A stretch of DNA of 64,000 nt from Peptostreptococcaceae bacterium (lineage in GTDB: Bacteria; Bacillota; Clostridia; Peptostreptococcales; Filifactoraceae): positions 6,860 through 70,859 of the forward strand of contig JAUMYL010000017.1 of assembly GCA_030528675.1 (NCBI GenBank), read 5' to 3'. Positions 1 through 64,000 of this stretch are shown in pieces. Under the pieces are notes generated by a model that was not told the origin of the DNA, searched no databases, and saw nothing but the letters and a program-made list of their open reading frames with translations. The number at the start of each line of letters is the position of its first letter. The first letter of the stretch is position 1. The translations under genes and the position numbers were made by a program.

Positions 1-1
1 A

Positions 2-298
2 ACGTCAAAAGGTAAGGGATTCCAAGGAACGATCAAAAGGCATAATCAGAGCCGTGGGCCGATGTCGCACGGTTCCAGATATCACAGAGGTCCGGGTTCC
101 ATGGGAGCGGCTTCCGACCCGTCAAGAGTCTTCAAGGGCAAAAAGCTTCCGGGACATATGGGAGCGAAGAGAGTGACGATACAGAATCTCGAGATCGTGC
201 GCGTCGATGCGGAAAAGAATCTGCTTCTGATCAAAGGAGCGATCCCGGGACCGAAAAAAGGCCTGGTAGTGATTCGAGCGGCCGTCAAAGGCCAGTAG
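2..298 (+). CDS. rplC: 50S ribosomal protein L3, C-terminal part (5' end lies before the window)
   Basis: Frame open from window start. Translation ...[35 protein letters not shown]... is the conserved L3 C-terminus. Followed by rplD. Confidence 0.9.
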
Positions 299-320
299 AG
301 GATAGAAAGGAGGAACGACA

Positions 321-944
321 ATGCCGAAAGTGGATGTACTGAATATAAATGGTAAGAAAGTGGACGAGATCGAGCTTCCGGAGAGTCTGTTTGCAGCAGA
401 GATCCGTGAACATGCGGTATATGAAGTCGTGAAGAACTATCTTGCGAACCAGAGACGCGGCACACAGTCCGCCAAGACTCGTGCAGAAGTTCGCGGCGGA
501 GGGAGAAAGCCGTTCAGACAGAAGGGAACGGGACGGGCAAGACAGGGAAGTACGAGAGCGCCCCAGTGGATCGGCGGAGGAGTCGTATTCGCGCCGAAAC
601 CGAGAGACTACAGCTACAGAGTGAACAAGAAAGTGAAGAGAGTCGCCCTCAAAAGCGTGCTGACCGCAAAAGCGAATGAAGGAAATATCATCGTTCTCGA
701 TGCGTTCGAGATGAACGCACCGAAGACGAAAGAGTTCCTGGCGATGCTCAAAGCTGTAAACGCAGGAAAGAAAACGCTGTTTGTCACTGCAAACTGCGAT
801 GCGAATGTCTATAAATCCGGAAGAAATATCCCGGGCGTGCAGGTGTCCTTTGTAAACACTATAAACGTATATGATATCCTCAACCACGAATCTCTGATTC
901 TGACGAGAGATGCGGTTGCAAAAACAGAGGAGGTGTACGCATAA
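321..944 (+). CDS. rplD: 50S ribosomal protein L4
   Basis: 207 aa [13 protein letters not shown]... typical L4. AGGAGGAAC RBS 8 nt upstream. Canonical position after rplC. Confidence 0.95.
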
Positions 945-1228
945 TGCTGTCTCACGATATCATCATTCGACCGGTTATTACAGAGCAGAGTATGACTGAC
1001 TCTGCTGAAAAAAAGTACACTTTCATAGTGGACAGAAGAGCGAATAAAACACAGATCAAAAACGCCGTGCAGGAGGTCTTCTCCGTGCAGGTCGACAAAG
1101 TGAATACGATGAACTACCAGGGAAAGAAAAAGAGAATGGGAAGGCACGTCGGAAAGACCGCTTCCTATAAGAAAGCGGTGGTTACGCTTTCGAAAGCCAG
1201 CAAAGAAATTGAATTCTTCGGAGTATAG
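944..1228 (+). CDS. rplW: 50S ribosomal protein L23
   Basis: 94 aa. ATG overlaps the rplD stop (TAATG). Conserved order rplD-rplW-rplB. Confidence 0.93.
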
Positions 1229-1246
1229 TAAAAGGAGGGAAAAACT

Positions 1247-2077
1247 ATGGCGATTAAATCCTACAAACCGACGACTCCGAGTTTGAGACATATCACCGTG
1301 CTCAAATCGGATGAAATCACCAAACATGAGCCGGAAAAATCTCTGCTTGCTCCGCTCAAGAAACACGCAGGGAGAAATTCAAGAGGAAAGATCACCGTGC
1401 GTCACCGCGGCGGCGGAAACCTCAGAAAGTACAGGATCATTGACTTCAAAAGAGATAAAGATCAGATACCCGCAAAGGTGGCGGGCATCGAATACGACCC
1501 GAACCGCTCGGCAAACATCGCTCTGCTGCACTATGCGGACGGAGAGAAGAGATATATCCTCTGTCCGAACGGACTGAAAGTCGGCGATGTGATCTATTCG
1601 GGAGAAGGATCGGATATCAAAGTCGGCAACTGCCTGAAGCTCAAGCATATGCCGGTGGGTACTCTCGTACACAATATCGAGCTCAAAGAAGGAAAAGGCG
1701 GACAGATGGTACGCTCCGCGGGAACCGCCGCTCAGCTGATGGCGAAGGAAGGAAAACACGCGCTGCTCAGACTGCCTTCGGGAGAGACCCGTTATGTCAA
1801 TATCAACTGCAAAGCGACGATTGGACAGGTCGGAAACCTGGAGCATGAGAACATCACCATCGGAAAGGCCGGAAGAAAGAGACATATGGGTATTCGCCCG
1901 ACTGTAAGAGGTTCCGTAATGAACCCGAACGACCATCCGCACGGAGGAGGAGAAGGCCGTTCTCCGATTGGACGCCCAAGCCCTGTGACCCCTTGGGGTA
2001 AGCCGGCTCTCGGATATAAGACGAGAAAGAAAAAGAAAGCATCGGATAAGATGATCGTATCGAAAAGGAAGAAGTAG
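1247..2077 (+). CDS. rplB: 50S ribosomal protein L2
   Basis: 276 aa [15 protein letters not shown]..., with the C-terminal GGGEG motif region. RBS AAAAGGAGGG. Confidence 0.96.
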
Positions 2078-2099
2078 CCGTAAAGGAGGATAAGAATAG

Positions 2100-2381
2100 A
2101 TGGGCAGATCAACGAAGAAAGGACCTTTCGTTCATCCGGGACTGTACAAAAAGATAGAAGAAATGAACAAGAACAACGAAAAGAAAGTCATCAAAGTATG
2201 GTCCAGAGCGTCCACGATATTCCCGGAATTTGTGGGACATACCATAGCGGTGCACGACGGAAGAAAACATGTTCCGGTATACATCACCGAGGATATGGTG
2301 GGACACAAGCTTGGGGAGTTCGTTCCGACGAGAACCTTCAAAGGACATAAGGACGACGACAGAACGACCAAGAGGAAGTAA
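2100..2381 (+). CDS. rpsS: 30S ribosomal protein S19
   Basis: 93 aa [11 protein letters not shown]... hallmark S19 N-terminus. Confidence 0.96.
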
Positions 2382-2418
2382 TACCGCGTATCAATACGAA
2401 AGGAGATGAAACGATCGA

Positions 2419-2766
2419 ATGGAAGCGAAAGTATTAGAAGCAAAAGCGATAGCGAAATTCGTCAGAACTTCCCCGAGAAAAGCCGGCGTCATCTGCTCGC
2501 TGGTGAGAGGCAAGAACATCGATGAAGCGCTCGCTATCCTGAAATATATGCCGCAGAGCAGTGCGGATATCATAGCGAAGGTTGTAAAATCCGCAGCGGC
2601 AAACGCGGAAAACAACTTTGATATGGACCCGAAGAAACTGTATATCGCCGAGGTGTACGCAAACCAGGGACCGACTCTGAAGAGGTTCATGCCCAGAGCA
2701 CAGGGAAGAGCGACCGCTATCAGAAAGAGAACAAGTCATATCGGTGTTGTGGTGAGAGAGAGATAA
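2419..2766 (+). CDS. rplV: 50S ribosomal protein L22
   Basis: 115 aa MEAKVLEAKAIAKFVRTSPRK... L22 signature. Confidence 0.95.
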   Translation: MEAKVLEAKAIAKFVRTSPRKAGVICSLVRGKNIDEALAILKYMPQSSADIIAKVVKSAAANAENNFDMDPKKLYIAEVYANQGPTLKRFMPRAQGRATAIRKRTSHIGVVVRER

Positions 2767-2785
2767 TACCTAAGGAGGGAAAAGA

Positions 2786-3583
2786 ATGGGTCAAAAAGTA
2801 AGCCCGCACGGACTTCGGGTAGGAGTCAATAAAGACTGGGATTCGAAATGGTTTGCAAACAAGAAGGATTTTGCATCTTTCATCAAGGAAGACGCTGAAA
2901 TAAGAAAGTTTCTCAAGAAAAAACTCTATCTTTCAGGAGTTCCTAAAATAGAGATCGAGCGTTCCGGAAACAAAGTGAAGCTCAACATCTTCACGGCGAA
3001 GCCGGGAACGGTGATCGGAAAAGGCGGACAGGGCATCGAAGAGCTGAAGACGGAAGTGCAGAAGCTCACGGACAAGCAGGTCTTCCTCAACATCATGGAA
3101 GTGAAAAGACCGGAGATCGAAGCCCAACTCGTCGCGGAAAATATCGCTCTTTCCTTGGAGCGCAGGGTTGCTTTCCGCCGTGCGATGAAGCAGGCAATGC
3201 AGAGAGCGATGCGATTTGGAGCCAAAGGGATCAAGGTATCGACTTCCGGACGCCTCGGAGGAGCCGAGATGGCAAGAACCGAAGGCTATGCGGAAGGAAA
3301 CGTGCCGCTGCATACGCTGCGCGCGGATATCGACTACGGTTTTGCCGAGGCGGACACGACCTACGGGAAGCTCGGCGTGAAAGTCTGGATCTGCAAAGGG
3401 GAGATTCTCCCGACGAGAAACGGCCCGAAGAGAGAGTTCGAAGCGCCGGCAGCTCCGAGAGACGACCGCAGAAGACCGAGAAGAAGAGATTTTGATCAAA
3501 ACAGACGAAACGACAGAGGACAAGGCGGACAGGGAGACAGAAGAAACTCCAGACCGAGACCGCCCAGACCGGCAAGTAATTAG
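2786..3583 (+). CDS. rpsC: 30S ribosomal protein S3 (with Arg/Asp-rich C-terminal extension)
   Basis: 265 aa [13 protein letters not shown]... KH domain and S3-C domain. Low-complexity RD-rich tail of about 45 aa. Confidence 0.95.
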
Positions 3584-3613
3584 TTCCAGCTCAAGGAAGG
3601 AGGAAAAATAGAT

Positions 3614-4057
3614 ATGTTAATGCCAAAGAGAGTAAAGCGCAGAAGAGTGCATAGAGGAAGCATGGCGGGAACCGCGCAGAAAGGCAATACCCTGACATAC
3701 GGAGATTACGGTCTTGTGGCGCTGGAGCCGTCCTGGATCACATCCAATCAGATAGAAGCGGCCCGTATCGCGATCAACCGTTCCGTAAGAAGGGGCGGTA
3801 AAGTCTGGATCAAGATATTCCCGCACAAACCGGTAACGAAAAAGCCGGCGGAGACTCGTATGGGCGCCGGTAAAGGTTCGCCGGAGTACTGGGTGGCGGT
3901 AGTGAAGCCCGGAAGAGTCATGTTCGAGATGTCCGGGGTATCGGAGGAAAAAGCCCGTGAGGCGATGAGACTTGCGAGCCATAAACTTCCGATCAAATGC
4001 AAATTCGTCAAGAAATCCGATTTTGAAGTTAAAGGTGGTGAAGCTGATGAAAGCTAA
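3614..4057 (+). CDS. rplP: 50S ribosomal protein L16
   Basis: 147 aa [15 protein letters not shown]... L16 N-terminus. Confidence 0.95.
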
Positions 4058-4244
4058 AGAGTTGAGAGAAATGACGGTTTTGGAACTGGGAACGAAACTG
4101 GGAGAGCTGAAGGGTGAACTCTTTAACCTTCGTTTTCAGCTGGCTACAGGACAGTTGGATAATCCTGTGAAATTGAGATATGTAAGAAAAGATATAGCGC
4201 GTGTGAAGACCATCCTTAATGAGAAAGAAAAGGCAAAGGCATAG
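4047..4244 (+). CDS. rpmC: 50S ribosomal protein L29
   Basis: Internal ATG of track ORF 3972-4244. [40 protein letters not shown]... is L29. Start overlaps the rplP stop (ATGAAAGCTAA). Confidence 0.92.
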
Positions 4245-4269
4245 GCTGCATCAGAGAAAGGAGGATATC

Positions 4270-4527
4270 ATGAGAGAGTCCAGAAGAAAAGTACGAATCG
4301 GATATGTGACATCGGACAAGATGGATAAGACCATCGTTGTTTCAATCGTAGAGCTCGTGCGCCACCCGCTGTACGGAAAAGCGGTAAAGCGAACGGTCAA
4401 ATATAAGGCACATGATGAAGAAAACACCTGCAAGATCGGTGATCGCGTAAAGATCATGGAAACTCGTCCTCTGTCGAAAGACAAGCGATGGAGACTCGTG
4501 GAAGTATTGGAAAGAGCTGCTGAATAA
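4270..4527 (+). CDS. rpsQ: 30S ribosomal protein S17
   Basis: [24 protein letters not shown]... is the typical S17 N-terminus. GGAGG RBS precedes this ATG. The track ORF begins at an upstream in-frame ATG (4219) inside rpmC. Confidence 0.88.
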
Positions 4528-4550
4528 GCGGGAAGAGAGGAGGTAATACA

Positions 4551-4919
4551 ATGATACAACAGGAAACTCGTCTGAAAGTTGCGGATAACTCCGGCGCAAA
4601 AGAAATCCTCTGCATCAGAGTACTCGGCGGTTCTTTCAGAAGATCCGGAAATATAGGAGATGTCATCGTCGCTTCGGTCAAAAGTGCAACACCGGGCGGC
4701 GTTGTTAAAAAAGGAAAAGTGGTTAAGGCGGTTATCGTGCGCAGCAAACAGGGGCTTCGCAGAAAAGACGGAAGCTATATCAAATTCGATGAAAATGCTG
4801 CCGTGATCATCAAAGATGACAAGACGCCGAGTGGAACCCGTATATTCGGACCGGTGGCAAGAGAGCTTCGAGACAAGCAGTTCATGAAGATCATTTCCCT
4901 TGCGCCGGAAGTGTTATAA
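4551..4919 (+). CDS. rplN: 50S ribosomal protein L14
   Basis: 122 aa [18 protein letters not shown]... L14 signature. Confidence 0.96.
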
Positions 4920-4938
4920 CCAAGGAGGTGTCGTAAGA

Positions 4939-5247
4939 GTGCGTATAAAAAGCGGAGATACCGTAGTTGTAATCAGCGGAAAAGATAAAGGAAAAAAAGG
5001 AAAAGTGATCGAAGTTCTGCGCAGCAAAGACAGAGTGCTCGTGGAAGGCGTGAACATGGTGTCCAAGCACCAGAAGCCCAACCAGAAGAACCCCCAGGGC
5101 GGGATCGTACACAAGGAGCTCCCGATCCATGCGTCCAATGTGATGCTGTTCGACCCGAAAGCCGGAAAAGGTGTGCGTGTGGGAATGAAGATCCTAAGCA
5201 GCGGAGAAAAAGTGCGTATATCGAAAAAGACGGGAGAAGAACTCTAA
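4939..5247 (+). CDS. rplX: 50S ribosomal protein L24
   Basis: GTG start ([23 protein letters not shown]..., KOW motif) 10 nt after the AAGGAGG RBS. The track ORF starts further upstream at 4900, overlapping rplN. Confidence 0.88.
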
Positions 5248-5272
5248 AAACAGGTGAAAGGAGGAAACAGCA

Positions 5273-5815
5273 GTGGCTTCAAGACTGAAACAAAAATATA
5301 AAGACGAGATCGTAAAAGCGCTGACGGAGAAGTTCGGCTACAAGAATGTCATGGAAGTTCCCAAGCTCGAGAAAGTAGTCGTGAACATGGGAATCGGAGA
5401 AGCGAAAGACAATGCGAAGGTACTGGACAGTGCCGTATCTGAGCTGGAGCTGATCACAGGACAGAAAGTGGTCGTGACCCGCTCGAAGAAATCCGTCGCG
5501 AACTTCAAGATAAGAGAAAAGATGCCGATCGGAGCGAAAGTGACGCTCAGAGGCGAAAAGATGTTCCACTTCGTGGACAAACTGCTCAACATCTCCCTGC
5601 CGAGGGTAAGGGACTTCCGAGGAGTGAGCAAGGACTCCTTCGACGGAAGAGGAAACTATGCGATGGGAATCAAAGAGCAGCTGATTTTCCCGGAGATCGA
5701 ATACGATAAAATCGATAAGGTGAGAGGAATGGACATCATCTTCGTGACGACCGCCAAGACCGATGAAGAGGCAAGAGAACTACTCAGACTGATGGGAATG
5801 CCGTTTGCGAAGTAA
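5273..5815 (+). CDS. rplE: 50S ribosomal protein L5
   Basis: 180 aa, GTG start, [14 protein letters not shown]... L5 signature. Confidence 0.94.
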
Positions 5816-5830
5816 GAAGGAGGGAAAGTC

Positions 5831-6016
5831 GTGGCAAAGAAAGCAATGATTCTGAAACAGCAGAAAAAGCAAAAGTATGCGACAAGAGAATATACAAGAT
5901 GCAACCTCTGCGGCAGACCGCATGCGGTACTTCGAAAATTCGGAATTTGCCGTATCTGTTTTAGAGAACTCGCGTACAAAGGCCAGATACCGGGTGTTCG
6001 CAAGGCGTCCTGGTAA
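5831..6016 (+). CDS. rpsN: 30S ribosomal protein S14 type Z (zinc-binding)
   Basis: 61 aa, GTG start. CxxC...CxxC zinc ribbon ([20 protein letters not shown]). Located between rplE and rpsH. Confidence 0.92.
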
Positions 6017-6040
6017 GAGAGTGAAAGGAGGTAATATATC

Positions 6041-6439
6041 ATGACAATGACAGATCCGATTGCAGATATGCTCACACGCGTTCGCAATGCAAGCTCCGTA
6101 AAGCATGAGACCGTAGACATACCTGCTTCAAATATGAAGAAGGAAATCTCCAGAATCCTTTTGGAGGAAGGATATATCAAAGGCTATGATGTGATCGAAG
6201 ACGGAAAGCAGGGTCTGATCCGCATGCAGCTGAAATACGGACCGGACGGACAGAAAGTCATCACAGGAATCAAAAAGATATCCAAGCCGGGCATGAGAGT
6301 CTATGCGGACAAGAACAATGTTCCCAAAGTGCTCAACGGGATCGGGATATCGGTAATATCCACTTCAAAAGGCATACTGACAGACAAGCAGGCGAGAGAA
6401 CTCGGCGTCGGCGGAGAAGTAATCTGTTATGTATGGTAA
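6041..6439 (+). CDS. rpsH: 30S ribosomal protein S8
   Basis: 132 aa [17 protein letters not shown]... S8 signature. Confidence 0.96.
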
Positions 6440-6461
6440 TTAAAAGTAAAGGAGGTGCCTT

Positions 6462-7001
6462 ATGTCAAGAATAGGACGAAAACCAATCGCTATTCCGGCA
6501 GGAGTAGACGTAAAGATAGAAAATAATTTCGTAACGGTCAAAGGACCGAAGGGAACGCTGACTCAGCAGATCTCCAAAGAGCTCAGCCTTGAGATGAAAG
6601 ACGGAGAGCTTGAAGTGAAAAGACCCTCCGACAACAAAAAGCATCGTTCGCTTCACGGACTTTCCAGAACCCTGATCAACAATATGGTCGTAGGCGTCAC
6701 AGAAGGGTATTCCAAGAAGCTCGAGATTATCGGAGTCGGCTACCGTGCCGCAAAACAGGGCAAGAAACTCGTGCTTTCCCTCGGATTCTCCCATCCGGTG
6801 GAGATGGAGGACCCCCAGGGTCTCGAGGTGGAAGTGCCGAGCCAGACCGAGATCATCGTCAAAGGGATCGACAAGCAGCAGGTAGGAAACTACGCGGCGA
6901 AGATCAGAGCATGGAGAGAGCCGGAGCCGTACAAAGGCAAAGGAATCAGATACTCCGGCGAATATGTGAGACGCAAGGAAGGAAAGACCGGTAAGAAATA
7001 A
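6462..7001 (+). CDS. rplF: 50S ribosomal protein L6
   Basis: 179 aa [17 protein letters not shown]... L6 signature. Confidence 0.96.
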
Positions 7002-7025
7002 GAAATAAGAAAGGAGTGAGAGGAT

Positions 7026-7394
7026 TTGTTCAAGAAGGTAGATAAAAAGGCAAACCGTATGGCAAGGCATAAAAGAGTGCGCAAGAGCGTGCTGGGAACT
7101 CCTGAAAGACCGAGACTGAATGTATTTCGAAGCTCGAATCATATATATGCTCAGCTTGTGGATGATGTGAACCGGGTGACTGTAGCGGCCGCTTCCACGA
7201 TTGACAAGGAGATCAAAGGAAGCCTTTCCGCGACCGGCAACAAAGAAGCGGCGCAGAAAGTCGGAGAGCTGATCGCAAAGAGAGCGCAGTCCAAAGGGAT
7301 CGAAGAAGCGGTCTTCGATCGAAGCGGATACCTCTATCACGGCAGAGTGAAGGCTCTGGCGGACGGAGCGAGAGAAGCGGGACTGAAATTCTAA
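7026..7394 (+). CDS. rplR: 50S ribosomal protein L18
   Basis: 122 aa. TTG start 10 nt after AAGGAG. ...[24 protein letters not shown]... L18 signature. Confidence 0.9.
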
Positions 7395-7412
7395 CGATAA
7401 GGAGGGGAAAAG

Positions 7413-7919
7413 ATGCTGAAAAAACCGATAGATGCAAGAAAATTGGATATCGAAGAAAGAGTAGTGAGCATCCGCAGGGTCACTAAGGTCGTAAAAGGCG
7501 GAAGAAACTTTCGCTTTGCCGCACTCGTTGTCGTAGGAGACCGAAACGGACATGTGGGAGTCGGAACGGGAAAAGCGACCGAGGTGCCGGAGGCGATCCG
7601 CAAAGCCGTAGAAGACGCGAAAAAGAACCTGATCGCAGTGCCGATGGTCGGAACGACAATCCCGCACAGGATTCAGGGAAGATTCGGCGCAGGACAGGTG
7701 CTGATCATACCGGCGCCGGAAGGTACCGGAGTGATCGCCGGAGGGCCGGTGCGCGCGGTGCTCGAGCTTGCGGGACTCAAGGACGTGCGTTCGAAGTCGC
7801 TGGGCACCAGCAACGAGAGAAACGTGGTAAATGCGACGATGCAAGGTCTTTCTTCGCTGAGAAAAATCGAAGATGTAGCAGCCCTGAGAGGTAAAAAAGT
7901 CGAAGATCTTTTAGGTTAG
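7413..7919 (+). CDS. rpsE: 30S ribosomal protein S5
   Basis: 168 aa. ...[22 protein letters not shown]... S5 dsRBD signature. Confidence 0.96.
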
Positions 7920-7925
7920 GAGGCG

Positions 7926-8111
7926 ATGGAAATGGCAAGCTTGAAGATAACTCTCGTGAGAAGCGTGATAGCGACAAAACCGAATCAGAGAAAAACGGTG
8001 CGTGCACTTGGACTGACAAAGAGAGAGCAGACCGTTGAAAAGCCGGACAATCCGCAGATCCGCGGAATGATCGAAACCGTAAAACATCTTGTGAAAGTCG
8101 AAGAAGCATAA
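7926..8111 (+). CDS. rpmD: 50S ribosomal protein L30
   Basis: 61 aa. ...[25 protein letters not shown]... L30 signature. Confidence 0.93.
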
Positions 8112-8128
8112 TAAAGGAGGTGCAATAG

Positions 8129-8575
8129 ATGAAACTACACGATCTGAAACCTGCAAAAGGCGCAGTCCGAGCGAAGCGAAGAATCGGTAGAGGTACCGCT
8201 TCCGGTCAGGGTAAATCCGCCGGACGAGGAGGCGACGGACAGTGGTCGCGCTCCGGAGCGGGAGTGAGACCGGGCTTCGAGGGAGGTCAGATGCCTCTGT
8301 ACAGAAGACTTCCAAAGCGCGGATTCAACAACTACGAATTCGAGACGAGATACTCGGCAATCAATATTGATCGCCTGAATATATTTGAAGACGGAACGGA
8401 AGTGACTCCGGAGCTGTTGGTGGAGCGACGAGTGATCCGAAAAATGGCGAAAGACGGAGTCAAAATTCTGGGAAATGGAAATCTTGAGAAGAAACTGACC
8501 GTAAAAGCGAACAAGTTTACGAAATCAGCCGCAGAAAAGATAGAGGCCGCTGGAGGAAAGGCTGAGGTGATCTAA
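8129..8575 (+). CDS. rplO: 50S ribosomal protein L15
   Basis: 148 aa [22 protein letters not shown]... L15 signature. Confidence 0.95.
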
Positions 8576-9862
8576 TTGTTCAGTACAATTCGAAACGCGT
8601 TCAAGATCCCGGATCTTCGCAAGAAGCTCGTCTTTACGATCTTGATGCTCGTCGTCTTTCGAGTGGGAAATGCGGTCACTGTCCCGGGAATCGACGTCAA
8701 GAGAGTGGCGGAGATCATGAACCTCGGAGGGGATGCAGGCCTTGCAGGACTGTACGACCTGTTCTCCGGAGGGGGGCTTGGCCGGTTCAGCATCTTTGCC
8801 CTGAGCATCACCCCCTATATCACGGCTTCAATCGTGATTCAGCTTTTGACCGTAGCGATCCCGGCGCTGGAAGAGATGCAGAACTCCGGGGAAGAAGGAC
8901 GAAAGAAACTGCTGCAGTATACAAGATATCTGACCGTAGTGCTCGCGCTGATTCAGGCGACGGCGATGGGACTTGGATTCTTCGGTTCCGCCGTCGTGGA
9001 CAATTCCGCCCTCAGCAAGATCACCATCGTGCTGACCCTGACTGCCGGAACCGCCTTTTTGATGTGGCTGGGCGAGCTGATCACGGAAAAAGGGATCGGA
9101 AACGGAATCTCGATCATCATCTTCGCAGGGATCGTATCCAGAATTCCCAGTGCGACGATCCAGACGATTCAGCTTGTGAAAAACGGTGAACTGAACCTGA
9201 TCCAGATTGCAGGCTTCCTTGCAGTGTCGCTGGCGATCATCGTCGGCGTCATCATGGTGCTGCAGGGAGTGCGCAAGATTCCCGTGCAGTATGCGAAGAG
9301 AATGGTCGGCAGAAAGTCCTACGGCGGACAGTCGACCCATATTCCGATGAAGATCAACCAAGCGGGCGTCATCCCCGTTATCTTTGCGGTATCGGTGCTC
9401 GGATTTCCGGTCACCCTGGGGTATTTCATCAAAAATGAAGCCTATGCCAAGTTCGTTTCCACTTGGTTTTTGCCGAGCGGAATGAGCTGGGGGACTCTGA
9501 TTTACATCGTGGCGGAGTTCCTGTTGGTCGTATTCTTCACCTATTTCTACATCTCGATTACTTTTAAGCCGGACGAGATCGCAGACAATATGAAAAATGC
9601 CGGAGGATTCATTCCGGGCGTGCGGCCGGGCAAACCGACGGAGGAGTTCCTCATGACGGTACTCAACAGACTGACCTTTGCGGGAGCGATCTTCCTCGGC
9701 GTCATTGCGATCCTGCCGACCGTGATGTCCGCAGTTGCAAAAGTCGGCTCCTTCCAGCTGGGCGGAACCTCTCTGCTCATCGTCGTCGGAGTTGCGATAG
9801 AGACTATGAAACAGATTGAAGCACAGATGGTCATGAGACATTATCAGGGCTTCCTCAAATAA
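8576..9862 (+). CDS. secY: preprotein translocase subunit SecY
   Basis: 428 aa, 10 TM. TTG start immediately after the rplO stop, preceded by AGGTGA. MFSTIRNAFKIPDLRKKLVFT... SecY N-terminus. Canonical location. Confidence 0.93.
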   Translation: MFSTIRNAFKIPDLRKKLVFTILMLVVFRVGNAVTVPGIDVKRVAEIMNLGGDAGLAGLYDLFSGGGLGRFSIFALSITPYITASIVIQLLTVAIPALEEMQNSGEEGRKKLLQYTRYLTVVLALIQATAMGLGFFGSAVVDNSALSKITIVLTLTAGTAFLMWLGELITEKGIGNGISIIIFAGIVSRIPSATIQTIQLVKNGELNLIQIAGFLAVSLAIIVGVIMVLQGVRKIPVQYAKRMVGRKSYGGQSTHIPMKINQAGVIPVIFAVSVLGFPVTLGYFIKNEAYAKFVSTWFLPSGMSWGTLIYIVAEFLLVVFFTYFYISITFKPDEIADNMKNAGGFIPGVRPGKPTEEFLMTVLNRLTFAGAIFLGVIAILPTVMSAVAKVGSFQLGGTSLLIVVGVAIETMKQIEAQMVMRHYQGFLK

Positions 9863-9896
9863 AACTTTTCGATGCAGAACCTAAGGAGATGAAGAG

Positions 9897-10550
9897 ATGA
9901 AATTAGTGCTTTTGGGACCTCCGGGTGCAGGAAAAGGAACACAGGCCTCCGGAATCGTCGAAAGATACAAGCTGCCCCATATTTCCACAGGCGACATCTT
10001 TCGCAGGAATATCAAAGAGCAGACCGAACTTGGAAAAAAAGCCAAAGAGTATATGGACAAGGGACTGCTGGTTCCGGACGAGCTCGTAGTGGAGATCGTG
10101 GAAGATCGGCTGAGACAGGAGGACGCGCTTGAGGGATTCCTGCTGGACGGTTTTCCGCGAACAGAAAGACAGGCGGAGGCTCTTGACGAGGCTCTGAGGA
10201 AACTCGGTGGCGCACTGAACAGAGTTATCAATATCGAAGTGGACAAAGAGATCCTTGTCGGCAGAGCCGTAGGCAGAAGGATCTGCAAAAACTGCGGAGG
10301 AACCTTCCATATCGAGTTCAACCCTTCCAAACAGGAAGGACGCTGCGACCTCTGCGAAGGAGAACTGTACCAGCGATCCGACGATAACGAAGAGACCGTC
10401 AGCAAGAGAATCGAAGTCTATCTGAGCGAAACGAAACCTCTCATCGACTATTACGAGAAAAAAGGCATCCTGACGAGTATTGACGGGGCTCAGGATATCA
10501 AAAAAGTCTTTGAAGAGATTCAGAAGACGCTGGATCGTGAAAGCAAATGA
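9897..10550 (+). CDS. adk: adenylate kinase (zinc-lid type)
   Basis: 217 aa. P-loop [13 protein letters not shown] domain with CKNCGG...CDLCEG. Follows secY as in the spc operon. Confidence 0.96.
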
Positions 10551-11296
10551 TCATCATCAAATCCAATCATGAGATCGAACTTATGAGAGAGGCCGGAAAA
10601 ATCGTTGCGGAGACTCATGCTCTGCTCAAAGAAGCGGTTCGTCCCGGCGTCAGCACCTACGAATTGGACAGATTGGCGGAAAAAAATATCCTAAGGTACG
10701 GAGCGACTCCTTCCTTTAAGGGATACGGCGGATTTTCCGGAAGCATCTGCGCTTCTCCGAACGAAGTCGTCGTACATGGGATTCCCTCCAAAGATATCAT
10801 CCTCAAAGAAGGAGATATCATCAGCATTGATATCGGTGCCTACTACAAGGGATATCATGGCGACAGCGCAAAGACTCACGCCGTAGGAGAGATATCGGAA
10901 GAAGACGCAAAGCTCATCGAAGTGACGAAACAGAGCTTTTATGAGGGAATCAAGTTTGCAAGGCTCGGTTTCCGACTCTCCGATATATCCAGCGCCGTGC
11001 AGGAGTATGCGGAAAGCCATGGATTTTCTGTTGTCAGAGACTTTATTGGACATGGGGTCGGCAAAGACCTGCATGAAGACCCCGAGATACCGAACTATGG
11101 AAGACCCGGAAGAGGCCCAAGACTTGCAAAAGGTATGGTATTGGCTATTGAACCGATGATCAATCAAGGGACATACAGAGTGAAAGTACTCGGAGACGGA
11201 TGGACCGCCGTCACTCTGGACGGAAAGAAATCCGCTCACTACGAACACAGCATCGCCATTACCGAAGATGAGCCGATGATACTGACACAGCTGTAA
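10547..11296 (+). CDS. map: type I methionine aminopeptidase
   Basis: 249 aa. Start overlaps the adk stop (ATGA). Pita-bread fold metal ligands (D..D..H..E..E). Confidence 0.94.
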
Positions 11297-11309
11297 TGGG
11301 AGGTGCCGT

Positions 11310-11594
11310 TTGAAGAATGTCCGGATAGGTCAGGTCGTACAGAGTATTTCCGGAAGGGATGCGGGATATTTCTTTCTTGTCCTCGCCGTCGAGGAAAAAG
11401 GCTTTGTTCGCATCGCAGACGGAAAACTGCACAAAATACGAAAGCCGAAGCGAAAAAATATAAAGCATCTGAGGTTACTGCCCCTCGTTTCGGAAAACAT
11501 CGATCAGATAAACTGGAAAGACTTGCAAAGCCAAGATGCTTTTTTGCGTAAGGAACTGAAAAGATTGGGATACTCAAACACAAGGGAGGGGTAA
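11310..11594 (+). CDS. KOW-domain RNA-binding protein (small conserved ORF between map and infA)
   Basis: 94 aa. TTG start after GGGAGGTG. G.VV.S.AGRD.G..F.VL...E...V.IADGK...RKPK.KN.KHL pattern of the Firmicutes map-infA KOW protein. Confidence 0.7.
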
Positions 11595-11595
11595 T

Positions 11596-11945
<350 letters not shown>

Positions 11946-12049
11946 AATAAAAAAATAAGAATATCGAGCTCAGAGAGAATGGACTGAAAGATTCAAAGAC
12001 CAGATGCTCGATCAGGAATCCGAACCACAGATACAGGAGGTGTAAATGC

Positions 12050-12418
12050 ATGGCACGTATTGCCGGTGTAGACTTACCAAGAGAGAAAAGAGTAATTATC
12101 GGTCTGACCTATATTTTCGGAATCGGAAAGAATATCTCCAAAAAGATACTCGAAGCGACCGGAATCAATGAAGATACGAGAGTCAAAGACCTTACGGAAG
12201 AAGAAGTCAACCTTCTCCGCAAAGAGATCGACAACTACAACGTAGAAGGAGACCTGCGCAGAGAGATCTCCCTCAATATCAAGCGTCTTCGCGATATCCG
12301 CTGCTACCGCGGAATCCGTCATATGAAGGGGCTTCCGGTGAGAGGACAGAAGACCAAGACAAACGCAAGAACCCGCAAAGGTCCGAAGCGAACTGTCGGA
12401 AGAAAGAAAAAGAAATAA
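12050..12418 (+). CDS. rpsM: 30S ribosomal protein S13
   Basis: 122 aa [26 protein letters not shown]... S13 signature. Confidence 0.96.
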
Positions 12419-12596
12419 GATAAAGAGGCTGCATATATTTTTTGATCAAAAATAAAAAAATCAAAAAAAAGTCTGCAGTAGAGAAATGAAGAGATGGAAG
12501 ATCATTTTTTCAAAAGAAAACAGAATTTCAAATACTTTCATCAAGAGAGTTGCTCTTATGAGGATGAAACAAAAATTACGGTAAGGAGGGAAATAA

Positions 12597-12995
12597 ATGG
12601 CTAAGCCAAAAAAGAAAGCAACGCGTGTGCGCAGAAGAGAGCGTAAGAATATCGAGAAAGGTCATGCTCATATTCAGTCCACCTTCAACAATACCATCGT
12701 TACATTGACGGACGTCTACGGAAACGCTCTTTCCTGGGCCAGCGCGGGGCAGCTCGGATTCAAGGGTTCGAGAAAGTCCACTCCCTTTGCCGCGCAGATG
12801 GCGGCAGAGCAGGCGACAAAAGCTGCGATGGAGCACGGACTTCGCTCCGTGGAAGTTTTCGTAAAAGGACCGGGAGCAGGAAGAGAGGCGGCTATCAGAG
12901 CGCTTCAGGCAGCAGGACTCGATGTGACGATGATCAAAGACGTCACGCCGATTCCGCACAACGGATGCCGACCGCCGAAGAGAAGAAGAGTGTAA
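12597..12995 (+). CDS. rpsK: 30S ribosomal protein S11
   Basis: 132 aa. ...[27 protein letters not shown]... S11 signature. Confidence 0.96.
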
Positions 12996-13065
12996 TCGCT
13001 TTGGATTATGTTCACAGTACCCTCGATGATTTGTTGAGATGTATTGATTAAGGAGGGTTGGATTC

Positions 13066-14007
13066 GTGATAGAAATAGAAAAACCGAAAATAAAAACCGT
13101 CGAACTCAAAGATAATTACGGAAAATTCTCCGTGGAGCCGCTGGAGAGAGGATTCGGCGTCACTGTAGGGAACTCCCTGCGCAGGATACTGCTTTCTTCT
13201 CTGCCGGGCGTCGCCGTCACTTCCATCAAAATCGACGGCGTGCTGCATGAATTTTCGACAGTGCCGGGTGTCAAGGAGGACGTCACCGCAATCATGCTCT
13301 CCCTCAAAGAGCTGTCCATGAAGATGGATTTCGATTCGCCGGCGACGATCATCATCGATGCCAAGGGTGAAGGCGTTGTGACGGCCGGCGACATCATCTG
13401 TCCGTCCGAGGTCGAGATCATCAACAAAGATCTGCATATTGCGACGCTGACGGAAGATGCCAAGCTCTATATGGAGATCAATGTGGACAAGGGAAGAGGC
13501 TATGTGTCTGCAGAAAACAATAAATCCGACGACCAGCCGATCGGGATCATCCCGATGGATTCCATCTACACGCCGGTGCAGAAAGTCTGCTATCAGATCG
13601 AGCCGACAAGAGTGGGCTCCCGCAGTGATTTTGAGATCCTGATACTGGAAATTTGGACGGATGGAAGCATCAACGCCAGAGAGGGCGTCGCACTGGGAGC
13701 GAAGATACTCACGGAGCATCTCAATCTCTTCGTCAACCTGACCGAGCATCTTGGAGAAGTGGAGATCATGGTGGAAAAAGAAGAAGATAAGAAAGAAAAG
13801 GCTCTCGAGATGACGATTGAAGAACTGGATCTCTCCGTACGCTCCTATAACTGTCTGAAGCGTGCAGGCATCAACACCGTGGAAGAGCTGACCGAAAAGA
13901 CGGAAGACGATATGATGAAAGTGCGAAACTTAGGAAAGAAATCCCTGGAAGAAGTGATCCAGAAGCTTGACGAACTCGGATTCAAACTCCGTTCAAGCGA
14001 AGACTAA
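13066..14007 (+). CDS. rpoA: DNA-directed RNA polymerase alpha subunit
   Basis: 313 aa, GTG start after AAGGAGGG. NTD ...[19 protein letters not shown]... and C-terminal alpha-CTD. Confidence 0.96.
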
Positions 14008-14028
14008 AGGAAAAGGAGGGACACGAAA

Positions 14029-14370
14029 ATGGCAATATACAGAAAACTGGGCATGGTATCTGCACACCGAAAAGCGATGCTGAGAAATATGACGACGGAT
14101 ATCTTAAGACATGGCAAGGTCACGACCACCGAGACCAGAGCCAAAGAGGCCCGCAGAATGGTGGAAAAAATGATCACTCTCGGCAAGAGAGGCGATCTTC
14201 ACGCCAGAAGACAGGCGCTGTCCTATGTGATGGACAAGGCGGTCGTGAAGACGCTCTTCGACGAGATTGCACCGAAATACAGCGAGAGAAACGGCGGATA
14301 CACGAGAATCATGAAACTCGGACCCAGAAAAGGGGACGGGGCGCCGATGGCGATCATCGAATTGGTGTAG
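14029..14370 (+). CDS. rplQ: 50S ribosomal protein L17
   Basis: 113 aa [34 protein letters not shown]... L17 signature. Confidence 0.96.
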
Positions 14371-14379
14371 AATTGAAAG

Positions 14380-14424
14380 AAGGAGCTGTCAGGAAAACTC
14401 AATTTCCGATAGCTCCTTTTTGTC
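14380..14424 (+). terminator. two-tier hairpin plus T-run after rplQ (putative intrinsic terminator of the alpha operon)
   Basis: AAGGAGCT...(inner GGAAA/TTTCC stem)...AGCTCCTT followed by TTTTG. Confidence 0.5.
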
Positions 14425-14532
14425 ATCTTTGTCTCAGGACTTTTGAAGCCCATCCGCTTTTCTCTGCAAGAAATAGAAGACTGGCGAGGCTTTCTCGTTC
14501 ATTCCATGGTAACATACGAGAAGCCTTTATAT

Positions 14533-14660
14533 AAACTCTGTTCGAAATACCATCTGATATCCGACCTGCGTTCAATGAAATGTCGGATGACAGGTCAAGG
14601 GTATATTTTTGTCAGATGACAATTCAGACAGGTAATCGTATGAGATGAGAGGGAGCGGTT
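14533..14660 (+). repeat. dispersed intergenic repeat family A, copy 1
   Basis: AAACTCTGTTCGAAATACCATC...TTCAATGAAATGTCGGATGACAGGTCAAGGGTA...GTCAGATGACAATTCAGACAGG. Near-identical copies at 49602, 63301, and inverted at 15790 and 32884. Confidence 0.8.
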
Positions 14661-14674
14661 GTTGAAACGAGCAA

Positions 14675-14712
14675 GGAGCCCTCCTGTCCGCTGCGGCGGA
14701 CAGGAGGGCTCC
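14675..14712. terminator. 17-bp perfect stem, 4-nt loop hairpin; convergent terminator between the rplQ side and the minus-strand alarmone synthetase gene
   Basis: GGAGCCCTCCTGTCCGC-tgcg-GCGGACAGGAGGGCTCC, 7 nt downstream of the relQ-like stop. Confidence 0.7.
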
Positions 14713-14719
14713 TGCTCCA

Positions 14720-15415
14720 TCAGTAGGAGGCTTCGATGCTTTTTCGGAGTTCGTCCATGCGATGATCTAAAGCGGCGCTGGTTTCGGCGCATTGGAAGAG
14801 CTCTCGCGCCGCTTCCAATGTAAATTCCCGGTCTTTTTTGTAGCGGAGCTGATGCTCGAGGCTGGCCCAAAAATTCATCGCGATTGTCCGCATCTGAATC
14901 TCGGCCTTGACGAGCTTCTTCTGGTTCGAGAGGAAGATCGGCACTTCGACGATCAGATGCAGGCTGCGGTAGCCATTGGGTTTTGGATGTTTTACATAGT
15001 CCCGTTCTTCGATCAGCGTGATATCGTCCTGCTGGAGAAAAGCGGAGCGCAGGGTGTAGATATCCTGAGGGAAAGAGCAGACGACCCGTATGCCGGCGAT
15101 GTCCTGGATGTGTTCTTCGATGGATTCCAGCGTGATGCTCAGCTCTTTTTTCTGCAGTTTGTCGACAATGCTTTCAAGAGATTTCAGTCGGGTCTGAATG
15201 CTGTTGATCGGATTTCGGTCGTGCTCAAGAGAAAACTCTTTGTCCAAGATCTTGAATTTTGTTTCAATCTGCATGATTGCATATTCATAATAAGTCATCA
15301 GGCGGTGTACGGCAAAGGAACTTTGCTGTATCCACGCCATCGCTTCCTTGTTTGCGGACAGTCGTTCGAACAGTTCGTCAAAACTGTAATGCTGCGGCTG
15401 CATATCTCTCATCAT
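14720..15415 (-). CDS. small alarmone synthetase (GTP pyrophosphokinase, RelQ/RelP/YjbM family)
   Basis: 231 aa. Synthetase motifs DIAGIRVV, GYRSLH, EIQMRT. No hydrolase or regulatory domains. RBS AGGAGAAGG. Confidence 0.88.
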   Translation of the reverse strand: MMRDMQPQHYSFDELFERLSANKEAMAWIQQSSFAVHRLMTYYEYAIMQIETKFKILDKEFSLEHDRNPINSIQTRLKSLESIVDKLQKKELSITLESIEEHIQDIAGIRVVCSFPQDIYTLRSAFLQQDDITLIEERDYVKHPKPNGYRSLHLIVEVPIFLSNQKKLVKAEIQMRTIAMNFWASLEHQLRYKKDREFTLEAARELFQCAETSAALDHRMDELRKSIEASY

Positions 15416-15789
15416 AATCCTTCTCCTTTTTCATCAAAACATCGGTATATCCATCATCCAATGAGGTCTTCCTCATAGATATTCGAAGCGGGAATATTTT
15501 TTTCGGGGTCAGGCCATCCGGAACAAAAAGTTTTTGTTCCTCTTCTCCCCTTCGCGGCTGAATTGGATGGAACGGAATCTTTGAAAAAGACCGGCTCGAA
15601 GCTCCATCCTTACTTTCATTATAATATGAGGGAAGAAAGTCGTCCGTTACGGTTTATTTACATATTCCGCCCGAACCTGTATTTATGCCGAAGATCTTTT
15701 GGAATCGCAGAGTTTCAGAGATGAACAGGAAAGGGGAGCAGCTCTCCAGACAGAGCGCTCCTGGCGATTTCTGTCTCTTTTTCTGTGAT

Positions 15790-15920
15790 GAGCCGGATGC
15801 AGAGTATAATACGAATACCGAATCAAAATGCCCTTTGATAAAATATACCTTTGACCTGTCGTCTGAAATTTCATTGAAAGCAGGTCGGAAGATCGGATGG
15901 TATTTCGAACAGAGTTCAGT
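15790..15920 (-). repeat. dispersed intergenic repeat family A, copy 2 (inverted)
   Basis: The reverse complement reads ...AACTCTGTTCGAAATACCATCCGATCTTCCGACCTGCTTTCAATGAAATTTCAGACGACAGGTCAAAGGTATATTTTATCAAAGGGCATTTTGAT... Confidence 0.8.
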
Positions 15921-15921
15921 A

Positions 15922-16965
15922 TTAGAGATCGTCTTCGATGACGGAAGATTTCGCGTAGGCGGAGACTTTTGCCTCAAAGAAGTCGGTTTTGATCGCATTG
16001 GGATCCGCATATTCGTTGACCCAAGCCATTGATTCCGGTTCTTTTTCATAGCCTTCATAGAGGATCTCAAAGCCGAGCCCTCTGCAGCGCAGGTTGCCGA
16101 GATATTTCAGATAGTCTTCGACCATGCCCATCGTCAATCCCTTGATATTGTTTCCGATCACATAGTTCGCCCATTTGATCTCTTCTTCGACGCCCTGTCG
16201 GATCATGCCCCGGAAGATCTCGATGTTCTCCGGGGTGAAGATCTCGGGTTCTTCTTTCTTCAGTTCGAGGATGATCGAGCGGAAGAGCCAGAGGTGGCTG
16301 TTCTCATCCCGGTTGATATAGCGGATCTCCTGAACCGTGCCCGGCACCTTGCCGTTTCTTCCGAGGGAGTAGAAGAACATGAAGCCGGAGTAAAAATAAA
16401 TCCCCTCCAGGATATAGTTGGCGACGGCCGTCTTGACGAGGTTGTATTTTGTGCGGTTGTGGTAGAAGTCGTTGTACTGCTCGCCGATGAACTTGTTTCT
16501 CTCCAGAAGGAAGGGATCGTCTTTCCACTGGTAGAGGATCGCCGTGCGTTCTTCCGGAGAACAGATCGTGTCAAGGATGTAGCCGTAGCTCTGGGAGTGG
16601 ATCGCCTCCTGATAGGCCTGTATCGTCAGGCAGAGATTGACCTCGTTTGCCGTGATGAACTCGCCGATATTCGGAAGGTTCGCGGTCTGGAGGGAATCGA
16701 GGAAGATCAGGAAGGAGAGGATCTTGTCGTAGGCGGTCTTCTCCTCGATATCGAGGTTTCTGTAGTCTTTGATATCCTGGGTGAGGTTGATCTCTTCGGG
16801 GATCCAGAAATTGTTCATCGCATGACGGTACCAGTCGCTGACCCAAGTGTATTTCATATTGTTGAAATCATTGAGGTTGGTGGTGTTTCCGTTGATCATT
16901 CTCCTTTTGGAGAGTTCGATATCTCCGTGCTCATTGAACAGGGCCTTGCGTTTTACTTCGGACAT
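15922..16965 (-). CDS. class I ribonucleotide reductase beta (R2, ferritin-like) subunit
   Basis: 347 aa. Di-metal carboxylate and radical-site helix motifs (...QAYQEAIHSQSYGYI..., ...RDENSHLWLFRSI...). RBS AAGGAGGAAC. Located 13 nt downstream of the alpha subunit gene. Confidence 0.9.
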   Translation of the reverse strand: MSEVKRKALFNEHGDIELSKRRMINGNTTNLNDFNNMKYTWVSDWYRHAMNNFWIPEEINLTQDIKDYRNLDIEEKTAYDKILSFLIFLDSLQTANLPNIGEFITANEVNLCLTIQAYQEAIHSQSYGYILDTICSPEERTAILYQWKDDPFLLERNKFIGEQYNDFYHNRTKYNLVKTAVANYILEGIYFYSGFMFFYSLGRNGKVPGTVQEIRYINRDENSHLWLFRSIILELKKEEPEIFTPENIEIFRGMIRQGVEEEIKWANYVIGNNIKGLTMGMVEDYLKYLGNLRCRGLGFEILYEGYEKEPESMAWVNEYADPNAIKTDFFEAKVSAYAKSSVIEDDL

Positions 16966-16977
16966 GATAGTTCCTCC

Positions 16978-19506
16978 TTAAGCGGTGCAGCTGTCGCACT
17001 CTTCGATTTCCAGGGACTTGCTTCTCACATAGTAGACGGTTTTGACGCCCTCCTCCCAGGCGGAGATATACAGGCGAAGTATGCGGCTCATGCTGAATTC
17101 CGTCGTGATATAGAGGTTGACGGATTGGGACTGGTCGATATGCCGCTGCCGAATCCCCGCCGAACGGATCACCCAGCTTTGATCGATCTCATGGGCGTTT
17201 TCGTAGAGCCAGAAGGTGTCGGCTGTCAGATCGGGAGCGACTCTCGGCACGATCTGCCCTTTTTTCTCTTCGAGAAAATAGCGTTTCATCACAGGGTCGA
17301 TCGCCGCCGTCGTTCCGGCGATGATCGAGGTGGAGCCGGTCGGCGCGACCGCCATCAGATAACCGTTGCGCAGTCCTTTTTCCGCCGTTTCTTTCTGCAG
17401 GGATTCCCACCTCTTGGAGCTGTAGCCCCGCTTGCGGAAATATTCCCCGTTTTGCCAGTCCGATCCTTCAAAATAGGCATAGGGGCCTTTTTCTGCGGCG
17501 AGAGCGGCGCTGGCCCTGATCGTGAAATAGTTGATATCCTCGTAAAGTTCGTCGGCAAAACGCAGATGCTCTTCACTTTGGAAAGAGAGTCCGTTTTTGA
17601 TGAGGCAGTGGTGGTAGCCGCTGGTACCCAGACCGATTGCGCGGTATTTTCGGTTTGTGATCTGCGCATAGGGCAGAGGATAGTAGTTGAGATCAATGAC
17701 GTTGTCAAGGGCGCGCACCACCGTCGATATGACTTCCTCAAGCTCTGCCTTGTCTTTGACCTCGATATTTCCAAGTACGAGAGAGGCGAGGTTGCAGACG
17801 ACGAAATCTCCGGGACGCGTCCTTTCGACGACGGTTTCTTCGCCTTCCGCTTCTCGGACTTCTGTCGTAAGGGAGGCGATAGGGCTCATGTTCTGAGCGA
17901 TCTCGGTGCAGAGATTGGAGGAGTAGATCATGCCCTTGTGGGGATTGGGGTTTCCGCGGTTGATGATATCCCGATTGAAGACGAAGGGGGTTCCGGTCTC
18001 CACCGCGGATTTGATGATCAGGCGCACCATATCCTTGACGCTCATGACGCGCTTGTCCAGAGCGGGTTCGGCGACACAGCGCAGATATCTCTCGGTCCAT
18101 TCTTCTCCATGGAAGTCTTCGAGTCGAAAGCCCATGACCCGCTCGACTTCGTGAGGACAGATCATATACCAGGGGGCGTCGATATTTTCCTTGGCCAGCT
18201 TCCAGAAGTAATCGGGAAAGCAGACCGCAGGAAAGATGTCATGCGCCTTCATGCGGTCGTCTCCGTTGTTGGTGCGCAGCTGGAGAAATTCCGGAACGTC
18301 CTTGTGCCAGATATCGAGGTAGACCGCGCAGGCCCCCTGTCTGACGCCGAGCTGATCGACGGCGACCGCCGTGTCGTTGGCGAGTTTGATCCATCGGATG
18401 ACGCCTCCCGCGACGCCCTTGAATCCTCGGATATCCGAGCCCATCGCCCGCACCTTGCCGAAGTACAGTCCCATCCCGCCTCCGTGTTTCGACACCTGAG
18501 AGAAGTTCGTGATCGAGCGGTAGATCCCGTCCAGACTGTCCGGCACAGTGTCGATAAAACAGGAGGACAGCTGGTGAAAGGGCTTTCTCGCGTTGGACAT
18601 CGTCGGAGTCGCCATCGTCACCTTCAACCGGCTGAGGATATCATAGATTTTTTTGGCCCAGAGGACGCGGTTTTCTTTTTCCGGGATCGAAAGATGCATT
18701 GCGATACCCATGAACATCTCCTGCACGGATTCGAGGAGTCTGCCCTCTCCGTCCTTGATCAGGTAGCGCTTGAGGACAAGGTCGAGGCCGCTGTAGTTGA
18801 ACAGATGGTTTCGGCTTTCGTCCAGATAGTTTTCAAGCTCGGCGATATCGGTATCGGAATAGTTTTCCAGCATATACTCTCCGTAGAGCCCCGCTTTCGT
18901 CAGATAAGAGATCTTTTCAAAGAAAGAGCGGATCTCAAGCCGGTTCATCTCGAGGCGGATCCTGTGCCCGATCTGCAGAGAGAGGAAGCGAGCCGCAATA
19001 AATTCCCATTTCGGCGCTTCCTTGCTCGTCAGTTCGCTTGCAGCCTTGATCAGAAGAGAGAGGTATTCTTCTTCATTCATCCCTTCCCTTGCAAAAGAAG
19101 AAAATTTTGTAAAGAGGAAGGAGAGATTGTAAGCGTCTTCGGTAAACCTCCCCTGAATCTCTCTCATTTCGTCAAGAATCTTCTCCTCGCTGAAATAATG
19201 AGCAAAATTTTCGATGGTCTTGCGCATGGTGTGATGACTGGCGCGATACAGGATATAGGATTTGACGACGCTGTAATACTTGTGTTCGATCAGCGTGATT
19301 TCGACAAAATCCTGTACTTCCTCGACAGAGACGATATGTCCGCTCGGGAACTGGCTGCGGACTTTTTCTTCCACCTCCGCCGCCATTAAGGCAATCGTCT
19401 TGTGGTCGATGGGCAGTCCTACACTGATAAAGGCTTTTTCCATTGCGGCTTCGATCTTGCGGATATCGAAAGCTCGTTCTTCTCCGCTGCGTTTGATGAT
19501 CTTCAC
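16978..19506 (-). CDS. class I ribonucleotide reductase alpha subunit with N-terminal ATP-cone
   Basis: 842 aa. ATP-cone MKIIKRSGEERAFDIRKIEAAMEKAF. Catalytic core motifs (NLCTEI, C-terminal CxxC tail ...EIEECDSCTA). Confidence 0.92.
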   Translation of the reverse strand: MKIIKRSGEERAFDIRKIEAAMEKAFISVGLPIDHKTIALMAAEVEEKVRSQFPSGHIVSVEEVQDFVEITLIEHKYYSVVKSYILYRASHHTMRKTIENFAHYFSEEKILDEMREIQGRFTEDAYNLSFLFTKFSSFAREGMNEEEYLSLLIKAASELTSKEAPKWEFIAARFLSLQIGHRIRLEMNRLEIRSFFEKISYLTKAGLYGEYMLENYSDTDIAELENYLDESRNHLFNYSGLDLVLKRYLIKDGEGRLLESVQEMFMGIAMHLSIPEKENRVLWAKKIYDILSRLKVTMATPTMSNARKPFHQLSSCFIDTVPDSLDGIYRSITNFSQVSKHGGGMGLYFGKVRAMGSDIRGFKGVAGGVIRWIKLANDTAVAVDQLGVRQGACAVYLDIWHKDVPEFLQLRTNNGDDRMKAHDIFPAVCFPDYFWKLAKENIDAPWYMICPHEVERVMGFRLEDFHGEEWTERYLRCVAEPALDKRVMSVKDMVRLIIKSAVETGTPFVFNRDIINRGNPNPHKGMIYSSNLCTEIAQNMSPIASLTTEVREAEGEETVVERTRPGDFVVCNLASLVLGNIEVKDKAELEEVISTVVRALDNVIDLNYYPLPYAQITNRKYRAIGLGTSGYHHCLIKNGLSFQSEEHLRFADELYEDINYFTIRASAALAAEKGPYAYFEGSDWQNGEYFRKRGYSSKRWESLQKETAEKGLRNGYLMAVAPTGSTSIIAGTTAAIDPVMKRYFLEEKKGQIVPRVAPDLTADTFWLYENAHEIDQSWVIRSAGIRQRHIDQSQSVNLYITTEFSMSRILRLYISAWEEGVKTVYYVRSKSLEIEECDSCTA

Positions 19507-19520
19507 TTCAAATTCTCCTG

Positions 19521-19578
19521 ACTCTATATTTGGTGGGTTGAATTCACAATACTCTTAATACTATACCATATATGGTGT
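19521..19578 (-). promoter_or_regulatory. two NrdR-box-like palindromes upstream of the RNR operon
   Basis: ACTCTATATTTGGTGG (19521-19536) and ATACCATATATGGTGT (19563-19578) each match about 12/16 of the NrdR consensus aCaCwAtATaTwGtGt. Starts are 42 bp apart, 15-70 bp upstream of the alpha-subunit start codon. Confidence 0.55.
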
Positions 19579-19627
19579 GGATTGCAAGACGGAAATCGAA
19601 GTATAAGAAGAGCGAAAATTCTAATTA

Positions 19628-19656
19628 TTGAAAAAAGACAAATCTTGTGATATAAT
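19628..19656 (+). promoter_or_regulatory. sigma-A type promoter for the LIV transporter operon (TTGAAA, 17 bp, TGaTATAAT)
   Basis: -35 TTGAAA 19628-33. 17-bp spacer with TG. -10 TATAAT 19651-56. Start codon 68 nt downstream. Confidence 0.65.
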
Positions 19657-19668
19657 TTTCAAGGAAAT
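19654..19668 (+). promoter_or_regulatory. possible CodY-box overlapping the -10 (AATTTTCAAGGAAAT)
   Basis: 10/15 match to AATTTTCWGAAAATT. Amino-acid transporter context. Weak evidence. Confidence 0.25.
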
Positions 19669-19723
19669 AAAAATAAAAGGGATTCGAGAGATCGAAGGCC
19701 CGCTATAGTAGGGAGGACTACAT

Positions 19724-20905
19724 ATGAAGAAAACGATTGCAAGATTGACGGGGCTCCTGTTGGCAGCGATGATGGCGACGACAGGCTGCGGCGGAGAACA
19801 GCCCTCAGGAGAAGTGGGCAATACGCCGACAGGGGATACGGTCAAGATCGGCTGGATAGGCCCTCTGACCGGCGACAACGCCGTGTGGGGCGCCTGCGAA
19901 AGGGATACGCTGCAGATGCTCGTCGACGAGCAGAATGAAAAAGGCGGCCTCATGGACAAGAAGATCGAGCTGGTCGCCTATGACACCAAGGGAGATGCGA
20001 CGGAAGCCGTCAACGCCGTCAAGAGGTTGACTTCGCAGGACAAGGTCGTTGCGATTCTCGGACCGAACTCCAGCGGACAGGCGCTGTCGATCTCGGGTAT
20101 TCTGGAGCAGACGCATGTGCCGGATATCGCAACGGTGGCGACAAACCCGAAGGTGACAGTGGGAGACGACGGAAAAGTGAAACCGTACAACTTCAGGATC
20201 TGCTTTATCGATCCGTATCAAGGAGCGGTTGCCGCAGGCTATGCTGCGGACAAGCTCGGATTCAAATCCGCGGCTTTGCTCTACGACGTCACTTCCGACT
20301 ACTCTCAGGGTCTGACTGAGTTCTTCGAGAAGAACTTTACGGAAAAAGGCGGAAAAGTTGTCGCAAAAGAGGGTTTCAAAGCCGGAGACGTTGACTTCCG
20401 CGCTCAGCTGAGCAAGATCAAAGAAGCAAATCCGGATGTGATTTTCATGCCTTATTTTTACAAAGAAGTCGCGCTGAGCGCCAACCAGGCGAGAGAACTC
20501 GGCATCACGGCGACGATGATGGGCGGAGACGGATGGCCTTCCGACCAGCTGATCGAAATGGCGAAAGATGCGATTGACGGAAGCTATGTGGTGAACCATC
20601 TCGATTTCAACGACCCGGAAGTACAGCCTCTTCAGGAACAATACAAAGCAAAATACAATAAAAACCTCGAGATCAACGGATATCTCGTACATGATGCCTT
20701 CCAGCTCTTCCAGGCAGCTGCCGGAAAGGCCGGAAGTCTCAATTCTGCGGCGATTGCCAAGGCGATCCCGGAAGTGGAGCTCAAAGGGATCACCGGAAAT
20801 ATCAGAATCAGCTCGGAAACGCATAACCCGGAAGGAAAGGAAGCCGCGATCATAATGATCAAGGACGGAAATTATGAGTTCCGGGAAAAATATGCCGCAA
20901 ACTGA
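19724..20905 (+). CDS. branched-chain amino acid (LIV family) ABC transporter substrate-binding lipoprotein
   Basis: 393 aa. Lipoprotein signal ...LLAAMMATTGC. Periplasmic-binding-protein type I fold typical of LivJ/LivK/BraC. Confidence 0.88.
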   Translation: MKKTIARLTGLLLAAMMATTGCGGEQPSGEVGNTPTGDTVKIGWIGPLTGDNAVWGACERDTLQMLVDEQNEKGGLMDKKIELVAYDTKGDATEAVNAVKRLTSQDKVVAILGPNSSGQALSISGILEQTHVPDIATVATNPKVTVGDDGKVKPYNFRICFIDPYQGAVAAGYAADKLGFKSAALLYDVTSDYSQGLTEFFEKNFTEKGGKVVAKEGFKAGDVDFRAQLSKIKEANPDVIFMPYFYKEVALSANQARELGITATMMGGDGWPSDQLIEMAKDAIDGSYVVNHLDFNDPEVQPLQEQYKAKYNKNLEINGYLVHDAFQLFQAAAGKAGSLNSAAIAKAIPEVELKGITGNIRISSETHNPEGKEAAIIMIKDGNYEFREKYAAN

Positions 20906-21188
20906 GCGGATCGGTCGAAGACCCGCAAGAGGATGACAAAGAGAGTTCTTTAGACGAAAGTTCTTTGGAGGAAAGAGCCTGAAAGAGCCCGAAAACGAGA
21001 GTCCATCGTCGGAATGTTTCGCTTTCGGGCTCTTCTGCTCAATTATCTTCGCGTCTGCGGGCAAAATCGGACGAAGTATTGTGAAAAAAGACGGCCTGTA
21101 TTTCTTGTCCGCAGAAAAATCAGAAAATTCAGTTTTGATTTTTTCCGGATGCAGGCAAACAGATATATAAGGAAAGGAGCAAGAATCC

Positions 21189-22067
21189 ATGGGAGGATTT
21201 ATCCAGCAGCTCGTAAACGGTCTGTCGGTGGGCAGCGTCTACGCCCTGATGGCGGTCGGTTACTCGCTGGTCTACAGTATTATGAATTTCTCAAACTTCG
21301 CCCATGGCGGAGTGATCATGATCGGTTCTTATATCGGATTTTTCTGTCTGACCGGACTTCATATGAGTTTTCCGCTGGCTTTTGCGACGGCGGCGGTCGG
21401 AGCGGGTCTTCTTGCGGTGGCGATTGAGCGCATCGCTTACAATCCGCTGCGCAAGAGAAACGCCCCGTTTTTATACTTCATCATCTCGGCGATGGGCGCC
21501 TCCATCTTCCTTGAAAACATCGTCGTAGCGACGATCGGACCGACCTTTCGCACCTATCCGCCGATCTTTTCCCTGACGCCGATCCGGATCGGAACTGTTG
21601 CAATCGGAAGGCTGGATCTTCTGATGTTCGTGATCTCGGCGGTCAGCCTGTCCGCTCTCGTCTATATCATTGAAAAGACGAAGATCGGTCTTGCGATCCG
21701 TGCCACTTCCTACAGTTCCAAGGGAAGCACGCTGATGGGCGTCGACGTCGACAAGGTCATCATCACGATCTTCCTGCTCGGAGGAGTTCTGGCAGGGATC
21801 GCGGGCGTCCTCTTCGGTATGAAGTACACGGTATATCCGCAGATTGGAGGGATCACGATCAAATCCTTTATCGCCGCGGTATTCGGTGGACTGGGAAGTC
21901 TTCCGGGGGCTGTGATCGGCTCGGTGCTTCTCGGAATGATCGAGACCTTCGCCTCGGGGATGATCTCTTCCCAATATCGGGATTTGATTTCCTTTTCCAT
22001 ACTCATACTGATGCTGATCGTCAGACCCAGCGGCATCATGGGTAAGACGACGGAAGACAAAGCGTAG
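21189..22067 (+). CDS. livH: branched-chain amino acid ABC transporter permease (LivH family)
   Basis: 292 aa, 8-10 TM. LivH-type conserved regions. Confidence 0.85.
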   Translation: MGGFIQQLVNGLSVGSVYALMAVGYSLVYSIMNFSNFAHGGVIMIGSYIGFFCLTGLHMSFPLAFATAAVGAGLLAVAIERIAYNPLRKRNAPFLYFIISAMGASIFLENIVVATIGPTFRTYPPIFSLTPIRIGTVAIGRLDLLMFVISAVSLSALVYIIEKTKIGLAIRATSYSSKGSTLMGVDVDKVIITIFLLGGVLAGIAGVLFGMKYTVYPQIGGITIKSFIAAVFGGLGSLPGAVIGSVLLGMIETFASGMISSQYRDLISFSILILMLIVRPSGIMGKTTEDKA

Positions 22068-22084
22068 AAAGGGGAGAGAAAAAG

Positions 22085-22960
22085 ATGAGCCTGTCCTGGT
22101 TTTATGTACAAGGAATTTTGATCCTCGTCGGGATCTATCTGCTTACGGTGCTGGGTCTTTCCCTGCTGACCGGATTCACCGGTCTGTTTTCCTTCGGTCA
22201 TGCGGGTTTCATGGCAATCGGCGCCTATGTGGCGACGATGATGACTGTCAAGGTCGGTCTGCCTTTCATACCGGCGCTGCTCGTCGGCGGGATCGTCGCC
22301 ATGCTTTTCAGTCTGATCATCGGACGCTTCACCCTGAACCTCAAGGGAGACTATTTCTGTATTGCGACCCTCGGTATGGGAGAGGCGATCCGTCTCATCC
22401 TGGACAATGTCGCGTATTTCGGCGGCTCGAGGGGCTGGGCGGAGATTCCTCCGCTGACGAATCTGATGAATGTCCTGATTATTGATATCGTCGCGGTTCT
22501 CGTCATGGTCTTCATCATCCGCTCCCGCCAGGGACGCAATATGATGGCGATCCGCGAAGAGGAGCTCGCTTCCCAGATCGCAGGGATCAATGTCTTCCGC
22601 TACAAGATGATGTCCTTCGGCATCTCGGCTCTCTATGCGGGCGTCGCGGGAGGACTGTTCGCTCATTATATGACCTTTATCCAGCCGGTGATGTTCCATA
22701 TGAACAAGTCGACGGAGCTGACGATCATCGTGATCTTCGGTGGACTGGGAAGCATCACGGGAAGCGTCATCGGGACTCTCGTTCTTGTCTCGCTGCCTGA
22801 GATCTTCCGTGATTTTGCCGAGTGGCGTCTCGTCATCTACGGGATCGCGGTCATCATCATCATGATCAGCCGCCCGAAAGGTCTCATGGGTGGAAAAGAG
22901 TTCAGTCTCCAATTCTTCAAAAGACTCTTTTCCGGCAGAAAGGAGGCGAAGATCCGATGA
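22085..22960 (+). CDS. livM: branched-chain amino acid ABC transporter permease (LivM family)
   Basis: 291 aa polytopic membrane protein immediately after livH. Confidence 0.85.
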   Translation: MSLSWFYVQGILILVGIYLLTVLGLSLLTGFTGLFSFGHAGFMAIGAYVATMMTVKVGLPFIPALLVGGIVAMLFSLIIGRFTLNLKGDYFCIATLGMGEAIRLILDNVAYFGGSRGWAEIPPLTNLMNVLIIDIVAVLVMVFIIRSRQGRNMMAIREEELASQIAGINVFRYKMMSFGISALYAGVAGGLFAHYMTFIQPVMFHMNKSTELTIIVIFGGLGSITGSVIGTLVLVSLPEIFRDFAEWRLVIYGIAVIIIMISRPKGLMGGKEFSLQFFKRLFSGRKEAKIR

Positions 22961-23733
22961 ATGAAGTACTGCGAATGAGCAATGTCACCAAGCGTTTCGG
23001 CGGGCTGACTGCCGTGGATAAGGTGGACTTTACGATCCGTCAGGGGGAGATCTTCGGACTGATCGGTCCCAACGGCGCCGGCAAGACGACGATATTCAAT
23101 CTGATCACCGGCGTCTATGAGCTGAGCGAGGGAGATATCCTCTTCGAAGGGCGGAGCATCACGAAAAAACAGCCCTTTGAGATTGCCAATGCCGGGATCA
23201 CGAGAACCTTCCAGAACATCCGTCTGTTCAAAAACCTGACGACTTACGAAAATGTACTGATCGCCTGCAACAAGTCGGCGACCTACCATATCTTCGACAG
23301 CATCCTGCGCACGCCGAAGTTCCGCAGAGAAGAAAAAGCCCTTGCGAAAAAAGCCGAGGGTCTGCTGGAGATGATGGGTCTGCTGGAGAGAAAAAATCTG
23401 ATCGCGGCCAACCTGCCCTACGGTCTGCAGAGGAGACTGGAGATCGCAAGAGCCCTCGCTCTCAACCCGAAGCTCCTTCTGCTTGACGAGCCGGCGGCGG
23501 GCATGAACCCGGAAGAAACTCTGCAGCTGATGCATCTGATCAAGGACATAAGGGACAAGCTCGATATCACGGTCCTCGTCATCGAACATCATATGGACCT
23601 GATCATGGGAGTCTGCGACAAGATCTATGTACTCAATTTCGGAAAACCGCTCGCATCCGGAACCCCTTCCGAGATCCAGGATAATAAAGCCGTGATTGAA
23701 GCCTATCTTGGAAAGGAGGAGGAAGAAGAATGA
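22957..23733 (+). CDS. livG: branched-chain amino acid ABC transporter ATP-binding protein (LivG family)
   Basis: Internal ATG (MNEVLRMSNVTKRFGGL...) overlapping the livM stop (ATGA), RBS AAAGGAGG. Walker A GPNGAGKTT, signature LPYGLQRRLEIARA. The track ORF start at 22822 is an upstream artefact. Confidence 0.9.
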   Translation: MNEVLRMSNVTKRFGGLTAVDKVDFTIRQGEIFGLIGPNGAGKTTIFNLITGVYELSEGDILFEGRSITKKQPFEIANAGITRTFQNIRLFKNLTTYENVLIACNKSATYHIFDSILRTPKFRREEKALAKKAEGLLEMMGLLERKNLIAANLPYGLQRRLEIARALALNPKLLLLDEPAAGMNPEETLQLMHLIKDIRDKLDITVLVIEHHMDLIMGVCDKIYVLNFGKPLASGTPSEIQDNKAVIEAYLGKEEEEE

Positions 23734-24440
23734 TGCTCAAAGTGGAAAATCTGGATGTGTATTACGGCGGGATCCATGCTCTGCGAGGCGTGTCCATCGA
23801 CGTCAGGGAAGGCGAGGTCGTCTCGATCATCGGCTCCAACGGAGCGGGAAAATCGACCCTGCTCAACTGCATCAGCGGCATCGTAAAGCCCAGGAGCGGA
23901 GAGATTCTCTATAAGGGAGAAAAACTGCCCCGTCAGGCCTACAAGATCGTCAAGGCCGGGATCTGTCAGGTGCCGGAGGGCCGCATCATCTTTGCGAATC
24001 TGACAGTCAAGGAGAACCTCTATATGGGAGCCTATCTCAGGAGCGACAAAGCGAAGATCGAAGAAGACCTGCAGGGCGTCTTTGACCTCTTTCCGAGACT
24101 GAAAGAGCGTATCAATCAGATTGCAGGGACGCTCTCCGGAGGAGAGCAGCAGATGCTGGCGATGGGAAGAGGCGTCATGAGCAGTCCGGATCTGATCCTG
24201 CTGGACGAGCCCTCGCTGGGTCTCGCCCCCCTCTTCATCAGGACGATCTTCGAGATCGTCGAAGAGATCAAAAAGATGGGCAAGACGATATTGCTTGTCG
24301 AGCAGAACGCCTTTAAGGCCCTGTCGATTGCGGACACCGCCTATATCCTCGAACAGGGGGTCGTCACCCTCAAGGGAGAGGCGAAGGATATGCTCAAAGA
24401 TCCGAGGATCCAGGAAGCCTATCTGGGAAAAAAACACTGA
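23730..24440 (+). CDS. livF: branched-chain amino acid ABC transporter ATP-binding protein (LivF family)
   Basis: 236 aa. Walker A GSNGAGKST, signature LSGGEQQMLAMGR. Overlaps the livG stop. Confidence 0.9.
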   Translation: MMLKVENLDVYYGGIHALRGVSIDVREGEVVSIIGSNGAGKSTLLNCISGIVKPRSGEILYKGEKLPRQAYKIVKAGICQVPEGRIIFANLTVKENLYMGAYLRSDKAKIEEDLQGVFDLFPRLKERINQIAGTLSGGEQQMLAMGRGVMSSPDLILLDEPSLGLAPLFIRTIFEIVEEIKKMGKTILLVEQNAFKALSIADTAYILEQGVVTLKGEAKDMLKDPRIQEAYLGKKH

Positions 24441-24490
24441 AAAAATACGGAAGATTCAAGGGGCTGACTCAAAAGCCCTGAAAAAGTGAA

Positions 24491-24541
24491 AAAATGGCTG
24501 AACTCAACAAATGAAGCGTTGAAGTTCAGCCATTTTAATTT
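24491..24541. terminator. bidirectional intrinsic terminator between livF (+) and the lipoprotein gene (-)
   Basis: AAATGGCTGAA-ctcaacaaatgaagcgttgaag-TTCAGCCATTT followed by TAATTTT. A-run on the opposite side. Confidence 0.75.
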
Positions 24542-24586
24542 TCTGATTTCTCTCAAAAACTTACCTTTGGGTTAACCCCTTTCATA

Positions 24587-25543
24587 TCAGTAATTTTCCT
24601 TCCATCCCTGCCAGCGTTGGAAGCTGCCTTCAGGAAAACTGTATTCCGGAGTGAGAAGAGGAAAGCTCAGTTCAGAGAGGTAGTACCAGGGGTCTTCCTC
24701 ATGGAGGGGATTTTTGAGCAGATGAAACTCCTGCGCCGGCATATAGCTTTGCCCGAGCAGGAAGGCGGTATCTCCGGAAGAGTTTTTCGCGATATCGCAG
24801 ACCATGACGCAGTGGCCGGGACTGCCGCCTTGGATGAAGAGATCGCCGGCCCGGATATCGGAAAGAGCGGCGGGAGCGGATTCCTTTTCAAGGGAGAGGG
24901 TGCCGGCGTAGCACATGATCAGGCGGAAGTAGCGGCGGAAGGTCTCGTAAGAATCGTCAAAGGCGGCGGTTTTGCTCCAGCACGTCTCATTTCCGGAAAT
25001 CTGCAGACGCTTGCCCTCACGGTAGGAAGGATAATCCATAAAGAAGCCGTTGGTCAGGTGAAAGGCGATCTCCTCCTGTCTGCCCCGCGACCAGAGGTAT
25101 TCGCAGTAGAGGCGCATGACGGAATCGGCGCACTGCTGCAGGTCTTCGTCTCCGACGTCGAGATCGAAGACGGCGATATGCACATTCTGTCTGTTCTTCT
25201 TCCTGCCGTTGTAGAGCAAGACCGGGCTTTGGTCCGGCTTCAGTTTCCTGTTGCGAAGAAAGAAGAGCAGGGAGGCCTCATCAGCTTCGGGGCGGAAATA
25301 GCCCTCAGGTTCGCGGATGCGCGTCAGCAGAGATTCTCCGGTCGGATTGATAAAGGAGGAGATCTCCTTTTTTGTTTTTTCGTTTTCTTCTGATTTTCCC
25401 TCTGCTTCTTCCATCCCGGCATTTTTTTCGCCCGGGTTTTCCGTCCCGGCTCTCTCTTCTTCCGGAGCGGGTCCCTTCGTCTCCGCCGGTGGATGGCAGG
25501 AGACAAGGAAGAGCAGGAGGAGGAAAAGGACGTATTTTTTCAT
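24587..25543 (-). CDS. hypothetical secreted lipoprotein (acidic low-complexity N-terminal linker, conserved C-terminal domain of unknown function)
   Basis: 318 aa. Lipobox MKKYVLFLLLLFLVSC. Globular C-terminal 250 aa with Cys pairs. No recognisable catalytic motif. Coding-like composition, versus an R/V/G-rich antisense ORF on the + strand. Confidence 0.6.
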   Translation of the reverse strand: MKKYVLFLLLLFLVSCHPPAETKGPAPEEERAGTENPGEKNAGMEEAEGKSEENEKTKKEISSFINPTGESLLTRIREPEGYFRPEADEASLLFFLRNRKLKPDQSPVLLYNGRKKNRQNVHIAVFDLDVGDEDLQQCADSVMRLYCEYLWSRGRQEEIAFHLTNGFFMDYPSYREGKRLQISGNETCWSKTAAFDDSYETFRRYFRLIMCYAGTLSLEKESAPAALSDIRAGDLFIQGGSPGHCVMVCDIAKNSSGDTAFLLGQSYMPAQEFHLLKNPLHEEDPWYYLSELSFPLLTPEYSFPEGSFQRWQGWKENY

Positions 25544-25689
25544 AGGCTTCTCCCTTCTTTCTATATATATTATACCATGCCGTTCCGATCCTCGCCATGC
25601 TTTGAGAGGGATGCAGCGACCTTTGCCGGTGAATTCCTCCTTGGCGTTGTCTCAAGCTAAGATTGCGGATTGACAACTCCTTCCGGCTG

Positions 25690-25704
25690 TGATAGTCTTT
25701 ATCA
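25690..25704 (+). promoter_or_regulatory. Fur-box-like 7-1-7 inverted repeat upstream of feoAB
   Basis: TGATAGTCTTTATCA matches 13/15 of TGATAATnATTATCA. About 90 bp upstream of feoA. Confidence 0.5.
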
Positions 25705-25790
25705 GTAAGGAAGAATCTTCTTTATTATTGAAAAAAGAGACTTAGTAGCGATTAGGAAAAGGTCTCGGTGGAAGATGATGGGAAGATGGT

Positions 25791-26042
25791 TTGCAGTTTA
25801 TGAGAGAGAAGGGTGAGGTTGCAGTGGTATTGTCGGAGGGCAAGGTAGGAAATACCTATAAGGTGGTTCGTGTGGACGGGAAAGAGAAGACGAAGAAGTT
25901 TCTCTTCACCTTAGGTTGTTTTGAAGATGCGGAGGTGACGCTGATCTCAATGTTGTCGGGCAATTATGTCGTCAATATTAAAGACAGCCGATACGCGATT
26001 GATAAGGACATGGCGAAGTTCATTACAGTGGAGCAGGTCTGA
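25791..26042 (+). CDS. feoA: FeoA family ferrous iron transport protein
   Basis: 75-83 aa SH3-like (...GNTYKVVRVDG...LGCFEDAEVTLIS...). TTG at 25791 or ATG at 25800. Confidence 0.8.
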   Translation: MQFMREKGEVAVVLSEGKVGNTYKVVRVDGKEKTKKFLFTLGCFEDAEVTLISMLSGNYVVNIKDSRYAIDKDMAKFITVEQV

Positions 26043-26166
26043 TTTTATCTGCATTTATTTCTGCGGCACTGTCTGAAGGATAAGGGCGGATATTTCATCC
26101 GGGCTCGTCAAAAGCGCCTTTATTCAGGGTGAGTGATTTCAGTATCATTATGTTAGGAGGAACGGA

Positions 26167-28239
26167 ATGAGAATTGCATTGGCGGGAAACCCGAACTCCG
26201 GAAAGACCACGCTTTATAATGCCATTACGGGAAAAAATGAGTATGTGGGAAACTGGGCGGGAGTTACGGTAGCGAAAAAAGAGGCGGATCTCAAGAGCAA
26301 GTACGCGGTCAAGGGCGTGGATGTGCGCATCGTCGATCTGCCGGGAGCCTATTCTATCTCTCCTTTTACGGGAGAAGAAGCGATCACGAGGGATTTCATC
26401 CTTGATGAGAAACCGGATGTGATCATCAATATCGTCGACGGAGCGAACTTCAGCCGAAGTCTTTTTTTTACGACGCAGCTGCTGGAGCTGAATATTCCGG
26501 TGGTCATCGCTCTCAATAAGGGAGATATTCTCGACAAGAGAGGCGACAAAGTTGATTTAAGCAAACTCAGTGATCTGCTCAAATGTTCCGTAGTTGTGAC
26601 GACGGCGACGACAGGAGAGGGATTACATAAGCTGATCGAAAAAGCCATCGAGATCGGACAGGCGGCGGCGGGACAGGCGGCTCCTCAGATCGAGGCGGGT
26701 GCGGATGCGGATCGCGCCAGACAGGCTTATGTGGACGGCGTTATTGAGAAGTCATTGGACAGGAGCAGAGATGCGAGCAAGACGACCAAATCCGATAAGA
26801 TCGACCGCATCGTCGCTCATCCGATCTGGGGAATCCCGATCTTCGCCCTTGTCATGTGGGCGGTTTACTATCTTTCCATGGTCAGCGTCGGACAGCCGGT
26901 GACCGATTATATCAACGATGTGCTCTTCGGAGAGATCGTTCCGAATGCGGCGAACAGCTTCCTGGAGGGACTCGGCGTCAGTCCTTTCCTGCAGGCGCTG
27001 ATCGTCGACGGAGCGATTGCCGGCGTCGGAGCCGTACTCGGCTTCCTTCCGCTGATCATGGTGCTTTTCTTCTGTCTCTCTCTCCTTGAGGACAGCGGAT
27101 ACATGGCTCGTGTCGCCGTGATCATGGACAAGTATTTCAAAAAGATCGGCCTTTCCGGAAAATCGATCATCCCGATGATCGTCGGCACAGGCTGCTCGAT
27201 CCCGGGGGTCATGGCGACCCGTACCATCGAAGATATCAACGAAAAGCGTATGACGACGATGCTTGCGCCTTTCGTTCCCTGCGGAGCGAAACTTCCGATC
27301 ATCGCGATGATCTCGGCAGCTTTCTTCCCGGGAGAGAGCTGGGTGCTTCCCAGCGCCTTTCTGGTATCCTTTGTCGTGATTTTTTTCAGCGGTCTGCTTC
27401 TCAAGCGCATCTTCGTCTGGGAAAACACCTCGCATTTCATTCTGGAGCTCCCGGAATACAAATGGCCGAGCCTCAAGCATGCGGTCGTGCAGATGTTTGA
27501 CAAGGCAAAGGGATTCATCAAGAAAGCGACCAGCATCATCCTTGTCATGAGTACCCTCGTATGGCTGCTGACCAATTATACGCCGTCCTTCCGGGAAGCG
27601 GAAGACAGCAAAGACAGTATGCTTGCAATCGCGGGAAGCGTGCTGGAGCCGATCATGAAGCCTCTCGGATTTGAAGGATGGGAGCTTCCTGCAGCGTCCA
27701 TCAGCGGTTTTGTCGCGAAAGAGGTCGTGGTCTCCACCTTCGAAGTCGTGCTTGGTCTTGCAGAGGAAGAGGAGGAAGCGGCGGAAGAAGAAGCGGCTCC
27801 TGAGGAGGCGGCTGCTCCTGCCGGTGAAGAGGCGGCTGCCGAGGAAGAAGAGCCGGATGAGTTCGAAGTGGCGACAGAGAAGATGGTCGAGTCCGGAAAA
27901 CTCCGTGATCTCTTTGGGGGGCCGGGGCTGATGGCAGCGATTATCGCCTATGCATACCTTGTGTTCAACCTCTTTACACCGCCCTGCTTCGCGGCAATCG
28001 GAGCGATGAACTCGGAGATGGAATCAAGAAGCTGGCTGCTCAAGGCGGTCGCCTTCCAGCTTGGAACAGGATATTTCCTTGCGATGCTCGTCGCACAGAT
28101 AGGAACTCTCCTGCTGACGGGACAGACCGCACCGGGATTCGTCTCCTCGATTTTTGTCTTCATCGCTTTTGTGGCGCTGATTTTCCTGCTGATCAAGAGA
28201 GCGGACAAAAAAAGAGAAGAAATGGGAATAGAAGACTAA
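26167..28239 (+). CDS. feoB: ferrous iron transporter FeoB
   Basis: 690 aa. N-terminal G-domain (GNPNSGKTT, DLPG), GDI domain, polytopic membrane domain with gate motifs. Contains a Glu/Ala-rich insert (about 50 aa). Confidence 0.95.
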   Translation: MRIALAGNPNSGKTTLYNAITGKNEYVGNWAGVTVAKKEADLKSKYAVKGVDVRIVDLPGAYSISPFTGEEAITRDFILDEKPDVIINIVDGANFSRSLFFTTQLLELNIPVVIALNKGDILDKRGDKVDLSKLSDLLKCSVVVTTATTGEGLHKLIEKAIEIGQAAAGQAAPQIEAGADADRARQAYVDGVIEKSLDRSRDASKTTKSDKIDRIVAHPIWGIPIFALVMWAVYYLSMVSVGQPVTDYINDVLFGEIVPNAANSFLEGLGVSPFLQALIVDGAIAGVGAVLGFLPLIMVLFFCLSLLEDSGYMARVAVIMDKYFKKIGLSGKSIIPMIVGTGCSIPGVMATRTIEDINEKRMTTMLAPFVPCGAKLPIIAMISAAFFPGESWVLPSAFLVSFVVIFFSGLLLKRIFVWENTSHFILELPEYKWPSLKHAVVQMFDKAKGFIKKATSIILVMSTLVWLLTNYTPSFREAEDSKDSMLAIAGSVLEPIMKPLGFEGWELPAASISGFVAKEVVVSTFEVVLGLAEEEEEAAEEEAAPEEAAAPAGEEAAAEEEEPDEFEVATEKMVESGKLRDLFGGPGLMAAIIAYAYLVFNLFTPPCFAAIGAMNSEMESRSWLLKAVAFQLGTGYFLAMLVAQIGTLLLTGQTAPGFVSSIFVFIAFVALIFLLIKRADKKREEMGIED

Positions 28240-28310
28240 AAAAGAAAACAGAGGGTATCTATAGGATATAGGTACCCTCCTGCAATTTGTTTGAGGAAAG
28301 GAAGAGGAAA

Positions 28311-28469
28311 ATGGGTGGACTGAATTTACCTACGCTCATCGTCGGTTTGATCTTTGCCGCAATTATTTTCTTTGCCGCAAGAAAGAGTTTTCAAGACGCC
28401 AAGGCCGGAAAATGCGCAAGCTGCAACTGCGGCTGTGAAGAAAAGGCGAAGAAGGACGAGAAGCGATAA
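28311..28469 (+). CDS. FeoB-associated Cys-rich membrane mini-protein
   Basis: 52 aa MGGLNLPTLIVGLIFAAIIFFAARKSFQDAKAGKCASCNCGCEEKAKKDEKR. Single TM plus CxxCxCxC. Positioned directly after feoB as in the named family. Confidence 0.65.
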   Translation: MGGLNLPTLIVGLIFAAIIFFAARKSFQDAKAGKCASCNCGCEEKAKKDEKR

Positions 28470-28548
28470 GAGCTGCTGAGAGAAAGGCTGCCCTAAGCGA
28501 GTATGCGGGCGGTCTTTTTTTATGGGAGAGGAAAAGGGAGGGAAGAAG

Positions 28549-29883
28549 ATGAAGATCAAGACGCCTCAGGCCGTGCATTTTTTGATAGAGAGACTGGAAA
28601 GAGAAGGATGTGAGGCCTATGCAGTCGGCGGCTGTATTCGGGACAGGCTGCTGGGCAGAGAGCCGAAGGACTGGGACGTCTGTACCTCGGCCCACCCTTC
28701 GCGGATCCTTGAGATCTTTTCGGATCTTCCGGTCATTCCGACCGGGATCAAACACGGGACTCTGACTGTGATCGTCGGGGGTCAGCCCTATGAGGTGACG
28801 ACTTTTCGCAAAGACGGGGATTATCAGGACGGAAGGCGTCCCGCGTCTGTGGATTTTGTCGATGCTCTGGAAGAAGATCTCGCGCGCCGGGATTTTCGGA
28901 TCAATGCGATGGCCTATAACGAGAAAAGAGGGCTGCAGGATCCTTTTGGCGGCGGAGAGGATATCGAAAACAAACGCCTGCGCACCGTGGGAAGTCCGGC
29001 GCTCCGCTTTTCTGAGGACTATCTGCGGATGATGCGGGCCGTCCGCTTTGCGGCGGTGCTGGACTTCGAGCCGGAGGAGGAGATGATGGGGCAGATCCGA
29101 AAGCTGGCGCCGAAGATTCGAAGGATCAGCGCCGAGAGGATCCGGCAGGAGCTCCTCGGGATGCTGGACAGCCCGCACAGCCTCCGGGCGATCCGTCTTC
29201 TTGAGGAGTCCGGTCTGCTCCGACAGATCCTTCCCGAGCTTTCCGCCTGTATCGGTGTGGAGCAGAATCACCCCCTGCACGGGAAGGACGTCTATGAGCA
29301 TACGCTGGAAGTGATGGAAAATCTTGGAGAAGCGCCGGTTCTTCTCAAACTTGCCGCCCTCTTCCACGATATCGGAAAACCGAAGACAAAGTCTTCTGAT
29401 GAGAGAGGCGTCGATCGTTTTTACGCCCATGAGCAGGTCGGCGCGCAGATGAGCCGGGAGATCCTGAGCCGCCTGCGCTTTTCCAATGACGAGATCGAGC
29501 GGGTCGCTTCCCTCGTCCTTCACCACGGCTACCGTCCTGAAAGCAGGAGAGCGGCAGTGAAACGCTTTATCCGCAAAGTCGGGAAGGATCGGCTGGACTT
29601 TCTTCTCAAGCTGCAGAGCGCCGATATCCGGGCCCACTGCGGCAGGGAGGATGCTTTGAGGCAACAGGAAGGCCTCCGAGCAATGATCGAAGAGATCCTT
29701 TCCGCGGAAGAGCCGACGGCGATGGGCGATCTTGCCCTGAGCGGGAAGGACCTTCTTGCGATGGGCTATGTTCAGGGGAAGGAGATCGGCCGTATCAAGG
29801 AGAGTCTGATGCAGCATGTTTTAGAGCATCCGGAAGATAATGAGAAAGAGATCCTCAGAAGGATTGTCCGGGAGAGGTTTTAG
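28549..29883 (+). CDS. cca: CCA-adding tRNA nucleotidyltransferase (Pol-beta head + HD domain)
   Basis: Head-domain motif GGCIRDRLLGREPKDWDV...RDFRINAMAY. HD domain ...LFHDIGKP... Internal ATG preferred over the track start at 28522. Confidence 0.88.
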   Translation: MKIKTPQAVHFLIERLEREGCEAYAVGGCIRDRLLGREPKDWDVCTSAHPSRILEIFSDLPVIPTGIKHGTLTVIVGGQPYEVTTFRKDGDYQDGRRPASVDFVDALEEDLARRDFRINAMAYNEKRGLQDPFGGGEDIENKRLRTVGSPALRFSEDYLRMMRAVRFAAVLDFEPEEEMMGQIRKLAPKIRRISAERIRQELLGMLDSPHSLRAIRLLEESGLLRQILPELSACIGVEQNHPLHGKDVYEHTLEVMENLGEAPVLLKLAALFHDIGKPKTKSSDERGVDRFYAHEQVGAQMSREILSRLRFSNDEIERVASLVLHHGYRPESRRAAVKRFIRKVGKDRLDFLLKLQSADIRAHCGREDALRQQEGLRAMIEEILSAEEPTAMGDLALSGKDLLAMGYVQGKEIGRIKESLMQHVLEHPEDNEKEILRRIVRERF

Positions 29884-29938
29884 ACTTTCGGGAAATCTAC
29901 TGTTTCCGCAGACTGTTCGGGGTATATGGAGGGAGGCT

Positions 29939-30928
29939 CTATCTCCCGATCAGCCAGAATCCGCTGAGGAGGATCAGGAGGCCGCAGAGGATCTGTGAAG
30001 TCAGCATATAGGAGAGTACGGTCTTCGAGAACCTTGAGATCAGGAAAAAGATCCCCCAGCAGGCGAGAAGGAAGGCAAGAGCGAGGGAGAGCGCCGGCGT
30101 CGGCGGCAGGGCTTCTCTCACAGGCAGGCTCGCCTTCCGAAGCAGAAGGAGAGAGATCAGAAGGGGAATCAGGATTTTCAGGGAGAAGAGAGTAAGGTGA
30201 GTCAGAAGGTAGGCTCCATATCCGACTCCCGAAAAGCTGAGTCTGTCCGGGATCCCTTGAATCCGTTCGGCGGTGAGGCGTCGCTGGGAAGTGAGGGCAA
30301 GCAGGAGGATCAGATAGAACCAGAGGGCTGTGAAGACGGAGCTTCCGATGTTCGTTTGCCTGATCGGGATCTGCTCTCCTTCTTCGGAGAGGACGCGCAG
30401 TTTCAGCAGTTCTCTCTCTTCCGGATATCTCTCATAGGAGTCTGCATAGCTCGTTTCGTCAAAAGAAGGGTCGAGGGAGCGGATCCTGCGGAAGATATCC
30501 TGATAAGACCAAAGACGCATGACATGGAGGCTGAGCTGATCGCTGAACCATTTGGCGGAAGAGTCCCCCGCCTCGGATTGGAGCGTCAGGAGGCGGCTTC
30601 GCTCCCCTTTTTGAAGGCGATCCTCAAAGCCTTCTTTGATCGTGCAGACGAGATCGCAGCGTCCGCGGTTCAGAGAGAGGATTGCCCTTTCTTCCGTTTC
30701 TCCGACGTCGATCTGCAGCTCCTCACAGGCTTTCAGTTCCTCGATGAATTGCCGTGACAGGCCGCTTCTGTCCTTGTCGATGATGATACAGCGGTAGATC
30801 TTGCTTTTGTCGGAGGCGCTCTTTTCGGCAAGAAGCGCCAGAGAAGCGACCAGTAAAGGGAGCAGGAGAAAGAGGAGGAGAGATTTTTTGCGCAGGAGAA
30901 AATATTGGAGCTGAAGGAAAAAAAACAT
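29939..30928 (-). CDS. ABC-2 type exporter permease
   Basis: 329 aa. N-terminal TM, large extracytoplasmic loop, then 5 C-terminal TM. Operon with the upstream permease and ATPase. Confidence 0.65.
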   Translation of the reverse strand: MFFFLQLQYFLLRKKSLLLFLLLPLLVASLALLAEKSASDKSKIYRCIIIDKDRSGLSRQFIEELKACEELQIDVGETEERAILSLNRGRCDLVCTIKEGFEDRLQKGERSRLLTLQSEAGDSSAKWFSDQLSLHVMRLWSYQDIFRRIRSLDPSFDETSYADSYERYPEERELLKLRVLSEEGEQIPIRQTNIGSSVFTALWFYLILLLALTSQRRLTAERIQGIPDRLSFSGVGYGAYLLTHLTLFSLKILIPLLISLLLLRKASLPVREALPPTPALSLALAFLLACWGIFFLISRFSKTVLSYMLTSQILCGLLILLSGFWLIGR

Positions 30929-30931
30929 CGT

Positions 30932-32116
30932 CTACCTCCTTTCTTTAGCGGCCAGCAAAGCGATGCAGAGGATGGAGCCTGCGGCAAAGGGCAGGAAGGT
31001 GAAAAAAGAGAGCTTGGCGCCAGAGAGCAGCTTGTGGGAGATCGTCAGGGGATTGATCTTCTCCATGAGGAGAAAGCTTTTGCCCAGAGCGGGAAGCGGA
31101 ATCAAAAATCCGCTGATCAGCGCAAGGAGGAGAAAGATCGCTCCGCAGAGTCGGTCAAAATAAGGGCTCTCCGCAAGAAGGCGGGTCAAGGTCAGCGACA
31201 GAAGGCTGATGAAGCTGCCGATCAGCAGAAGTCTTCCGATGAGGGCGAAGAGATTTTCCATAGACGGTTTGGAAGACGTGAGAAGACTGTATCCTCCCCG
31301 CATGAGAATCAGAAGCAGGCAGAGGGGCGCCGCAGATGCAAGCAGGTGGGAGGCGGCTTTCATCGGCGGGTCATAGCCGGAGAGAGACAGTCTCCGCCAC
31401 CGGCCGCTGCGCAGATCTTCCCGAAGAGGGTGAAGGAGGGCGAAGGAACTGAAGATGAGAAGCAGCAGCAGGGCGGAAAAGAAATAATAAGAGAGGCCGT
31501 CCAGTCCGAAGTAGACGCCCGGAGCCTCGCTGCTTTCAAAGACGCTGCTTCGCGTCAGAAAAGCGGAGATATAGTCGAGCTGGATTTTGGTCAGCCGATC
31601 CCAGATCTCCTCTTCGGGGACGCCGAGGGAGCGCATCTTTCGCAGATAGACCCTTGCGGAACTCTGGGCTTCGTTGAGCACCTGTGTCAGATTGTCCACA
31701 TAGGCGATGAAGAATCGGGCGACGGGACTGCCGCTGTCGGAGAGGTAGAGGTCGAGGGATTCCTCTTCAAAGCGGTTGAGCTTTTTGAAGATATCCGCCT
31801 TGATGTGCAGGACGGCAAAAATCTGTTTTTCTCCAAGAGCCCGCCTCGCTTCCGGAAGCTCCATCTCTTCAAAGGCGAAGATCCCTTTGAGGCGATTGCC
31901 CGAGATATTGCCCACGAAGATCCGGATCTCCGGAGAGGGATCGTCGAGGACGAGAGCGATCTTCCGCAGAGGTTTTTCGGAGTTCTGACGAAAGAGCAGG
32001 AAGAAATGGGACAGGACGAGAAAGATCAGGAGCACTGTGAGAAGAGTCCGGCTCTGTCCGAGGCGGCGCTTCATTTCGAAACCGGCAAGGAGAAGGAATT
32101 TTTTGAGATCATTCAT
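30932..32116 (-). CDS. ABC-2 type exporter permease
   Basis: Start MNDLKKFLLLAGFEMKRRLG... overlaps the ATPase stop (ATGAATGA) on the minus strand. Same topology as the downstream paralog. Confidence 0.65.
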   Translation of the reverse strand: MNDLKKFLLLAGFEMKRRLGQSRTLLTVLLIFLVLSHFFLLFRQNSEKPLRKIALVLDDPSPEIRIFVGNISGNRLKGIFAFEEMELPEARRALGEKQIFAVLHIKADIFKKLNRFEEESLDLYLSDSGSPVARFFIAYVDNLTQVLNEAQSSARVYLRKMRSLGVPEEEIWDRLTKIQLDYISAFLTRSSVFESSEAPGVYFGLDGLSYYFFSALLLLLIFSSFALLHPLREDLRSGRWRRLSLSGYDPPMKAASHLLASAAPLCLLLILMRGGYSLLTSSKPSMENLFALIGRLLLIGSFISLLSLTLTRLLAESPYFDRLCGAIFLLLALISGFLIPLPALGKSFLLMEKINPLTISHKLLSGAKLSFFTFLPFAAGSILCIALLAAKERR

Positions 32117-32810
32117 GGAGATCACCTGCCGGGGAAGAGAGGCCGGCGCAGGAGAGAAGAGCGGGATCAAAGCCGCCCAAGTGCAGGGCTTTTCCGCTTT
32201 CGAGCAGCAGGAGTTTATTGCAGGAGGCGCTCAGGAAGTCCGGAGTATGGCTCGTCAGGATACAGATCGCTCCTTGAGACTGAAAAGCTCTGACGAGGAC
32301 TTCGACGTCTTTTGCCGTCTCCGCGTCGACGCCGACGATCGGCTCGTCCAGCAGCAGGAGCAGGGGATTGCCGAAGAGGGAAGCGGCGATATGTACCCGC
32401 CTCTTCTGTCCTCCGGAGAGGGAAGAGACCGGCTGACGCAGGAAGGGACGGATCGACAGCCGTTCGCAGAAGAAAGAGAGTTTTGATTCAAATTCACTTT
32501 TGTCTTTGCAGAGACCGCCGCCGAAGATCCGGAGGTTGTCGAGGACGCGCATCTCTTCGTAGAGGATGATATCCTGTGAGACATAGGCGATGGAGGTCTT
32601 CGGCAGAGTCCGGTATTCGCATCCGTCGTGAAAGAGGACACAGCCGCTTTCCGCAGAAAGAAGGCCCGCTATGATCTTGAGGAGCGTGGATTTTCCGGCT
32701 CCGTTTGCCCCGGCAAGGGCGAGGACATCGCCTTCCTGCAGCGAGAAACTGATCTCTTCCAGTATGGTTTTGCCCTTGATGCGTTTTGTGATTCGGTTGA
32801 TTTGAAGCAT
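32109..32810 (-). CDS. ABC transporter ATP-binding protein
   Basis: 233 aa. Walker A GANGAGKST, signature LSGGQKRRVHIAASL, Walker B LLLDEP. Confidence 0.9.
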   Translation of the reverse strand: MLQINRITKRIKGKTILEEISFSLQEGDVLALAGANGAGKSTLLKIIAGLLSAESGCVLFHDGCEYRTLPKTSIAYVSQDIILYEEMRVLDNLRIFGGGLCKDKSEFESKLSFFCERLSIRPFLRQPVSSLSGGQKRRVHIAASLFGNPLLLLLDEPIVGVDAETAKDVEVLVRAFQSQGAICILTSHTPDFLSASCNKLLLLESGKALHLGGFDPALLSCAGLSSPAGDLHE

Positions 32811-32883
32811 GGGAGAATTTCCTCTCTCAGACGGTAAGCAAAGAGGCTGACGGAAATATTTCCGGCCAGCCTCTTTGCGTTGT

Positions 32884-33060
32884 GTACGAATACCTGATCA
32901 AAAGGTCCTTCGATGAAATGCGACCCTGAGCTTTCCTCTGAAATTTCATTGAAAACGGGCCGAGATATCAGCAGGTATTTCGAATAGGGTTTGTCGTAAA
33001 TCTCATTGAAATGACGCTTGCAGGAAACGATCTCTTATCAGATGACAATTCAAACAGGCG
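32884..33060. repeat. mosaic copy of repeat family A (segments in both orientations) in the promoter region of the ABC-2 operon
   Basis: Contains TCTGAAATTTCATTGAAAACGG...GGTATTTCGAATAGGG (inverted core). A second TCATTGAAATGAC. A direct-orientation TCAGATGACAATTCAAACAGG piece. Confidence 0.75.
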
Positions 33061-33144
33061 GCGGCAGTAAATCTCAATTTTGGAAGAAGAGGATCGGAAA
33101 CCGTCTTTGGACAGCCTCCCGGAAACCGCTGCTCTCTGCGGAAA

Positions 33145-34719
33145 TTACGGGGTTCCCGTTCCCATGAACGAGATCTTCATGAAGCCGATAGCGCCTTTCA
33201 TATTGTCAACGGCGTGACCGACGCCGTTGGCAATCGCGTCTCTTTCGTCTTCAGGGAGCAGATCTTTTTTATCCTGCGCGTCTTGGAGCAGAGCGTCCAT
33301 CGCTTCGCCGCCGAGGACTTTTTCCATCAGGTTGTCTGCGATCTCTTCGATCATCTCTGTCGGAAGCTGAGGCTGGTTTGCGAGGGCGTAGAGATCCACC
33401 GCGTCGGAGGAAGCTTCGATGATATTCGGCTTGACATCTCCTCCGAAGGCATTGTAGGTGATTGTCTGCTTCATGATGATCGGATTCATCCTGTAGGTGA
33501 TCTCATACTGACGCATACGATGCTGCTTGTCGATGGAGAGAATGATGTCGTAGGAGACTTCGCTCTGAGATCCCATCAGGGCTCCAAGCCGGGAAGAAGT
33601 ATCCCGCAGCTGCGTGATCGCCTCGTCGAGCTTGCTTTCGTAATTTGTTTCCAGCTCGTTTATCATCTCTTTCGTCGTCGAGGTGAACTCTTCTTCCGTT
33701 GCGCCGAATTTTTCATAGTCTTTGTCCGCCACCGCTTTGTCGACGATTTTATTCATGCGGTCGAGAAGCAGGGTTTTGACATTTTCATCGGTCTTGGCTT
33801 TTTCGAGAATCACTGCGTAGAGTTCGTAGATCTCCTCGATTCCGCCGTTGAATTTATAGCCGTAACCGTCGATGAGGCTCTCTTTCCCGCCTTCATATAC
33901 GGTGATCTTATGCCCCTTCGGAAGAGGCTCGATCTTGTCCTTGAGGAATTCACGAACCGCCTCTTCGTAGGATTTGGCATTGCTTTCGACTTTTTTCGAC
34001 AGCTCGTCTTCTTCGGTGAGAATCGCGATATAGCCGGGGATATCAATATCGTTGAGGTTGAATCCGGCTTCCTGCTCCATAAGCTGTCCAAGGTCAAGGT
34101 AAAGAGGCTTGGAGTAGAGGTCGTCGGATTGGAACACGAACTTCCAAGGAGACATGCCGCCCTGGAAACGGATGAAGTTTTTGTCCGCATACTGAAGCCT
34201 TGCATCGAAGTCTGCGGCAAAGAGCTTGTCTTCGCTGTAAATCGTATTGCTGTCGGCACGAAGGCGGAAATTTCCGGCGAGGGCGTTGATATATTTTGCA
34301 AGAGCCGCGGTGTCGCCGGTCATCATTTCCAGTTCTGCCAGTGCCTCGGGGCTGCTCTCATCGATCCGGCCGTCCATGATGAGAGTCGAACTGAAGGCCT
34401 TTTCTCTGGAGGTGTTCATCGCCGCAAGCATCACATGACCGATCGGATCCTTGGCGATCTGCGATCCCATGAGCTTCGGCGCAAGGAAGGCGATCAGCGC
34501 TACAGCGATGACGACAGCGCCGATCAGCAGGGGCAGGTTCTTTTTCGGTTTTGCCTGCGGAGGGATCTGCGGTGCAAAATCAGCGGCAGGACTCTCCGAA
34601 TGTATGTTTTCGACAGGGGGAGAATCCGAGGGGGGGTGGGGATTCCCTGAGATATCTGTGGGAACTGCGGGGTTCATAGGAGTTTCCTGCGGGTTCAAAT
34701 TATTATTTTCGTTTGTCAT
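33145..34719 (-). CDS. hypothetical single-pass membrane protein with Pro-rich cytoplasmic N-terminus and large extracytoplasmic domain
   Basis: About 524 aa from the ATG with AAGGAG RBS (the track start is 27 nt further upstream). TM LPLLIGAVVIAVALIAFLAP. Coding-like composition versus the antisense ORF 33214-34650. Confidence 0.6.
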   Translation of the reverse strand: MTNENNNLNPQETPMNPAVPTDISGNPHPPSDSPPVENIHSESPAADFAPQIPPQAKPKKNLPLLIGAVVIAVALIAFLAPKLMGSQIAKDPIGHVMLAAMNTSREKAFSSTLIMDGRIDESSPEALAELEMMTGDTAALAKYINALAGNFRLRADSNTIYSEDKLFAADFDARLQYADKNFIRFQGGMSPWKFVFQSDDLYSKPLYLDLGQLMEQEAGFNLNDIDIPGYIAILTEEDELSKKVESNAKSYEEAVREFLKDKIEPLPKGHKITVYEGGKESLIDGYGYKFNGGIEEIYELYAVILEKAKTDENVKTLLLDRMNKIVDKAVADKDYEKFGATEEEFTSTTKEMINELETNYESKLDEAITQLRDTSSRLGALMGSQSEVSYDIILSIDKQHRMRQYEITYRMNPIIMKQTITYNAFGGDVKPNIIEASSDAVDLYALANQPQLPTEMIEEIADNLMEKVLGGEAMDALLQDAQDKKDLLPEDERDAIANGVGHAVDNMKGAIGFMKISFMGTGTP

Positions 34720-34962
34720 GATGATCTCCTTTCTGTCCGGCATCAAAGACCGGTATTCAAAATCTTGCAGCAGCCGAGCTATGAAGGGCTTCTTTTCGGC
34801 TTTCGAACCTCTGTTTCTCTATGGCGGCAAAGCTGTGCTTAAACTTATTATACCATAGTTTCACTGCTTGCATGATAAAATATCAAAAAAATGCTCATGA
34901 AAAGGCTCTTTTCGTGTATAATAAAGAATGGAAGACGACTACAGACGAAGAGGCGGTATTTT

Positions 34963-35547
34963 ATGTATATTGCACTGGAAGGAGTGGAGGGCAGCGGAAA
35001 GACGACGATCATCCACCTGCTCAAAAAGAAACTGAAAGAGAAAAATAAAAGTTTTCGGATCGTGAAAGAGCCCGGGACGACGAGGGTGGGCAGGAAGATC
35101 CGTGAGATCCTCATCAATGATTATGGGAACGAGCTGGATCTGAGGACGGAGCTGCTGCTGTTCATGGCGTCAAGAAGCAGCATGATCCATCAGGTCATTC
35201 GGTCGGCTTCGGAAGAGTTCATCCTATCGGATCGCTGTTTTCTTTCAAGTCTGGCGTATCAATGCGAGTTTGATCCGGCTCTTGCCCGGACGGTATATGA
35301 GCTTCACAAGCAGCTTTTCGGAGATCTCCTTCCCGAGAAGATCTTCTTTGTCGATATTCATCCGTCCAAGGCTTTGTTTCGCAAAGCGCAGAAGGATATC
35401 AACAAATACGAAAAAAAAGAGATGGCCTTTCATGAAAAGGTTTATGATATGTATAAATATCAACTGGCGGAGTATTCAATCACTGTCGACGGAAACCGAA
35501 GGGCGCAGCAGATAGCCGATGAGATCGCGCGCCATATCGGAATATAA
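34963..35547 (+). CDS. tmk: thymidylate (dTMP) kinase
   Basis: 194 aa from the internal ATG (MYIALEGVEGSGKTT P-loop). TMP-binding EPGTTRVGRKIRE. DRx...SSLAYQ motif. Confidence 0.85.
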   Translation: MYIALEGVEGSGKTTIIHLLKKKLKEKNKSFRIVKEPGTTRVGRKIREILINDYGNELDLRTELLLFMASRSSMIHQVIRSASEEFILSDRCFLSSLAYQCEFDPALARTVYELHKQLFGDLLPEKIFFVDIHPSKALFRKAQKDINKYEKKEMAFHEKVYDMYKYQLAEYSITVDGNRRAQQIADEIARHIGI

Positions 35548-35561
35548 AAGGAGGATGGAAG

Positions 35562-36125
35562 GTGACACAAACGATGCAGGAAGTCCTCGCCGAGATAGCG
35601 GAGCGCTTCAACCGGGCAGGTCTGCTCTGGGGAGCCGGCGCTTCTCTCGTCCTTTTTCACTTCGGACTGCAGAGCCTGCCGAAGGATATTGATCTTTTCG
35701 TCTCTTCGGAGTCTTGGGAAAGGGCGGAGAAGATTCTCAGAGGTCTCGGTTCGTATGAGGGAGATCGTCCCAGCGACATCTTTCCCAGCCGATTTTTTGC
35801 GGAGTTTTCCGTCCGAGGAATCGGAGTCGATCTGATCTGCGGTTTTCGCATTCGTCATAAGGAGGGGATCTACGAGTACTTTTTCGATGAGTCTTCGCTG
35901 AGCTCGCGTATGGAGGTGCTCGGGCAGCTTGTGCCGATCTGCTCTCCGGAGGAATGGTTCCTGCTTTACGCGCTGATGCCGGGGCGGGAAGAAAAGCATC
36001 AAAAGCTCCGCTGTTTTCTCAGGAAGGAAGGATGCAAAAGCGAACGGATCCGAAAGTTGTTCGAGCAGAACCTTCCGAGGGATCTTCGTGCAATATCCGA
36101 AGAACTGATAGAAGAACTCATATAG
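35562..36125 (+). CDS. minimal nucleotidyltransferase-fold protein, Lnu(A)/LinA-like
   Basis: 187 aa. hG[GS]x(9-13)DhD Pol-beta motif LLWGAGASLVLFHFGLQSLPKDIDLFV. Overall layout resembles 160-aa lincosamide nucleotidyltransferases. Confidence 0.55.
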   Translation: MTQTMQEVLAEIAERFNRAGLLWGAGASLVLFHFGLQSLPKDIDLFVSSESWERAEKILRGLGSYEGDRPSDIFPSRFFAEFSVRGIGVDLICGFRIRHKEGIYEYFFDESSLSSRMEVLGQLVPICSPEEWFLLYALMPGREEKHQKLRCFLRKEGCKSERIRKLFEQNLPRDLRAISEELIEELI

Positions 36126-36135
36126 GAGGAAGACC

Positions 36136-36933
36136 ATGCAGTATTATTCAAGGGAAAAAAGAGAAATGAAAGTGATAGCAGTCATCAGTTTCGTTTTGAT
36201 GATCATCGTGCAGCTGCTTTCGTATATCGGCGTTTTTTCGGAGTCGGGGGTCGGAGATATCTTCGGGAAGTACGACGCTCTCGTCCTTCCTCACCCCTAT
36301 GTCGCTTTGGTATGGCCTCTCTTATGCCTGTTTCTGCTCTATTTTGTAATATTTCAAACGGGAAGGCCGGGCTATGGAGCAAAGAAAGACGCGATTGAAA
36401 GTGTCACCCCGTCCTTCTCCCTCAGCTGCATCCTTGCGGGGGCCTGGTCGGTGTTTTGGACCCGGGATATGATCTGGGCGACTCTGCTGCTGAGCTTTCT
36501 GATGGCTCTCGTGCTCAATTTTGCCTATTTTAAGATTGAACGGATCAAACCCTACCTCTATAATGATGAAAAGAGAGGTCTTCTCTCTCCGATCTCCTTC
36601 TTCCTTGCCGTGACGATGAATATGCTCGTGCTGAATTTTGTCGTGTTCACACAGTCGATGGGCTGGAAGTTTTTCGGAGTGCCCGGAGCCGTTCTTTCGA
36701 TTCTGACGATTTTCGTCATCATCGTCGTCAACACCGCTTATATCATGCTTAGGAGAAATTTCTTTTTCTCTTTCGTATCGTTCGTGCTGACGGCAGGAAT
36801 TTTCGTTTCGAGGTATCTGGAAGGAGAGATCATGCCTGTGGGTTATGTTGCCGCACTGGGAGCGCTGTTCATCCTGATTGTTACGATCAACAGCAAACGC
36901 AAGAATGTCAATAAGTCGCAGGCGCAGCTATGA
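36136..36933 (+). CDS. hypothetical polytopic membrane protein (weak TspO/MBR-like N-terminal signature)
   Basis: 265 aa, about 8 TM. GKYDALVLPHPYVALVWPLLCLFLLYFV resembles the TspO helix 1-2 region. Low confidence for the family. Confidence 0.45.
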   Translation: MQYYSREKREMKVIAVISFVLMIIVQLLSYIGVFSESGVGDIFGKYDALVLPHPYVALVWPLLCLFLLYFVIFQTGRPGYGAKKDAIESVTPSFSLSCILAGAWSVFWTRDMIWATLLLSFLMALVLNFAYFKIERIKPYLYNDEKRGLLSPISFFLAVTMNMLVLNFVVFTQSMGWKFFGVPGAVLSILTIFVIIVVNTAYIMLRRNFFFSFVSFVLTAGIFVSRYLEGEIMPVGYVAALGALFILIVTINSKRKNVNKSQAQL

Positions 36934-38222
36934 TGAGACTGGATCCTGTGACGCTGCGGGGAGAGGTGGTCATCCCCCCGTCCAAGAGTTTGAGCCACAG
37001 AGCCTTGATCGCCGCAGGGCTTTCCGAAGGGGAGTGCCGCATTTCGCCGGTGATTTTTTCCGAGGATATCTCCGCGACGGCGGAAGGACTTCGGGGGATG
37101 GGCTGCCGTATGGAAAAGGAAGAGCCGGGGACAGATCATGGATTCACGCTGCGGGTGCAAGGCGTCGGAATGCCGGCTCGGCTGCCCGAGCGCATCGACT
37201 GCAGAGAGTCCGGCTCCACGCTTCGTTTTTTGCTTCCGATTACGAGACTCTCTGAGAAGGAGACGAGTTTTCTGGGCAGAGGAAAGCTGGTCGAGCGTCC
37301 TTTGGAGGAATATTACCGTCTGTTTGAGAGACAGGGAATCTTCTATGAAAATCAAAGGGGAAAGCTGCCGCTGACGACGCGGGGGCGCTGGCAGGGAGGA
37401 GAGTTTTCCCTGAGAGGGGATGTCAGTTCTCAATTTATATCCGGACTGCTGATGAGTCTGCCGCTTCTGGAAAAGGATTCTGAAATCCTTCTGACGACAG
37501 AGCTGGAATCCTCTTCTTATGTCGAGCTGACGATGCAGGTGCTTGCGCATTTCGGCATCCGGATCGAAAAGAGGGCGCGGGGAAATTATTTTATTCCGGG
37601 CGGGCAGAGGTATCAGGCGAGAGATTACCGGATTGAAGGCGATTTTTCGCAGGCGGCGTTTTGGCTGGTCGCAGGAGCGATATCCCGGGATGAAGAGAAC
37701 GGGATCCACTGTCTCGGACTGAGGGAGGATTCGCTTCAGGGAGATCGGGCGGTCGTCGATATCCTCAGGAGGATCGGCGCCCGTCTCGAATACAGCAGAG
37801 AGGGAGGACTCAGGGTCCGTCCGGGCAGACTGCGGGGGACGGAGGTCGACGCAAGAGATATTCCGGATCTGGTGCCCGTGCTTGCGGTCGCTCTCTGCCT
37901 GAGCGAGGGATCTTCCGTCATCCGCGGGATCAGGCGTCTGCGCCTCAAGGAATCGGATCGCATCTCGACGACGGTGCAAAACCTCTCCGCTCTCGGTGCG
38001 AAGATCCGGGAGATCGGTGACGAGATCCATATAGAAGGTCTTTCTTCTCTGCGGGGGGGAGAGGTCTCTTCTTACGGCGATCACCGGCTGGCGATGGCGA
38101 TGGCGGTCGCTTCGACGAGGTGCAGGGAGCAGGTGCGGCTGTTCGGAGAGGGAGATGTGGCAAAATCCTACCCTCATTTCTTTGAAGATTTCAGGAGATT
38201 GTCTGAAAAAAACGGCGGATAG
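36930..38222 (+). CDS. aroA: 3-phosphoshikimate 1-carboxyvinyltransferase (EPSP synthase)
   Basis: 430 aa. ...PPSKSLSHRALIAAGLSEG... EPSPS N-terminal motif. Overlaps the upstream stop. Confidence 0.93.
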   Translation: MMRLDPVTLRGEVVIPPSKSLSHRALIAAGLSEGECRISPVIFSEDISATAEGLRGMGCRMEKEEPGTDHGFTLRVQGVGMPARLPERIDCRESGSTLRFLLPITRLSEKETSFLGRGKLVERPLEEYYRLFERQGIFYENQRGKLPLTTRGRWQGGEFSLRGDVSSQFISGLLMSLPLLEKDSEILLTTELESSSYVELTMQVLAHFGIRIEKRARGNYFIPGGQRYQARDYRIEGDFSQAAFWLVAGAISRDEENGIHCLGLREDSLQGDRAVVDILRRIGARLEYSREGGLRVRPGRLRGTEVDARDIPDLVPVLAVALCLSEGSSVIRGIRRLRLKESDRISTTVQNLSALGAKIREIGDEIHIEGLSSLRGGEVSSYGDHRLAMAMAVASTRCREQVRLFGEGDVAKSYPHFFEDFRRLSEKNGG

Positions 38223-42212
<3,990 letters not shown>

Positions 42213-42216
<4 letters not shown>

Positions 42217-43241
42217 CAAAGAAATACAAGGGCCTGCTGCTCTGTCTGCTGATGGCGCTGCCGGCCCGGTATCTGGGAACGAAACTGCCGATTGTCGGAG
42301 GTCCGGTCATCGGTTTGCTGATCGGCGTCGGTGCGGGCTTTTTCCGCAGGGAAAAGGGGGACCTTGCCGAGGGCATCGCTTTCACTTCGAAGAAAATCCT
42401 GCAGTACGCGGTCATCCTGCTGGGCTTCGGCCTCGATCTCAAGACGGTCTGGCTCGTCGGCGCCGGCTCGCTGCCGATCATTCTGACGACGGTCGCGACC
42501 GCCCTTCTGACGGCCTATCTGCTTTCCAAGCTGCTGCATACGCCGGAGAAGCTCTCGATCCTGATCGGCGTCGGCTCGTCGATATGCGGAGGTTCGGCCA
42601 TCGCCGCGACGGCTCCGGTCATACAGGCCGAGGAGAGCGAGATCGCTCAGTCCATCTCCGTCATCTTTCTCTTCAATCTGCTTGCGGCGCTGATCTTTCC
42701 GACCCTGGGAGGCTATCTCGGCTTTTCGGATTCGGGATTTGCACTCTTCGCGGGCACCGCGATCAACGATACCTCTTCCGTGACGGCGGCGGCTTCGGCT
42801 TGGGACAGCCTTCATCAGACCGGTTCTGCGGTACTGGAGCAGGCGACGATTGTCAAACTGACGCGGACGCTGACGATCCTGCCGATCACGATGATCCTTT
42901 CTTTCCATCGCATGAAAAAGGAGCAGAGAGAAGACAAGACCTTTTCGGCAGGGAAGATCTTCCCGACATTCATTTTGTTCTTCATGCTGGCCTCCCTCGT
43001 TACGACGGGGATGCGCCATGTGCTTGCGGGAGGAGCGGCGGAACTCTTTTCCTCTTTCGTGGGACTGATGAAGCAGGGGAGCCGGTTTTTCATCGTCATG
43101 GCGATGACGGCAATCGGGCTGAATACGGATTTCGAGAAGCTGATGAGAGGAGGGCTCTCCCCCTTCCTGCTCGGCGGAGGCTGCTGGGCGGCGATCATTC
43201 TGATGAGTATCCTGATGCAGAAGGTCCTCGGATCCTTTTAG
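42213..43241 (+). CDS. YeiH/UPF0324 family putative sulfate-exporter-type membrane transporter
   Basis: TTG start overlapping the MTase stop, after GAAGGAGGGAAAG. 10-TM protein with the conserved GxGSSICGGSAIAA motif. The track start at 42162 is inside the MTase. Confidence 0.75.
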
Positions 43242-43268
43242 CGGGAAAAGGGCGCAGAGCTGACTGCT

Positions 43269-43365
43269 CGGAAATTTCAGCGGCTTGCTCTTCTCGATTT
43301 TTTTTGCGAAAAGTCCCCGTTTTCATCCCTGAGCCTTCGAAACTTATTTCGCCTCTGTTTTCACA
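43269..43365 (+). repeat. dispersed repeat family C copy (related to 60080-60170)
   Basis: CGGAAATTTCAGCGGCTTGCTCTTCTCGATTTTTTTTGCGAAAAGTCCCCG versus CTGAAATTTCATCGGCTCGCTCCTCTCGATTTTTTCACGAAAGTTCCTC. Confidence 0.7.
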
Positions 43366-43617
43366 AAGGCTTGAAATATATTAAAAAATTTTAATATATC
43401 AGGAAAGAGATCCCCCATGGACTGTTTGCAGCAGACGGACGTCGGGGGATTTATTTTTGACATAAAACTTTTCTTTGAGACAAGTGAATAAAGAGCTGTT
43501 AGTAAAAAATAAAAACGATAAAATCGGGACCGGATGAAAATAAAGGCAGGATGTAGGAGGTGAAAAAACAGAAGAGATGAAAAATGTGCAAAGAATAACA
43601 AAAATTTCGCCGACTTT

Positions 43618-43646
43618 TTGTAAGGGCCGTAATTTCGCTTTATAAT
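43618..43646 (+). promoter_or_regulatory. sigma-A promoter of the peptide ABC operon (TTGTAA, 17 bp, TATAAT)
   Basis: -35 43618-23. -10 43641-46. Start codon 52 nt downstream. Confidence 0.6.
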
Positions 43647-43697
43647 GGTACTATAAGAAATGCCGTTTTCAAAATCTGTCGGAAAAGGAGTGAAATT

Positions 43698-44618
43698 ATG
43701 GGAAAGTACATTTTGCAGCGGCTCGGATCGATTGTGGTCACGATGTTCGTCGTCATCACCTTCACCTTCATCCTGATGCATCTCGTGCCCGGAGGGCCCT
43801 TCACTCAGGAGAAGAAGCTGCCTCCCGAGATCGAAAAGGCTCTGGCGGAAAAATATCATCTCAATGATCCGCTCAGCAAGCAGTATACAGACTATCTGAC
43901 CGGTATCCTGCAGGGAGACTTCGGCCCGTCTTTCAAGTACAAGGGAAGGGACGTCAGCATGATGATCAAGGAGTATTTTCCGGTCTCCGCTCAGCTGGGA
44001 CTGCTCGCCCTTTGTGTGATCCTGCTGGTGGGCGTGCCGCTGGGGGTCGTATCGGCGCTCAGGCAGGGAACTTGGGTCGACAGCGCAGTGATGTTTTTTG
44101 CGATCTTGGGGGTGACGATACCAAGTTTTGTCATAGCGACCCTGCTGATCTATGTGTTCGCTTCCAAGCTCAAACTGCTGCCCACATCGAGGTGGGCGTC
44201 CTGGAAGCATATGATCATGCCGACGGTCGCGATATCCGCCTATTCGATGGCCTTTGTGGCAAGACTGACCCGTTCCTCCATGCTCGAAGTCATCCGGCAG
44301 GACTATATCCGCACGGCAAGAGCGAAGGGGCTCAGCGAGGGCGTCGTCATCTTCAAGCACGCCCTCAAAAACGCCCTGATACCGATCATTACATATATGG
44401 GACCGATGATATCGGGTGTGCTCGTCGGTTCTTTCGTCATCGAGAAGATCTTTGCGATTCCCGGCATGGGCCGCATGTTTGTGGAGAGTATCAGCAACAG
44501 GGACTATACGGTGATCATGGGCGTGACGATCTTCGACGGGCTGCTGCTGGTCGCACTGGTATTCCTCGTGGATATTGCCTACGGCTTCATTGATCCGAGG
44601 ATTAAAATCAATAAATAG
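43698..44618 (+). CDS. oligopeptide/dipeptide ABC transporter permease (OppB/DppB family)
   Basis: 306 aa. N-terminal MGKYILQRLGSIVVTMFVVITFTFILMHLVPGGPF signature of OppB-type permeases. Confidence 0.9.
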   Translation: MGKYILQRLGSIVVTMFVVITFTFILMHLVPGGPFTQEKKLPPEIEKALAEKYHLNDPLSKQYTDYLTGILQGDFGPSFKYKGRDVSMMIKEYFPVSAQLGLLALCVILLVGVPLGVVSALRQGTWVDSAVMFFAILGVTIPSFVIATLLIYVFASKLKLLPTSRWASWKHMIMPTVAISAYSMAFVARLTRSSMLEVIRQDYIRTARAKGLSEGVVIFKHALKNALIPIITYMGPMISGVLVGSFVIEKIFAIPGMGRMFVESISNRDYTVIMGVTIFDGLLLVALVFLVDIAYGFIDPRIKINK

Positions 44619-44629
44619 GAGGGGGCTTT

Positions 44630-45562
44630 ATGGACAATACTTCATTGAAGAAGATCGGTGCGGAGAGCTGGCAGCTTCTTTCCAAAGAGGAAAAGGAGGC
44701 GGATAAGATCGTCAGGCCCTCGATGACCTACTGGGAAGACGTCTGGCGAAGGATGAAAAACAATAAAGTCGCGATGGGCTCCCTGATCTTTCTGACCCTG
44801 CTCGGGCTTGCAGTCATCCTGATTCCAATGTTTTATCCGATTTCCTATTCAGATCAAAATCTCATGAATGCAAACCTGCCGCCGGGGGAGGGCGGTCTTT
44901 TCGGTACGGACAAACTGGGGCGAGACCTCTTCATTCGCGTCGTCTACGGAGCGAGGATATCCCTGACGGTGGGCGTCGCCGCTTCCATAATCAACTTCAT
45001 CGTCGGCGTTGTCTACGGCGGCGTCTCGGGCTATGCGGGCGGGCGCGTGGACAATATCATGATGAGGATCGTCGACATCATCTATACCGTGCCGCTGATG
45101 CTGATCGTCATCCTGTTGATGGTCTGGCTCGGACAGGGGATGAAGAGCATCCTGATCGCCATAGGAACGACCTACTGGATCGGGATGGCGCGTATGGTCA
45201 GAGGGCAGATCTTCTCTCTGAAGGAGCAGGAGTATGTCATGGCGGCGAAGACGCTGGGAGCTTCGGATTCCCGTATCCTCTTCAAGCATCTCGTGCCCAA
45301 TGCGATGGGGCCGATCATCGTCACGATGACGATGTCCGTGCCGCAGGCGATATTCACCGAGGCCTTTCTCTCCTTTGTCGGACTGGGAGTCTCGGCGCCG
45401 ATGGCTTCTTGGGGAGTGCTCTGCAACGACGCGCTGGAGACCTTCACGCTCTACCCTTGGCATTTGTTCTTTCCGGCGGCGGCTCTTTCGCTGACCATGC
45501 TGGCGTTCAACTTTTTGGGAGACGGGCTCCGCGACGCCCTCGACCCCAAGATGCGAAAATAG
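44630..45562 (+). CDS. oligopeptide/dipeptide ABC transporter permease (OppC/DppC family)
   Basis: 310 aa, OppC-type. Confidence 0.9.
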   Translation: MDNTSLKKIGAESWQLLSKEEKEADKIVRPSMTYWEDVWRRMKNNKVAMGSLIFLTLLGLAVILIPMFYPISYSDQNLMNANLPPGEGGLFGTDKLGRDLFIRVVYGARISLTVGVAASIINFIVGVVYGGVSGYAGGRVDNIMMRIVDIIYTVPLMLIVILLMVWLGQGMKSILIAIGTTYWIGMARMVRGQIFSLKEQEYVMAAKTLGASDSRILFKHLVPNAMGPIIVTMTMSVPQAIFTEAFLSFVGLGVSAPMASWGVLCNDALETFTLYPWHLFFPAAALSLTMLAFNFLGDGLRDALDPKMRK

Positions 45563-45571
45563 GAGGTTCTT

Positions 45572-46606
45572 ATGTCGATCAACAACAGACTTTTGGAAGT
45601 AAAGGGGCTTAGAACCTCCTTTTTTACCCATGTGGGCGAAGTCAAGGCGATACGGGGCGTCGATTTTCACCTGGACAAGGGAGAAGCAATCGGCATCGTC
45701 GGGGAGTCCGGATCGGGAAAATCCGTCACCTCCCTGTCGATCATGCGGCTTTTGCTCGATCCGGGCAAGGTCATCGGCGGAGAGATCTTCTTCAATGGAG
45801 AGAATCTCCTTCAAAAGACGGAAAAACAGATGCAGACCATTCGGGGAAACGAGATATCTATGATTTTCCAAGATCCGATGACCTCCCTCAATCCCGTTTA
45901 CACGATAGGCAATCAGATCATGGAGGCGATCCTCAAGCATCAGAAGATCTCAAAGGCGGATGCGAAAGTCAAGGCCATCGAAATGCTGCGGCTCGTCGGC
46001 ATTCCCGGCCCTGAGAAGAGGATCACCCAGTATCCCCATGAGTTTTCCGGAGGGATGAGGCAGAGAGCGATGATCGCGATGTCGCTTTCCTGCGAGCCTC
46101 AGCTGCTGATCGCGGACGAGCCGACGACGGCCCTTGATGTGACGATCCAGGCCCAGATTCTCGAGCTGATGAAAGACCTGCGCTCTAGGCTCAACACCTC
46201 GATCATCCTGATCACCCATGACCTCGGCGTCGTTGTCGACGTCTGCAGCCGCATCATCGTCATGTACGGCGGCGTCATCATGGAGGAAGGGAGCAGCGAC
46301 GAGATCTTTTACGATACGAAGCATCCCTACACTCTCGGACTGCTCCGCTCGATCCCGAAGATGGCGGATCGTGCCTCCAAGCAGAGGCTGATTCCCATCG
46401 AGGGAACTCCTCCGGATCTGCTCAAACCGCCGGCGGGTTGTCCCTTTGCACCTCGCTGTGACTACGCGATGCGGATCTGCGCCGAGAAGGAGCCGGAGAT
46501 CTTCTCCTGCAGCGAGACCCACAGATCCGCCTGTCATCTGCTGCATCCGCAGGCGCCTCTGATACCCGAAATCAACGGAAATCTCAGGAAGGAGGGGAGA
46601 GCCTGA
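45572..46606 (+). CDS. oligopeptide/dipeptide ABC transporter ATP-binding protein (OppD family)
   Basis: 344 aa. Walker [10 protein letters not shown]-terminal oligopeptide-transporter extension with Cys motif. Confidence 0.9.
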
Positions 46607-47592
46607 TGCTGTATCCGAATGCAGAGACTTTGATCGAAGTCAAAAATCTGAAAAAATATTTCCCGGTCAGTCAGGGTTTTTTCGGAAAGACAAGTTATGT
46701 TCAGGCGGTGGATGACGTCTCCTTCGCGATCAAAAAAGGAGAGACCCTCGGCCTCGTCGGAGAATCCGGCTGCGGCAAATCCACGACCGGAAGGACGATC
46801 ATCCGCCTTTACGATCCGACGGCGGGAGAGATCATCTTCAAGGGAACGGAGCTGGGAAGGTTGAGCCCCGCTCAGATGAAGCCCTATCGCAAGGATATCC
46901 AGATGATCTTTCAGGATCCCTACGCTTCCCTCAACGCCCGCATGACCGTCGGCGACATCGTTGGAGAAGCCTTTGATATCCACGGTCTTTTCTCCGGCAA
47001 AGAACGGCTGGAAAAGATCCATGAGCTCCTGCACGACGTCGGCCTCAATCCGGATCACGCGGCCAGATATCCGCATGAGTTTTCCGGGGGACAGAGACAG
47101 CGTATCGGGATCGCCCGGGCGCTGGCGGTCAATCCGGACTTCATCATCTGCGACGAGCCGATATCAGCTCTGGACGTCTCGATTCAGGCTCAGGTGGTCA
47201 ATATGCTGGAAGATCTGCAGGGAGAGAGAGGCCTGACCTATCTCTTCATCGCCCATGACCTTTCGATGGTCAAGCATATCTCCAACCGGATCGGCGTCAT
47301 GTACTTGGGCAAGCTCGTCGAGCTTGCGGAGTCCGATGCGCTTTATGATTCGCCCCAGCATCCCTATACGCAGGCGCTGCTGTCCGCGATTCCCGTGCCG
47401 GATCCGAAGACGTCGAGAGAGAGCCGGCGCATCATCCTGCAGGGGGATGTGCCCAGTCCGCTCAATCCGCCCTCCGGCTGCCACTTTCGCACCCGCTGCC
47501 GTCATGTGATGGATATATGCAGGGAACAGGAGCCTCAGTTTCGCGAGATCGCTCCCGGGAGGATGTGTGCCTGCCACCTGCATGACAAATAA
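46606..47592 (+). CDS. oligopeptide/dipeptide ABC transporter ATP-binding protein (OppF family)
   Basis: 328 aa. Walker [10 protein letters not shown], signature [15 protein letters not shown]. Confidence 0.9.
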
Positions 47593-47793
47593 TTTCTCCG
47601 AAGAAAGAGGGAACTGTGGTATAATGTATTCAAGGGGTATACAGTTGTCGTTCATATGTGCATATTCTCGGGAGTGGAGCCGGGAAGCGGACGAAAAGAA
47701 GAGCGTTTGAGGATAGAATGTCTTCGTTCGCAAAAGGTTTCATGGAACCGAAGGATATAGATTTTTTACCATTACTAAAAGGAGGGAATGATT

Positions 47794-49458
47794 TTGAAAA
47801 AGAGATTAGCAGCATGGGCACTGGCAGCCCTGATGGGAATGAGTCTGCTGACCGGATGCGGCGGGGACAAGCCTGCGGAAGGCAAGACCGAAGGAACTGA
47901 GACGGAACAGAGCGGAGAAACGGGAGCCCCTGTGGAGGGAGCGGTCGTACGACATAATCTGTCCGTCGACCCTGCGACCATCGACCCGGCGCTCAACTCG
48001 GCGGTGGACGGAGCCGTCGTGCTCAGCAACCTGTTTGAGGGGCTCTGCCGCACCGACGCCAACGACAAGGCGATTCCGGGCATCGCGGAGAAATGGGAAG
48101 TGTCCGAAGACGGGCTTCACTACACCTTCCATCTGCGTGAGGCGAAATGGTCGGACGGAGAGATCCTCAAAGCCGGAGATTTCGAGTACGCCTGGAAGAG
48201 AGCCCTCGCTCCCGAGACCGCTGCAGAGTACGCCTACCAGCTCTACTATCTGGCAAACGGAGAAAAGTACAACTCCGGTGAAGGAACGGCGGATGAAGTC
48301 GGCGTCAAAGCCGTGGACGACAAGACACTGGAAGTCACCCTGCAGGATCCGACTCCTTACTTCCTCGAGCTGACGGCTTTCCCTACATATTTCCCGGTCA
48401 GAAAGGATATCGTAGAGAAAGATCCGGAAAAATGGGCGCTGGATCCGGCGACCCTGATCTCCAACGGACCCTTTAAGCTGGCGGAATGGAAGCACAACGA
48501 CGTCATGAAGCTGGTCAAAAACGAGAACTATTACGACGCCGGCGTCGTGAAGCTCGCGGGCGTGGACTTCTTCATGATCACCGAGGAGACGACGGGTCTC
48601 GCCGCTTTTGAAAACGGAGAGCTGGACTATACCGAACCGGTGCCTCAGGCGAAGATTCCGGTGCTCAAGCAGGAAGGCAATGAGAACTTCTTTATCAGAC
48701 CGTACCTTGGAACCTACTTCTATGTGTTCAATGTGACAGCCAAGCCCGTCGACGACGTAAAAGTCCGTCAGGCGCTGACCCTTGCCATCGACCGTACAGC
48801 GATCGTGGAAAAAGTATCTCAGGGCGGACAGCAGCAGGCGAACGGTTTCGTGCCTGCGGGTATGCCGACGCACGACGGAAAGAGCTTCCGTGAGTTTGCC
48901 GGAGACTACGGCATCCCTGCGACCGCCGATGTGGAAAAAGCGAAGGCTCTGCTGGCGGAGGCGGGCTATCCGAACGGAGAAGGATTCCCGAGCGTCACCC
49001 TGTACTACAACACTCTTGAAAGCCACAAGGCGATTGCCGAAGCGGTGCAGGAGATGTGGAAGCAGAACTTGGGCATCACTGTGGAGCTGCAGAACGAAGA
49101 GTGGAAGGTCTTCCAGGAGAGAAGGAACAATCTGGATTTCACGATTGCAAGACACGGATGGATCGCAGACTACGCCGATCCGATGAACTTCCTCGAGATG
49201 TGGCTGTCCGGCTCCGGAAATAACAACTCCGGCTGGAAGAGCGCGGAATTTGACAAGCTCGTGGCGGATTCCAAAGCCGCAAGCGGCGCTGAGAGAGACG
49301 AGATCATGAAGCAGGCGGAGAAGCTAATGATGGAGGAGTATATCACCTGCCCGATCTACTATTACACCCTGCCCTGCATGGTCAATCCGAAACTCAAAGA
49401 CGTGCAGATGTCCGCTCTCGGATTCGTATTCTACAGAGAGGCGTATATCACAGAATAA
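47794..49458 (+). CDS. peptide ABC transporter substrate-binding lipoprotein (SBP family 5, OppA/DppA-like)
   Basis: TTG start 7 nt after GGAGGG. Lipobox MSLLTGC. 550-aa family-5 SBP. Located at the 3' end of the operon. Confidence 0.85.
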   Translation: MKKRLAAWALAALMGMSLLTGCGGDKPAEGKTEGTETEQSGETGAPVEGAVVRHNLSVDPATIDPALNSAVDGAVVLSNLFEGLCRTDANDKAIPGIAEKWEVSEDGLHYTFHLREAKWSDGEILKAGDFEYAWKRALAPETAAEYAYQLYYLANGEKYNSGEGTADEVGVKAVDDKTLEVTLQDPTPYFLELTAFPTYFPVRKDIVEKDPEKWALDPATLISNGPFKLAEWKHNDVMKLVKNENYYDAGVVKLAGVDFFMITEETTGLAAFENGELDYTEPVPQAKIPVLKQEGNENFFIRPYLGTYFYVFNVTAKPVDDVKVRQALTLAIDRTAIVEKVSQGGQQQANGFVPAGMPTHDGKSFREFAGDYGIPATADVEKAKALLAEAGYPNGEGFPSVTLYYNTLESHKAIAEAVQEMWKQNLGITVELQNEEWKVFQERRNNLDFTIARHGWIADYADPMNFLEMWLSGSGNNNSGWKSAEFDKLVADSKAASGAERDEIMKQAEKLMMEEYITCPIYYYTLPCMVNPKLKDVQMSALGFVFYREAYITE

Positions 49459-49521
49459 GAGAAGCAGACGCCATGTATATCTGTAAAGGCTTGACGGAAG
49501 AGTGAGTTTTTGAGAGAAATT

Positions 49522-49576
49522 AAAACGGCTGAATTTCAACAGTATATTTGTTGAGTTCAGCCGTTTTTATTTTTTC
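49522..49576 (+). terminator. intrinsic terminator after the peptide ABC operon
   Basis: AAAACGGCTGAA-tttcaacagtatatttgttgag-TTCAGCCGTTTT plus TATTTTTTC. Sequence related to the hairpin at 24491-24541. Confidence 0.8.
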
Positions 49577-49601
49577 AGGACTTTTGATACTACACTCTGT
49601 A

Positions 49602-49735
49602 CGAAATACCATCCGATAGTCCGACCAGTGTTCAATGAAATTTCAGATGACAGATCAGGAGTACATTTTATCGGAGGGAATTTTGATCAGGTATCCGTAT
49701 GAGACGCTTCCTTGCGGAGATGAGAGCGATTATTA
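49602..49735 (+). repeat. dispersed intergenic repeat family A, copy 4
   Basis: ACACTCTGTACGAAATACCATCCGATAGTCCGACCAGTGTTCAATGAAATTTCAGATGACAGATCAGGAGTACATTTTATCGGAGGGAATTTTGATCAGGTATCCGTATGAGA... Confidence 0.85.
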
Positions 49736-50009
49736 AGAAAAAGTTACAATCCTTCTTTGGAGCTTGAAAGGCTCAGGGAGATAATGCTATCCTTGAATAG
49801 ATGGATTCTGTTTCGGATATTTTAAGGAAGAGACACAGGCCGATACCGCGGCCGGATACCCGACGAAAGGTGCAGGATCCGTCGGATGGAAGATACAGGA
49901 ATGGATAGAAAGGCTGCGGAGTAAGATCCGCCCCTTTACCGATATCGCGCCGGCGTATACCGGATGGAAGTCTGTAAAGGGCGGCGTGCAGTCAATGAGG
50001 AGGAGAACC

Positions 50010-52013
50010 ATGTTTTCGTGGAAATATACAGAAAAGGCGAAAAAAAGCCTGAAAAAGGGGATCGTGCTGCCCCTTACCTGCTTTCTGATCTCGGCTTGGG
50101 CCGTGTCGCCGGAGGAAGTCTTCGGAGCGATCCGTATCGAGTACGGACTCTATACGGTCAAAGGCAAACAGACGAAACTTGCCCATGCGGATATCCGGAT
50201 CGATTCGGTCAGGCTGACCGCTCCGAAGGGCGATGTTCCGCCGATTATCCTGCAGTCGAGGACTTTTGTTCCCGTGCGTATGGTCTCGGAGAAGCTGGGA
50301 GCCGCTGTCGACTGGAATCCAAAGACGGAGGAAGTGACAGTGGAGAAGGAGGGAAAAAACATCCGTCTCAAGATCGGAAGTCCTACAGCCATTGTAAACG
50401 GTGAGCAGAAAACTCTGCCGGACTCCGTCGCTCCACTGATCGTCGGCAGTCGCACGATGCTGCCCATAAGGTTTTTGGCGGAGGAGTTTTCGATGAAGAT
50501 CCATTATGACGCCAAGACCAACAGCATCGATCTGACGACTTCGGGAGAGAGACCTCTCAGCGAAGAGGAGGCTTCCGCGATCATCGGACAGGTGGATCCC
50601 GGGATTCTTCCTCAGGACAGTCCGCTGCTGGACAGTCTTCAGGACGGCCGCTCGCCGGATCCCACAGGGCCGATAGATACGATCGACCCGCTGGGGCCTT
50701 CCCTTCCGAATCCTCCTCTGCCGCCCATCGGCCCTCTGCCGCCCGACAGCCCCGCGCTTCCTGAAGTTCCTCCGCTGCCGCCCAATCCCGGCGATACGGG
50801 CGGTCAGCCTCAGACTCCGGGAGGAAAAGAGCTGCGTTATGAGCTGAGTCAAAGCGGACTGGGACAGGAAAGTTTTGTCATAAAGGGAGCGGGAAATCTT
50901 TCGTATCAGGATTTTTTCCTCAGCAATCCGGAAAGATTGGTCATTGATATCAAAGGAGCCGTACTTGCCTCTGATCTTGAGCAGAATAAAATCTACTCGG
51001 GAGGGAATTTTATCACGCAGATGAACTCCGGGATCTACAGCAGTGAGAAGAAGCTGCGCTTTTCCCTCGCTCTGGCAAAAGATGTCTCCCGCAAGGAGAT
51101 ATCCGTCAAGAAGAGCGGAGAGGACGTCCTTGTGGAATACAGATCTTCCAAACCGCAAAACTCAAATCTGAAATTTGAGGCGGACAGGGTTCGGGCAAGT
51201 CTGCAGCTGAAACTTGCAGAGGCCCATTCCGTCACAGACCTGATCGAGGACAGTGAGAACGCGGTGCTTCGCTTTACGGTTCCCTATGAGAAGGCGAAGC
51301 TGAAGGACGAGGCGAGGAATCTCAACAACAACCTGGTCAAGACGATACAGGTCGTCAAAAATGGAGATACCAGCGAGATTTCTCTGCACCTCAAGCAGAG
51401 AGTCAAGTGGAAGATGACGGATACCGGAGGCGCTTTTGTCGGGATCCATCTGACCAAGGAACAGAGGAGCACGCCGCTGATCGTCATCGATCCCGGTCAT
51501 GGGGCCCATGATCCCGGAGCGGTGGCCAAGAGCACCGGGATGACGGAAAAAGCGCTCAATCTCATGATCGGAAAGAAAGTCCAGTCCCGTCTGCTGGAAA
51601 AAGGCTATGAAGTGATCATGACCAGAGAGACGGATGTTTATCCGAAAAATCCGGATCGGGCGATTCTCGCCAACGAAAAAGAAGCGGATATGTTTGTCTC
51701 GATCCACAACAATGCCGCCGGAAAGACCTCGACAAACGGACTGGAAGTGCTCTATTATCCGACGGAGGACAACAAGCAGCTGGCGGATATCTTCCGGGAA
51801 GAGATCGTCAAAGCTGCGGGGATGTATGACAGAGGGCTGCGCAAGAGGCCGGATCTCATCGTGCTCAACACGACCCGCGTGCCTGCCGTGCTGCTGGAAC
51901 TCGGTTATATGACGAATGCCGCCGAGCTGAAGAAGCTCAGCGACGACGCCTACCAGGAGAGGCTGGCGGAGGGCATCGTCAACGGGATCGTATCCTATAT
52001 GGAAAAATACTGA
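50010..52013 (+). CDS. N-acetylmuramoyl-L-alanine amidase (Amidase_3) with N-terminal copper-amine-oxidase-like (CwlC-N type) repeats and Pro-rich linker
   Basis: ATG 6 nt after AGGAGGAG. Signal peptide. Two Cu-amine-oxidase N-domain-like repeats (VRMVSEKLGAAVDWNPKTEEVTV). PxP-rich linker. C-terminal IVIDPGHG...SIHNNA Amidase_3. Confidence 0.85.
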   Translation: MFSWKYTEKAKKSLKKGIVLPLTCFLISAWAVSPEEVFGAIRIEYGLYTVKGKQTKLAHADIRIDSVRLTAPKGDVPPIILQSRTFVPVRMVSEKLGAAVDWNPKTEEVTVEKEGKNIRLKIGSPTAIVNGEQKTLPDSVAPLIVGSRTMLPIRFLAEEFSMKIHYDAKTNSIDLTTSGERPLSEEEASAIIGQVDPGILPQDSPLLDSLQDGRSPDPTGPIDTIDPLGPSLPNPPLPPIGPLPPDSPALPEVPPLPPNPGDTGGQPQTPGGKELRYELSQSGLGQESFVIKGAGNLSYQDFFLSNPERLVIDIKGAVLASDLEQNKIYSGGNFITQMNSGIYSSEKKLRFSLALAKDVSRKEISVKKSGEDVLVEYRSSKPQNSNLKFEADRVRASLQLKLAEAHSVTDLIEDSENAVLRFTVPYEKAKLKDEARNLNNNLVKTIQVVKNGDTSEISLHLKQRVKWKMTDTGGAFVGIHLTKEQRSTPLIVIDPGHGAHDPGAVAKSTGMTEKALNLMIGKKVQSRLLEKGYEVIMTRETDVYPKNPDRAILANEKEADMFVSIHNNAAGKTSTNGLEVLYYPTEDNKQLADIFREEIVKAAGMYDRGLRKRPDLIVLNTTRVPAVLLELGYMTNAAELKKLSDDAYQERLAEGIVNGIVSYMEKY

Positions 52014-52036
52014 TATCAGGATGGAGAGGATAGAGT

Positions 52037-53368
52037 TTGGACAAAAAAGCGAATGAACTCAGAGAGATCAGGATCACGAAAGACTATATAAAATATGCGG
52101 AGGGATCGGTGCTCGTCGAATTCGGCGATACGAAGGTCATCTGCACGGCCTCTGTCGAGGAAAAAGTACCTCCCTTCCTCAAAAATACGGGTACGGGCTG
52201 GGTCAGTGCGGAGTATTCGATGCTGCCCCGCTCGACTCAGCAGCGAAAGATCCGCGATGCCGCAAGGGGAAAGATCGACGGAAGGACGCACGAGATCCAG
52301 CGTCTGATCGGCAGAGCCCTCCGCTCTGTCGTCGATATGAAGGCGTTGGGAGAGCGGACGGTCTGGCTTGACTGTGATGTGATCCAGGCGGACGGAGGGA
52401 CGAGGACGGCCTCGATCACGGGCGCCTTTGTCGCGCTCTGTGAAGCGCTTTACGGACTCTACCGGAAAAAGACGGTCGCGAAGTTTCCGGTCAGCGCCTT
52501 CGTCAGCGCGGTCAGCGTCGGTATCGTCGATTCGAAAGAGATCCTCGACCTCTGCTACGAGCAGGACTCAAGGGCGCAGGTGGATATGAACGTCGTCATG
52601 ACGGACAGGGGCGAATTTATCGAGGTACAGGGTACGGGAGAGGAACAGCCTTTTACGAAAACCCAGCTCTATGCACTGCTGGAGCTTGCAGAGCAGGGAA
52701 ACCGCGAGCTGATGCGTATTCAGCGAAAGGTGCTCGGCGAGGAGATCGCCGGTCTGATATCCGAAAAGCCGAGAACCGAATTTGTCATCGCTTCCTCAAA
52801 TGCACACAAGATGGAGGAGATCGGAGCGATTACGGAGAGGATGAACCTTCGTCTGCTCTCTCTGCGGGATGTGGGGCTGGAAGGTCTTGCAATCGAGGAG
52901 AGCGGCACGACCTTTGAGGAAAATGCGCTGATCAAGGCGAGAGAAGTGGCGGCGCTGACCGGAAGACCTGCGGTCGCCGACGATTCCGGGCTGATGGTCG
53001 ATGTGCTCGGAGGGCGTCCCGGCGTCTATTCTGCCCGTTTTTCCGGCGAGGGAGCCACGGATGAAAAGAACAATGAAAAACTCCTGACGCTGCTCAGAGG
53101 CTATGATCTGGACAGCAGAACCGCAAAATTCGTCTCGGTGATCGCCGTCGTTTTTCCGGATGGAAAGGAGCTGATTGCGAAGGGGATCTGCGAAGGCAGG
53201 ATCGGGTTTTCGCCCGAAGGCGGCGGAGGCTTCGGCTATGACCCGCTGTTTACCCCCAAGGGGATGAACAGAACCTTCGCTCAGATCACGCCGGAGGAGA
53301 AAAATGCGGTCAGTCACCGTGCGAAGGCGCTAAAGGAGATGGTGAGACTGCTCGGAGAGACGATCTGA
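52037..53368 (+). CDS. bifunctional ribonuclease PH / non-canonical purine NTP pyrophosphatase (rph-rdgB fusion)
   Basis: 443 aa. Residues 1-240 are RNase PH (...[18 protein letters not shown]...). Residues 245-443 are the Ham1/RdgB fold ([14 protein letters not shown]...[10 protein letters not shown]...FGYDPLF). Confidence 0.88.
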
Positions 53369-53468
53369 GGAGAAATCTTTTTGTAGATTTTTTGTAAATC
53401 TTTGCCTGAAAACTTTTGGTAAGATGAAATCAGGAGCTGTTTTCATTCTGTCTGCAAGGAGGAAAAAG

Positions 53469-54257
53469 ATGGATATCTTACTGAAGGTACAAAAGCTCAA
53501 AAAGAGTTTTGGAAGTACGCAGGTGCTGCACGGACTGGATTTTGAGGTGCGAAGGGGTGATATCGTCGGCTATATCGGTTCCAACGGATCCGGCAAGAGC
53601 ACGACGGTCAAGCTGATCCTCGGACTGCTTTCCGGTTACGAAGGAGAGATCGAGATCTTCGGGGAGAACATCCGCAGCGGCGACATCGGCTACAAGAGGA
53701 GGATCGGCTATGTCCCGGAGGTGGCGGAGCTCTATGAGACGCTGACGCCGAGGGAGTATCTGCGCTTTCTGTCACGGATCTATGAGACGGAGGAGGCGGA
53801 TTTTCTCGGAAGAGCGCAGGATATGCTGGATATCTTCGGGATCGCGGGTTCTTTTGACAGCCGTATCAGCTCTTTTTCGAAGGGGATGAAGCAGAAGCTC
53901 GTCATCGTCTGCAGCATGGTTCACAACCCGGATATCCTGTTTCTGGATGAGCCGCTGAGCGGACTGGACGCCAACAGCGTCGCGGTCTTCAAGGAGGTCG
54001 TCGACAGTCTTGCGAAGTCCGGCAAGACGATATTCTATTCGTCTCATATCATGGAACTGGTGGAAAAGATCAGCAGCCGGATCATCCTGCTTAAAAACGG
54101 CAGCATCCTTGCGGATCGGTCGATGCAGGATCTCGTGCGGGAAAACCGGGATCACTCTCTTGAAGAAGTGTTCAACGAGCTGACGGGCTTTGAGCAAAAG
54201 CATGACCTTGCGGGACGTTTTGTCGATTCGGTGCTGGGGGGAGAGCGTCATGAATGA
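53469..54257 (+). CDS. ABC transporter ATP-binding protein
   Basis: Internal ATG after AAGGAGGAAAAAG. Walker A GSNGSGKSTT, signature FSKGMKQKLVIVCSM, Walker B ILFLDEP. Confidence 0.88.
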   Translation: MDILLKVQKLKKSFGSTQVLHGLDFEVRRGDIVGYIGSNGSGKSTTVKLILGLLSGYEGEIEIFGENIRSGDIGYKRRIGYVPEVAELYETLTPREYLRFLSRIYETEEADFLGRAQDMLDIFGIAGSFDSRISSFSKGMKQKLVIVCSMVHNPDILFLDEPLSGLDANSVAVFKEVVDSLAKSGKTIFYSSHIMELVEKISSRIILLKNGSILADRSMQDLVRENRDHSLEEVFNELTGFEQKHDLAGRFVDSVLGGERHE

Positions 54258-55896
54258 AAGATTCGTCTTGACTCTGCTGGGATTTTTTCGAGGCGTCTAT
54301 GAAAGAGCGGGCGTCGACTACGCTCAGATGACGGAGATCCTGAGGCTCAAGCTGATCATGGACAAAAGACGGGTCAACCGCTCTCTGAATCCCAATGAGC
54401 AAAGTCGGGAGAAGAATTATTTCCTCTGGAATATCCTGACGATGATGTTCATGGGCGTCATTTCCGCGACGCTCATGATCTACAATTTCCCTGCGTTTCT
54501 CAAGATCAATCTCTTTTTGATCATGGTGATGACTCTGATGCTGTCGATGTTCATCTCGGACTACTCCGCAGTGCTGCTCGATCTTCGGGGCAAGAATCTC
54601 TTTTATGCAAGGCCGATAGGACAGAAGACTCTCAGCGCGGCCAAGATGACTCATATCGTGCTTTATATAAGCGCCTATGCGCTGGCGCTCTGTCTGCCGG
54701 GGATCTTTTTCTCCGCCTTTCGATTTGGTATTCTGTTCGGTCTGATGCTGACCGGAGCGGTTCTTTTTGCGACGGTGACGACGGTGTTTTTCTCGGGCAC
54801 TCTCTACTTCCTGCTGCTGAGGACTTTTTCCGGAGAGAGGCTCAAGGATATCCTCAATTATTTCCAGATCGGCGTCACCCTTTTTTTCATTCTGGCCTAC
54901 CAGATCATGCCGAGGCTGTTTTTGCTGGACGGACTGAGATATAAGGAGAGGTTCTGGATGTTTTTCCTTCCTTCTTCCTGGTTTTCCGCTCCCTTTGCGG
55001 TCGTCTTTGAAGGAAAAGCGACTCTGTTTATGGGGCTTTTGTCGCTGACAGGGCTGATCCTGCCGATTCTGCTGATTTTTGTCTACCTTGGGAAGATCGC
55101 TCCTTCCTTCGAGAGCTGTCTGGAACGCCTCTCAATGAGTGAGACGGCGGCGGAAAGCCTCTCCGGATTTTGGAACCGGCTGATCCGACTGAGTGCAAGG
55201 GGAAGTCAGGAGAGGGCTTTTATGGAGCTGATTCTCATCAACACGAAGAGAGACCGAAATTTCAAACTGAGGATCCTGCCTCAGATGGTCGTTGCTTCCC
55301 TCTTTCCTCTGATCATGCTCGCCAATCAGATGCTGCGGGACTGGGAGAACTTCCTGCAGACTCTGCCGCAGCAGCCTTATTATATGGCGCTCTACGGCTG
55401 CGGATTGATTACAGGCGGTCTCTATACGTATATGACGATCAGCGATTTCAGCAAGGGGGCGTGGATCTACGGTGCTCTTCCGATCTCAAGACGGTCGGAT
55501 ATCTATTTTGCTTCCTACAAGATCGCGATCCTGCAGTACATTCTCCCGGTTCATCTCTTCATTGGAGGAATGTTTCTCCTGCTGTACAGAGGGAGCGTCT
55601 GGATGGGGATACTGACCGTGATCCTGAACAATATCATCAGTTTTCTCTGGGCTTCGGTCATCAGGCGCTCGGAGCTGCCTCTTGCCGCTTCTCTGGAGAC
55701 GGCGAAGAGCGACAGTATCATTCGTCTGCTGCTTCTGATGCCTGTGCTCGGTCTGATGGCGGGACTGCACTATTTCATCGTCGCCATTGGAAAGGCGGAG
55801 CCGCTGTATATGCTGCTGATTTCGGCATCCGTCCTCCTGCTGAGCTGGAGATGGCTGATCCCGAAGATTCTGGAAAGGGAGGATTCGGTTTTATGA
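54250..55896 (+). CDS. large polytopic membrane protein, putative permease partner of the upstream ABC ATPase
   Basis: 548 aa, more than 10 predicted TM. ATG overlaps the ATPase stop by 8 nt. No recognisable family motif. Confidence 0.6.
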   Translation: MNERFVLTLLGFFRGVYERAGVDYAQMTEILRLKLIMDKRRVNRSLNPNEQSREKNYFLWNILTMMFMGVISATLMIYNFPAFLKINLFLIMVMTLMLSMFISDYSAVLLDLRGKNLFYARPIGQKTLSAAKMTHIVLYISAYALALCLPGIFFSAFRFGILFGLMLTGAVLFATVTTVFFSGTLYFLLLRTFSGERLKDILNYFQIGVTLFFILAYQIMPRLFLLDGLRYKERFWMFFLPSSWFSAPFAVVFEGKATLFMGLLSLTGLILPILLIFVYLGKIAPSFESCLERLSMSETAAESLSGFWNRLIRLSARGSQERAFMELILINTKRDRNFKLRILPQMVVASLFPLIMLANQMLRDWENFLQTLPQQPYYMALYGCGLITGGLYTYMTISDFSKGAWIYGALPISRRSDIYFASYKIAILQYILPVHLFIGGMFLLLYRGSVWMGILTVILNNIISFLWASVIRRSELPLAASLETAKSDSIIRLLLLMPVLGLMAGLHYFIVAIGKAEPLYMLLISASVLLLSWRWLIPKILEREDSVL

Positions 55897-55898
55897 AG

Positions 55899-55965
55899 GA
55901 CTTCGAAAATCCTTCGACGGCGCGGAATCGCCTTCGGAAAAATCGGATTTGCGAAGATTCTGCAG
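55899..55965 (+). repeat. dispersed repeat family B copy (related to 59950-60015)
   Basis: ACTTCGAAAATCCTTCGACGGCGCGGAATCGCCTTCGGAAAAATCGGATTTGCG versus ACTTCAAAAATCATTCGACGGCGCGGACTTGCTTTCGGAAAAATCGGACTCGCT. Confidence 0.75.
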
Positions 55966-56033
55966 CTACAGATAGGCAGCGGTATAAGAGCTTTTTATAA
56001 AATGAATATAATCGAAAAAAGGAGATGAACTCT

Positions 56034-57632
56034 ATGCAACTTTCTTTTTACGGAGCGGCTCGTGAGGTCACGGGAAGCTGCTATCTTCTGGAAGCCTGCG
56101 GGAAGAATATCCTGATCGACTGCGGGATGGAGCAGGGGCTCGGCGCCGACAACACCAAAGAGCTGCCGGTACCGCCGGTCAGGCTCGACTATGTTTTTCT
56201 GACTCATGCGCATATCGACCACTCAGGGAGACTGCCGCTGCTTGCCAAACTCGGCTTTGCGGGTGAGATTTACGCGACGGAGGCGACGACGGACCTGTGT
56301 CAGATCATGCTGAGAGATTCCGCCCATATTCAGGAGTTTGAGGCGGAGTGGCGCAACCGTAAGGGCAAACGCTCCGGAAAGGGAGGTTTTGAGCCTCTGT
56401 ATGGGATGGGAGATGCGGAGGCGATCATGGAGACCTTCATCCCCTGTACCTACGACCGGCTCGTCGAGGTAGCGGAGGGGATCCGTATCCGTTTCATCGA
56501 CGCGGGACATCTGCTGGGTTCCTCTTCGATTGAAGTCTGGATAGAAGAAGAGGGCGTCTCCAAAAAGATCGTCTTCTCAGGGGATGTCGGCAATATCAAC
56601 CAGCCGCTGATCAAAGATCCGACTTATATCAAAGAGGCGGACTATGTAATCGTTGAATCGACCTACGGAACCCGTCTGCACAATCCGCCTCTTGACTATG
56701 CGACCAATCTCGCCTCTGTGATCCAGCGAACCTTTGACCGGGGCGGCAATGTGGTCATCCCTTCTTTTGCAGTGGGCAGGGCGCAGGAGCTTCTGTACTT
56801 TATTCGAAATATCAAGGCGAAAGGCATGGTCAAGGGGCATGAGGGCTTCAAGGTCTATGTCGACAGTCCTCTTGCCAACGAGGCGACGGCGATCTTCCGG
56901 GACAACACGGAGATCTTCGATGCGGATGCGACGGAGCTGATTCGTCAGGGGATCAACCCGATCAGTTTTGAGGGACTGAAACTCTCCGTGACGGCGGACG
57001 ACTCCCGTGCGATCAACTTCATCGACGAGCCCAAGGTGATCATCTCCGCCTCGGGCATGTGCGAAGCCGGAAGGATCAAACACCATCTCAAGCACAATCT
57101 CTGGAGGGAAGAAAGTTCGATTGTCTTTGTCGGCTATCAGGCGGTCGGAACGACGGGACGGGCGATTGTCGACGGGGCGAGCGCGGTCAAGCTCTTCGGC
57201 GAGGAGATCGAGGTTCATGCAGAGATCGTCACTTTGGAAGGCATCAGCGGTCATGCGGATCAGAAAGGGCTGCTGAACTGGCTGGACGCCTTCGATAAAG
57301 TGCCTGAGCGCATCTTCGTTACCCATGGAGACGCGGAGGTCAGCCTCGCCTTTGGGGAGATCCTCAGAGAGCGCTACAAGACCCGGGTTTCTGTGCCGAA
57401 GTACTCGGAGCTTTACGATCTTGCGACCGGAGAGATGCTCAGAGAAGGCTACCAGCAGGAGAAGAAGGCCGCGGCGATCCAGAGGACGGAGGAAGGCACC
57501 GTCTATCAGCGTCTTCGTGCAGCCGGAGATCGTCTGGTGGAAGTGATCCTGCACAATAAGGGCGGAGCGAACAAGGATTTGGCGAAATTCGCCGATCAGA
57601 TCCTTGCCCTTGCGGAAAAATGGGATCGGTAG
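56034..57632 (+). CDS. MBL-fold beta-CASP ribonuclease (CPSF-73/RNase J-like, RMMBL C-terminal domain)
   Basis: HxHxDH = HAHIDHSG. Motifs ESTYG, GHADQ, THGD. About 530 aa. Confidence 0.8.
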   Translation: MQLSFYGAAREVTGSCYLLEACGKNILIDCGMEQGLGADNTKELPVPPVRLDYVFLTHAHIDHSGRLPLLAKLGFAGEIYATEATTDLCQIMLRDSAHIQEFEAEWRNRKGKRSGKGGFEPLYGMGDAEAIMETFIPCTYDRLVEVAEGIRIRFIDAGHLLGSSSIEVWIEEEGVSKKIVFSGDVGNINQPLIKDPTYIKEADYVIVESTYGTRLHNPPLDYATNLASVIQRTFDRGGNVVIPSFAVGRAQELLYFIRNIKAKGMVKGHEGFKVYVDSPLANEATAIFRDNTEIFDADATELIRQGINPISFEGLKLSVTADDSRAINFIDEPKVIISASGMCEAGRIKHHLKHNLWREESSIVFVGYQAVGTTGRAIVDGASAVKLFGEEIEVHAEIVTLEGISGHADQKGLLNWLDAFDKVPERIFVTHGDAEVSLAFGEILRERYKTRVSVPKYSELYDLATGEMLREGYQQEKKAAAIQRTEEGTVYQRLRAAGDRLVEVILHNKGGANKDLAKFADQILALAEKWDR

Positions 57633-57646
57633 GAGATTGAAAGAAA

Positions 57647-58777
57647 ATGCTGATTTTTAGCGAATTGATCAAAAAATTTGACAAAATCAGAGAGTATATG
57701 AGAGATTTTTATGTCTACGGCTTTCGAACGCGGGAAAACTTCGGAAGCCGAAAGAGCCTGCGCAGCTATGACAACGAGAGGCGGAGAATCGAAAGCTATC
57801 TGGAGGACTTCATGTCCTTTCGCCAAAATGACAGGGGAAAGATCGTCTTTTTGAGCGCAGACAGCAGGGATATCTCCGCCAATCCCTTTTACAGAGCTTT
57901 TAAGGCCAAAAGTTTCACCAAAAAAGACATCAGCCTGCACTTCATTCTGCTGGACATTTTGCAGGAGGGTATCAGACTGTCTTTATCCGAGATTATGGAG
58001 AAGATCGGGGAAGAGTATCTGAGTTTTTTTGAATTTCCGATGGAGATCGACGCGGCGACGGTGCGCAACAAGCTGCGGGAATACGAAGGAGAAGGCCTCT
58101 TCGTCTCGGAAAAAGTCGGAAAAACTCTGCTCTACCGAAGGAGAGAAGAGGAATCGGAGAGTCCGCCCTCTATTGACGCGATCCGTTTTTTCAGCGAGGC
58201 GGATCCCGCCGGCGTCGTCGGCAGTTTTCTTCTGGACCGATATGAGGAGAAACGCCCTGTAAATCCGCCCTTTTCCTACAAACACCACTATATTATGCAC
58301 GCTCTCGACAGCGAGATCTTCTGCCTTGCGGCGGAGGCGATTGCCGCGGAGGAGACTGTGGAGATCCTTCGCCGCGTCCGCAGCGGCAGGGAAGAAAAGG
58401 AAACCGTCTTTCCGATCAAGATCCTCCTCAGCGTCCAAAGTGGAAGGAGTTATCTTTCGGCATACCATTTTCGAGACAGACATATTTTCAACTACCGTCT
58501 CGATCATATTCTCTCTCTGCGTCGGACGGGAGAGCGCCGCGCCGCCCTCGGAATGCGGGAGAGGTGGAAGGAGCTGATGGACGAGGCCTGGGGAGTGTCC
58601 TTCGGAAAGAAGGGGCCGCCGGAGAGCGTCGAGATGATCCTTCTGATCCCGCCGCAGGAGCGTTTTGTGCTGGAAAGGATCCTTCGAGAGGGAAGACATG
58701 GGCGTGTCGAAGAGCTGGGAGAGGGAAGATACCGCTATGCGGTAAAGGTCAGGGACTCTCGGGAGATGCTCCCCTAG
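57647..58777 (+). CDS. HTH-WYL-domain transcriptional regulator; reading frame interrupted by in-frame TAG inside the C-terminal WCX-like segment (homology continues in-frame to 58954)
   Basis: wHTH in the middle region. WYL core SYLSAYHFRDRHIFNYRLDHI (WYLxA...FRLDRI pattern). After the TAG at 58775-58777 the same frame reads LRTFLGRIEQIRFSDEKVEKL, which aligns with the WCX motif LLSFGPMIEVIEPESVREKI of the paralog downstream. Confidence 0.6.
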   Translation: MLIFSELIKKFDKIREYMRDFYVYGFRTRENFGSRKSLRSYDNERRRIESYLEDFMSFRQNDRGKIVFLSADSRDISANPFYRAFKAKSFTKKDISLHFILLDILQEGIRLSLSEIMEKIGEEYLSFFEFPMEIDAATVRNKLREYEGEGLFVSEKVGKTLLYRRREEESESPPSIDAIRFFSEADPAGVVGSFLLDRYEEKRPVNPPFSYKHHYIMHALDSEIFCLAAEAIAAEETVEILRRVRSGREEKETVFPIKILLSVQSGRSYLSAYHFRDRHIFNYRLDHILSLRRTGERRAALGMRERWKELMDEAWGVSFGKKGPPESVEMILLIPPQERFVLERILREGRHGRVEELGEGRYRYAVKVRDSREMLP

Positions 58778-58943
58778 CTGAGAACCTTTCTCGGGAGGAT
58801 CGAGCAGATCCGTTTCAGCGATGAGAAGGTCGAAAAACTCTTTTACGCCGATCTGGAAAATATGAGAAGAAAATATGAAGAGCCGCAGTCCCTCCGTCCG
58901 CGGCGCAAAAGGGCGTCTTCCGAGATAGAAAGGGGAGAAGAAG

Positions 58944-59912
58944 TTGATCTTTCATGAGATCTACGGTCTGTATTACAGGAGTGTCGAGAAGATCCTAAGG
59001 GCGATTCTCGAGCGAAGGAGATCCGGCGGACCGCCTCTGTCGGGCAAGGAAGCGAGGAAGCTCATTGATGAGACCGCTTTCTCGGAAAGCAGCATGGCGA
59101 TCCTTTCGGCGATTGAACAGGAAGAGTGGCAGATGATCCGAAAGGATATGAGCAGTCCGATACGCCATTTGCCCTCGCGGCCCCGGACGCTTTTGGAAAG
59201 ACGCTGGCTGCAGGCGATTGCGGGAGATGAAAAAATGAGACTTTTCGGGGAAGTGCCTCTTGTTTCAGAGGAAGATCCTCCGCTGTATCGCAGAGAAGAC
59301 CTCTTTCGAATCGACCGTCCCTCCGACGGTGATGACTTTTCCGATCCGGGGTATATTGAAGTGTTTCAGGCGTTGTTGCGCGCGGTCAAGGAGGAAAAAC
59401 TCGTTCAGATTGCCTTTCTTTCGGCGAAAGGGTTTCGTAAAAAAGGGCTGTTCTTTCCCGGGAAGCTGGAATACTCGGCAAAAGATGAAAAGTTTCGCCT
59501 GATCGCAAAGAGATCTTCTGCCTATGGCGTGGTCTCTGATATCATCGTGACGATCAATCTTGCGCGGATCCTCTCTGTCACCGTCATGGAAGAGATCACG
59601 CCGGAGTTTTTGATCGGAGACTTCCGCTTTGAGGAGCCGAAAGAAAGCGTCCTGCTGCGCTTGTATGACCGCAGAAACGCTTTAGAGCGTGCCTTGCTTC
59701 ATTTTGCGGACTTCGAAAAAGAGACCGAGCAGATAGAGGGACTTCTCTATGAAATGAAACTGCGTTTTGCAAGCAAGGACGAGTCCGAGATCCTGATCCG
59801 CCTGCTCTCCTTCGGGCCGATGATTGAAGTGATCGAGCCCGAGAGTGTTCGGGAGAAAATCCGACAGAGACTGCAGAGGCAGGCGGAACTTTGGGGAAGA
59901 AGAAGGTGTTGA
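58944..59912 (+). CDS. WYL/WCX-domain regulator paralog
   Basis: 322 aa. TTG start after AAAGGGGAGAAG. C-terminal ...LIRLLSFGPMIEVIEPESVREKIRQRL is a typical WCX segment. Confidence 0.55.
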   Translation: MIFHEIYGLYYRSVEKILRAILERRRSGGPPLSGKEARKLIDETAFSESSMAILSAIEQEEWQMIRKDMSSPIRHLPSRPRTLLERRWLQAIAGDEKMRLFGEVPLVSEEDPPLYRREDLFRIDRPSDGDDFSDPGYIEVFQALLRAVKEEKLVQIAFLSAKGFRKKGLFFPGKLEYSAKDEKFRLIAKRSSAYGVVSDIIVTINLARILSVTVMEEITPEFLIGDFRFEEPKESVLLRLYDRRNALERALLHFADFEKETEQIEGLLYEMKLRFASKDESEILIRLLSFGPMIEVIEPESVREKIRQRLQRQAELWGRRRC

Positions 59913-59937
59913 AGTTGCGAATTCAAGTTCGCAACTT
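59912..59937. repeat. perfect 10-bp-stem hairpin AAGTTGCGAA-ttcaag-TTCGCAACTT (copy 1; spans the stop codon of the WYL paralog)
   Basis: Identical hairpin repeated at 60177-60202. Confidence 0.85.
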
Positions 59938-59949
59938 CACATTGCAGAC

Positions 59950-60015
59950 AAACTTCAAAAATCATTCGACGGCGCGGACTTGCTTTCGGAAAAATCGGAC
60001 TCGCTCACCGGAAAT
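59950..60015 (+). repeat. dispersed repeat family B copy
   Basis: See 55899-55965. Confidence 0.75.
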
Positions 60016-60079
60016 TTCGAACGAGCTCCAAGCGGCGTCCTGCCGCTTTCGCTCTAAAATCAGCGTCCTGCTGATTTTT

Positions 60080-60170
60080 CTGAAATTTCATCGGCTCGCT
60101 CCTCTCGATTTTTTCACGAAAGTTCCTCATCTTCGTCTCATGAATTTTGAAGTTTGTCCGCTTTGTCTTC
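60080..60170 (+). repeat. dispersed repeat family C copy (contains a family-A core fragment CTGAAATTTCATCGG)
   Basis: See 43269-43365. Confidence 0.7.
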
Positions 60171-60176
60171 AGTCTG

Positions 60177-60208
60177 AAGTTGCGAATTCAAGTTCGCAAC
60201 TTTTTTTT
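60177..60208 (+). terminator. strong intrinsic terminator (hairpin copy 2 plus T8)
   Basis: AAGTTGCGAA-ttcaag-TTCGCAACTT followed by TTTTTTTT. Confidence 0.8.
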
Positions 60209-60327
60209 CATGAAAAAAATCAGGATTTGGGATATTCTATATTTGCGGGAGTGATGACGAGAATATCTTTTTTCCGAGGTGCTTGAGGCTCTGCCGTAAA
60301 GTATGCCTTTCCCTCCTGCGGAAAAAT

Positions 60328-60352
60328 GCAGGTTCGAATCCTGCTCAAAGCG
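60328..60352 (+). other. orphan canonical tRNA T-arm plus acceptor-3'-like tail (GCAGG-TTCGAAT-CCTGC-TCAAAGCG) with no tRNA body
   Basis: Exact 5-bp stem / 7-nt TTCGAAT loop. An upstream CCTGC (60315-60319) could alternatively pair with GCAGG. No D-arm or anticodon arm is reconstructable upstream. Confidence 0.5.
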
Positions 60353-60818
60353 TGGTGCTTTGCGTTGGCCGAAACGGGTTTCCTCGAGAAACCACTGAAA
60401 AAGTCAAAGAGCAAAAAAACCGGATTTCCTGCCGAAGACCTGCAGTCAGGGTCTGAAGCGAGCAGAGCTCTGCCTTGTCGAAAGACGGATACCGCAGGAG
60501 CAAAATCAGTCCGAGGGTGCGGAGAAAGGAGCGCGCTCTCCGGCTGATGAGGTTTCCGCTCAAGCCTTTCGCCGCAGAGCTTTGTGGAAGACGGCGGGCG
60601 AAGGAAAGATCCCATGGAGGATCATGTGAAGCAAATAGAGTATAATGTTCATGAGCAGTTACATCCTTTCGGCAATGTTTGTTTTGCGATGATCATTATA
60701 CCGGAAAAAGGGAGTGCTCTTTTATGTGCAAACCTCCGTAAATAAAGGTTTTTAGATAATAAGAATTAAAAAAACAGATAGTGTTTGACACTACCGGACG
60801 GTACGAGGGGGAGATAGA

Positions 60819-61919
60819 ATGAAAACAATCATTTACGAAAATCAAAGAGGTCTTTTGTTCAAAAAGGGAAAATTTGTCAAAATGCTCTCGGCGGGGACTT
60901 ATCGAACCTATGGAAAGAGCAGGGAGATCAAGGTCGTTTCCATCGAAGAGCCTTTTGAGACGGAGGGTTTCGACCTGAAGATCTTCGCGCAGGATGCGCA
61001 GCTGATGAAAGAGCTCGCCTGGGTGGAAGTCCCGGACGGGAGCATTGCCTTCCACTATGCGGACGGGCGCTATCAGGGCTGCCTGCGCAGCGGCGTCCAC
61101 GCTTTCTGGAATGTATATAAGGAACATCGTTTTCAGAAGATCGACATCCGTGAGACCGAGGTGGGAGAAGAAGTGCCGAAGGAGATTCTCAAAGACCTGG
61201 AAGGCAGATTCTGTTTCAGTCTGCGGGTCGGAGCTCATGAAAAGGCGAGGCTGTATTTTGACAACCGCTTCGTTCGGCTGCTTGAGCCGGGCATTTATTA
61301 TTTTTGGGACAACGGCGTCCACGTGGATTGGGATCTTGTCGACACGAGGCTGATCCAAAGAGAGGTGAACGGGCAGGAGATCCTCACCGCCGACAAGGTG
61401 ACGATACGCCTCAATTTCACCTACAGTTACCGGGTATCTGACTGTCTGAAGATCGGCAGTGAGATTGAAGATTATGAAAACCAGATCTATGTCCTGCTGC
61501 AGATGATTCTGCGGGAGTATGTGGGACGGTTCCGGCTCGATGAGATCCTTGGGGCGAAAGAGCAGATCGGAGATTTCGCGCTGGAGAAACTCCGAGAGAA
61601 AGAAGGAGCTTATTTTGTTGAATTTCACGAGGCGGGAGTCAAGGATATCATCCTGCCCGGCGAGATCCGAGAGATCATGAACACCGTGCTGATCGCCGAA
61701 AAGAGGGCGCAGGCGAGTCTGATTGCAAGAAGGGAAGAGGTCGCTTCGACAAGAAGTCTGCTCAACACTGCGAAACTGATGGAAGAGAACAAGACGCTCT
61801 ACAAGCTTAAAGAGCTGGAATACATCGAACGCATCTCAGAAAATATCCACCAGCTCAACCTTGGCGGCGGAGGAAGTCTGCTCTCCGAGCTGAGCCGAAT
61901 CCTCCCGAAAGCCGAATGA
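60819..61919 (+). CDS. SPFH/band-7 (stomatin-prohibitin-flotillin) domain protein lacking an N-terminal transmembrane anchor
   Basis: 366 aa. SPFH core ...QEILTADKVTIRLNFTYSYRV...IILPGEIREIMNTVLIAEKRAQASLIARREE... Coiled-coil tail. Confidence 0.75.
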   Translation: MKTIIYENQRGLLFKKGKFVKMLSAGTYRTYGKSREIKVVSIEEPFETEGFDLKIFAQDAQLMKELAWVEVPDGSIAFHYADGRYQGCLRSGVHAFWNVYKEHRFQKIDIRETEVGEEVPKEILKDLEGRFCFSLRVGAHEKARLYFDNRFVRLLEPGIYYFWDNGVHVDWDLVDTRLIQREVNGQEILTADKVTIRLNFTYSYRVSDCLKIGSEIEDYENQIYVLLQMILREYVGRFRLDEILGAKEQIGDFALEKLREKEGAYFVEFHEAGVKDIILPGEIREIMNTVLIAEKRAQASLIARREEVASTRSLLNTAKLMEENKTLYKLKELEYIERISENIHQLNLGGGGSLLSELSRILPKAE

Positions 61920-61952
61920 AACCATGATATAGCATAGGAGGAGAAGAGTCTT

Positions 61953-64000: not shown

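Follow-up and report, generated by a model that had tools for sequence, protein, structure and literature searches.

A dispersed palindromic repeat of the intergenic DNA of an uncultured Peptostreptococcaceae lineage, probably a miniature mobile element

A repeat, termed family A, is represented by five full copies of about 110-130 nt each and by a truncated sixth copy in a 64-kb window (the whole stretch of DNA that was analysed). The copies are found on both strands and in unrelated intergenic contexts, they have a palindromic architecture, and they are subject to insertion/deletion polymorphism between closely related lineages. Family A is most likely an ordinary small mobile element rather than a novel type of gene or RNA. 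At a probability of roughly 60%, it belongs to the palindromic miniature mobile elements of the MITE/ERIC type, being non-autonomous and restricted to this lineage.

Results

Copies of family A in the window

An nhmmer profile made from the five copies of family A was run against the 64-kb window. All five copies were recovered with E values of 5e-32 to 6e-36, and no other strong match was present in the window. Copy 1, which carries a variant right half, is located at 14530-14645 on the plus strand (E = 4.9e-32). Copies 2 and 3 are both on the minus strand, at 15807-15923 (E = 2.4e-35) and 32882-32996 (E = 3.1e-33) respectively. Copy 4 (49587-49717, plus strand; E = 5.6e-36) is the most complete one and has both ends (ATACTACACTCTGTACGAAATACC ... 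GGTATCCGTATGAGAC), and copy 5 is located at 63298-63403 on the plus strand (E = 8.6e-34). The truncated sixth copy is of the copy-1 type and consists of the centre and right half only (about 33002-33069, plus strand; E = 0.039). It abuts copy 3 head-to-head, and its alignment to the right half of copy 1 has a local score of 55, compared to a mean of 19 (sd 3.7) and a maximum of 33 for shuffled sequences. When dinucleotide shuffles were used to obtain the expected numbers, three matches to the 29-nt core of family A were observed against none expected, and five matches to the 18-nt left end against 0.05. Over the whole element, pairwise identity among the five copies is 68-84%. Two other segments, 15670-15722 (minus strand) and 14449-14531 (plus strand), appeared by eye to be degenerate copies; their scores were within the range of the shuffles and they were rejected.

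The five copies lie at or very near the places, and in the orientations, in which the initial annotation had put them on inspection of the sequence, and its statement that all of them fall between genes agrees with Pfam scans and gene tables. The copy that it described as a mosaic at 32884-33060 is composed of the full minus-strand copy 3 (32882-32996) followed by the truncated plus-strand copy. The identity of 85-95% that it gave for the family is an overestimate, the measured pairwise values being those stated above.

Short-read contigs of the same strain behave differently from copy to copy. One of them (L227) ends inside copy 2, at 15891, and another (L001) ends at 63236, 65 nt before copy 5. 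Copies 1, 3 and 4 are spanned intact by other same-strain contigs. The contig ends at copy 2 and near copy 5 may be due to heterogeneity of the strain or to additional, nearly identical copies elsewhere in the genome.

Architecture of the element

The consensus of family A is ATAAACTCTGTTCGAAATACCATCCGATATTCCGACCTGTnTTCAATGAAATTTCAGATGACAGnTCAGGGGTACATTTTATCAAAGGGCATTTTGATCAGGTATTCGTATGAGA. Each copy is an imperfect palindrome with a perfect 10-bp palindrome, TGAAATTTCA, at its centre, and 11 central bases (TTCAATGAAAT) are identical in all the five copies. The terminal inverted repeats are imperfect and about 16 nt long, the left one, (A)CTCTGTWCGAAATACC, pairing with the right one, GGTATYCGTATGAGA. 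In the consensus fold these repeats constitute the outer helix (helix 1), which has 13 pairs and 86% of its cells paired. Either strand can be folded end-to-end into a long interrupted hairpin. Standard pairs occupy 87% of the cells of the consensus fold, as compared to 21-50% when the 3' partners were slid by one to three columns. The inverted-repeat architecture is thus real.

Conservation along the element is asymmetric, with 34 of 61 columns invariant in the left half and 21 of 61 in the right half. In all five copies the left end shows little or no variation. Both ends are complete in copies 1 and 4 only; copies 2, 3 and 5 have a right end that is truncated or diverged. At copy 5 the divergence of the right end sets in at 63404 with the start of TCTTATAACAATCGCACGAAGAATAAGG, and in place of the last 10 nt or so of the element there is the first unit of a 28-nt direct repeat that is unrelated to it. 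The GC content of the copies is 38-44%, versus 52% for the window. The left end also resembles the inverted repeats of the IS6 family (GGTTCTGTTGCAAAGTT), a likeness to which no weight was given.

Filled and empty sites in related lineages

RtcB of the window has 100% identity to a protein from a Peptostreptococcaceae MAG. Among named relatives, the closest LigA proteins, with about 62% identity, belong to Acetoanaerobium and other Peptostreptococcaceae. Two Logan samples, SRR24915846 and SRR24915849, contain contigs that match the window at 100% identity. A sister lineage, found in several other samples, has 92-96% nucleotide identity to the window, and its proteins are mostly 96-100% identical. 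The samples of this sister lineage include SRR33398665, SRR30067288/293/297, SRR13247030-38 and SRR33674912. The comparison of filled and empty sites was carried out for copies 1-4; the sister contig at rtcB (L246) ends 2 nt past that gene, before the site of copy 5. Copies 1-4 are absent from the orthologous sites of the sister lineage (all four of the sites that could be compared).

Copies 3 and 4 are simple insertions in otherwise collinear DNA. At the copy 4 site the window reads GGACTTTTG(ATACTACACTCTGT...CCGTATGAGAC)GCTTCC, where the parentheses enclose an insert of about 130 nt, and sister contig L243 reads GGACTTTTG-CTTCA-GCTTCT, with flanks that are 93-94% identical. Copy 3 and the truncated copy together (32882-33069, 188 nt) correspond to 3 nt in sister contig L241, the flanks again being 93-94% identical, and in two genus-level relatives the genes which flank this site are just 8-16 nt apart. 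No target-site duplication was found at these two clean junctions. At both of them, 3-5 nt of the sister sequence are replaced by the insert.

Copies 1 and 2 are associated with larger replacements. Copy 1 is contained in a window-specific segment of 236 nt (14467-14702), in place of which the sister lineage has 717 nt that code for a small secreted protein. A second sister variant (L235) re-aligns to the window from 14641, at about the element end of copy 1. In the sister lineage a small secreted-protein gene is located between rplQ and relQ and occurs in two length variants (L228, 10714-11430; L235, 1503-2121). The right junction at copy 1 has a microhomology, TGAGAT, in common with the end of the element.

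Copy 2 is at the edge of a block of 3,837 nt (15670-19506) comprising copy 2, nrdB and nrdA, in place of which sister contigs (L228 and L230-L237) have 27 nt. DNA homology to the nrdAB loci of other taxa (L148) extends as far as 15922, ending exactly with the stop codon of nrdB, and copy 2 is therefore not part of the transferred nrdAB genes. NrdB has 93% protein identity, and 78% identity at the DNA level, to that of oral Peptostreptococcaceae/'Filifactor' MAGs. A search of nrdB neighbours in GTDB genomes revealed nrdAB to be a widely transferred gene pair. Sequence comparison suggests a horizontal acquisition of the nrdAB block.

Gene context, orientation and terminators

All family A copies are intergenic and flanked by real genes, as seen from Pfam scans and gene tables. 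Copy 1 is located 160 nt past the stop codon of rplQ and after the rplQ terminator hairpin, between the convergent genes rplQ and relQ. Copy 2 has its beginning at the TAA stop codon of nrdB or overlaps this codon, lies upstream of relQ and is co-oriented with both genes. Copy 3 is present between a gene for 533 aa (33145-34746, minus strand) and the terminator hairpin of that gene, upstream of an ABC-2 exporter operon. Copy 4 immediately follows the oppA terminator, with an amidase gene about 290 nt downstream of it, and copy 5 is 143 nt past the rtcB stop codon. At all five sites the orientation of the element is the same as that of the upstream gene (p of about 0.06), a bias which is only suggestive because n = 5. 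At four of the five, both the neighbouring genes run in the same direction.

A terminator hairpin precedes copies 1 and 4 and follows copy 3, copy 2 begins at the nrdB stop, and no obvious hairpin could be read from the sequence between rtcB and copy 5. The scan for consensus terminators and promoters covered 14300-16000, that is, copies 1 and 2, and nothing was found inside these elements; the placement relative to terminators at copies 3-5 was read from the sequence. The family A hairpin is not followed by a T-run. Because the T-run is missing and the placement relative to real terminators is inconsistent, a terminator role for the element is unsupported. An extended -10-like sequence, TGATAAAAT, was noted by eye on the antisense strand and is intact in only two of the five copies. 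Transposase or recombinase genes were searched for by Pfam scans and in gene tables, and none was found in the roughly 71 kb that the 64-kb window and its 6.9 kb of upstream DNA make up.

Coding and structured-RNA readings

Four of the five copies share an open reading frame (..RPxFNEISDDRSGVHFIKGHFDQVFV*), which is frame-shifted in copy 1. Neither a start codon nor a ribosome-binding site was found for it. The variable columns are distributed over codon positions 1/2/3 as 7/7/13, which is not significant (chi-square of about 2.7, 2 df). When a profile of the translation was compared with 1.84 billion representative proteins, the sole match was a translated eukaryotic tandem satellite of 1,821 aa, the score of which is the sum of 20 weak repeat matches. 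The coding reading was rejected on the frameshift of copy 1, the non-significant codon bias and the satellite artefact being the only match among proteins.

In Rfam 15, family A had no match either at the gathering score or at E <= 5, and the only match of the window at E <= 5 was a chance snoRNA match outside family A. Folding-energy z-scores lay between -2.2 and +1.1 for the sense strand, with similar values for the antisense strand. The covariation term of RNAalifold was unfavourable (+1.7 and +1.2 kcal/mol), and the compensatory changes were within the range of the shuffles, 72-221 of 500 of which reached the observed values. A structured-RNA reading was thus given no support by Rfam, MFE z-scores, RNAalifold or pair counting, and there was no sign of selection on structure.

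Searches for family A elsewhere

No copy of family A was found in 82 kb of DNA of the sister lineage and genus-level relatives. The exact core pattern had no match in 185,579 GTDB species genomes, blastn against plasmids and phages gave no family A match, and the repeat is absent from the nrdB-neighbour loci of GTDB genomes. A two-anchor pattern returned at least 120 matches in metagenome contigs and 25 in viral contigs. These were rejected as members of the family and attributed to chance, the best profile E value among the viral-contig and metagenome matches listed being 0.024. An autonomous partner having family A ends was not found in plasmids, phages or GTDB species genomes, and the literature search for MITEs in this bacterial family yielded nothing relevant.

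Other repeats and variable genes in the window

A second repeat, unrelated to family A, is a terminator-like hairpin module that occurs as an inverted pair at 24490-24587 and 49479-49568, with 74-87% identity, and is also present in the sister lineage. Its hairpin is followed by a tail, TCAGGACTTTTGA (14434-14446, 24469-24481 on the minus strand and 49575-49587), which also follows the rplQ terminator. The 13-mer tail alone is not significant, with four matches against 2.2 expected. A third set of repeats is built around a large composite palindrome at 59912-60202, with arms AAGTTGCGAATTCAAGTTCGCAACTT at 59912 and 60177. Its internal units recur at 43259-43303 and 55900-55952, and the same-strain Logan contig L001 starts inside it, at 60150.

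Downstream of copy 5, about 850 nt are without a convincing ORF. The 28-nt direct repeat at this place (63404-63431 and 63468-63495) has 93% identity and a spacing of 64. A perfect 32-nt direct repeat, GATATAATAGAATCATACTGAAATGTAAATTT, is found at 63847-63878 and 63915-63946 with a spacing of 68, and looks like a duplicated promoter/operator.

Some genes of the window differ from the sister lineage more than others. The products of the DUF4846 gene (24587-25543) and of the gene for the CCA-adding enzyme (28363-29817) have 87% and 83% protein identity to the sister, compared to 96-100% for their neighbours. An Eco57I/TaqI_C-type restriction-modification gene (40294-42216) encodes 640 aa versus 611 aa in the sister, with an alignment gap at 41161-41274. 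These three may be further spots of local recombination or hypervariability. Two genes for WYL/WCX-domain proteins (57647-59912 and 61953-63155) are located upstream of the Band_7 gene and rtcB, a layout that may place the RNA-repair ligase under the control of the WYL regulators. The context of rtcB is different in a genus-level relative (L244).

Discussion

The MITE-like reading of family A follows from its small size, its non-coding nature, its terminal inverted repeats, its AT-richness, the occurrence of copies on both strands, the head-to-head compound of copy 3 with the truncated copy, and presence or absence between lineages. Family A copies would insert into AT-rich intergenic DNA near gene ends, moved in trans by an enzyme that is encoded elsewhere in the genome or has since been lost. 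The copies differ from each other by 16-32% and the lineages by only about 5-8%, so that more than one copy, already diverged, would have acted as a source. Since divergence between copies is greater than that between lineages, a simple recent burst from one master copy is excluded. Once inserted, the copies would be largely neutral passengers, transcribed within 3' UTRs or leaders, and they could mark or promote sites of gene gain and loss at the strain level.

Several observations speak against the MITE reading, among them the missing target-site duplication, the absence of transposase and recombinase genes from about 71 kb of DNA and of an autonomous partner from the collections searched, and the divergence between copies described above. 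The centre and the left half are the most conserved parts of family A, whereas in a typical MITE the termini are, and a sense orientation at five of five sites is not expected of purely selfish DNA. The element has several attributes of MITEs, being small (MITEs are below 300-500 bp) and non-coding with terminal inverted repeats and dispersed, insertion-polymorphic copies; the target-site duplication, a further such attribute, is missing at copy 4 and at copy 3 with the truncated copy.

Among known systems, the Correia/NEMIS elements of Neisseria, RUP of Streptococcus pneumoniae and bcr1 of the Bacillus cereus group are, like family A, small (100-160 bp), non-coding and multi-copy. They share with it the intergenic location in both orientations, terminal inverted repeats, a long hairpin, insertion polymorphism between close relatives, a base composition AT-richer than that of the host and a nested or abutting arrangement of some copies. 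The target-site duplication is TA for Correia and RUP and TTTAT for bcr1, with a cognate IS family where one is known. In contrast to these elements, family A shows no duplication at either of its two clean junctions, nor was a partner IS found. Its sequence has no similarity to anything in the collections searched.

ERIC/IRU of Enterobacteriaceae and YPAL of Yersinia resemble family A in being imperfectly palindromic, about 125 bp long and strongly conserved in a central inverted repeat. They too occupy transcribed intergenic sites close to the ends of genes, vary in presence at orthologous positions from one close relative to the next, and lack a recognised transposase and a clear target duplication. 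ERIC/IRU, the hosts of which are enterobacteria or Vibrio, belong to another phylum and have no sequence relationship to family A, so the two are comparable by architecture only. ERIC is moreover conserved across many genera, and family A was found only in one uncultured Peptostreptococcaceae lineage. To our knowledge, ERIC is not an Rfam family. REP/BIME sequences with their RAYT (TnpA-REP) are also intergenic palindromes that are often near gene 3' ends and have no target duplication. REPs are single hairpins of 20-40 bp which are usually clustered and usually beside a RAYT gene, whereas family A is about 115 nt long and solitary except for one head-to-head pair, with no Y1/RAYT gene in 71 kb.

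The MITE/ERIC-type reading leaves four features unexplained, namely the absence of target duplication, the conserved centre, the sense bias and the position of two copies at replacements, and these give room to other explanations. One of them derives family A from IS200/IS605 in the manner of PATEs, which would be moved in single-stranded form by a hairpin-recognising Y1 TnpA without target duplication. Like PATEs, family A is small, rich in hairpins within its imperfect palindromes, without target-site duplication at the two clean junctions, and strand-biased, all five copies being co-oriented with the upstream gene. Such an origin is nevertheless unlikely. PATE ends, as those of IS200/IS605, are not mutual inverted repeats, whereas the ends of family A are. 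PATEs insert 3' of a fixed short motif, and no conserved tetra- or pentanucleotide is present 5' of the left end of family A, where the flanks are TTTTG, TCTA, TTTA and similar. In addition, the orientation of the copies tracks local transcription and not one direction of replication, as both strands are used within 64 kb, and tnpA and tnpB are absent from the 71 kb examined.

The orientation could also be accounted for if family A were a functional cis-acting RNA, such as a 3'-UTR or leader element for stability or processing or a small RNA, kept in sense for its action in the transcript. Under this explanation, which we consider rather improbable, the five-of-five sense orientation, the same direction of both neighbours at four of five sites and the greater conservation of the left half and central loop would have a function behind them. 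Copies 2 and 3 are predicted to be transcribed as parts of 3' UTRs, because they are located between a stop codon and the next terminator, and copy 4 may belong to a leader of the amidase gene. Against it stand the null result with Rfam, the unremarkable folding energies, the unfavourable covariation term and compensatory changes not above those of shuffles. The same genes are without the element in the sister and genus-level relatives, and it is thus dispensable there.

Likewise improbable is a mobile palindromic module that has no target duplication, moves by an unrecognised mechanism, is kept in sense through a role in RNA or protein binding and participates directly in capturing or exchanging gene cassettes. 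Such cassettes would be exemplified by the nrdAB block of 3.8 kb, which has its end exactly at copy 2, and by the gene that was replaced at copy 1.

A dispersed site for a DNA-binding protein, either a regulator or a nucleoid-associated protein, recognising the centre TTCAATGAAATnTC with its palindrome, is very doubtful. The 11 central bases that are identical in five of five copies, despite an overall identity of 68-84%, agree with it, as does a perfect 10-bp palindrome, which is typical for dimeric regulators; this palindrome only partly resembles the CodY and CcpA consensus sequences. However, more than 100 nt are conserved, far more than an operator, the neighbouring genes have no common function (end of the ribosomal operon/relQ, nrdAB, ABC-2 exporter, oppA/amidase, rtcB), and the sites are missing in the sister lineage.

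A relic of a duplicated gene fragment or a local segmental duplication, spread or lost by homologous recombination alone, is highly unlikely: four of five copies keep one frame open, with variable columns distributed 7/7/13 over codon positions 1/2/3, and copies 1 and 2 are at replacement junctions instead of clean insertions, but the codon bias is not significant, copy 1 is frame-shifted, there is no start codon or ribosome-binding site and no protein match among 1.84 billion representatives bar the satellite artefact, the inserts at copies 3 and 4 have the length of the element, and segmental duplication is ruled out because the flanks of different copies are unlike beyond the element.

The proposed miniature mobile element differs in some respects from the one of the initial annotation. 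Its assignment to MITE/REP-type elements is borne out as to kind, in that family A is MITE-like (small, non-coding, dispersed, palindromic and absent from four of four sites in the sister), and not as to size, which is not that of a REP. It had put the copies often next to terminators, but the placement of these is inconsistent: they precede copies 1 and 4 and follow copy 3, copy 2 is at the nrdB stop, and no obvious hairpin is present between rtcB and copy 5. The suggested role as a terminator or regulatory module did not hold up, given the missing T-run, this inconsistent placement and the lack of an Rfam or covariation signal. The idea that the copies are recombination substrates gains some support because copies 1 and 2 are at the edges of larger strain-specific replacements. 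Of the marks of mobility that it had proposed to look for, imperfect terminal inverted repeats of about 16 nt are present, target-site duplications are absent at the two clean junctions, and no cognate transposase, of IS200/IS605 or other type, is encoded in the 64-kb window and the 6.9 kb upstream.

Family A accounts for several spurious ORFs and for intergenic regions of unusual length. It may also add to the breaks in short-read assemblies, a link that is only suggested. A new mechanistic question would arise only if the sense bias and the absence of target duplication hold genome-wide. Within the lineage, family A marks differences from the closest relatives, namely the loss of a small secreted-protein gene, the gain of nrdAB and two simple insertions. 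As it marks these points of difference, it could serve as a strain marker and as a tracer of recent genome change.

Follow-up and report, generated by a model that had tools for sequence, protein, structure and literature searches.

A premature amber codon in the first gene of an RtcB-linked WYL regulator pair in a Peptostreptococcaceae metagenome-assembled genome

The first of two adjacent WYL regulator genes in a Peptostreptococcaceae metagenome-assembled genome (MAG) is split by an in-frame amber codon, at a site where its closest relatives encode tryptophan. The most probable reading, given a probability of roughly 0.65, is a real nonsense mutation of recent evolutionary origin that is fixed in, or segregates within, the population from which the MAG was assembled. 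Comparison with orthologous sequences indicates that the stop arose by one G-to-A transition at base 58776, which changed TGG (Trp377) to TAG; such a transition, at a conserved tryptophan codon and dividing the WCX domain of the first WYL gene, had been proposed in the first-pass annotation, and the comparison bears it out. The event is an ordinary gene-breaking mutation of recent date, or possibly a base-calling error, and does not imply a new coding mechanism. When its two parts are joined, the gene encodes a regulator of 436 aa with a predicted wHTH-WYL-WCX architecture, here named WYL1; transcription regulators with this architecture constitute class A of PMC6789036. The positions of WYL1 and its neighbours within the window, meaning the whole 64,000 nt stretch of DNA that was analysed, are listed in Table 1.

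Table 1. Features of the WYL1 locus and its surroundings, in coordinates of the window
Feature	Position	Strand	Description
beta-CASP / MBL-fold RNase gene	56025-57632	+	Pfam Beta-Casp, Lactamase_B and RMMBL
WYL1, 5' part	57647-58777	+	376 codons and premature TAG; from the list of open reading frames
Premature amber codon	58775-58777	+	codon 377; middle base 58776 is A, against G in orthologues
WYL1, 3' remnant	58778-58957	+	codons 378-436 and original TGA; from translation and alignments
WYL2	58944-59912	+	322 aa, TTG start; degenerate WYL domain and WCX domain
Conserved structured RNA element	60270-60344	+	upstream of SPFH-rtcB; covariation
SPFH/Band-7 gene	60819-61919	+	Pfam Band_7
RtcB RNA ligase gene	61953-63155	+	Pfam RtcB

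The original observation is correct. The TAG closes an ATG-started reading frame of 376 aa, beyond which the same frame remains open for 59 codons (LRTFLGRIEQIRFSDEKVEKLFYADLENM...) to position 58954 and is terminated by the TGA at 58955-58957. The translation of the 5' part is identical to MDO4721230.1, annotated as a 376 aa protein in a Peptostreptococcaceae MAG. Taken by itself the open frame after the stop is unremarkable, because runs of at least 40 open codons also follow the stop in 15 of the 39 long ORFs of the window, and it is homology that gives the frame its significance. The long post-stop stretches that were inspected correspond to neighbouring ribosomal-protein genes in the same frame. 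For the stitched 436 aa protein there are 3782 homologues; usually about 415 aa long, they cover it up to approximately residue 410 with E values reaching 1e-267, and all seven of the invariant family columns located 3' of the stop (R379, F381, G383, R384, I385, F399 and D402) are preserved in the window. The orthologues do not end at codon 377 and the homology continues past it, so the 177 nt that would otherwise be an empty stretch are accounted for as the 3' end of WYL1. A gene that genuinely ends at 58777, followed by a frame whose similarity is spurious, would agree with the frequency of open frames after stops in this window and with the treatment of the 376 aa product as an ordinary protein by the NCBI annotation; set against the span of the homologues, the preserved columns and the need for residues 378-411 to complete the predicted WCX fold, the probability of such an ending is close to nil. 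Re-initiation producing a separate C-terminal fragment was also rejected, because the continued frame, already described as having no ATG, contains no ATG, GTG or TTG before codon 405, and no ORF is listed there.

The eleven close orthologues of WYL1 (about 95% identical) are all intact at 436 aa, and a cluster formed at 90% identity consists of these eleven and a single 376 aa member, which is that of the window's MAG. TGG, the codon expected in orthologues, is found at codon 377 in L001 and L002, the two closest loci at the DNA level, and the flanking codons are identical between these loci and the window. Residue 377 is tryptophan in 41/41 aligned homologues; across 82 fetched loci it is tryptophan in 79 and phenylalanine in three, and a stop at this codon is absent from all three of these sets. 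The combination of an in-frame stop facing a sense codon in close orthologues with same-frame homology after the stop is the pattern of a gene disrupted by a nonsense mutation. The proposal, made for WYL/WCX proteins at large, that the stop replaces a conserved tryptophan is borne out within the WYL1 orthologue family; the equivalent position in the second gene, WYL2, is an invariant arginine (R286). The continued frame had also been aligned with this downstream paralogue; direct similarity between WYL1 and the paralogue proves to be weak (BLASTP E = 6; hhalign E = 2.6e-4, 42% probability).

By residue, WYL1 consists of an N-terminal extension, a putative wHTH at approximately 92-165, a WYL domain at 227-292 and then the WCX domain. 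The Pfam WYL family (PF13280) matches residues 227-292 at 27.5 bits, above the cut-off of 21.8, while the Pfam WCX match to residues 343-385 requires both parts to be joined and, at 17.2 bits, falls below its cut-off of 23.9. The structural model used was the AlphaFold (AF2) prediction, as a monomer, of the intact orthologue P0001, which is 95% identical and equal in length. In this model the Sm-like beta-barrel of the WYL domain is represented by a five-strand block at 236-297 (pLDDT about 85-91), and the WCX domain by strand 326-333, helix 336-348, strands 353-358 and 361-368, helix 371-379, strand 385-390 and helix 393-411. No Pfam HTH family matches WYL1; the profile of the protein gives weak matches to HTH proteins of the ArsR, SmtB and NmtR kind (E 0.05-0.9, profile positions 128-188), residues 92-165 of the model form a helix-helix-helix-strand-strand block (pLDDT 63-92), and Foldseek matches include MecI/BlaI wHTH proteins (E about 1e-2). 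The premature stop maps into helix alpha2 of the WCX domain as modelled. Cut at residue 377, the protein of the window retains the first two-thirds of this domain, and the 3' remnant encodes the end of alpha2, strand beta4 (385-390) and the C-terminal helix alpha3 (393-411).

No sign of decay is seen 3' of the stop. The pN/pS ratio is 0.11 upstream of the stop and 0.12-0.17 downstream of it, with a value of 0.11 for WYL2, and codons 378-412 contain no amino acid changes relative to L001 and L002, none of the 85 nonsynonymous sites having altered. Because the stretch after the stop is undecayed, the break in WYL1 is considered recent; the missing decay is compatible with a nonsense mutation or strain polymorphism, and equally with a sequencing error. 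An artefact of sequencing, consensus calling or binning, in which position 58776 was miscalled as A, or the A of a minority haplotype entered the MAG consensus, and the organism really carries TGG and an intact 436 aa WYL1, would yield just such a single substitution with everything downstream perfectly conserved. The source of the sequence in a MAG, the recording of the truncated protein on one contig only and the intact state of the eleven closest orthologues and the 82 loci all accord with this explanation. It is nevertheless judged unlikely, although it is the most serious of the alternatives to a real mutation. Short-read consensus assemblies seldom contain substitution errors. The genes around WYL1 are intact and match those of the sister contig L002 in length, which gives no indication of error-prone assembly: relative to L002, about 10 kb of surrounding sequence is free of other disrupted genes, and no other split gene that might signal poor assembly was found in the window. 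Furthermore, the cluster table names Logan, an independent assembly resource, among the sources of the same 376 aa protein, and over the 3087 nt of window positions 60150-63236 the sequence agrees at 100% identity with L083, a Logan contig of the same strain that covers SPFH-RtcB and comes from run SRR24915846; a protein identical to one encoded in the window is also present in run SRR24915849. The lineage of the window has about 93% nucleotide identity to that of SRR13247038 and SRR33398665. Neither of the two same-strain contigs found, L083 and L084 (RNase PH-Ham1), covers base 58776. Exact look-ups of the truncated WYL1, WYL2, the beta-CASP RNase (with two choices of start) and the ABC permease recorded no independent contig spanning this base, and two scans of JGI metagenome contigs with an exact pattern spanning the TRG site gave no matches.

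Stop-codon read-through, which had been among the original suggestions, is disfavoured as a programmed mechanism. Useful decoding of UAG, whether by natural read-through, a suppressor tRNA or pyrrolysine, would generate both truncated and full-length WYL1 and make the stop a tuning device. The perfectly preserved frame 3' of the stop is what such a device would display, and the base following the TAG is C; UAG followed by C is a relatively weak termination context in E. coli. Yet none of the eleven close relatives, 41 homologues or 82 loci has a stop at codon 377, hence this is not a conserved recoding site. Of the 39 long ORFs in the window, nine end in TAG, among them the gene directly preceding WYL1; since TAG serves elsewhere in the window as an ordinary stop, recoding is unlikely. 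Neither a depletion of TAG nor a suppressor or Pyl tRNA is evident within the window, in which ARAGORN detects no tRNA gene. Insertion of a residue other than tryptophan is doubtful as well, since position 377 always holds a buried-type aromatic residue (W or F). Useful decoding of the codon is consequently rated as very improbable. Reassignment of TAG under an alternative genetic code was rejected given its use at the end of these nine ORFs and the intact state of conserved genes.

The gene following WYL1 is its paralogue, adjacent and in the same orientation, and likewise encodes a WYL-WCX protein. The Pfam WCX family (PF25583) matches WYL2 at 29.7 bits, above the cut-off of 23.9, and a PADLOC WYL model (PDLC01652) matches both residues 219-388 of WYL1 and residues 138-312 of WYL2 (8e-14 and 7e-13). 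The kinship of the two proteins is visible only at the profile level, through this model and hhalign comparison of the two families; pairwise BLASTP between them is not significant. Among the PADLOC defence-system models, only generic WYL models match. The start of WYL2 overlaps the original stop of WYL1 by 14 nt, and this pairing with overlapping frames has been kept across the Clostridia: WYL2 adjoins WYL1 in 81 of 82 loci, and the frames overlap in 74 of these 81, by exactly 14 nt in 40 cases.

A close parallel for such a pair is PafBC (6sj9, 7p5x, 9fnd), the activator of the mycobacterial and actinobacterial DNA-damage response, which is likewise encoded by two adjacent paralogous WYL-WCX genes. 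It is the best PDB match of the profiles of both WYL1 (E = 0.0012) and WYL2 (E = 0.013), its Foldseek E values against the WYL1 model lie between 1e-10 and 1e-8, and it shares with this model the ferredoxin-like WCX fold and the C-terminal helix. In PafBC, the C-terminal elements of the WCX domains form the interface between PafB and PafC (PMC6789036). The helices that cross in PafBC would correspond to residues 393-411 of WYL1 and about 299-316 of WYL2. The likeness to PafBC is one of layout, and the pair does not belong to that system. Orthology to actinobacterial PafB and PafC was rejected on the grounds of a sequence identity of only about 12-14%, hosts belonging to the Clostridia rather than the Actinobacteria, and neighbours encoding a beta-CASP RNase, an SPFH protein and RtcB; the linkage of the pair is to RtcB instead of DNA-repair genes, and the proteasome (paf) context is lacking. 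Furthermore, WYL1 has an additional N-terminal region of about 90 aa, and the WYL motif of WYL2, a protein without a demonstrated HTH, is degenerate.

Foldseek places DriD, PafBC, BrxR and CapW as the best matches of the WYL1 model. The first of these, the Caulobacter crescentus WYL activator DriD (8tp8, 7tzv, 9cu3), gives the lowest E value (1.2e-11) and has the domain order predicted for WYL1, wHTH-WYL-WCX; its C-domain, comprising WYL and WCX, superposes on the model with a TM score of 0.72-0.73 and an rmsd of 3.4-3.6 Å over about 195 residues. DriD differs in being the homodimeric product of a single gene that senses ssDNA and controls DNA-damage genes. CapW and BrxR (7tb5, 7tb6, 9c5g, 7qfz, 7t8k) share the domain architecture (Foldseek E around 1e-8) and regulate the adjacent operon from a nearby promoter, but they repress CBASS or BREX operons as homodimers, in contrast to a two-gene pair beside an RNA-repair ligase. 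A functional analogue is RtcR, the sigma-54 activator of rtcBA, which is also a ligand-sensing regulator encoded beside rtcB; it belongs to a CARF, AAA+ and HTH family with neither sequence nor fold similarity to the WYL pair. The signal sensed by RtcR is reported to be damaged tRNA fragments (PMC7790460). The gene neighbourhood suggests that the WYL pair, too, may sense RNA damage.

In the 51 loci with full flanks, RtcB lies no more than 6 kb from the WYL pair in 41 (about 80%), and SPFH-rtcB is presumed to be the target operon of the pair. Upstream of it lies the structured RNA element, in which a hairpin at the 5' end (60270-60317) is followed by one resembling a T-arm (GCAGGTTCGAATCCTGC, 60328-60344). 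In the alignment of this element 97.5% of cells are paired, five pairs show compensatory changes, and none of 500 shuffles equalled the observed score; its model, R1, matches the window and 15 loci. The element is likely to belong to the regulated unit. Two palindromes of 28 nt also lie in the spacer between 59.9 and 60.8 kb. No Rfam family matches anywhere in the window at gathering thresholds, and with permissive settings 59800-60900 yields nothing beyond tRNA (18.4 bits) and Bacillaceae-1 (20.7 bits), both below threshold; this tRNA-like RNA upstream of SPFH-rtcB is undescribed. On the other side of the pair, the beta-CASP RNase gene ends 14 nt 5' of the WYL1 start, and in this lineage the two genes are probably transcribed together; among the loci compared, the RNase gene adjoins WYL1 in the sister lineage alone (L001 and L002). 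No description of a WYL regulator of rtcB was found in the literature. The co-occurrence of WYL and rtcB in papers seems to be mostly due to citation of the CARF/WYL paper.

The 376 aa form of WYL1 would be without strand beta4 and the C-terminal helix of its ferredoxin-like WCX domain. As these elements are lost, and as they form the dimer interface in PafBC, the truncated protein probably misfolds or fails to pair with WYL2. Ribosomes would now stop 167 nt short of the WYL2 start, which would abolish translational coupling and probably lower the output of WYL2. The expected net effect is the loss or weakening of the regulator and altered control of SPFH-rtcB. If the pair is an activator like PafBC or DriD, induction would fail; if it is a repressor like CapW or BrxR, SPFH-rtcB would be derepressed. 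Derepression of the rtcB cluster had been envisaged originally, but by analogy a loss of induction appears at least as likely, since the proteins closest in structure, DriD and PafBC, act as activators. A more elaborate proposal holds that the amber codon is a selected knock-out or hypomorphic allele, perhaps leaky through low UAG read-through, of a PafBC-like, heteromeric WYL1/WYL2 regulator controlling a conserved module of tRNA-like RNA, SPFH and RtcB. Expression of RNA repair would then be constitutively altered in the strain, making it a natural mutant that would offer a handle on the signal sensed by the WYL pair, damaged RNA rather than ssDNA; such selection is improbable, if somewhat less so than useful decoding of the stop.

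Regulators broken by a point mutation, or miscalled as such, are common in bacterial genomes, and one instance in one MAG matters little in itself. For annotation, it means that MDO4721230.1 is best taken as the 5' fragment of a disrupted 436 aa gene; if the mutation is real, the strain would be a natural regulator mutant for the RtcB-linked module. The surroundings of the stop codon, namely the linkage of the WYL1-WYL2 pair to RtcB and the tRNA-like RNA, are of greater interest than the stop itself. The conservation of this RtcB-linked pair, together with the covarying RNA element, suggests a WYL-based counterpart of the RNA-repair response controlled by RtcR.

Beyond the TAG that closes the 376-codon open reading frame of the first WYL regulator gene (WYL1), the frame runs on without interruption for a further 59 codons (LRTFLGRIEQIRFSDEKVEKLFYADLENMRRKYEE...), both features being as the first-pass annotation had described (see table). 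At least 40 open codons follow the stop in 15 of the 39 long ORFs of the window, so such a length is commonplace here, and the long stretches inspected were adjoining ribosomal-protein genes lying in frame. It is homology, not the length of the open frame, that gives the WYL1 case its reality. Joining both parts, with Trp placed at codon 377, produced a 436-aa query with 3782 database homologues, typically of ~415 aa and covering it to approximately residue 410 (best E = 1e-267). Two alignments, one of 20 and one of 42 sequences, show a conserved motif EMLP-W-LRTF(I/L)GRI and an invariant W377, and all seven invariant columns 3' of the stop (R379, F381, G383, R384, I385, F399 and D402) are kept in the window frame. 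Of 82 loci collected from reference genomes and from close relatives, 79 have Trp at residue 377 and three have Phe, and no interrupted WYL1 copy was found; an apparent stop in one locus, L079, was rejected as an interruption, being the true C-terminus of that copy. The 5' part has a Pfam WYL domain, and only the joined protein gives a WCX match (residues 343-385; 17.2 bits, under the 23.9 cut-off).

Features in and around the WYL1-WYL2 region (window positions)
Feature	Position	Remarks
Site of the L002 insertion	53368-53424	L002 3910-5875
beta-CASP/MBL-fold RNase gene	56025-57632	ends 14 nt ahead of WYL1 start
WYL1 5' ORF	57647-58777	ATG start; TAG 58775-58777
WYL1 frame past the stop	58778-58957	TGA 58955-58957
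WYL2	58944-59912	TTG start; Pfam WCX above threshold
Palindrome-bracketed element	59910-60205	two copies of TGAAGTTGCGAATTCAAGTTCGCAACTT
Structured RNA	60270-60420	5' hairpin, consensus CUGCGGUGCnCGAGGnGnUnCCGAAGnGUAUGCC, 10 base pairs
tRNA T-arm-like hairpin	60328-60344	GGUUCRAWUCC
SPFH/Band-7 gene	60819-61919	
rtcB	61953-63155	

An AlphaFold2 model was made of P0001, an orthologue of equal length and 95% identity, and is confident over residues 223-412 (pLDDT ~80-93). In it, a WYL domain built as a beta-barrel precedes the elements b326-333, a336-348, b353-358, b361-368, a371-379, b385-390 and a393-411; these make up the ferredoxin-like fold with an added C-terminal helix by which the WCX domain is defined in PafBC (PMC6789036). 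The top Foldseek matches are DriD (E = 1e-11; C-domain TM 0.72), PafBC, BrxR and CapW, and the best PDB sequence matches of WYL1 are PafBC chains; an N-terminal wHTH is likely, on weak support. W377 lies within helix alpha2 of the model, such that the stop removes the end of this helix, strand beta4 and the C-terminal helix. With homologues spanning the stop and the invariant columns beyond it retained, this model refutes the view that the gene truly ends at the TAG and that the downstream similarity is spurious.

Of the 12 members of the 90%-identity cluster around WYL1, 11 are intact, with 436 aa; the remaining one, MDO4721230.1, has 376 aa, is identical to the window ORF and comes from a "Peptostreptococcaceae bacterium" MAG, evidently the source of the window. 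DNA of intact relatives was read in the sister-lineage contigs L001 (SRR13247038) and L002 (SRR33398665), the latter syntenic with the window. Both carry TGG at codon 377 with identical flanking codons, implying that the lesion is one G-to-A transition at base 58776, as had been proposed from the window alone. The interpretation of a TGG-to-TAG change splitting the WCX domain is supported; the conservation of the Trp holds among WYL1 orthologues, but does not extend demonstrably to WCX domains generally, as an invariant Arg occupies the equivalent position in WYL2 family members. Programmed read-through or Pyl decoding of the TAG, the former also raised previously, seems very improbable: no orthologue compared has a stop at this site, TAG is a normal terminator elsewhere in the window, and ARAGORN calls no tRNA gene there.

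Over WYL1, the window and L002 share ~93.4% nucleotide identity, with a synonymous divergence of ~0.2. Ahead of the stop the pN/pS is 0.11, beyond it 0.12-0.17, and the conserved WCX codons 378-412 hold two synonymous and no nonsynonymous changes; WYL2 matches upstream WYL1 at 0.11, and nearby housekeeping genes give 0.04-0.08. Hence no decay of the WYL1 frame 3' of the stop is seen in pN/pS or substitutions, and the stop either arose long after the sister lineage had split off or is not real. A consensus or base-call error would fit the same data as a mutation, yet is the distinctly less probable of the two. The points against it go only part of the way: the neighbouring genes are clean, Logan is listed as a source of the truncated protein, and one Logan contig of this strain is 100% identical to the window.

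In 81 of the 82 loci the gene next after WYL1 is its partner WYL2, and both match the same PADLOC WYL model. The reported alignment of the downstream frame to the WCX domain of this paralogue stands only weakly, at profile level (hhalign E = 2.6e-4 between WYL2 and the C-terminal half of WYL1); direct BLASTP was not significant. WYL2 is also weakly related to PafBC by profile. Of 81 loci, 74 have the WYL1 stop overlapping the WYL2 start, and in 40 of these the overlap is 14 nt, matching the arrangement originally present in the window; this points to translational coupling. Ribosomes in the window would now stop 167 nt short of the WYL2 start.

Conservation of the pair, with its overlapping frames, extends across Clostridia (Oscillospiraceae, Anaerovoracaceae, Erysipelotrichaceae and others). 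Among 51 loci with complete flanks, 41 have RtcB within 6 kb: in 24 it is downstream and on the same strand, in 17 upstream and on the opposite one; approximately 15 loci share the window-like order of WYL1-WYL2, spacer, SPFH/Band-7 and rtcB. The pair appears to be a PafBC-like, so far uncharacterised regulator acting on an RNA-repair module. Neither a paper on it nor any description of a WYL regulator of rtcB was found in the literature; the known rtcB regulator, RtcR, is an unrelated CARF protein. The beta-CASP RNase gene adjoins the pair only in the window and sister lineages, and in NCBIfam it is most similar to type VII CRISPR Cas14 (417 bits, under the cut-off of 800) and archaeal aCPSF1. 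Between the RNase PH-Ham1 and ABC transporter genes, L002 has a ~2-kb insertion missing from the window, encoding an AAA_15/AAA_21 ATPase and a 205-aa protein, which may represent a small island of defence or Abi-like type.

The WYL2-to-SPFH spacer measures 906 nt in the window against ~430-630 nt in other genera. It contains two copies, 265 nt apart, of a perfect 28-nt palindrome, the first overlapping the WYL2 stop codon and the second, followed by a T-run, looking like a terminator. The intervening ~290-nt segment has long-range inverted repeats and two tandem hairpins with CGUCCUG loops (Rfam Bacillaceae-1, 20.7 bits, under the cut-off of 35), and contigs L001, L002 and L083 each break within this element. 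Candidate identities for it are an operator pair, a terminator and a small repeat element. Just upstream of SPFH-rtcB is a conserved structured RNA, also present in L003-L007, L008, L010, L012, L014, L030, L035, L045, L046, L063 and L082. Its 5' hairpin has 97.5% of cells paired and compensatory changes at five pairs (0/500 shuffles reached the observed score), and is followed by one or two tRNA T-arm-like hairpins. The covariance model matches the window and 15 loci, and 14 of the 15 loci with SPFH are among these; in L035 the RNA is on the minus strand adjoining SPFH, implying that it travels with SPFH-rtcB rather than WYL2. Its Rfam scores stay under every family threshold (18.4 bits for tRNA), and the RNA may be an ncRNA of tRNA-like or Y-RNA-like kind, or an RNA-repair operon leader.

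In PafBC, PafB and PafC contact each other mainly through their WCX domains and the C-terminal helices of these, which cross. The favoured explanation, with a probability of about 0.65, is that a recent nonsense mutation in WYL1 yields a truncated protein probably unable to fold its WCX domain or pair with WYL2, whose translation the premature stop would uncouple, leaving the regulator lost or weakened. Single-base disruption of one regulator gene in one MAG is an ordinary phenomenon. Expression of SPFH-rtcB might change in either direction, since among related WYL regulators PafBC and DriD are activators, and CapW and BrxR repressors.

Follow-up and report, generated by a model that had tools for sequence, protein, structure and literature searches.

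To our knowledge, Ro together with Y RNAs is the only RNA–protein accessory of the bacterial RtcB ligase that has been studied so far. Among Y RNAs, those of the YrlA type, whose architecture has been described (PMC4201824, 10.1101/312249), are processed and protein-bound, and they sometimes adjoin Band-7 genes (10.1101/312249). A Band-7-associated tRNA-like RNA located by RtcB ("b7a-tRNA") was predicted by Burroughs and Aravind (Nucleic Acids Res 2016), according to the second-hand account in 10.1101/312249, in which it is said to "strongly resemble an authentic tRNA".

The window analyzed here, i.e., the whole 64-kb stretch of DNA, encodes an RNA that fits the "Band-7-associated tRNA-like RNA" of Burroughs and Aravind, as far as that RNA is known from the second-hand description. 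A non-coding tRNA-like element lies directly upstream of the SPFH (60819) and rtcB (61953) genes, and, as in the b7a-tRNA of that description, the Band-7/SPFH gene and rtcB are not accompanied by a gene for a Ro protein. Unlike the b7a-tRNA as described there, the tRNA-like module of the window does not strongly resemble a tRNA (ARAGORN negative, 18.4 bits). The relatives nearest to tRNA are few: L029, at 29 bits, and L108, which is called a tRNA. This kind of RNA is absent from Rfam, and our literature search found no experimental study of it.

The T-arm by which the tract had been recognized is one part of a conserved, covarying structured RNA of about 340 bases that is tied to SPFH–RtcB operons. 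The structured tract spans positions 60245–60586 and consists of three conserved modules, M1, M2 and M3 (Table 1), only one of which was noticed in the preliminary description. We read it, with a probability of roughly 60%, as a composite ncRNA in which M2 is a YrlA-type circularly permuted cloverleaf, degenerate in the window, and which most likely acts as an RNA cofactor or scaffold of a soluble SPFH protein in RtcB repair.

Table 1. Positions of the genes, promoter elements and RNA structures at the SPFH–rtcB locus.
Feature	Position	Strand	Description
Two WYL-type regulator genes	57647–59912	+	57647–58777, WYL domain; 58944–59912, WCX domain (Pfam)
Perfect palindrome, 28 nt	60175–60209	+	TGAAGTTGCGAATTCAAGTTCGCAACTT, then T8
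Promoter-proximal box	3' half of the 60175–60209 palindrome	+	AGTTCGCAAC-T7
Predicted sigma-70-type promoter	60210–60238	+	−35 ATGAAA, 60210–60215; 17-nt spacer; −10 TATTCT, 60233–60238
M1, 5' stem-loop	60278–60307	+	GGUGC, apical hairpin GGC-UCU-GCC with purine-rich internal loop, GUAUGCC
M1, closing helix	G60278-C60307, G60279-C60306, U60280-G60305, G60281-U60304, C60282-G60301		UA bulge before the last pair
Hairpin 5' of T-arm, variable position	60308–60324	+	UUUCC-CUCCUGC-GGAAA; L001 counterpart TTCCC...GGGAA
M2, candidate closing stem	60320–60324/60379–60383	+	GGAAA with UUUCC; alternative pairing, 5/5 in the window
M2, T-arm	60328–60344	+	GCAGG/CCUGC, 5-bp stem; UUCGAAU loop
M2, acceptor-like hairpin (AS)	60346–60362	+	CAAAGC-GUGGU-GCUUUG; closed
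M2, D-like hairpin	60363–60376	+	CGUU-GGCCGA-AACG; GG in loop
H4 hairpin	60377–60393	+	GGUUUC-CUCGA-GAAACC; after the D-like hairpin; in centroid structures
M3, three-helix domain	60461–60586	+	Carries GGAUACCG
M3, helices	P1 60462–60473/60574–60585; P2 60477–60485/60565–60572; P3 60505–60511/60542–60548
M3, conserved unpaired blocks	60473–60477; 60487–60494; 60559–60564; 60572–60574		CCUUG; GGAUACCG, invariant; CUCAAG; CCG
SPFH/Band-7 gene	60819–61919	+	366 aa; Pfam Band_7, E = 1.5e-26
rtcB RNA ligase gene	61953–63155	+	Pfam RtcB, E = 9e-65

Recurrence of the RNA Upstream of SPFH Genes

In 48 out of 56 related RtcB-operon loci, a T-arm was found 200–650 nt upstream of the start of the SPFH/Band-7 gene. 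The density of T-arms in this upstream zone was 2.46 per kb, as compared with 0.016 per kb elsewhere in the same loci, which is about 150 times the background, and ARAGORN called none of these SPFH-anchored T-arms a tRNA. When metagenomes were searched for the RNA first, with M1 plus a T-loop pattern, 94 matches were obtained, of which 18 were true tRNAs. Of the non-tRNA matches, 63 were testable, having at least 1.3 kb of DNA downstream, and 57 of these had an SPFH gene in the same orientation within the next 1.2 kb. Across more than 100 loci (roughly 120 were collected in all) belonging to several phyla, this architecture is found at the same position, with compensatory changes. The combination of SPFH and RNA is present in many bacteria of the gut and the environment; it is common in gut Clostridia, and is also found in Bacteroidota and Spirochaetes. 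Among the organisms with related loci are Lachnoclostridium sp. An131 and An138 (L039, L040), Lachnospiraceae CE91-St56 (L041), Danxiaibacter flavus (L050) and Breznakiella homolactica RmG30 (L057). The folding of single sequences was uninformative, with z-scores of −1.8, of −1.1 for 60245–60600 and of −1.3 for 60305–60398, the latter two being no better than shuffled sequences.

Operon, Promoter and Neighboring Genes

The pair of WYL-type genes adjoins the operon, either co-directionally or divergently, in 34 out of 62 loci, as well as in many metagenome loci; its products are candidate regulators of the operon. The palindrome downstream of these genes looks like their terminator. The box formed by its 3' half, AGTTCGCAAC, is conserved: with a strict pattern, 27 of 63 sequences contained it, each time as a single + strand copy per locus. 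The promoter predicted immediately downstream of it was too weak to be reported by a consensus promoter scan, and its geometry, (A/G)TGA(A/T)A followed by 17 nt and TAnnAT, recurs in L001, L002, L010, L011, L013, L017, L034, L038 and L044. From this sequence, we infer that transcription starts near position 60245. Two further elements that had been pointed out as flanking the tract, a TATAAT at 60641–60646 and a hairpin (60230–60238 paired with 60260–60268), are indeed present.

PafBC, the DNA-damage activator of mycobacteria, is made of two WYL paralogues. The locus resembles it in having two adjacent WYL/WCX paralogues conserved by an operon, and a conserved box that directly precedes a weak −35 element, but differs from it in that the candidate target is an RNA-repair operon.

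The SPFH protein has no predicted membrane segment (the highest Kyte–Doolittle hydropathy over 19 residues is 0.8), and in the loci studied its gene is always preceded by the structured RNA. Searches of the N-termini of the SPFH and WYL proteins against Pfam and NCBIfam revealed nothing further. Ro/Rsr (TROVE) was found by Pfam neither in the seven genes around the tract nor in the checked genes of L028 and L038. RtcR is apparently absent from these Firmicutes loci.

In window-like loci, the RNA starts at the operon promoter and the gene order is RNA–SPFH–rtcB. In many loci, the end of M3 is only 40–60 nt away from the ribosome-binding site, and there is no + strand intrinsic terminator between M3 and the SPFH start. 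All this would suit a cis-acting leader of the SPFH–rtcB mRNA, the modules of which would control the genes downstream, for instance by responding to a small ligand or to tRNA that is damaged or uncharged, or by setting mRNA stability, rather than form a separate RNA. We regard such a leader as unlikely, however. In class B loci, the RNA is inside the operon, between rtcB and SPFH, and this order, rtcB–RNA–SPFH, favors a processed RNA over a plain 5' leader. Moreover, neither a terminator/antiterminator nor a pairing that would sequester the ribosome-binding site is apparent, about 230 extra bases separate M3 from the start codon in the window, and YrlA, the closest characterized relative, is both processed and bound by protein.

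Modules M1 and M3

In support of a separate composite RNA, the two modules that border the tRNA-like part are both backed by covariation. M1 was found in nearly all related loci. In a MAFFT alignment of 36 of them, 93.4% of cells were paired, as compared with 31–58% when the partners were slid, and the covariation score was 0.49, a value that was not reached by any of 500 shuffles (at most 0.13 with slid partners). In M3, aligned with MAFFT and RNAalifold in 22 loci, 86.7% of cells were paired versus 39–46% with slid partners, and covariation was 0.72 versus at most 0.21. The M3 sequence GGATACCG occurred in 30 of about 50 upstream regions. A model of M3, R1, of which the window sequence is one seed, identified a single copy in each locus, invariably on the + strand and just upstream of SPFH, and did so also in 11 non-seed loci.

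Two pairings between distant parts of the tract were considered and rejected. GUAU(N)CC of M1 is complementary to GGAUAC of M3, but its variants, GGAUAUCG in L013, L018 and L023 and GCAUACC in L033 and L037, are not compensated by changes in M3. The complementarity of 60308–60321 to 60492–60505 (12/14) is missing from L001 and L110.

Two loci, L016 and L059, have retained M1 and M3, while their T-arm is absent. This suggests that the tRNA-like part may be dispensable, and that the indispensable core of the RNA may be formed by M1 and M3 rather than by the tRNA mimic. M1 and M3 may be undescribed modules, which with the permuted tRNA-like unit would form a subunit of about 340 nt in a cytosolic SPFH–RtcB particle, with M1 or M3 as the counterpart of the Ro-binding stem; we propose this tentatively, as a possibility with somewhat less than even chances.

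The T-Arm and the Question of a tRNA Gene

The exact T-arm reported in the preliminary description, GCAGG-TTCGAAT-CCTGC on the + strand, was confirmed, and it is the sole T-arm of the window on either strand, as determined by a pattern scan (5 paired bases, TTCRANY loop). Its stem covaries, with all four Watson–Crick types represented at pairs 2 and 3 across loci. The view that it does not belong to a tRNA gene also holds: ARAGORN called no tRNA gene and no tmRNA in the window, and the Rfam tRNA model RF00005 scored only 18.4 bits at 60288–60352, below its gathering score of 29.

The T-arm had been described as followed by a 7-nt acceptor-like strand without a pairing 5' partner. In the forced RF00005 alignment, which has no D stem, such a partner does exist, as TCAAAGC forms 5 of 7 acceptor pairs with GCUCUGC (60288–60294), but the pairing clashes with a hairpin supported by covariation. 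The cloverleaf at 60288–60352 was rejected: its 5' acceptor strand is inside the M1 hairpin, which covaries in 36 loci, its 3' strand forms a hairpin of its own, and no such pairing exists in L001 and L110. TCAAAGC is instead the 5' half of the closed hairpin AS, and there is no free acceptor 3' strand. The extra CCTGC is present, at 60315–60319, but L001 and L110, the closest relatives, lack it. The alternative CCUGC...GCAGG hairpin, favored in the minimum free energy fold of a 94-nt segment, was rejected as unconserved among relatives.

A perfect T-arm followed by a 7-nt stretch for which the tRNA model finds 5/7 upstream pairs could also be what is left of a decayed tRNA gene, or a tRNA 3' end duplicated by the site-specific integration of a mobile element, the more so as three Bacteroidota relatives (L050, L051 and L056) have real tRNAs just upstream. 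We find this origin very improbable, given that the same architecture is kept at the same place in all those loci of several phyla with compensatory substitutions, and that M1 and M3 covary on either side of the T-arm. An att site would require an intact tRNA with the 3' end GCAGGTTCGAATCCTGCTCAAAGCG and an integrase bounding the SPFH–rtcB segment. No integrase or phage gene is present in the 22 kb upstream, where the neighbors include LigA, an Opp transporter, an amidase and RNase PH, or at 38–64 kb of the window, and no exact copy of the 25-mer was found in metagenome or viral collections. The proposal of an att remnant is not supported.

The Permuted tRNA-like Module

The interpretation of the T-arm as part of a composite ncRNA is supported by the structure of M2, which consists of the T-arm, a closed acceptor-like hairpin and a short D-like hairpin. 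In its canonical relatives, M2 has the form of a circularly permuted cloverleaf, in which 91.3% of cells are paired, covariation is 0.67 and all four helices covary. The closing stem of M2 was complete (5/5) in 25 out of 37 loci, as compared with 12% in a mismatched-locus control.

The window copy of M2 is degenerate. Model R2, which represents the canonical permuted tRNA, finds relatives well, and in the window only the T-arm scores (17.0 bits, local). The T-arm and the closed hairpin of a permuted YrlA-type domain are present there, and the D-like hairpin and the GGAAA/UUUCC stem are possible, but both of the latter are weak and compete with local hairpins. The D-like hairpin, which corresponds in degenerate form to the D-arm UAGCUNAGUGGUANAGC found in canonical relatives, is recognized neither by R2 nor by the Rfam YrlA model; its counterparts are CTTTT-ggttaa-AAAAG in L001 and CTT-tggttggag-AAG in L110. 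The acceptor-like hairpin corresponds to CGAAC/GTTCG in L001 and CTGAGT/ACTCAG in L110, the closest relatives, and H4 to GGG/CCC and AACCT/AGGTT, respectively, with further counterparts of H4 in L020, L014, L003 and L013. Thus, the window, L001 and L110 share the order of T-arm, hairpin, GG-loop hairpin and hairpin, with different stem sequences. In almost all loci, a hairpin of unrelated sequence begins 0–2 nt past the first T-arm, but as 66% of random positions pass the test of a hairpin following the T-arm, this test is uninformative. Within the window's own subfamily, the variable acceptor hairpins could not be aligned consistently by MAFFT.

That the module is a permuted tRNA, the acceptor ends of which are joined by a loop, might mean that M2 serves as a decoy or sentinel, or as a substrate for ligation by RtcB. 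In this view, an invading nuclease directed at tRNAs would cut it, or it would be processed in the acceptor loop, and either RtcB would rejoin or circularize it, or the cut would signal damage to the WYL regulators. YrlA of M. smegmatis is cut by RNase P in this very loop and CCA is added to it (PMC4201824), YrlA has been proposed to act as a decoy (PMC7790460), and in some relatives of the window RNA the D-arm is followed by a hairpin with an anticodon-like 7-nt loop. The window module has no equivalent of the anticodon loop, however, and its elbow is degenerate; moreover, YrlA of Salmonella stayed uncut while tRNAs were cleaved (PMC7790460). We therefore consider such a function decidedly unlikely, and prefer that of a cofactor or scaffold of SPFH.

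Relation to YrlA and Proposed Role

The earlier suggestion of a Y-RNA/YrlA-like tRNA mimic by rtcB was right in kind, as the RNA belongs to a covarying family in which canonical relatives have the order of elements found in YrlA, namely, closing stem, short variable linker, T-arm, closed acceptor hairpin, UA, D-arm and closing stem. Three relatives matched the core (positions 23–86) of the Rfam YrlA model RF02553, at 37.1 (L042), 38.1 (L043) and 30.4 bits (L025). Membership in YrlA proper was not borne out. None of the relatives reached the gathering cut-off of 69 bits, the window gave no match to RF02553 up to E = 10 in searches of 1.2 kb and 151 nt, there is no Ro/Rsr nearby, and the Ro-binding stem of YrlA (model positions 1–22 and 87–114) is unmatched in the relatives. 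The Ro-binding motif GNCGAAN0-1G does occur in M3 helix P2, as GUCGAAAG at 60478–60485, but we attribute this to chance, as relatives vary freely there.

Like YrlA of the Salmonella rsr–yrlBA–rtcBA operon, the window RNA is encoded in an RtcB operon and is probably processed from the operon transcript. The two differ in the partner gene, which is Ro/Rsr for YrlA and SPFH for the window RNA, and in what the family has beyond YrlA: M1 and M3, or a second T-arm unit.

On the basis of sequence features, conservation, covariation and synteny, we suggest the following course of events. The + strand RNA would be transcribed from the conserved, probably regulator-dependent promoter, from near position 60245 to at least 60586, most likely together with SPFH/Band-7 and rtcB, and the WYL proteins would control the operon via the AGTTCGCAAC box. 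By analogy to Y RNA and Ro in rsr–yrlBA–rtcBA operons, the RNA would be a partner of the soluble SPFH protein, with the mimic of a tRNA elbow serving as a possible handle for tRNA-recognizing factors or damaged tRNA. The locus belongs to a second, Ro-free design of RtcB systems, in which a structured RNA invariably comes before the gene for a soluble SPFH protein. It bears on the possible function of SPFH proteins as RNA-binding scaffolds and on the sensing of RNA damage in Firmicutes. The three modules supported by covariation, the promoter box and the WYL pair provide handles for probes, deletion targets and Rfam seeds.

The tRNA-like domain of tmRNA and the tRNA-like structures at the 3' ends of viral RNAs are likewise T-arm/elbow mimics of tRNA. 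These end in a free 3' CCA and become aminoacylated, whereas the acceptor hairpin of the window RNA is closed and without CCA. Weak matches to the tmRNA model were observed on the T-arm of relatives.

T-Arm of the Window

The preliminary description had reported an exact T-arm (GCAGG-TTCGAAT-CCTGC) that is not part of a tRNA gene, and both points were confirmed, as were the extra upstream CCTGC (60315-60319), the flanking hairpin near 60229-60266 (arms 60230-60238 and 60260-60268) and the TATAAT at 60641-60646. When both strands of the 64 kb were scanned for a five-pair stem with a loop-closing G-C pair and the loop TTCRANY, this T-arm was the single match. ARAGORN found neither tRNA nor tmRNA in the 64-kb window, and no family reached its gathering score in an Rfam scan of the window. 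With thresholds relaxed, the tRNA model of Rfam aligned 60288-60352 at 18.4 bits (cut-off 29); the alignment lacks a D stem, pairs 5/7 in the acceptor stem and includes an anticodon-like hairpin (UUUCC-CUCCUGC-GGAAA).

Coordinates of the genes, RNA modules and predicted promoter in the window
Feature	Position	Strand	Description
Beta-CASP nuclease gene	56025-57632	+	
WYL-type protein gene	57647-58777	+	
WYL-type protein gene	58944-59912	+	WCX domain
Gap holding the T-arm tract	59913-60818		906 bp, between WCX-domain WYL and SPFH genes
Predicted -35	60210-60215	+	ATGAAA, conserved promoter block
Predicted -10	60233-60238	+	TATTCT, conserved promoter block
M1	60278-60307	+	GGUGC, 16-21-nt hairpin, then GUAUGCC
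M2, T-arm	60328-60344	+	
M2, hairpin	60346-60362	+	CAAAGC-GUGGU-GCUUUG
M2, short hairpin	60363-60376	+	CGUU-GGCCGA-AACG, GG in loop
M2, hairpin	60377-60393	+	GGUUUC-CUCGA-GAAACC
M3	60461-60586	+	Three helices around conserved unpaired blocks
SPFH/Band-7 protein gene	60819-61919	+	
RtcB gene	61953-63155	+	

T-Arms Upstream of SPFH Genes

Related loci (n = 62) were collected by searching the window SPFH protein against one genome per species. They come mostly from Clostridia, with some from Bacteroidota and Spirochaetes, and share at most 56% SPFH identity. Upstream DNA was long enough in 56 of these loci, and 48 of them carry one or two T-arms 200-650 nt upstream of the SPFH start; ARAGORN called none of these upstream T-arms as a tRNA. 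T-arm density was 2.46 per kb upstream of SPFH, compared with 0.016 per kb in the remainder of these loci, a figure that includes real tRNAs, and across loci all four Watson-Crick types were seen at T-stem pairs 2 and 3. Chance is excluded as the origin of the T-arm.

In the reverse test, metagenomes were scanned with an RNA-only pattern, GGTGC-N16-21-GTATGCC-N20-50-GGTTCGAATCC, which gave 94 matches, including 18 true tRNAs. An SPFH gene lay within 1.2 kb downstream on the same strand in 57/63 non-tRNA matches with at least 1.3 kb of downstream sequence. As the SPFH-first and RNA-first searches agree, the association between the RNA and SPFH holds both ways.

Modules of the RNA

The proposed pairs of M1, the 5' stem-loop, were 93.4% paired in a MAFFT alignment of 36 loci, compared with 31-58% for slid partners, with a covariation score of 0.49 against at most 0.13; compensated variants include AGUAC/GUAUACU and GUUGC/GUAUGAC. 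In the 22-locus RNAalifold alignment of M3, the three-helix domain, 86.7% of cells were paired (39-46% when slid) and covariation was 0.72 (at most 0.21 when slid), with CCUUG, GGAUACCG, GCCARAG, UUCCGC, CUNAA and CCG conserved and unpaired. The octamer GGATACCG is present in 30 of about 50 upstream regions. R1, a covariance model of M3, found a single copy in each locus, on the + strand and directly before SPFH in every case; these loci include 11 non-seed ones. Neither M1 nor M3 matched Rfam at any threshold tried.

In most relatives, M2, the tRNA-like module, continues directly 3' of the T-arm with a closed hairpin of unrelated sequence, followed by UA and a D-arm (e.g., UAGCUNAGUGGUANAGC), and a 5-bp stem pairs the bases 4-6 nt before the T-arm with those directly after the D-arm. 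The four helices were 91.3% paired, compared with 36-56% when slid, with a covariation of 0.67 (MAFFT, 23 loci). Judged from these pairings, canonical M2 is a predicted circularly permuted cloverleaf whose acceptor ends are closed by a loop. R2, a model built from 14 canonical relatives, recovered many non-seed members at 32-82 bits. It scored about 17 bits in the window and its closest relatives, L001 and L110, matching the T-arm alone in the window and L110 and the full model length in L001; thus, the window M2 appears to be a degenerate variant. A closing stem is possible in the window between GGAAA (60320-60324) and UUUCC (60379-60383), with which local hairpins compete. L001 (CGAAC/GTTCG, CTTTT/AAAAG, GGG/CCC) and L110 (CTGAGT/ACTCAG, CTT/AAG, AACCT/AGGTT) keep the hairpin string of the window with differing stem sequences. 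Two loci, L016 (about 5572-5958) and L059 (about 5704-5962), keep M1, as GGUGC...GUAUGCC or GUAUUCC, and the GGAUACCG domain M3, and lack a T-arm, indicating that the tRNA-like unit is not universal in the family.

The other origin proposed in the preliminary description, a tRNA-3' att remnant, is not supported. An integration scar does not fit because synteny is conserved, every helix carries compensatory changes, integrase genes are absent (none in the 22 kb upstream, which codes for LigA, a methyltransferase, an Opp transporter, an amidase and RNase PH-Ham1) and no exact copy of the T-arm-containing 25-mer was found in two large collections (metagenome, viral). From the comparative sequence evidence, we conclude that the T-arm element is the putative tRNA-like portion of a composite RNA associated with SPFH-RtcB operons.

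Predicted Promoter and Operon Order

Under the strict pattern, 27/63 sequences each contain a single copy of a conserved block, AGTTCGCAAC-T7, then (A/G)TGA(A/T)A, 17 nt and TAnnAT; in the window, this block implies a putative transcription start near 60245. The order rtcB - RNA - SPFH is seen in one group of loci, where rtcB separates the promoter from the RNA. Both WYL genes are kept beside the operon in 34/62 loci. No + strand terminator was found between M3 and SPFH in the window.

Comparison with YrlA and Proposed Function

A permuted cloverleaf with a loop-closed acceptor is the architecture of YrlA, which has been described and crystallised (PMC4201824; bioRxiv 10.1101/312249). Positions 23-86 of 114 of the Rfam YrlA model match the M2 core in L042, L043 and L025 at 30-38 bits. 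The scores fall short of the 69-bit cut-off, and the match leaves out the model's Ro-binding ends. Moreover, no TROVE (Ro/Rsr) domain was found among the genes flanking the tract (beta-CASP, two WYL, SPFH, RtcB). The Y-RNA/YrlA-like assignment of the preliminary description thus stands for the architecture and core, whereas score, Ro neighbour and Ro-binding stem set the element apart from YrlA proper. By analogy, it would work like YrlA, resembling it in architecture and function.

A Band-7-associated tRNA was predicted by Burroughs and Aravind (2016), as cited by Wang and colleagues (2018), who described it as experimentally unvalidated at that time and noted that YrlA-type RNAs sometimes adjoin Band-7 genes (bioRxiv 10.1101/312249). 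We found no later study of it in the literature. As far as the prediction is described there, the window element shares its genomic association with an SPFH-RtcB operon and matches a new, degenerate member of this kind; there may be no earlier description of M1 and M3, the promoter box or the WYL pair.

On the model of the Ro-Y RNA pair of rsr-yrlBA-rtcBA, the RNA would most likely be a cofactor or scaffold for RtcB and a soluble SPFH protein (no hydrophobic segment was found in that of the window), with the tRNA-elbow mimic as a possible handle for tRNA-recognising factors. That the tract is a cis-acting leader seems unlikely, and a role of the tRNA-like module as a decoy or ligation substrate is quite improbable. 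In L038, two RlaP-family nucleotidyltransferase genes (PF10127, RNA-repair associated; 7169-8853) follow the SPFH gene, which strengthens the reading of the whole locus type as an RNA-repair system.

Additional Observations

In Bacteroidota loci, genuine tRNA genes lie directly upstream of the tRNA-like RNA and SPFH (L050, 4114-4859; L051, 5289-5362; L056, 5143-5216). The array of L050 (Danxiaibacter flavus) comprises eight tRNAs (Glu, Gln, His, Ile-UAU, Lys, Asn, Tyr, Phe). Such genes may form a set of spare tRNAs that goes with the repair operon.

The stand-alone beta-CASP metallo-beta-lactamase nuclease gene, directly upstream of the WYL genes, was found in 0/62 related loci; in NCBIfam it comes closest to Cas14 of type VII CRISPR systems (417 bits against a cut-off of 800) and to archaeal aCPSF1. 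A 568-aa ORF (54190-55896) matched nothing in Pfam or NCBIfam, and none of the 62 loci carries a relative of it; as it overlaps a 276-aa frame (55170-56000), this gene call is uncertain.

The hairpin preceding the T-arm (60308-60321) is complementary at 12/14 positions to 60492-60505, right after GGAUACCG in M3. This would link the M2 region and M3; it was not seen in L001 or L110. In most relatives, the roughly 230 bases that separate the conserved RNA from the SPFH start codon (60587-60818) are missing. They hold a 13-nt inverted repeat (60640-60652/60689-60701) spanning the TATAAT, an exact TTGACA (60785-60790) and a hairpin with an A-run; the segment yielded no convincing second promoter.

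A 237-nt insert lies between two copies of a perfect 28-nt palindrome (59910-59937 and 60175-60202) and folds as a single long, imperfect hairpin (-125.7 kcal/mol, z = -10.6). At the tip of this fold are two small hairpins, both with the loop CGUCCUG; the tip weakly matches Rfam Bacillaceae-1 (20.7 bits, cut-off 35). Only one palindrome is present at this site in relatives including L110 and L013, so the insert looks specific to the window genome. It could be a small inserted element or the 3' UTR of the WYL pair.
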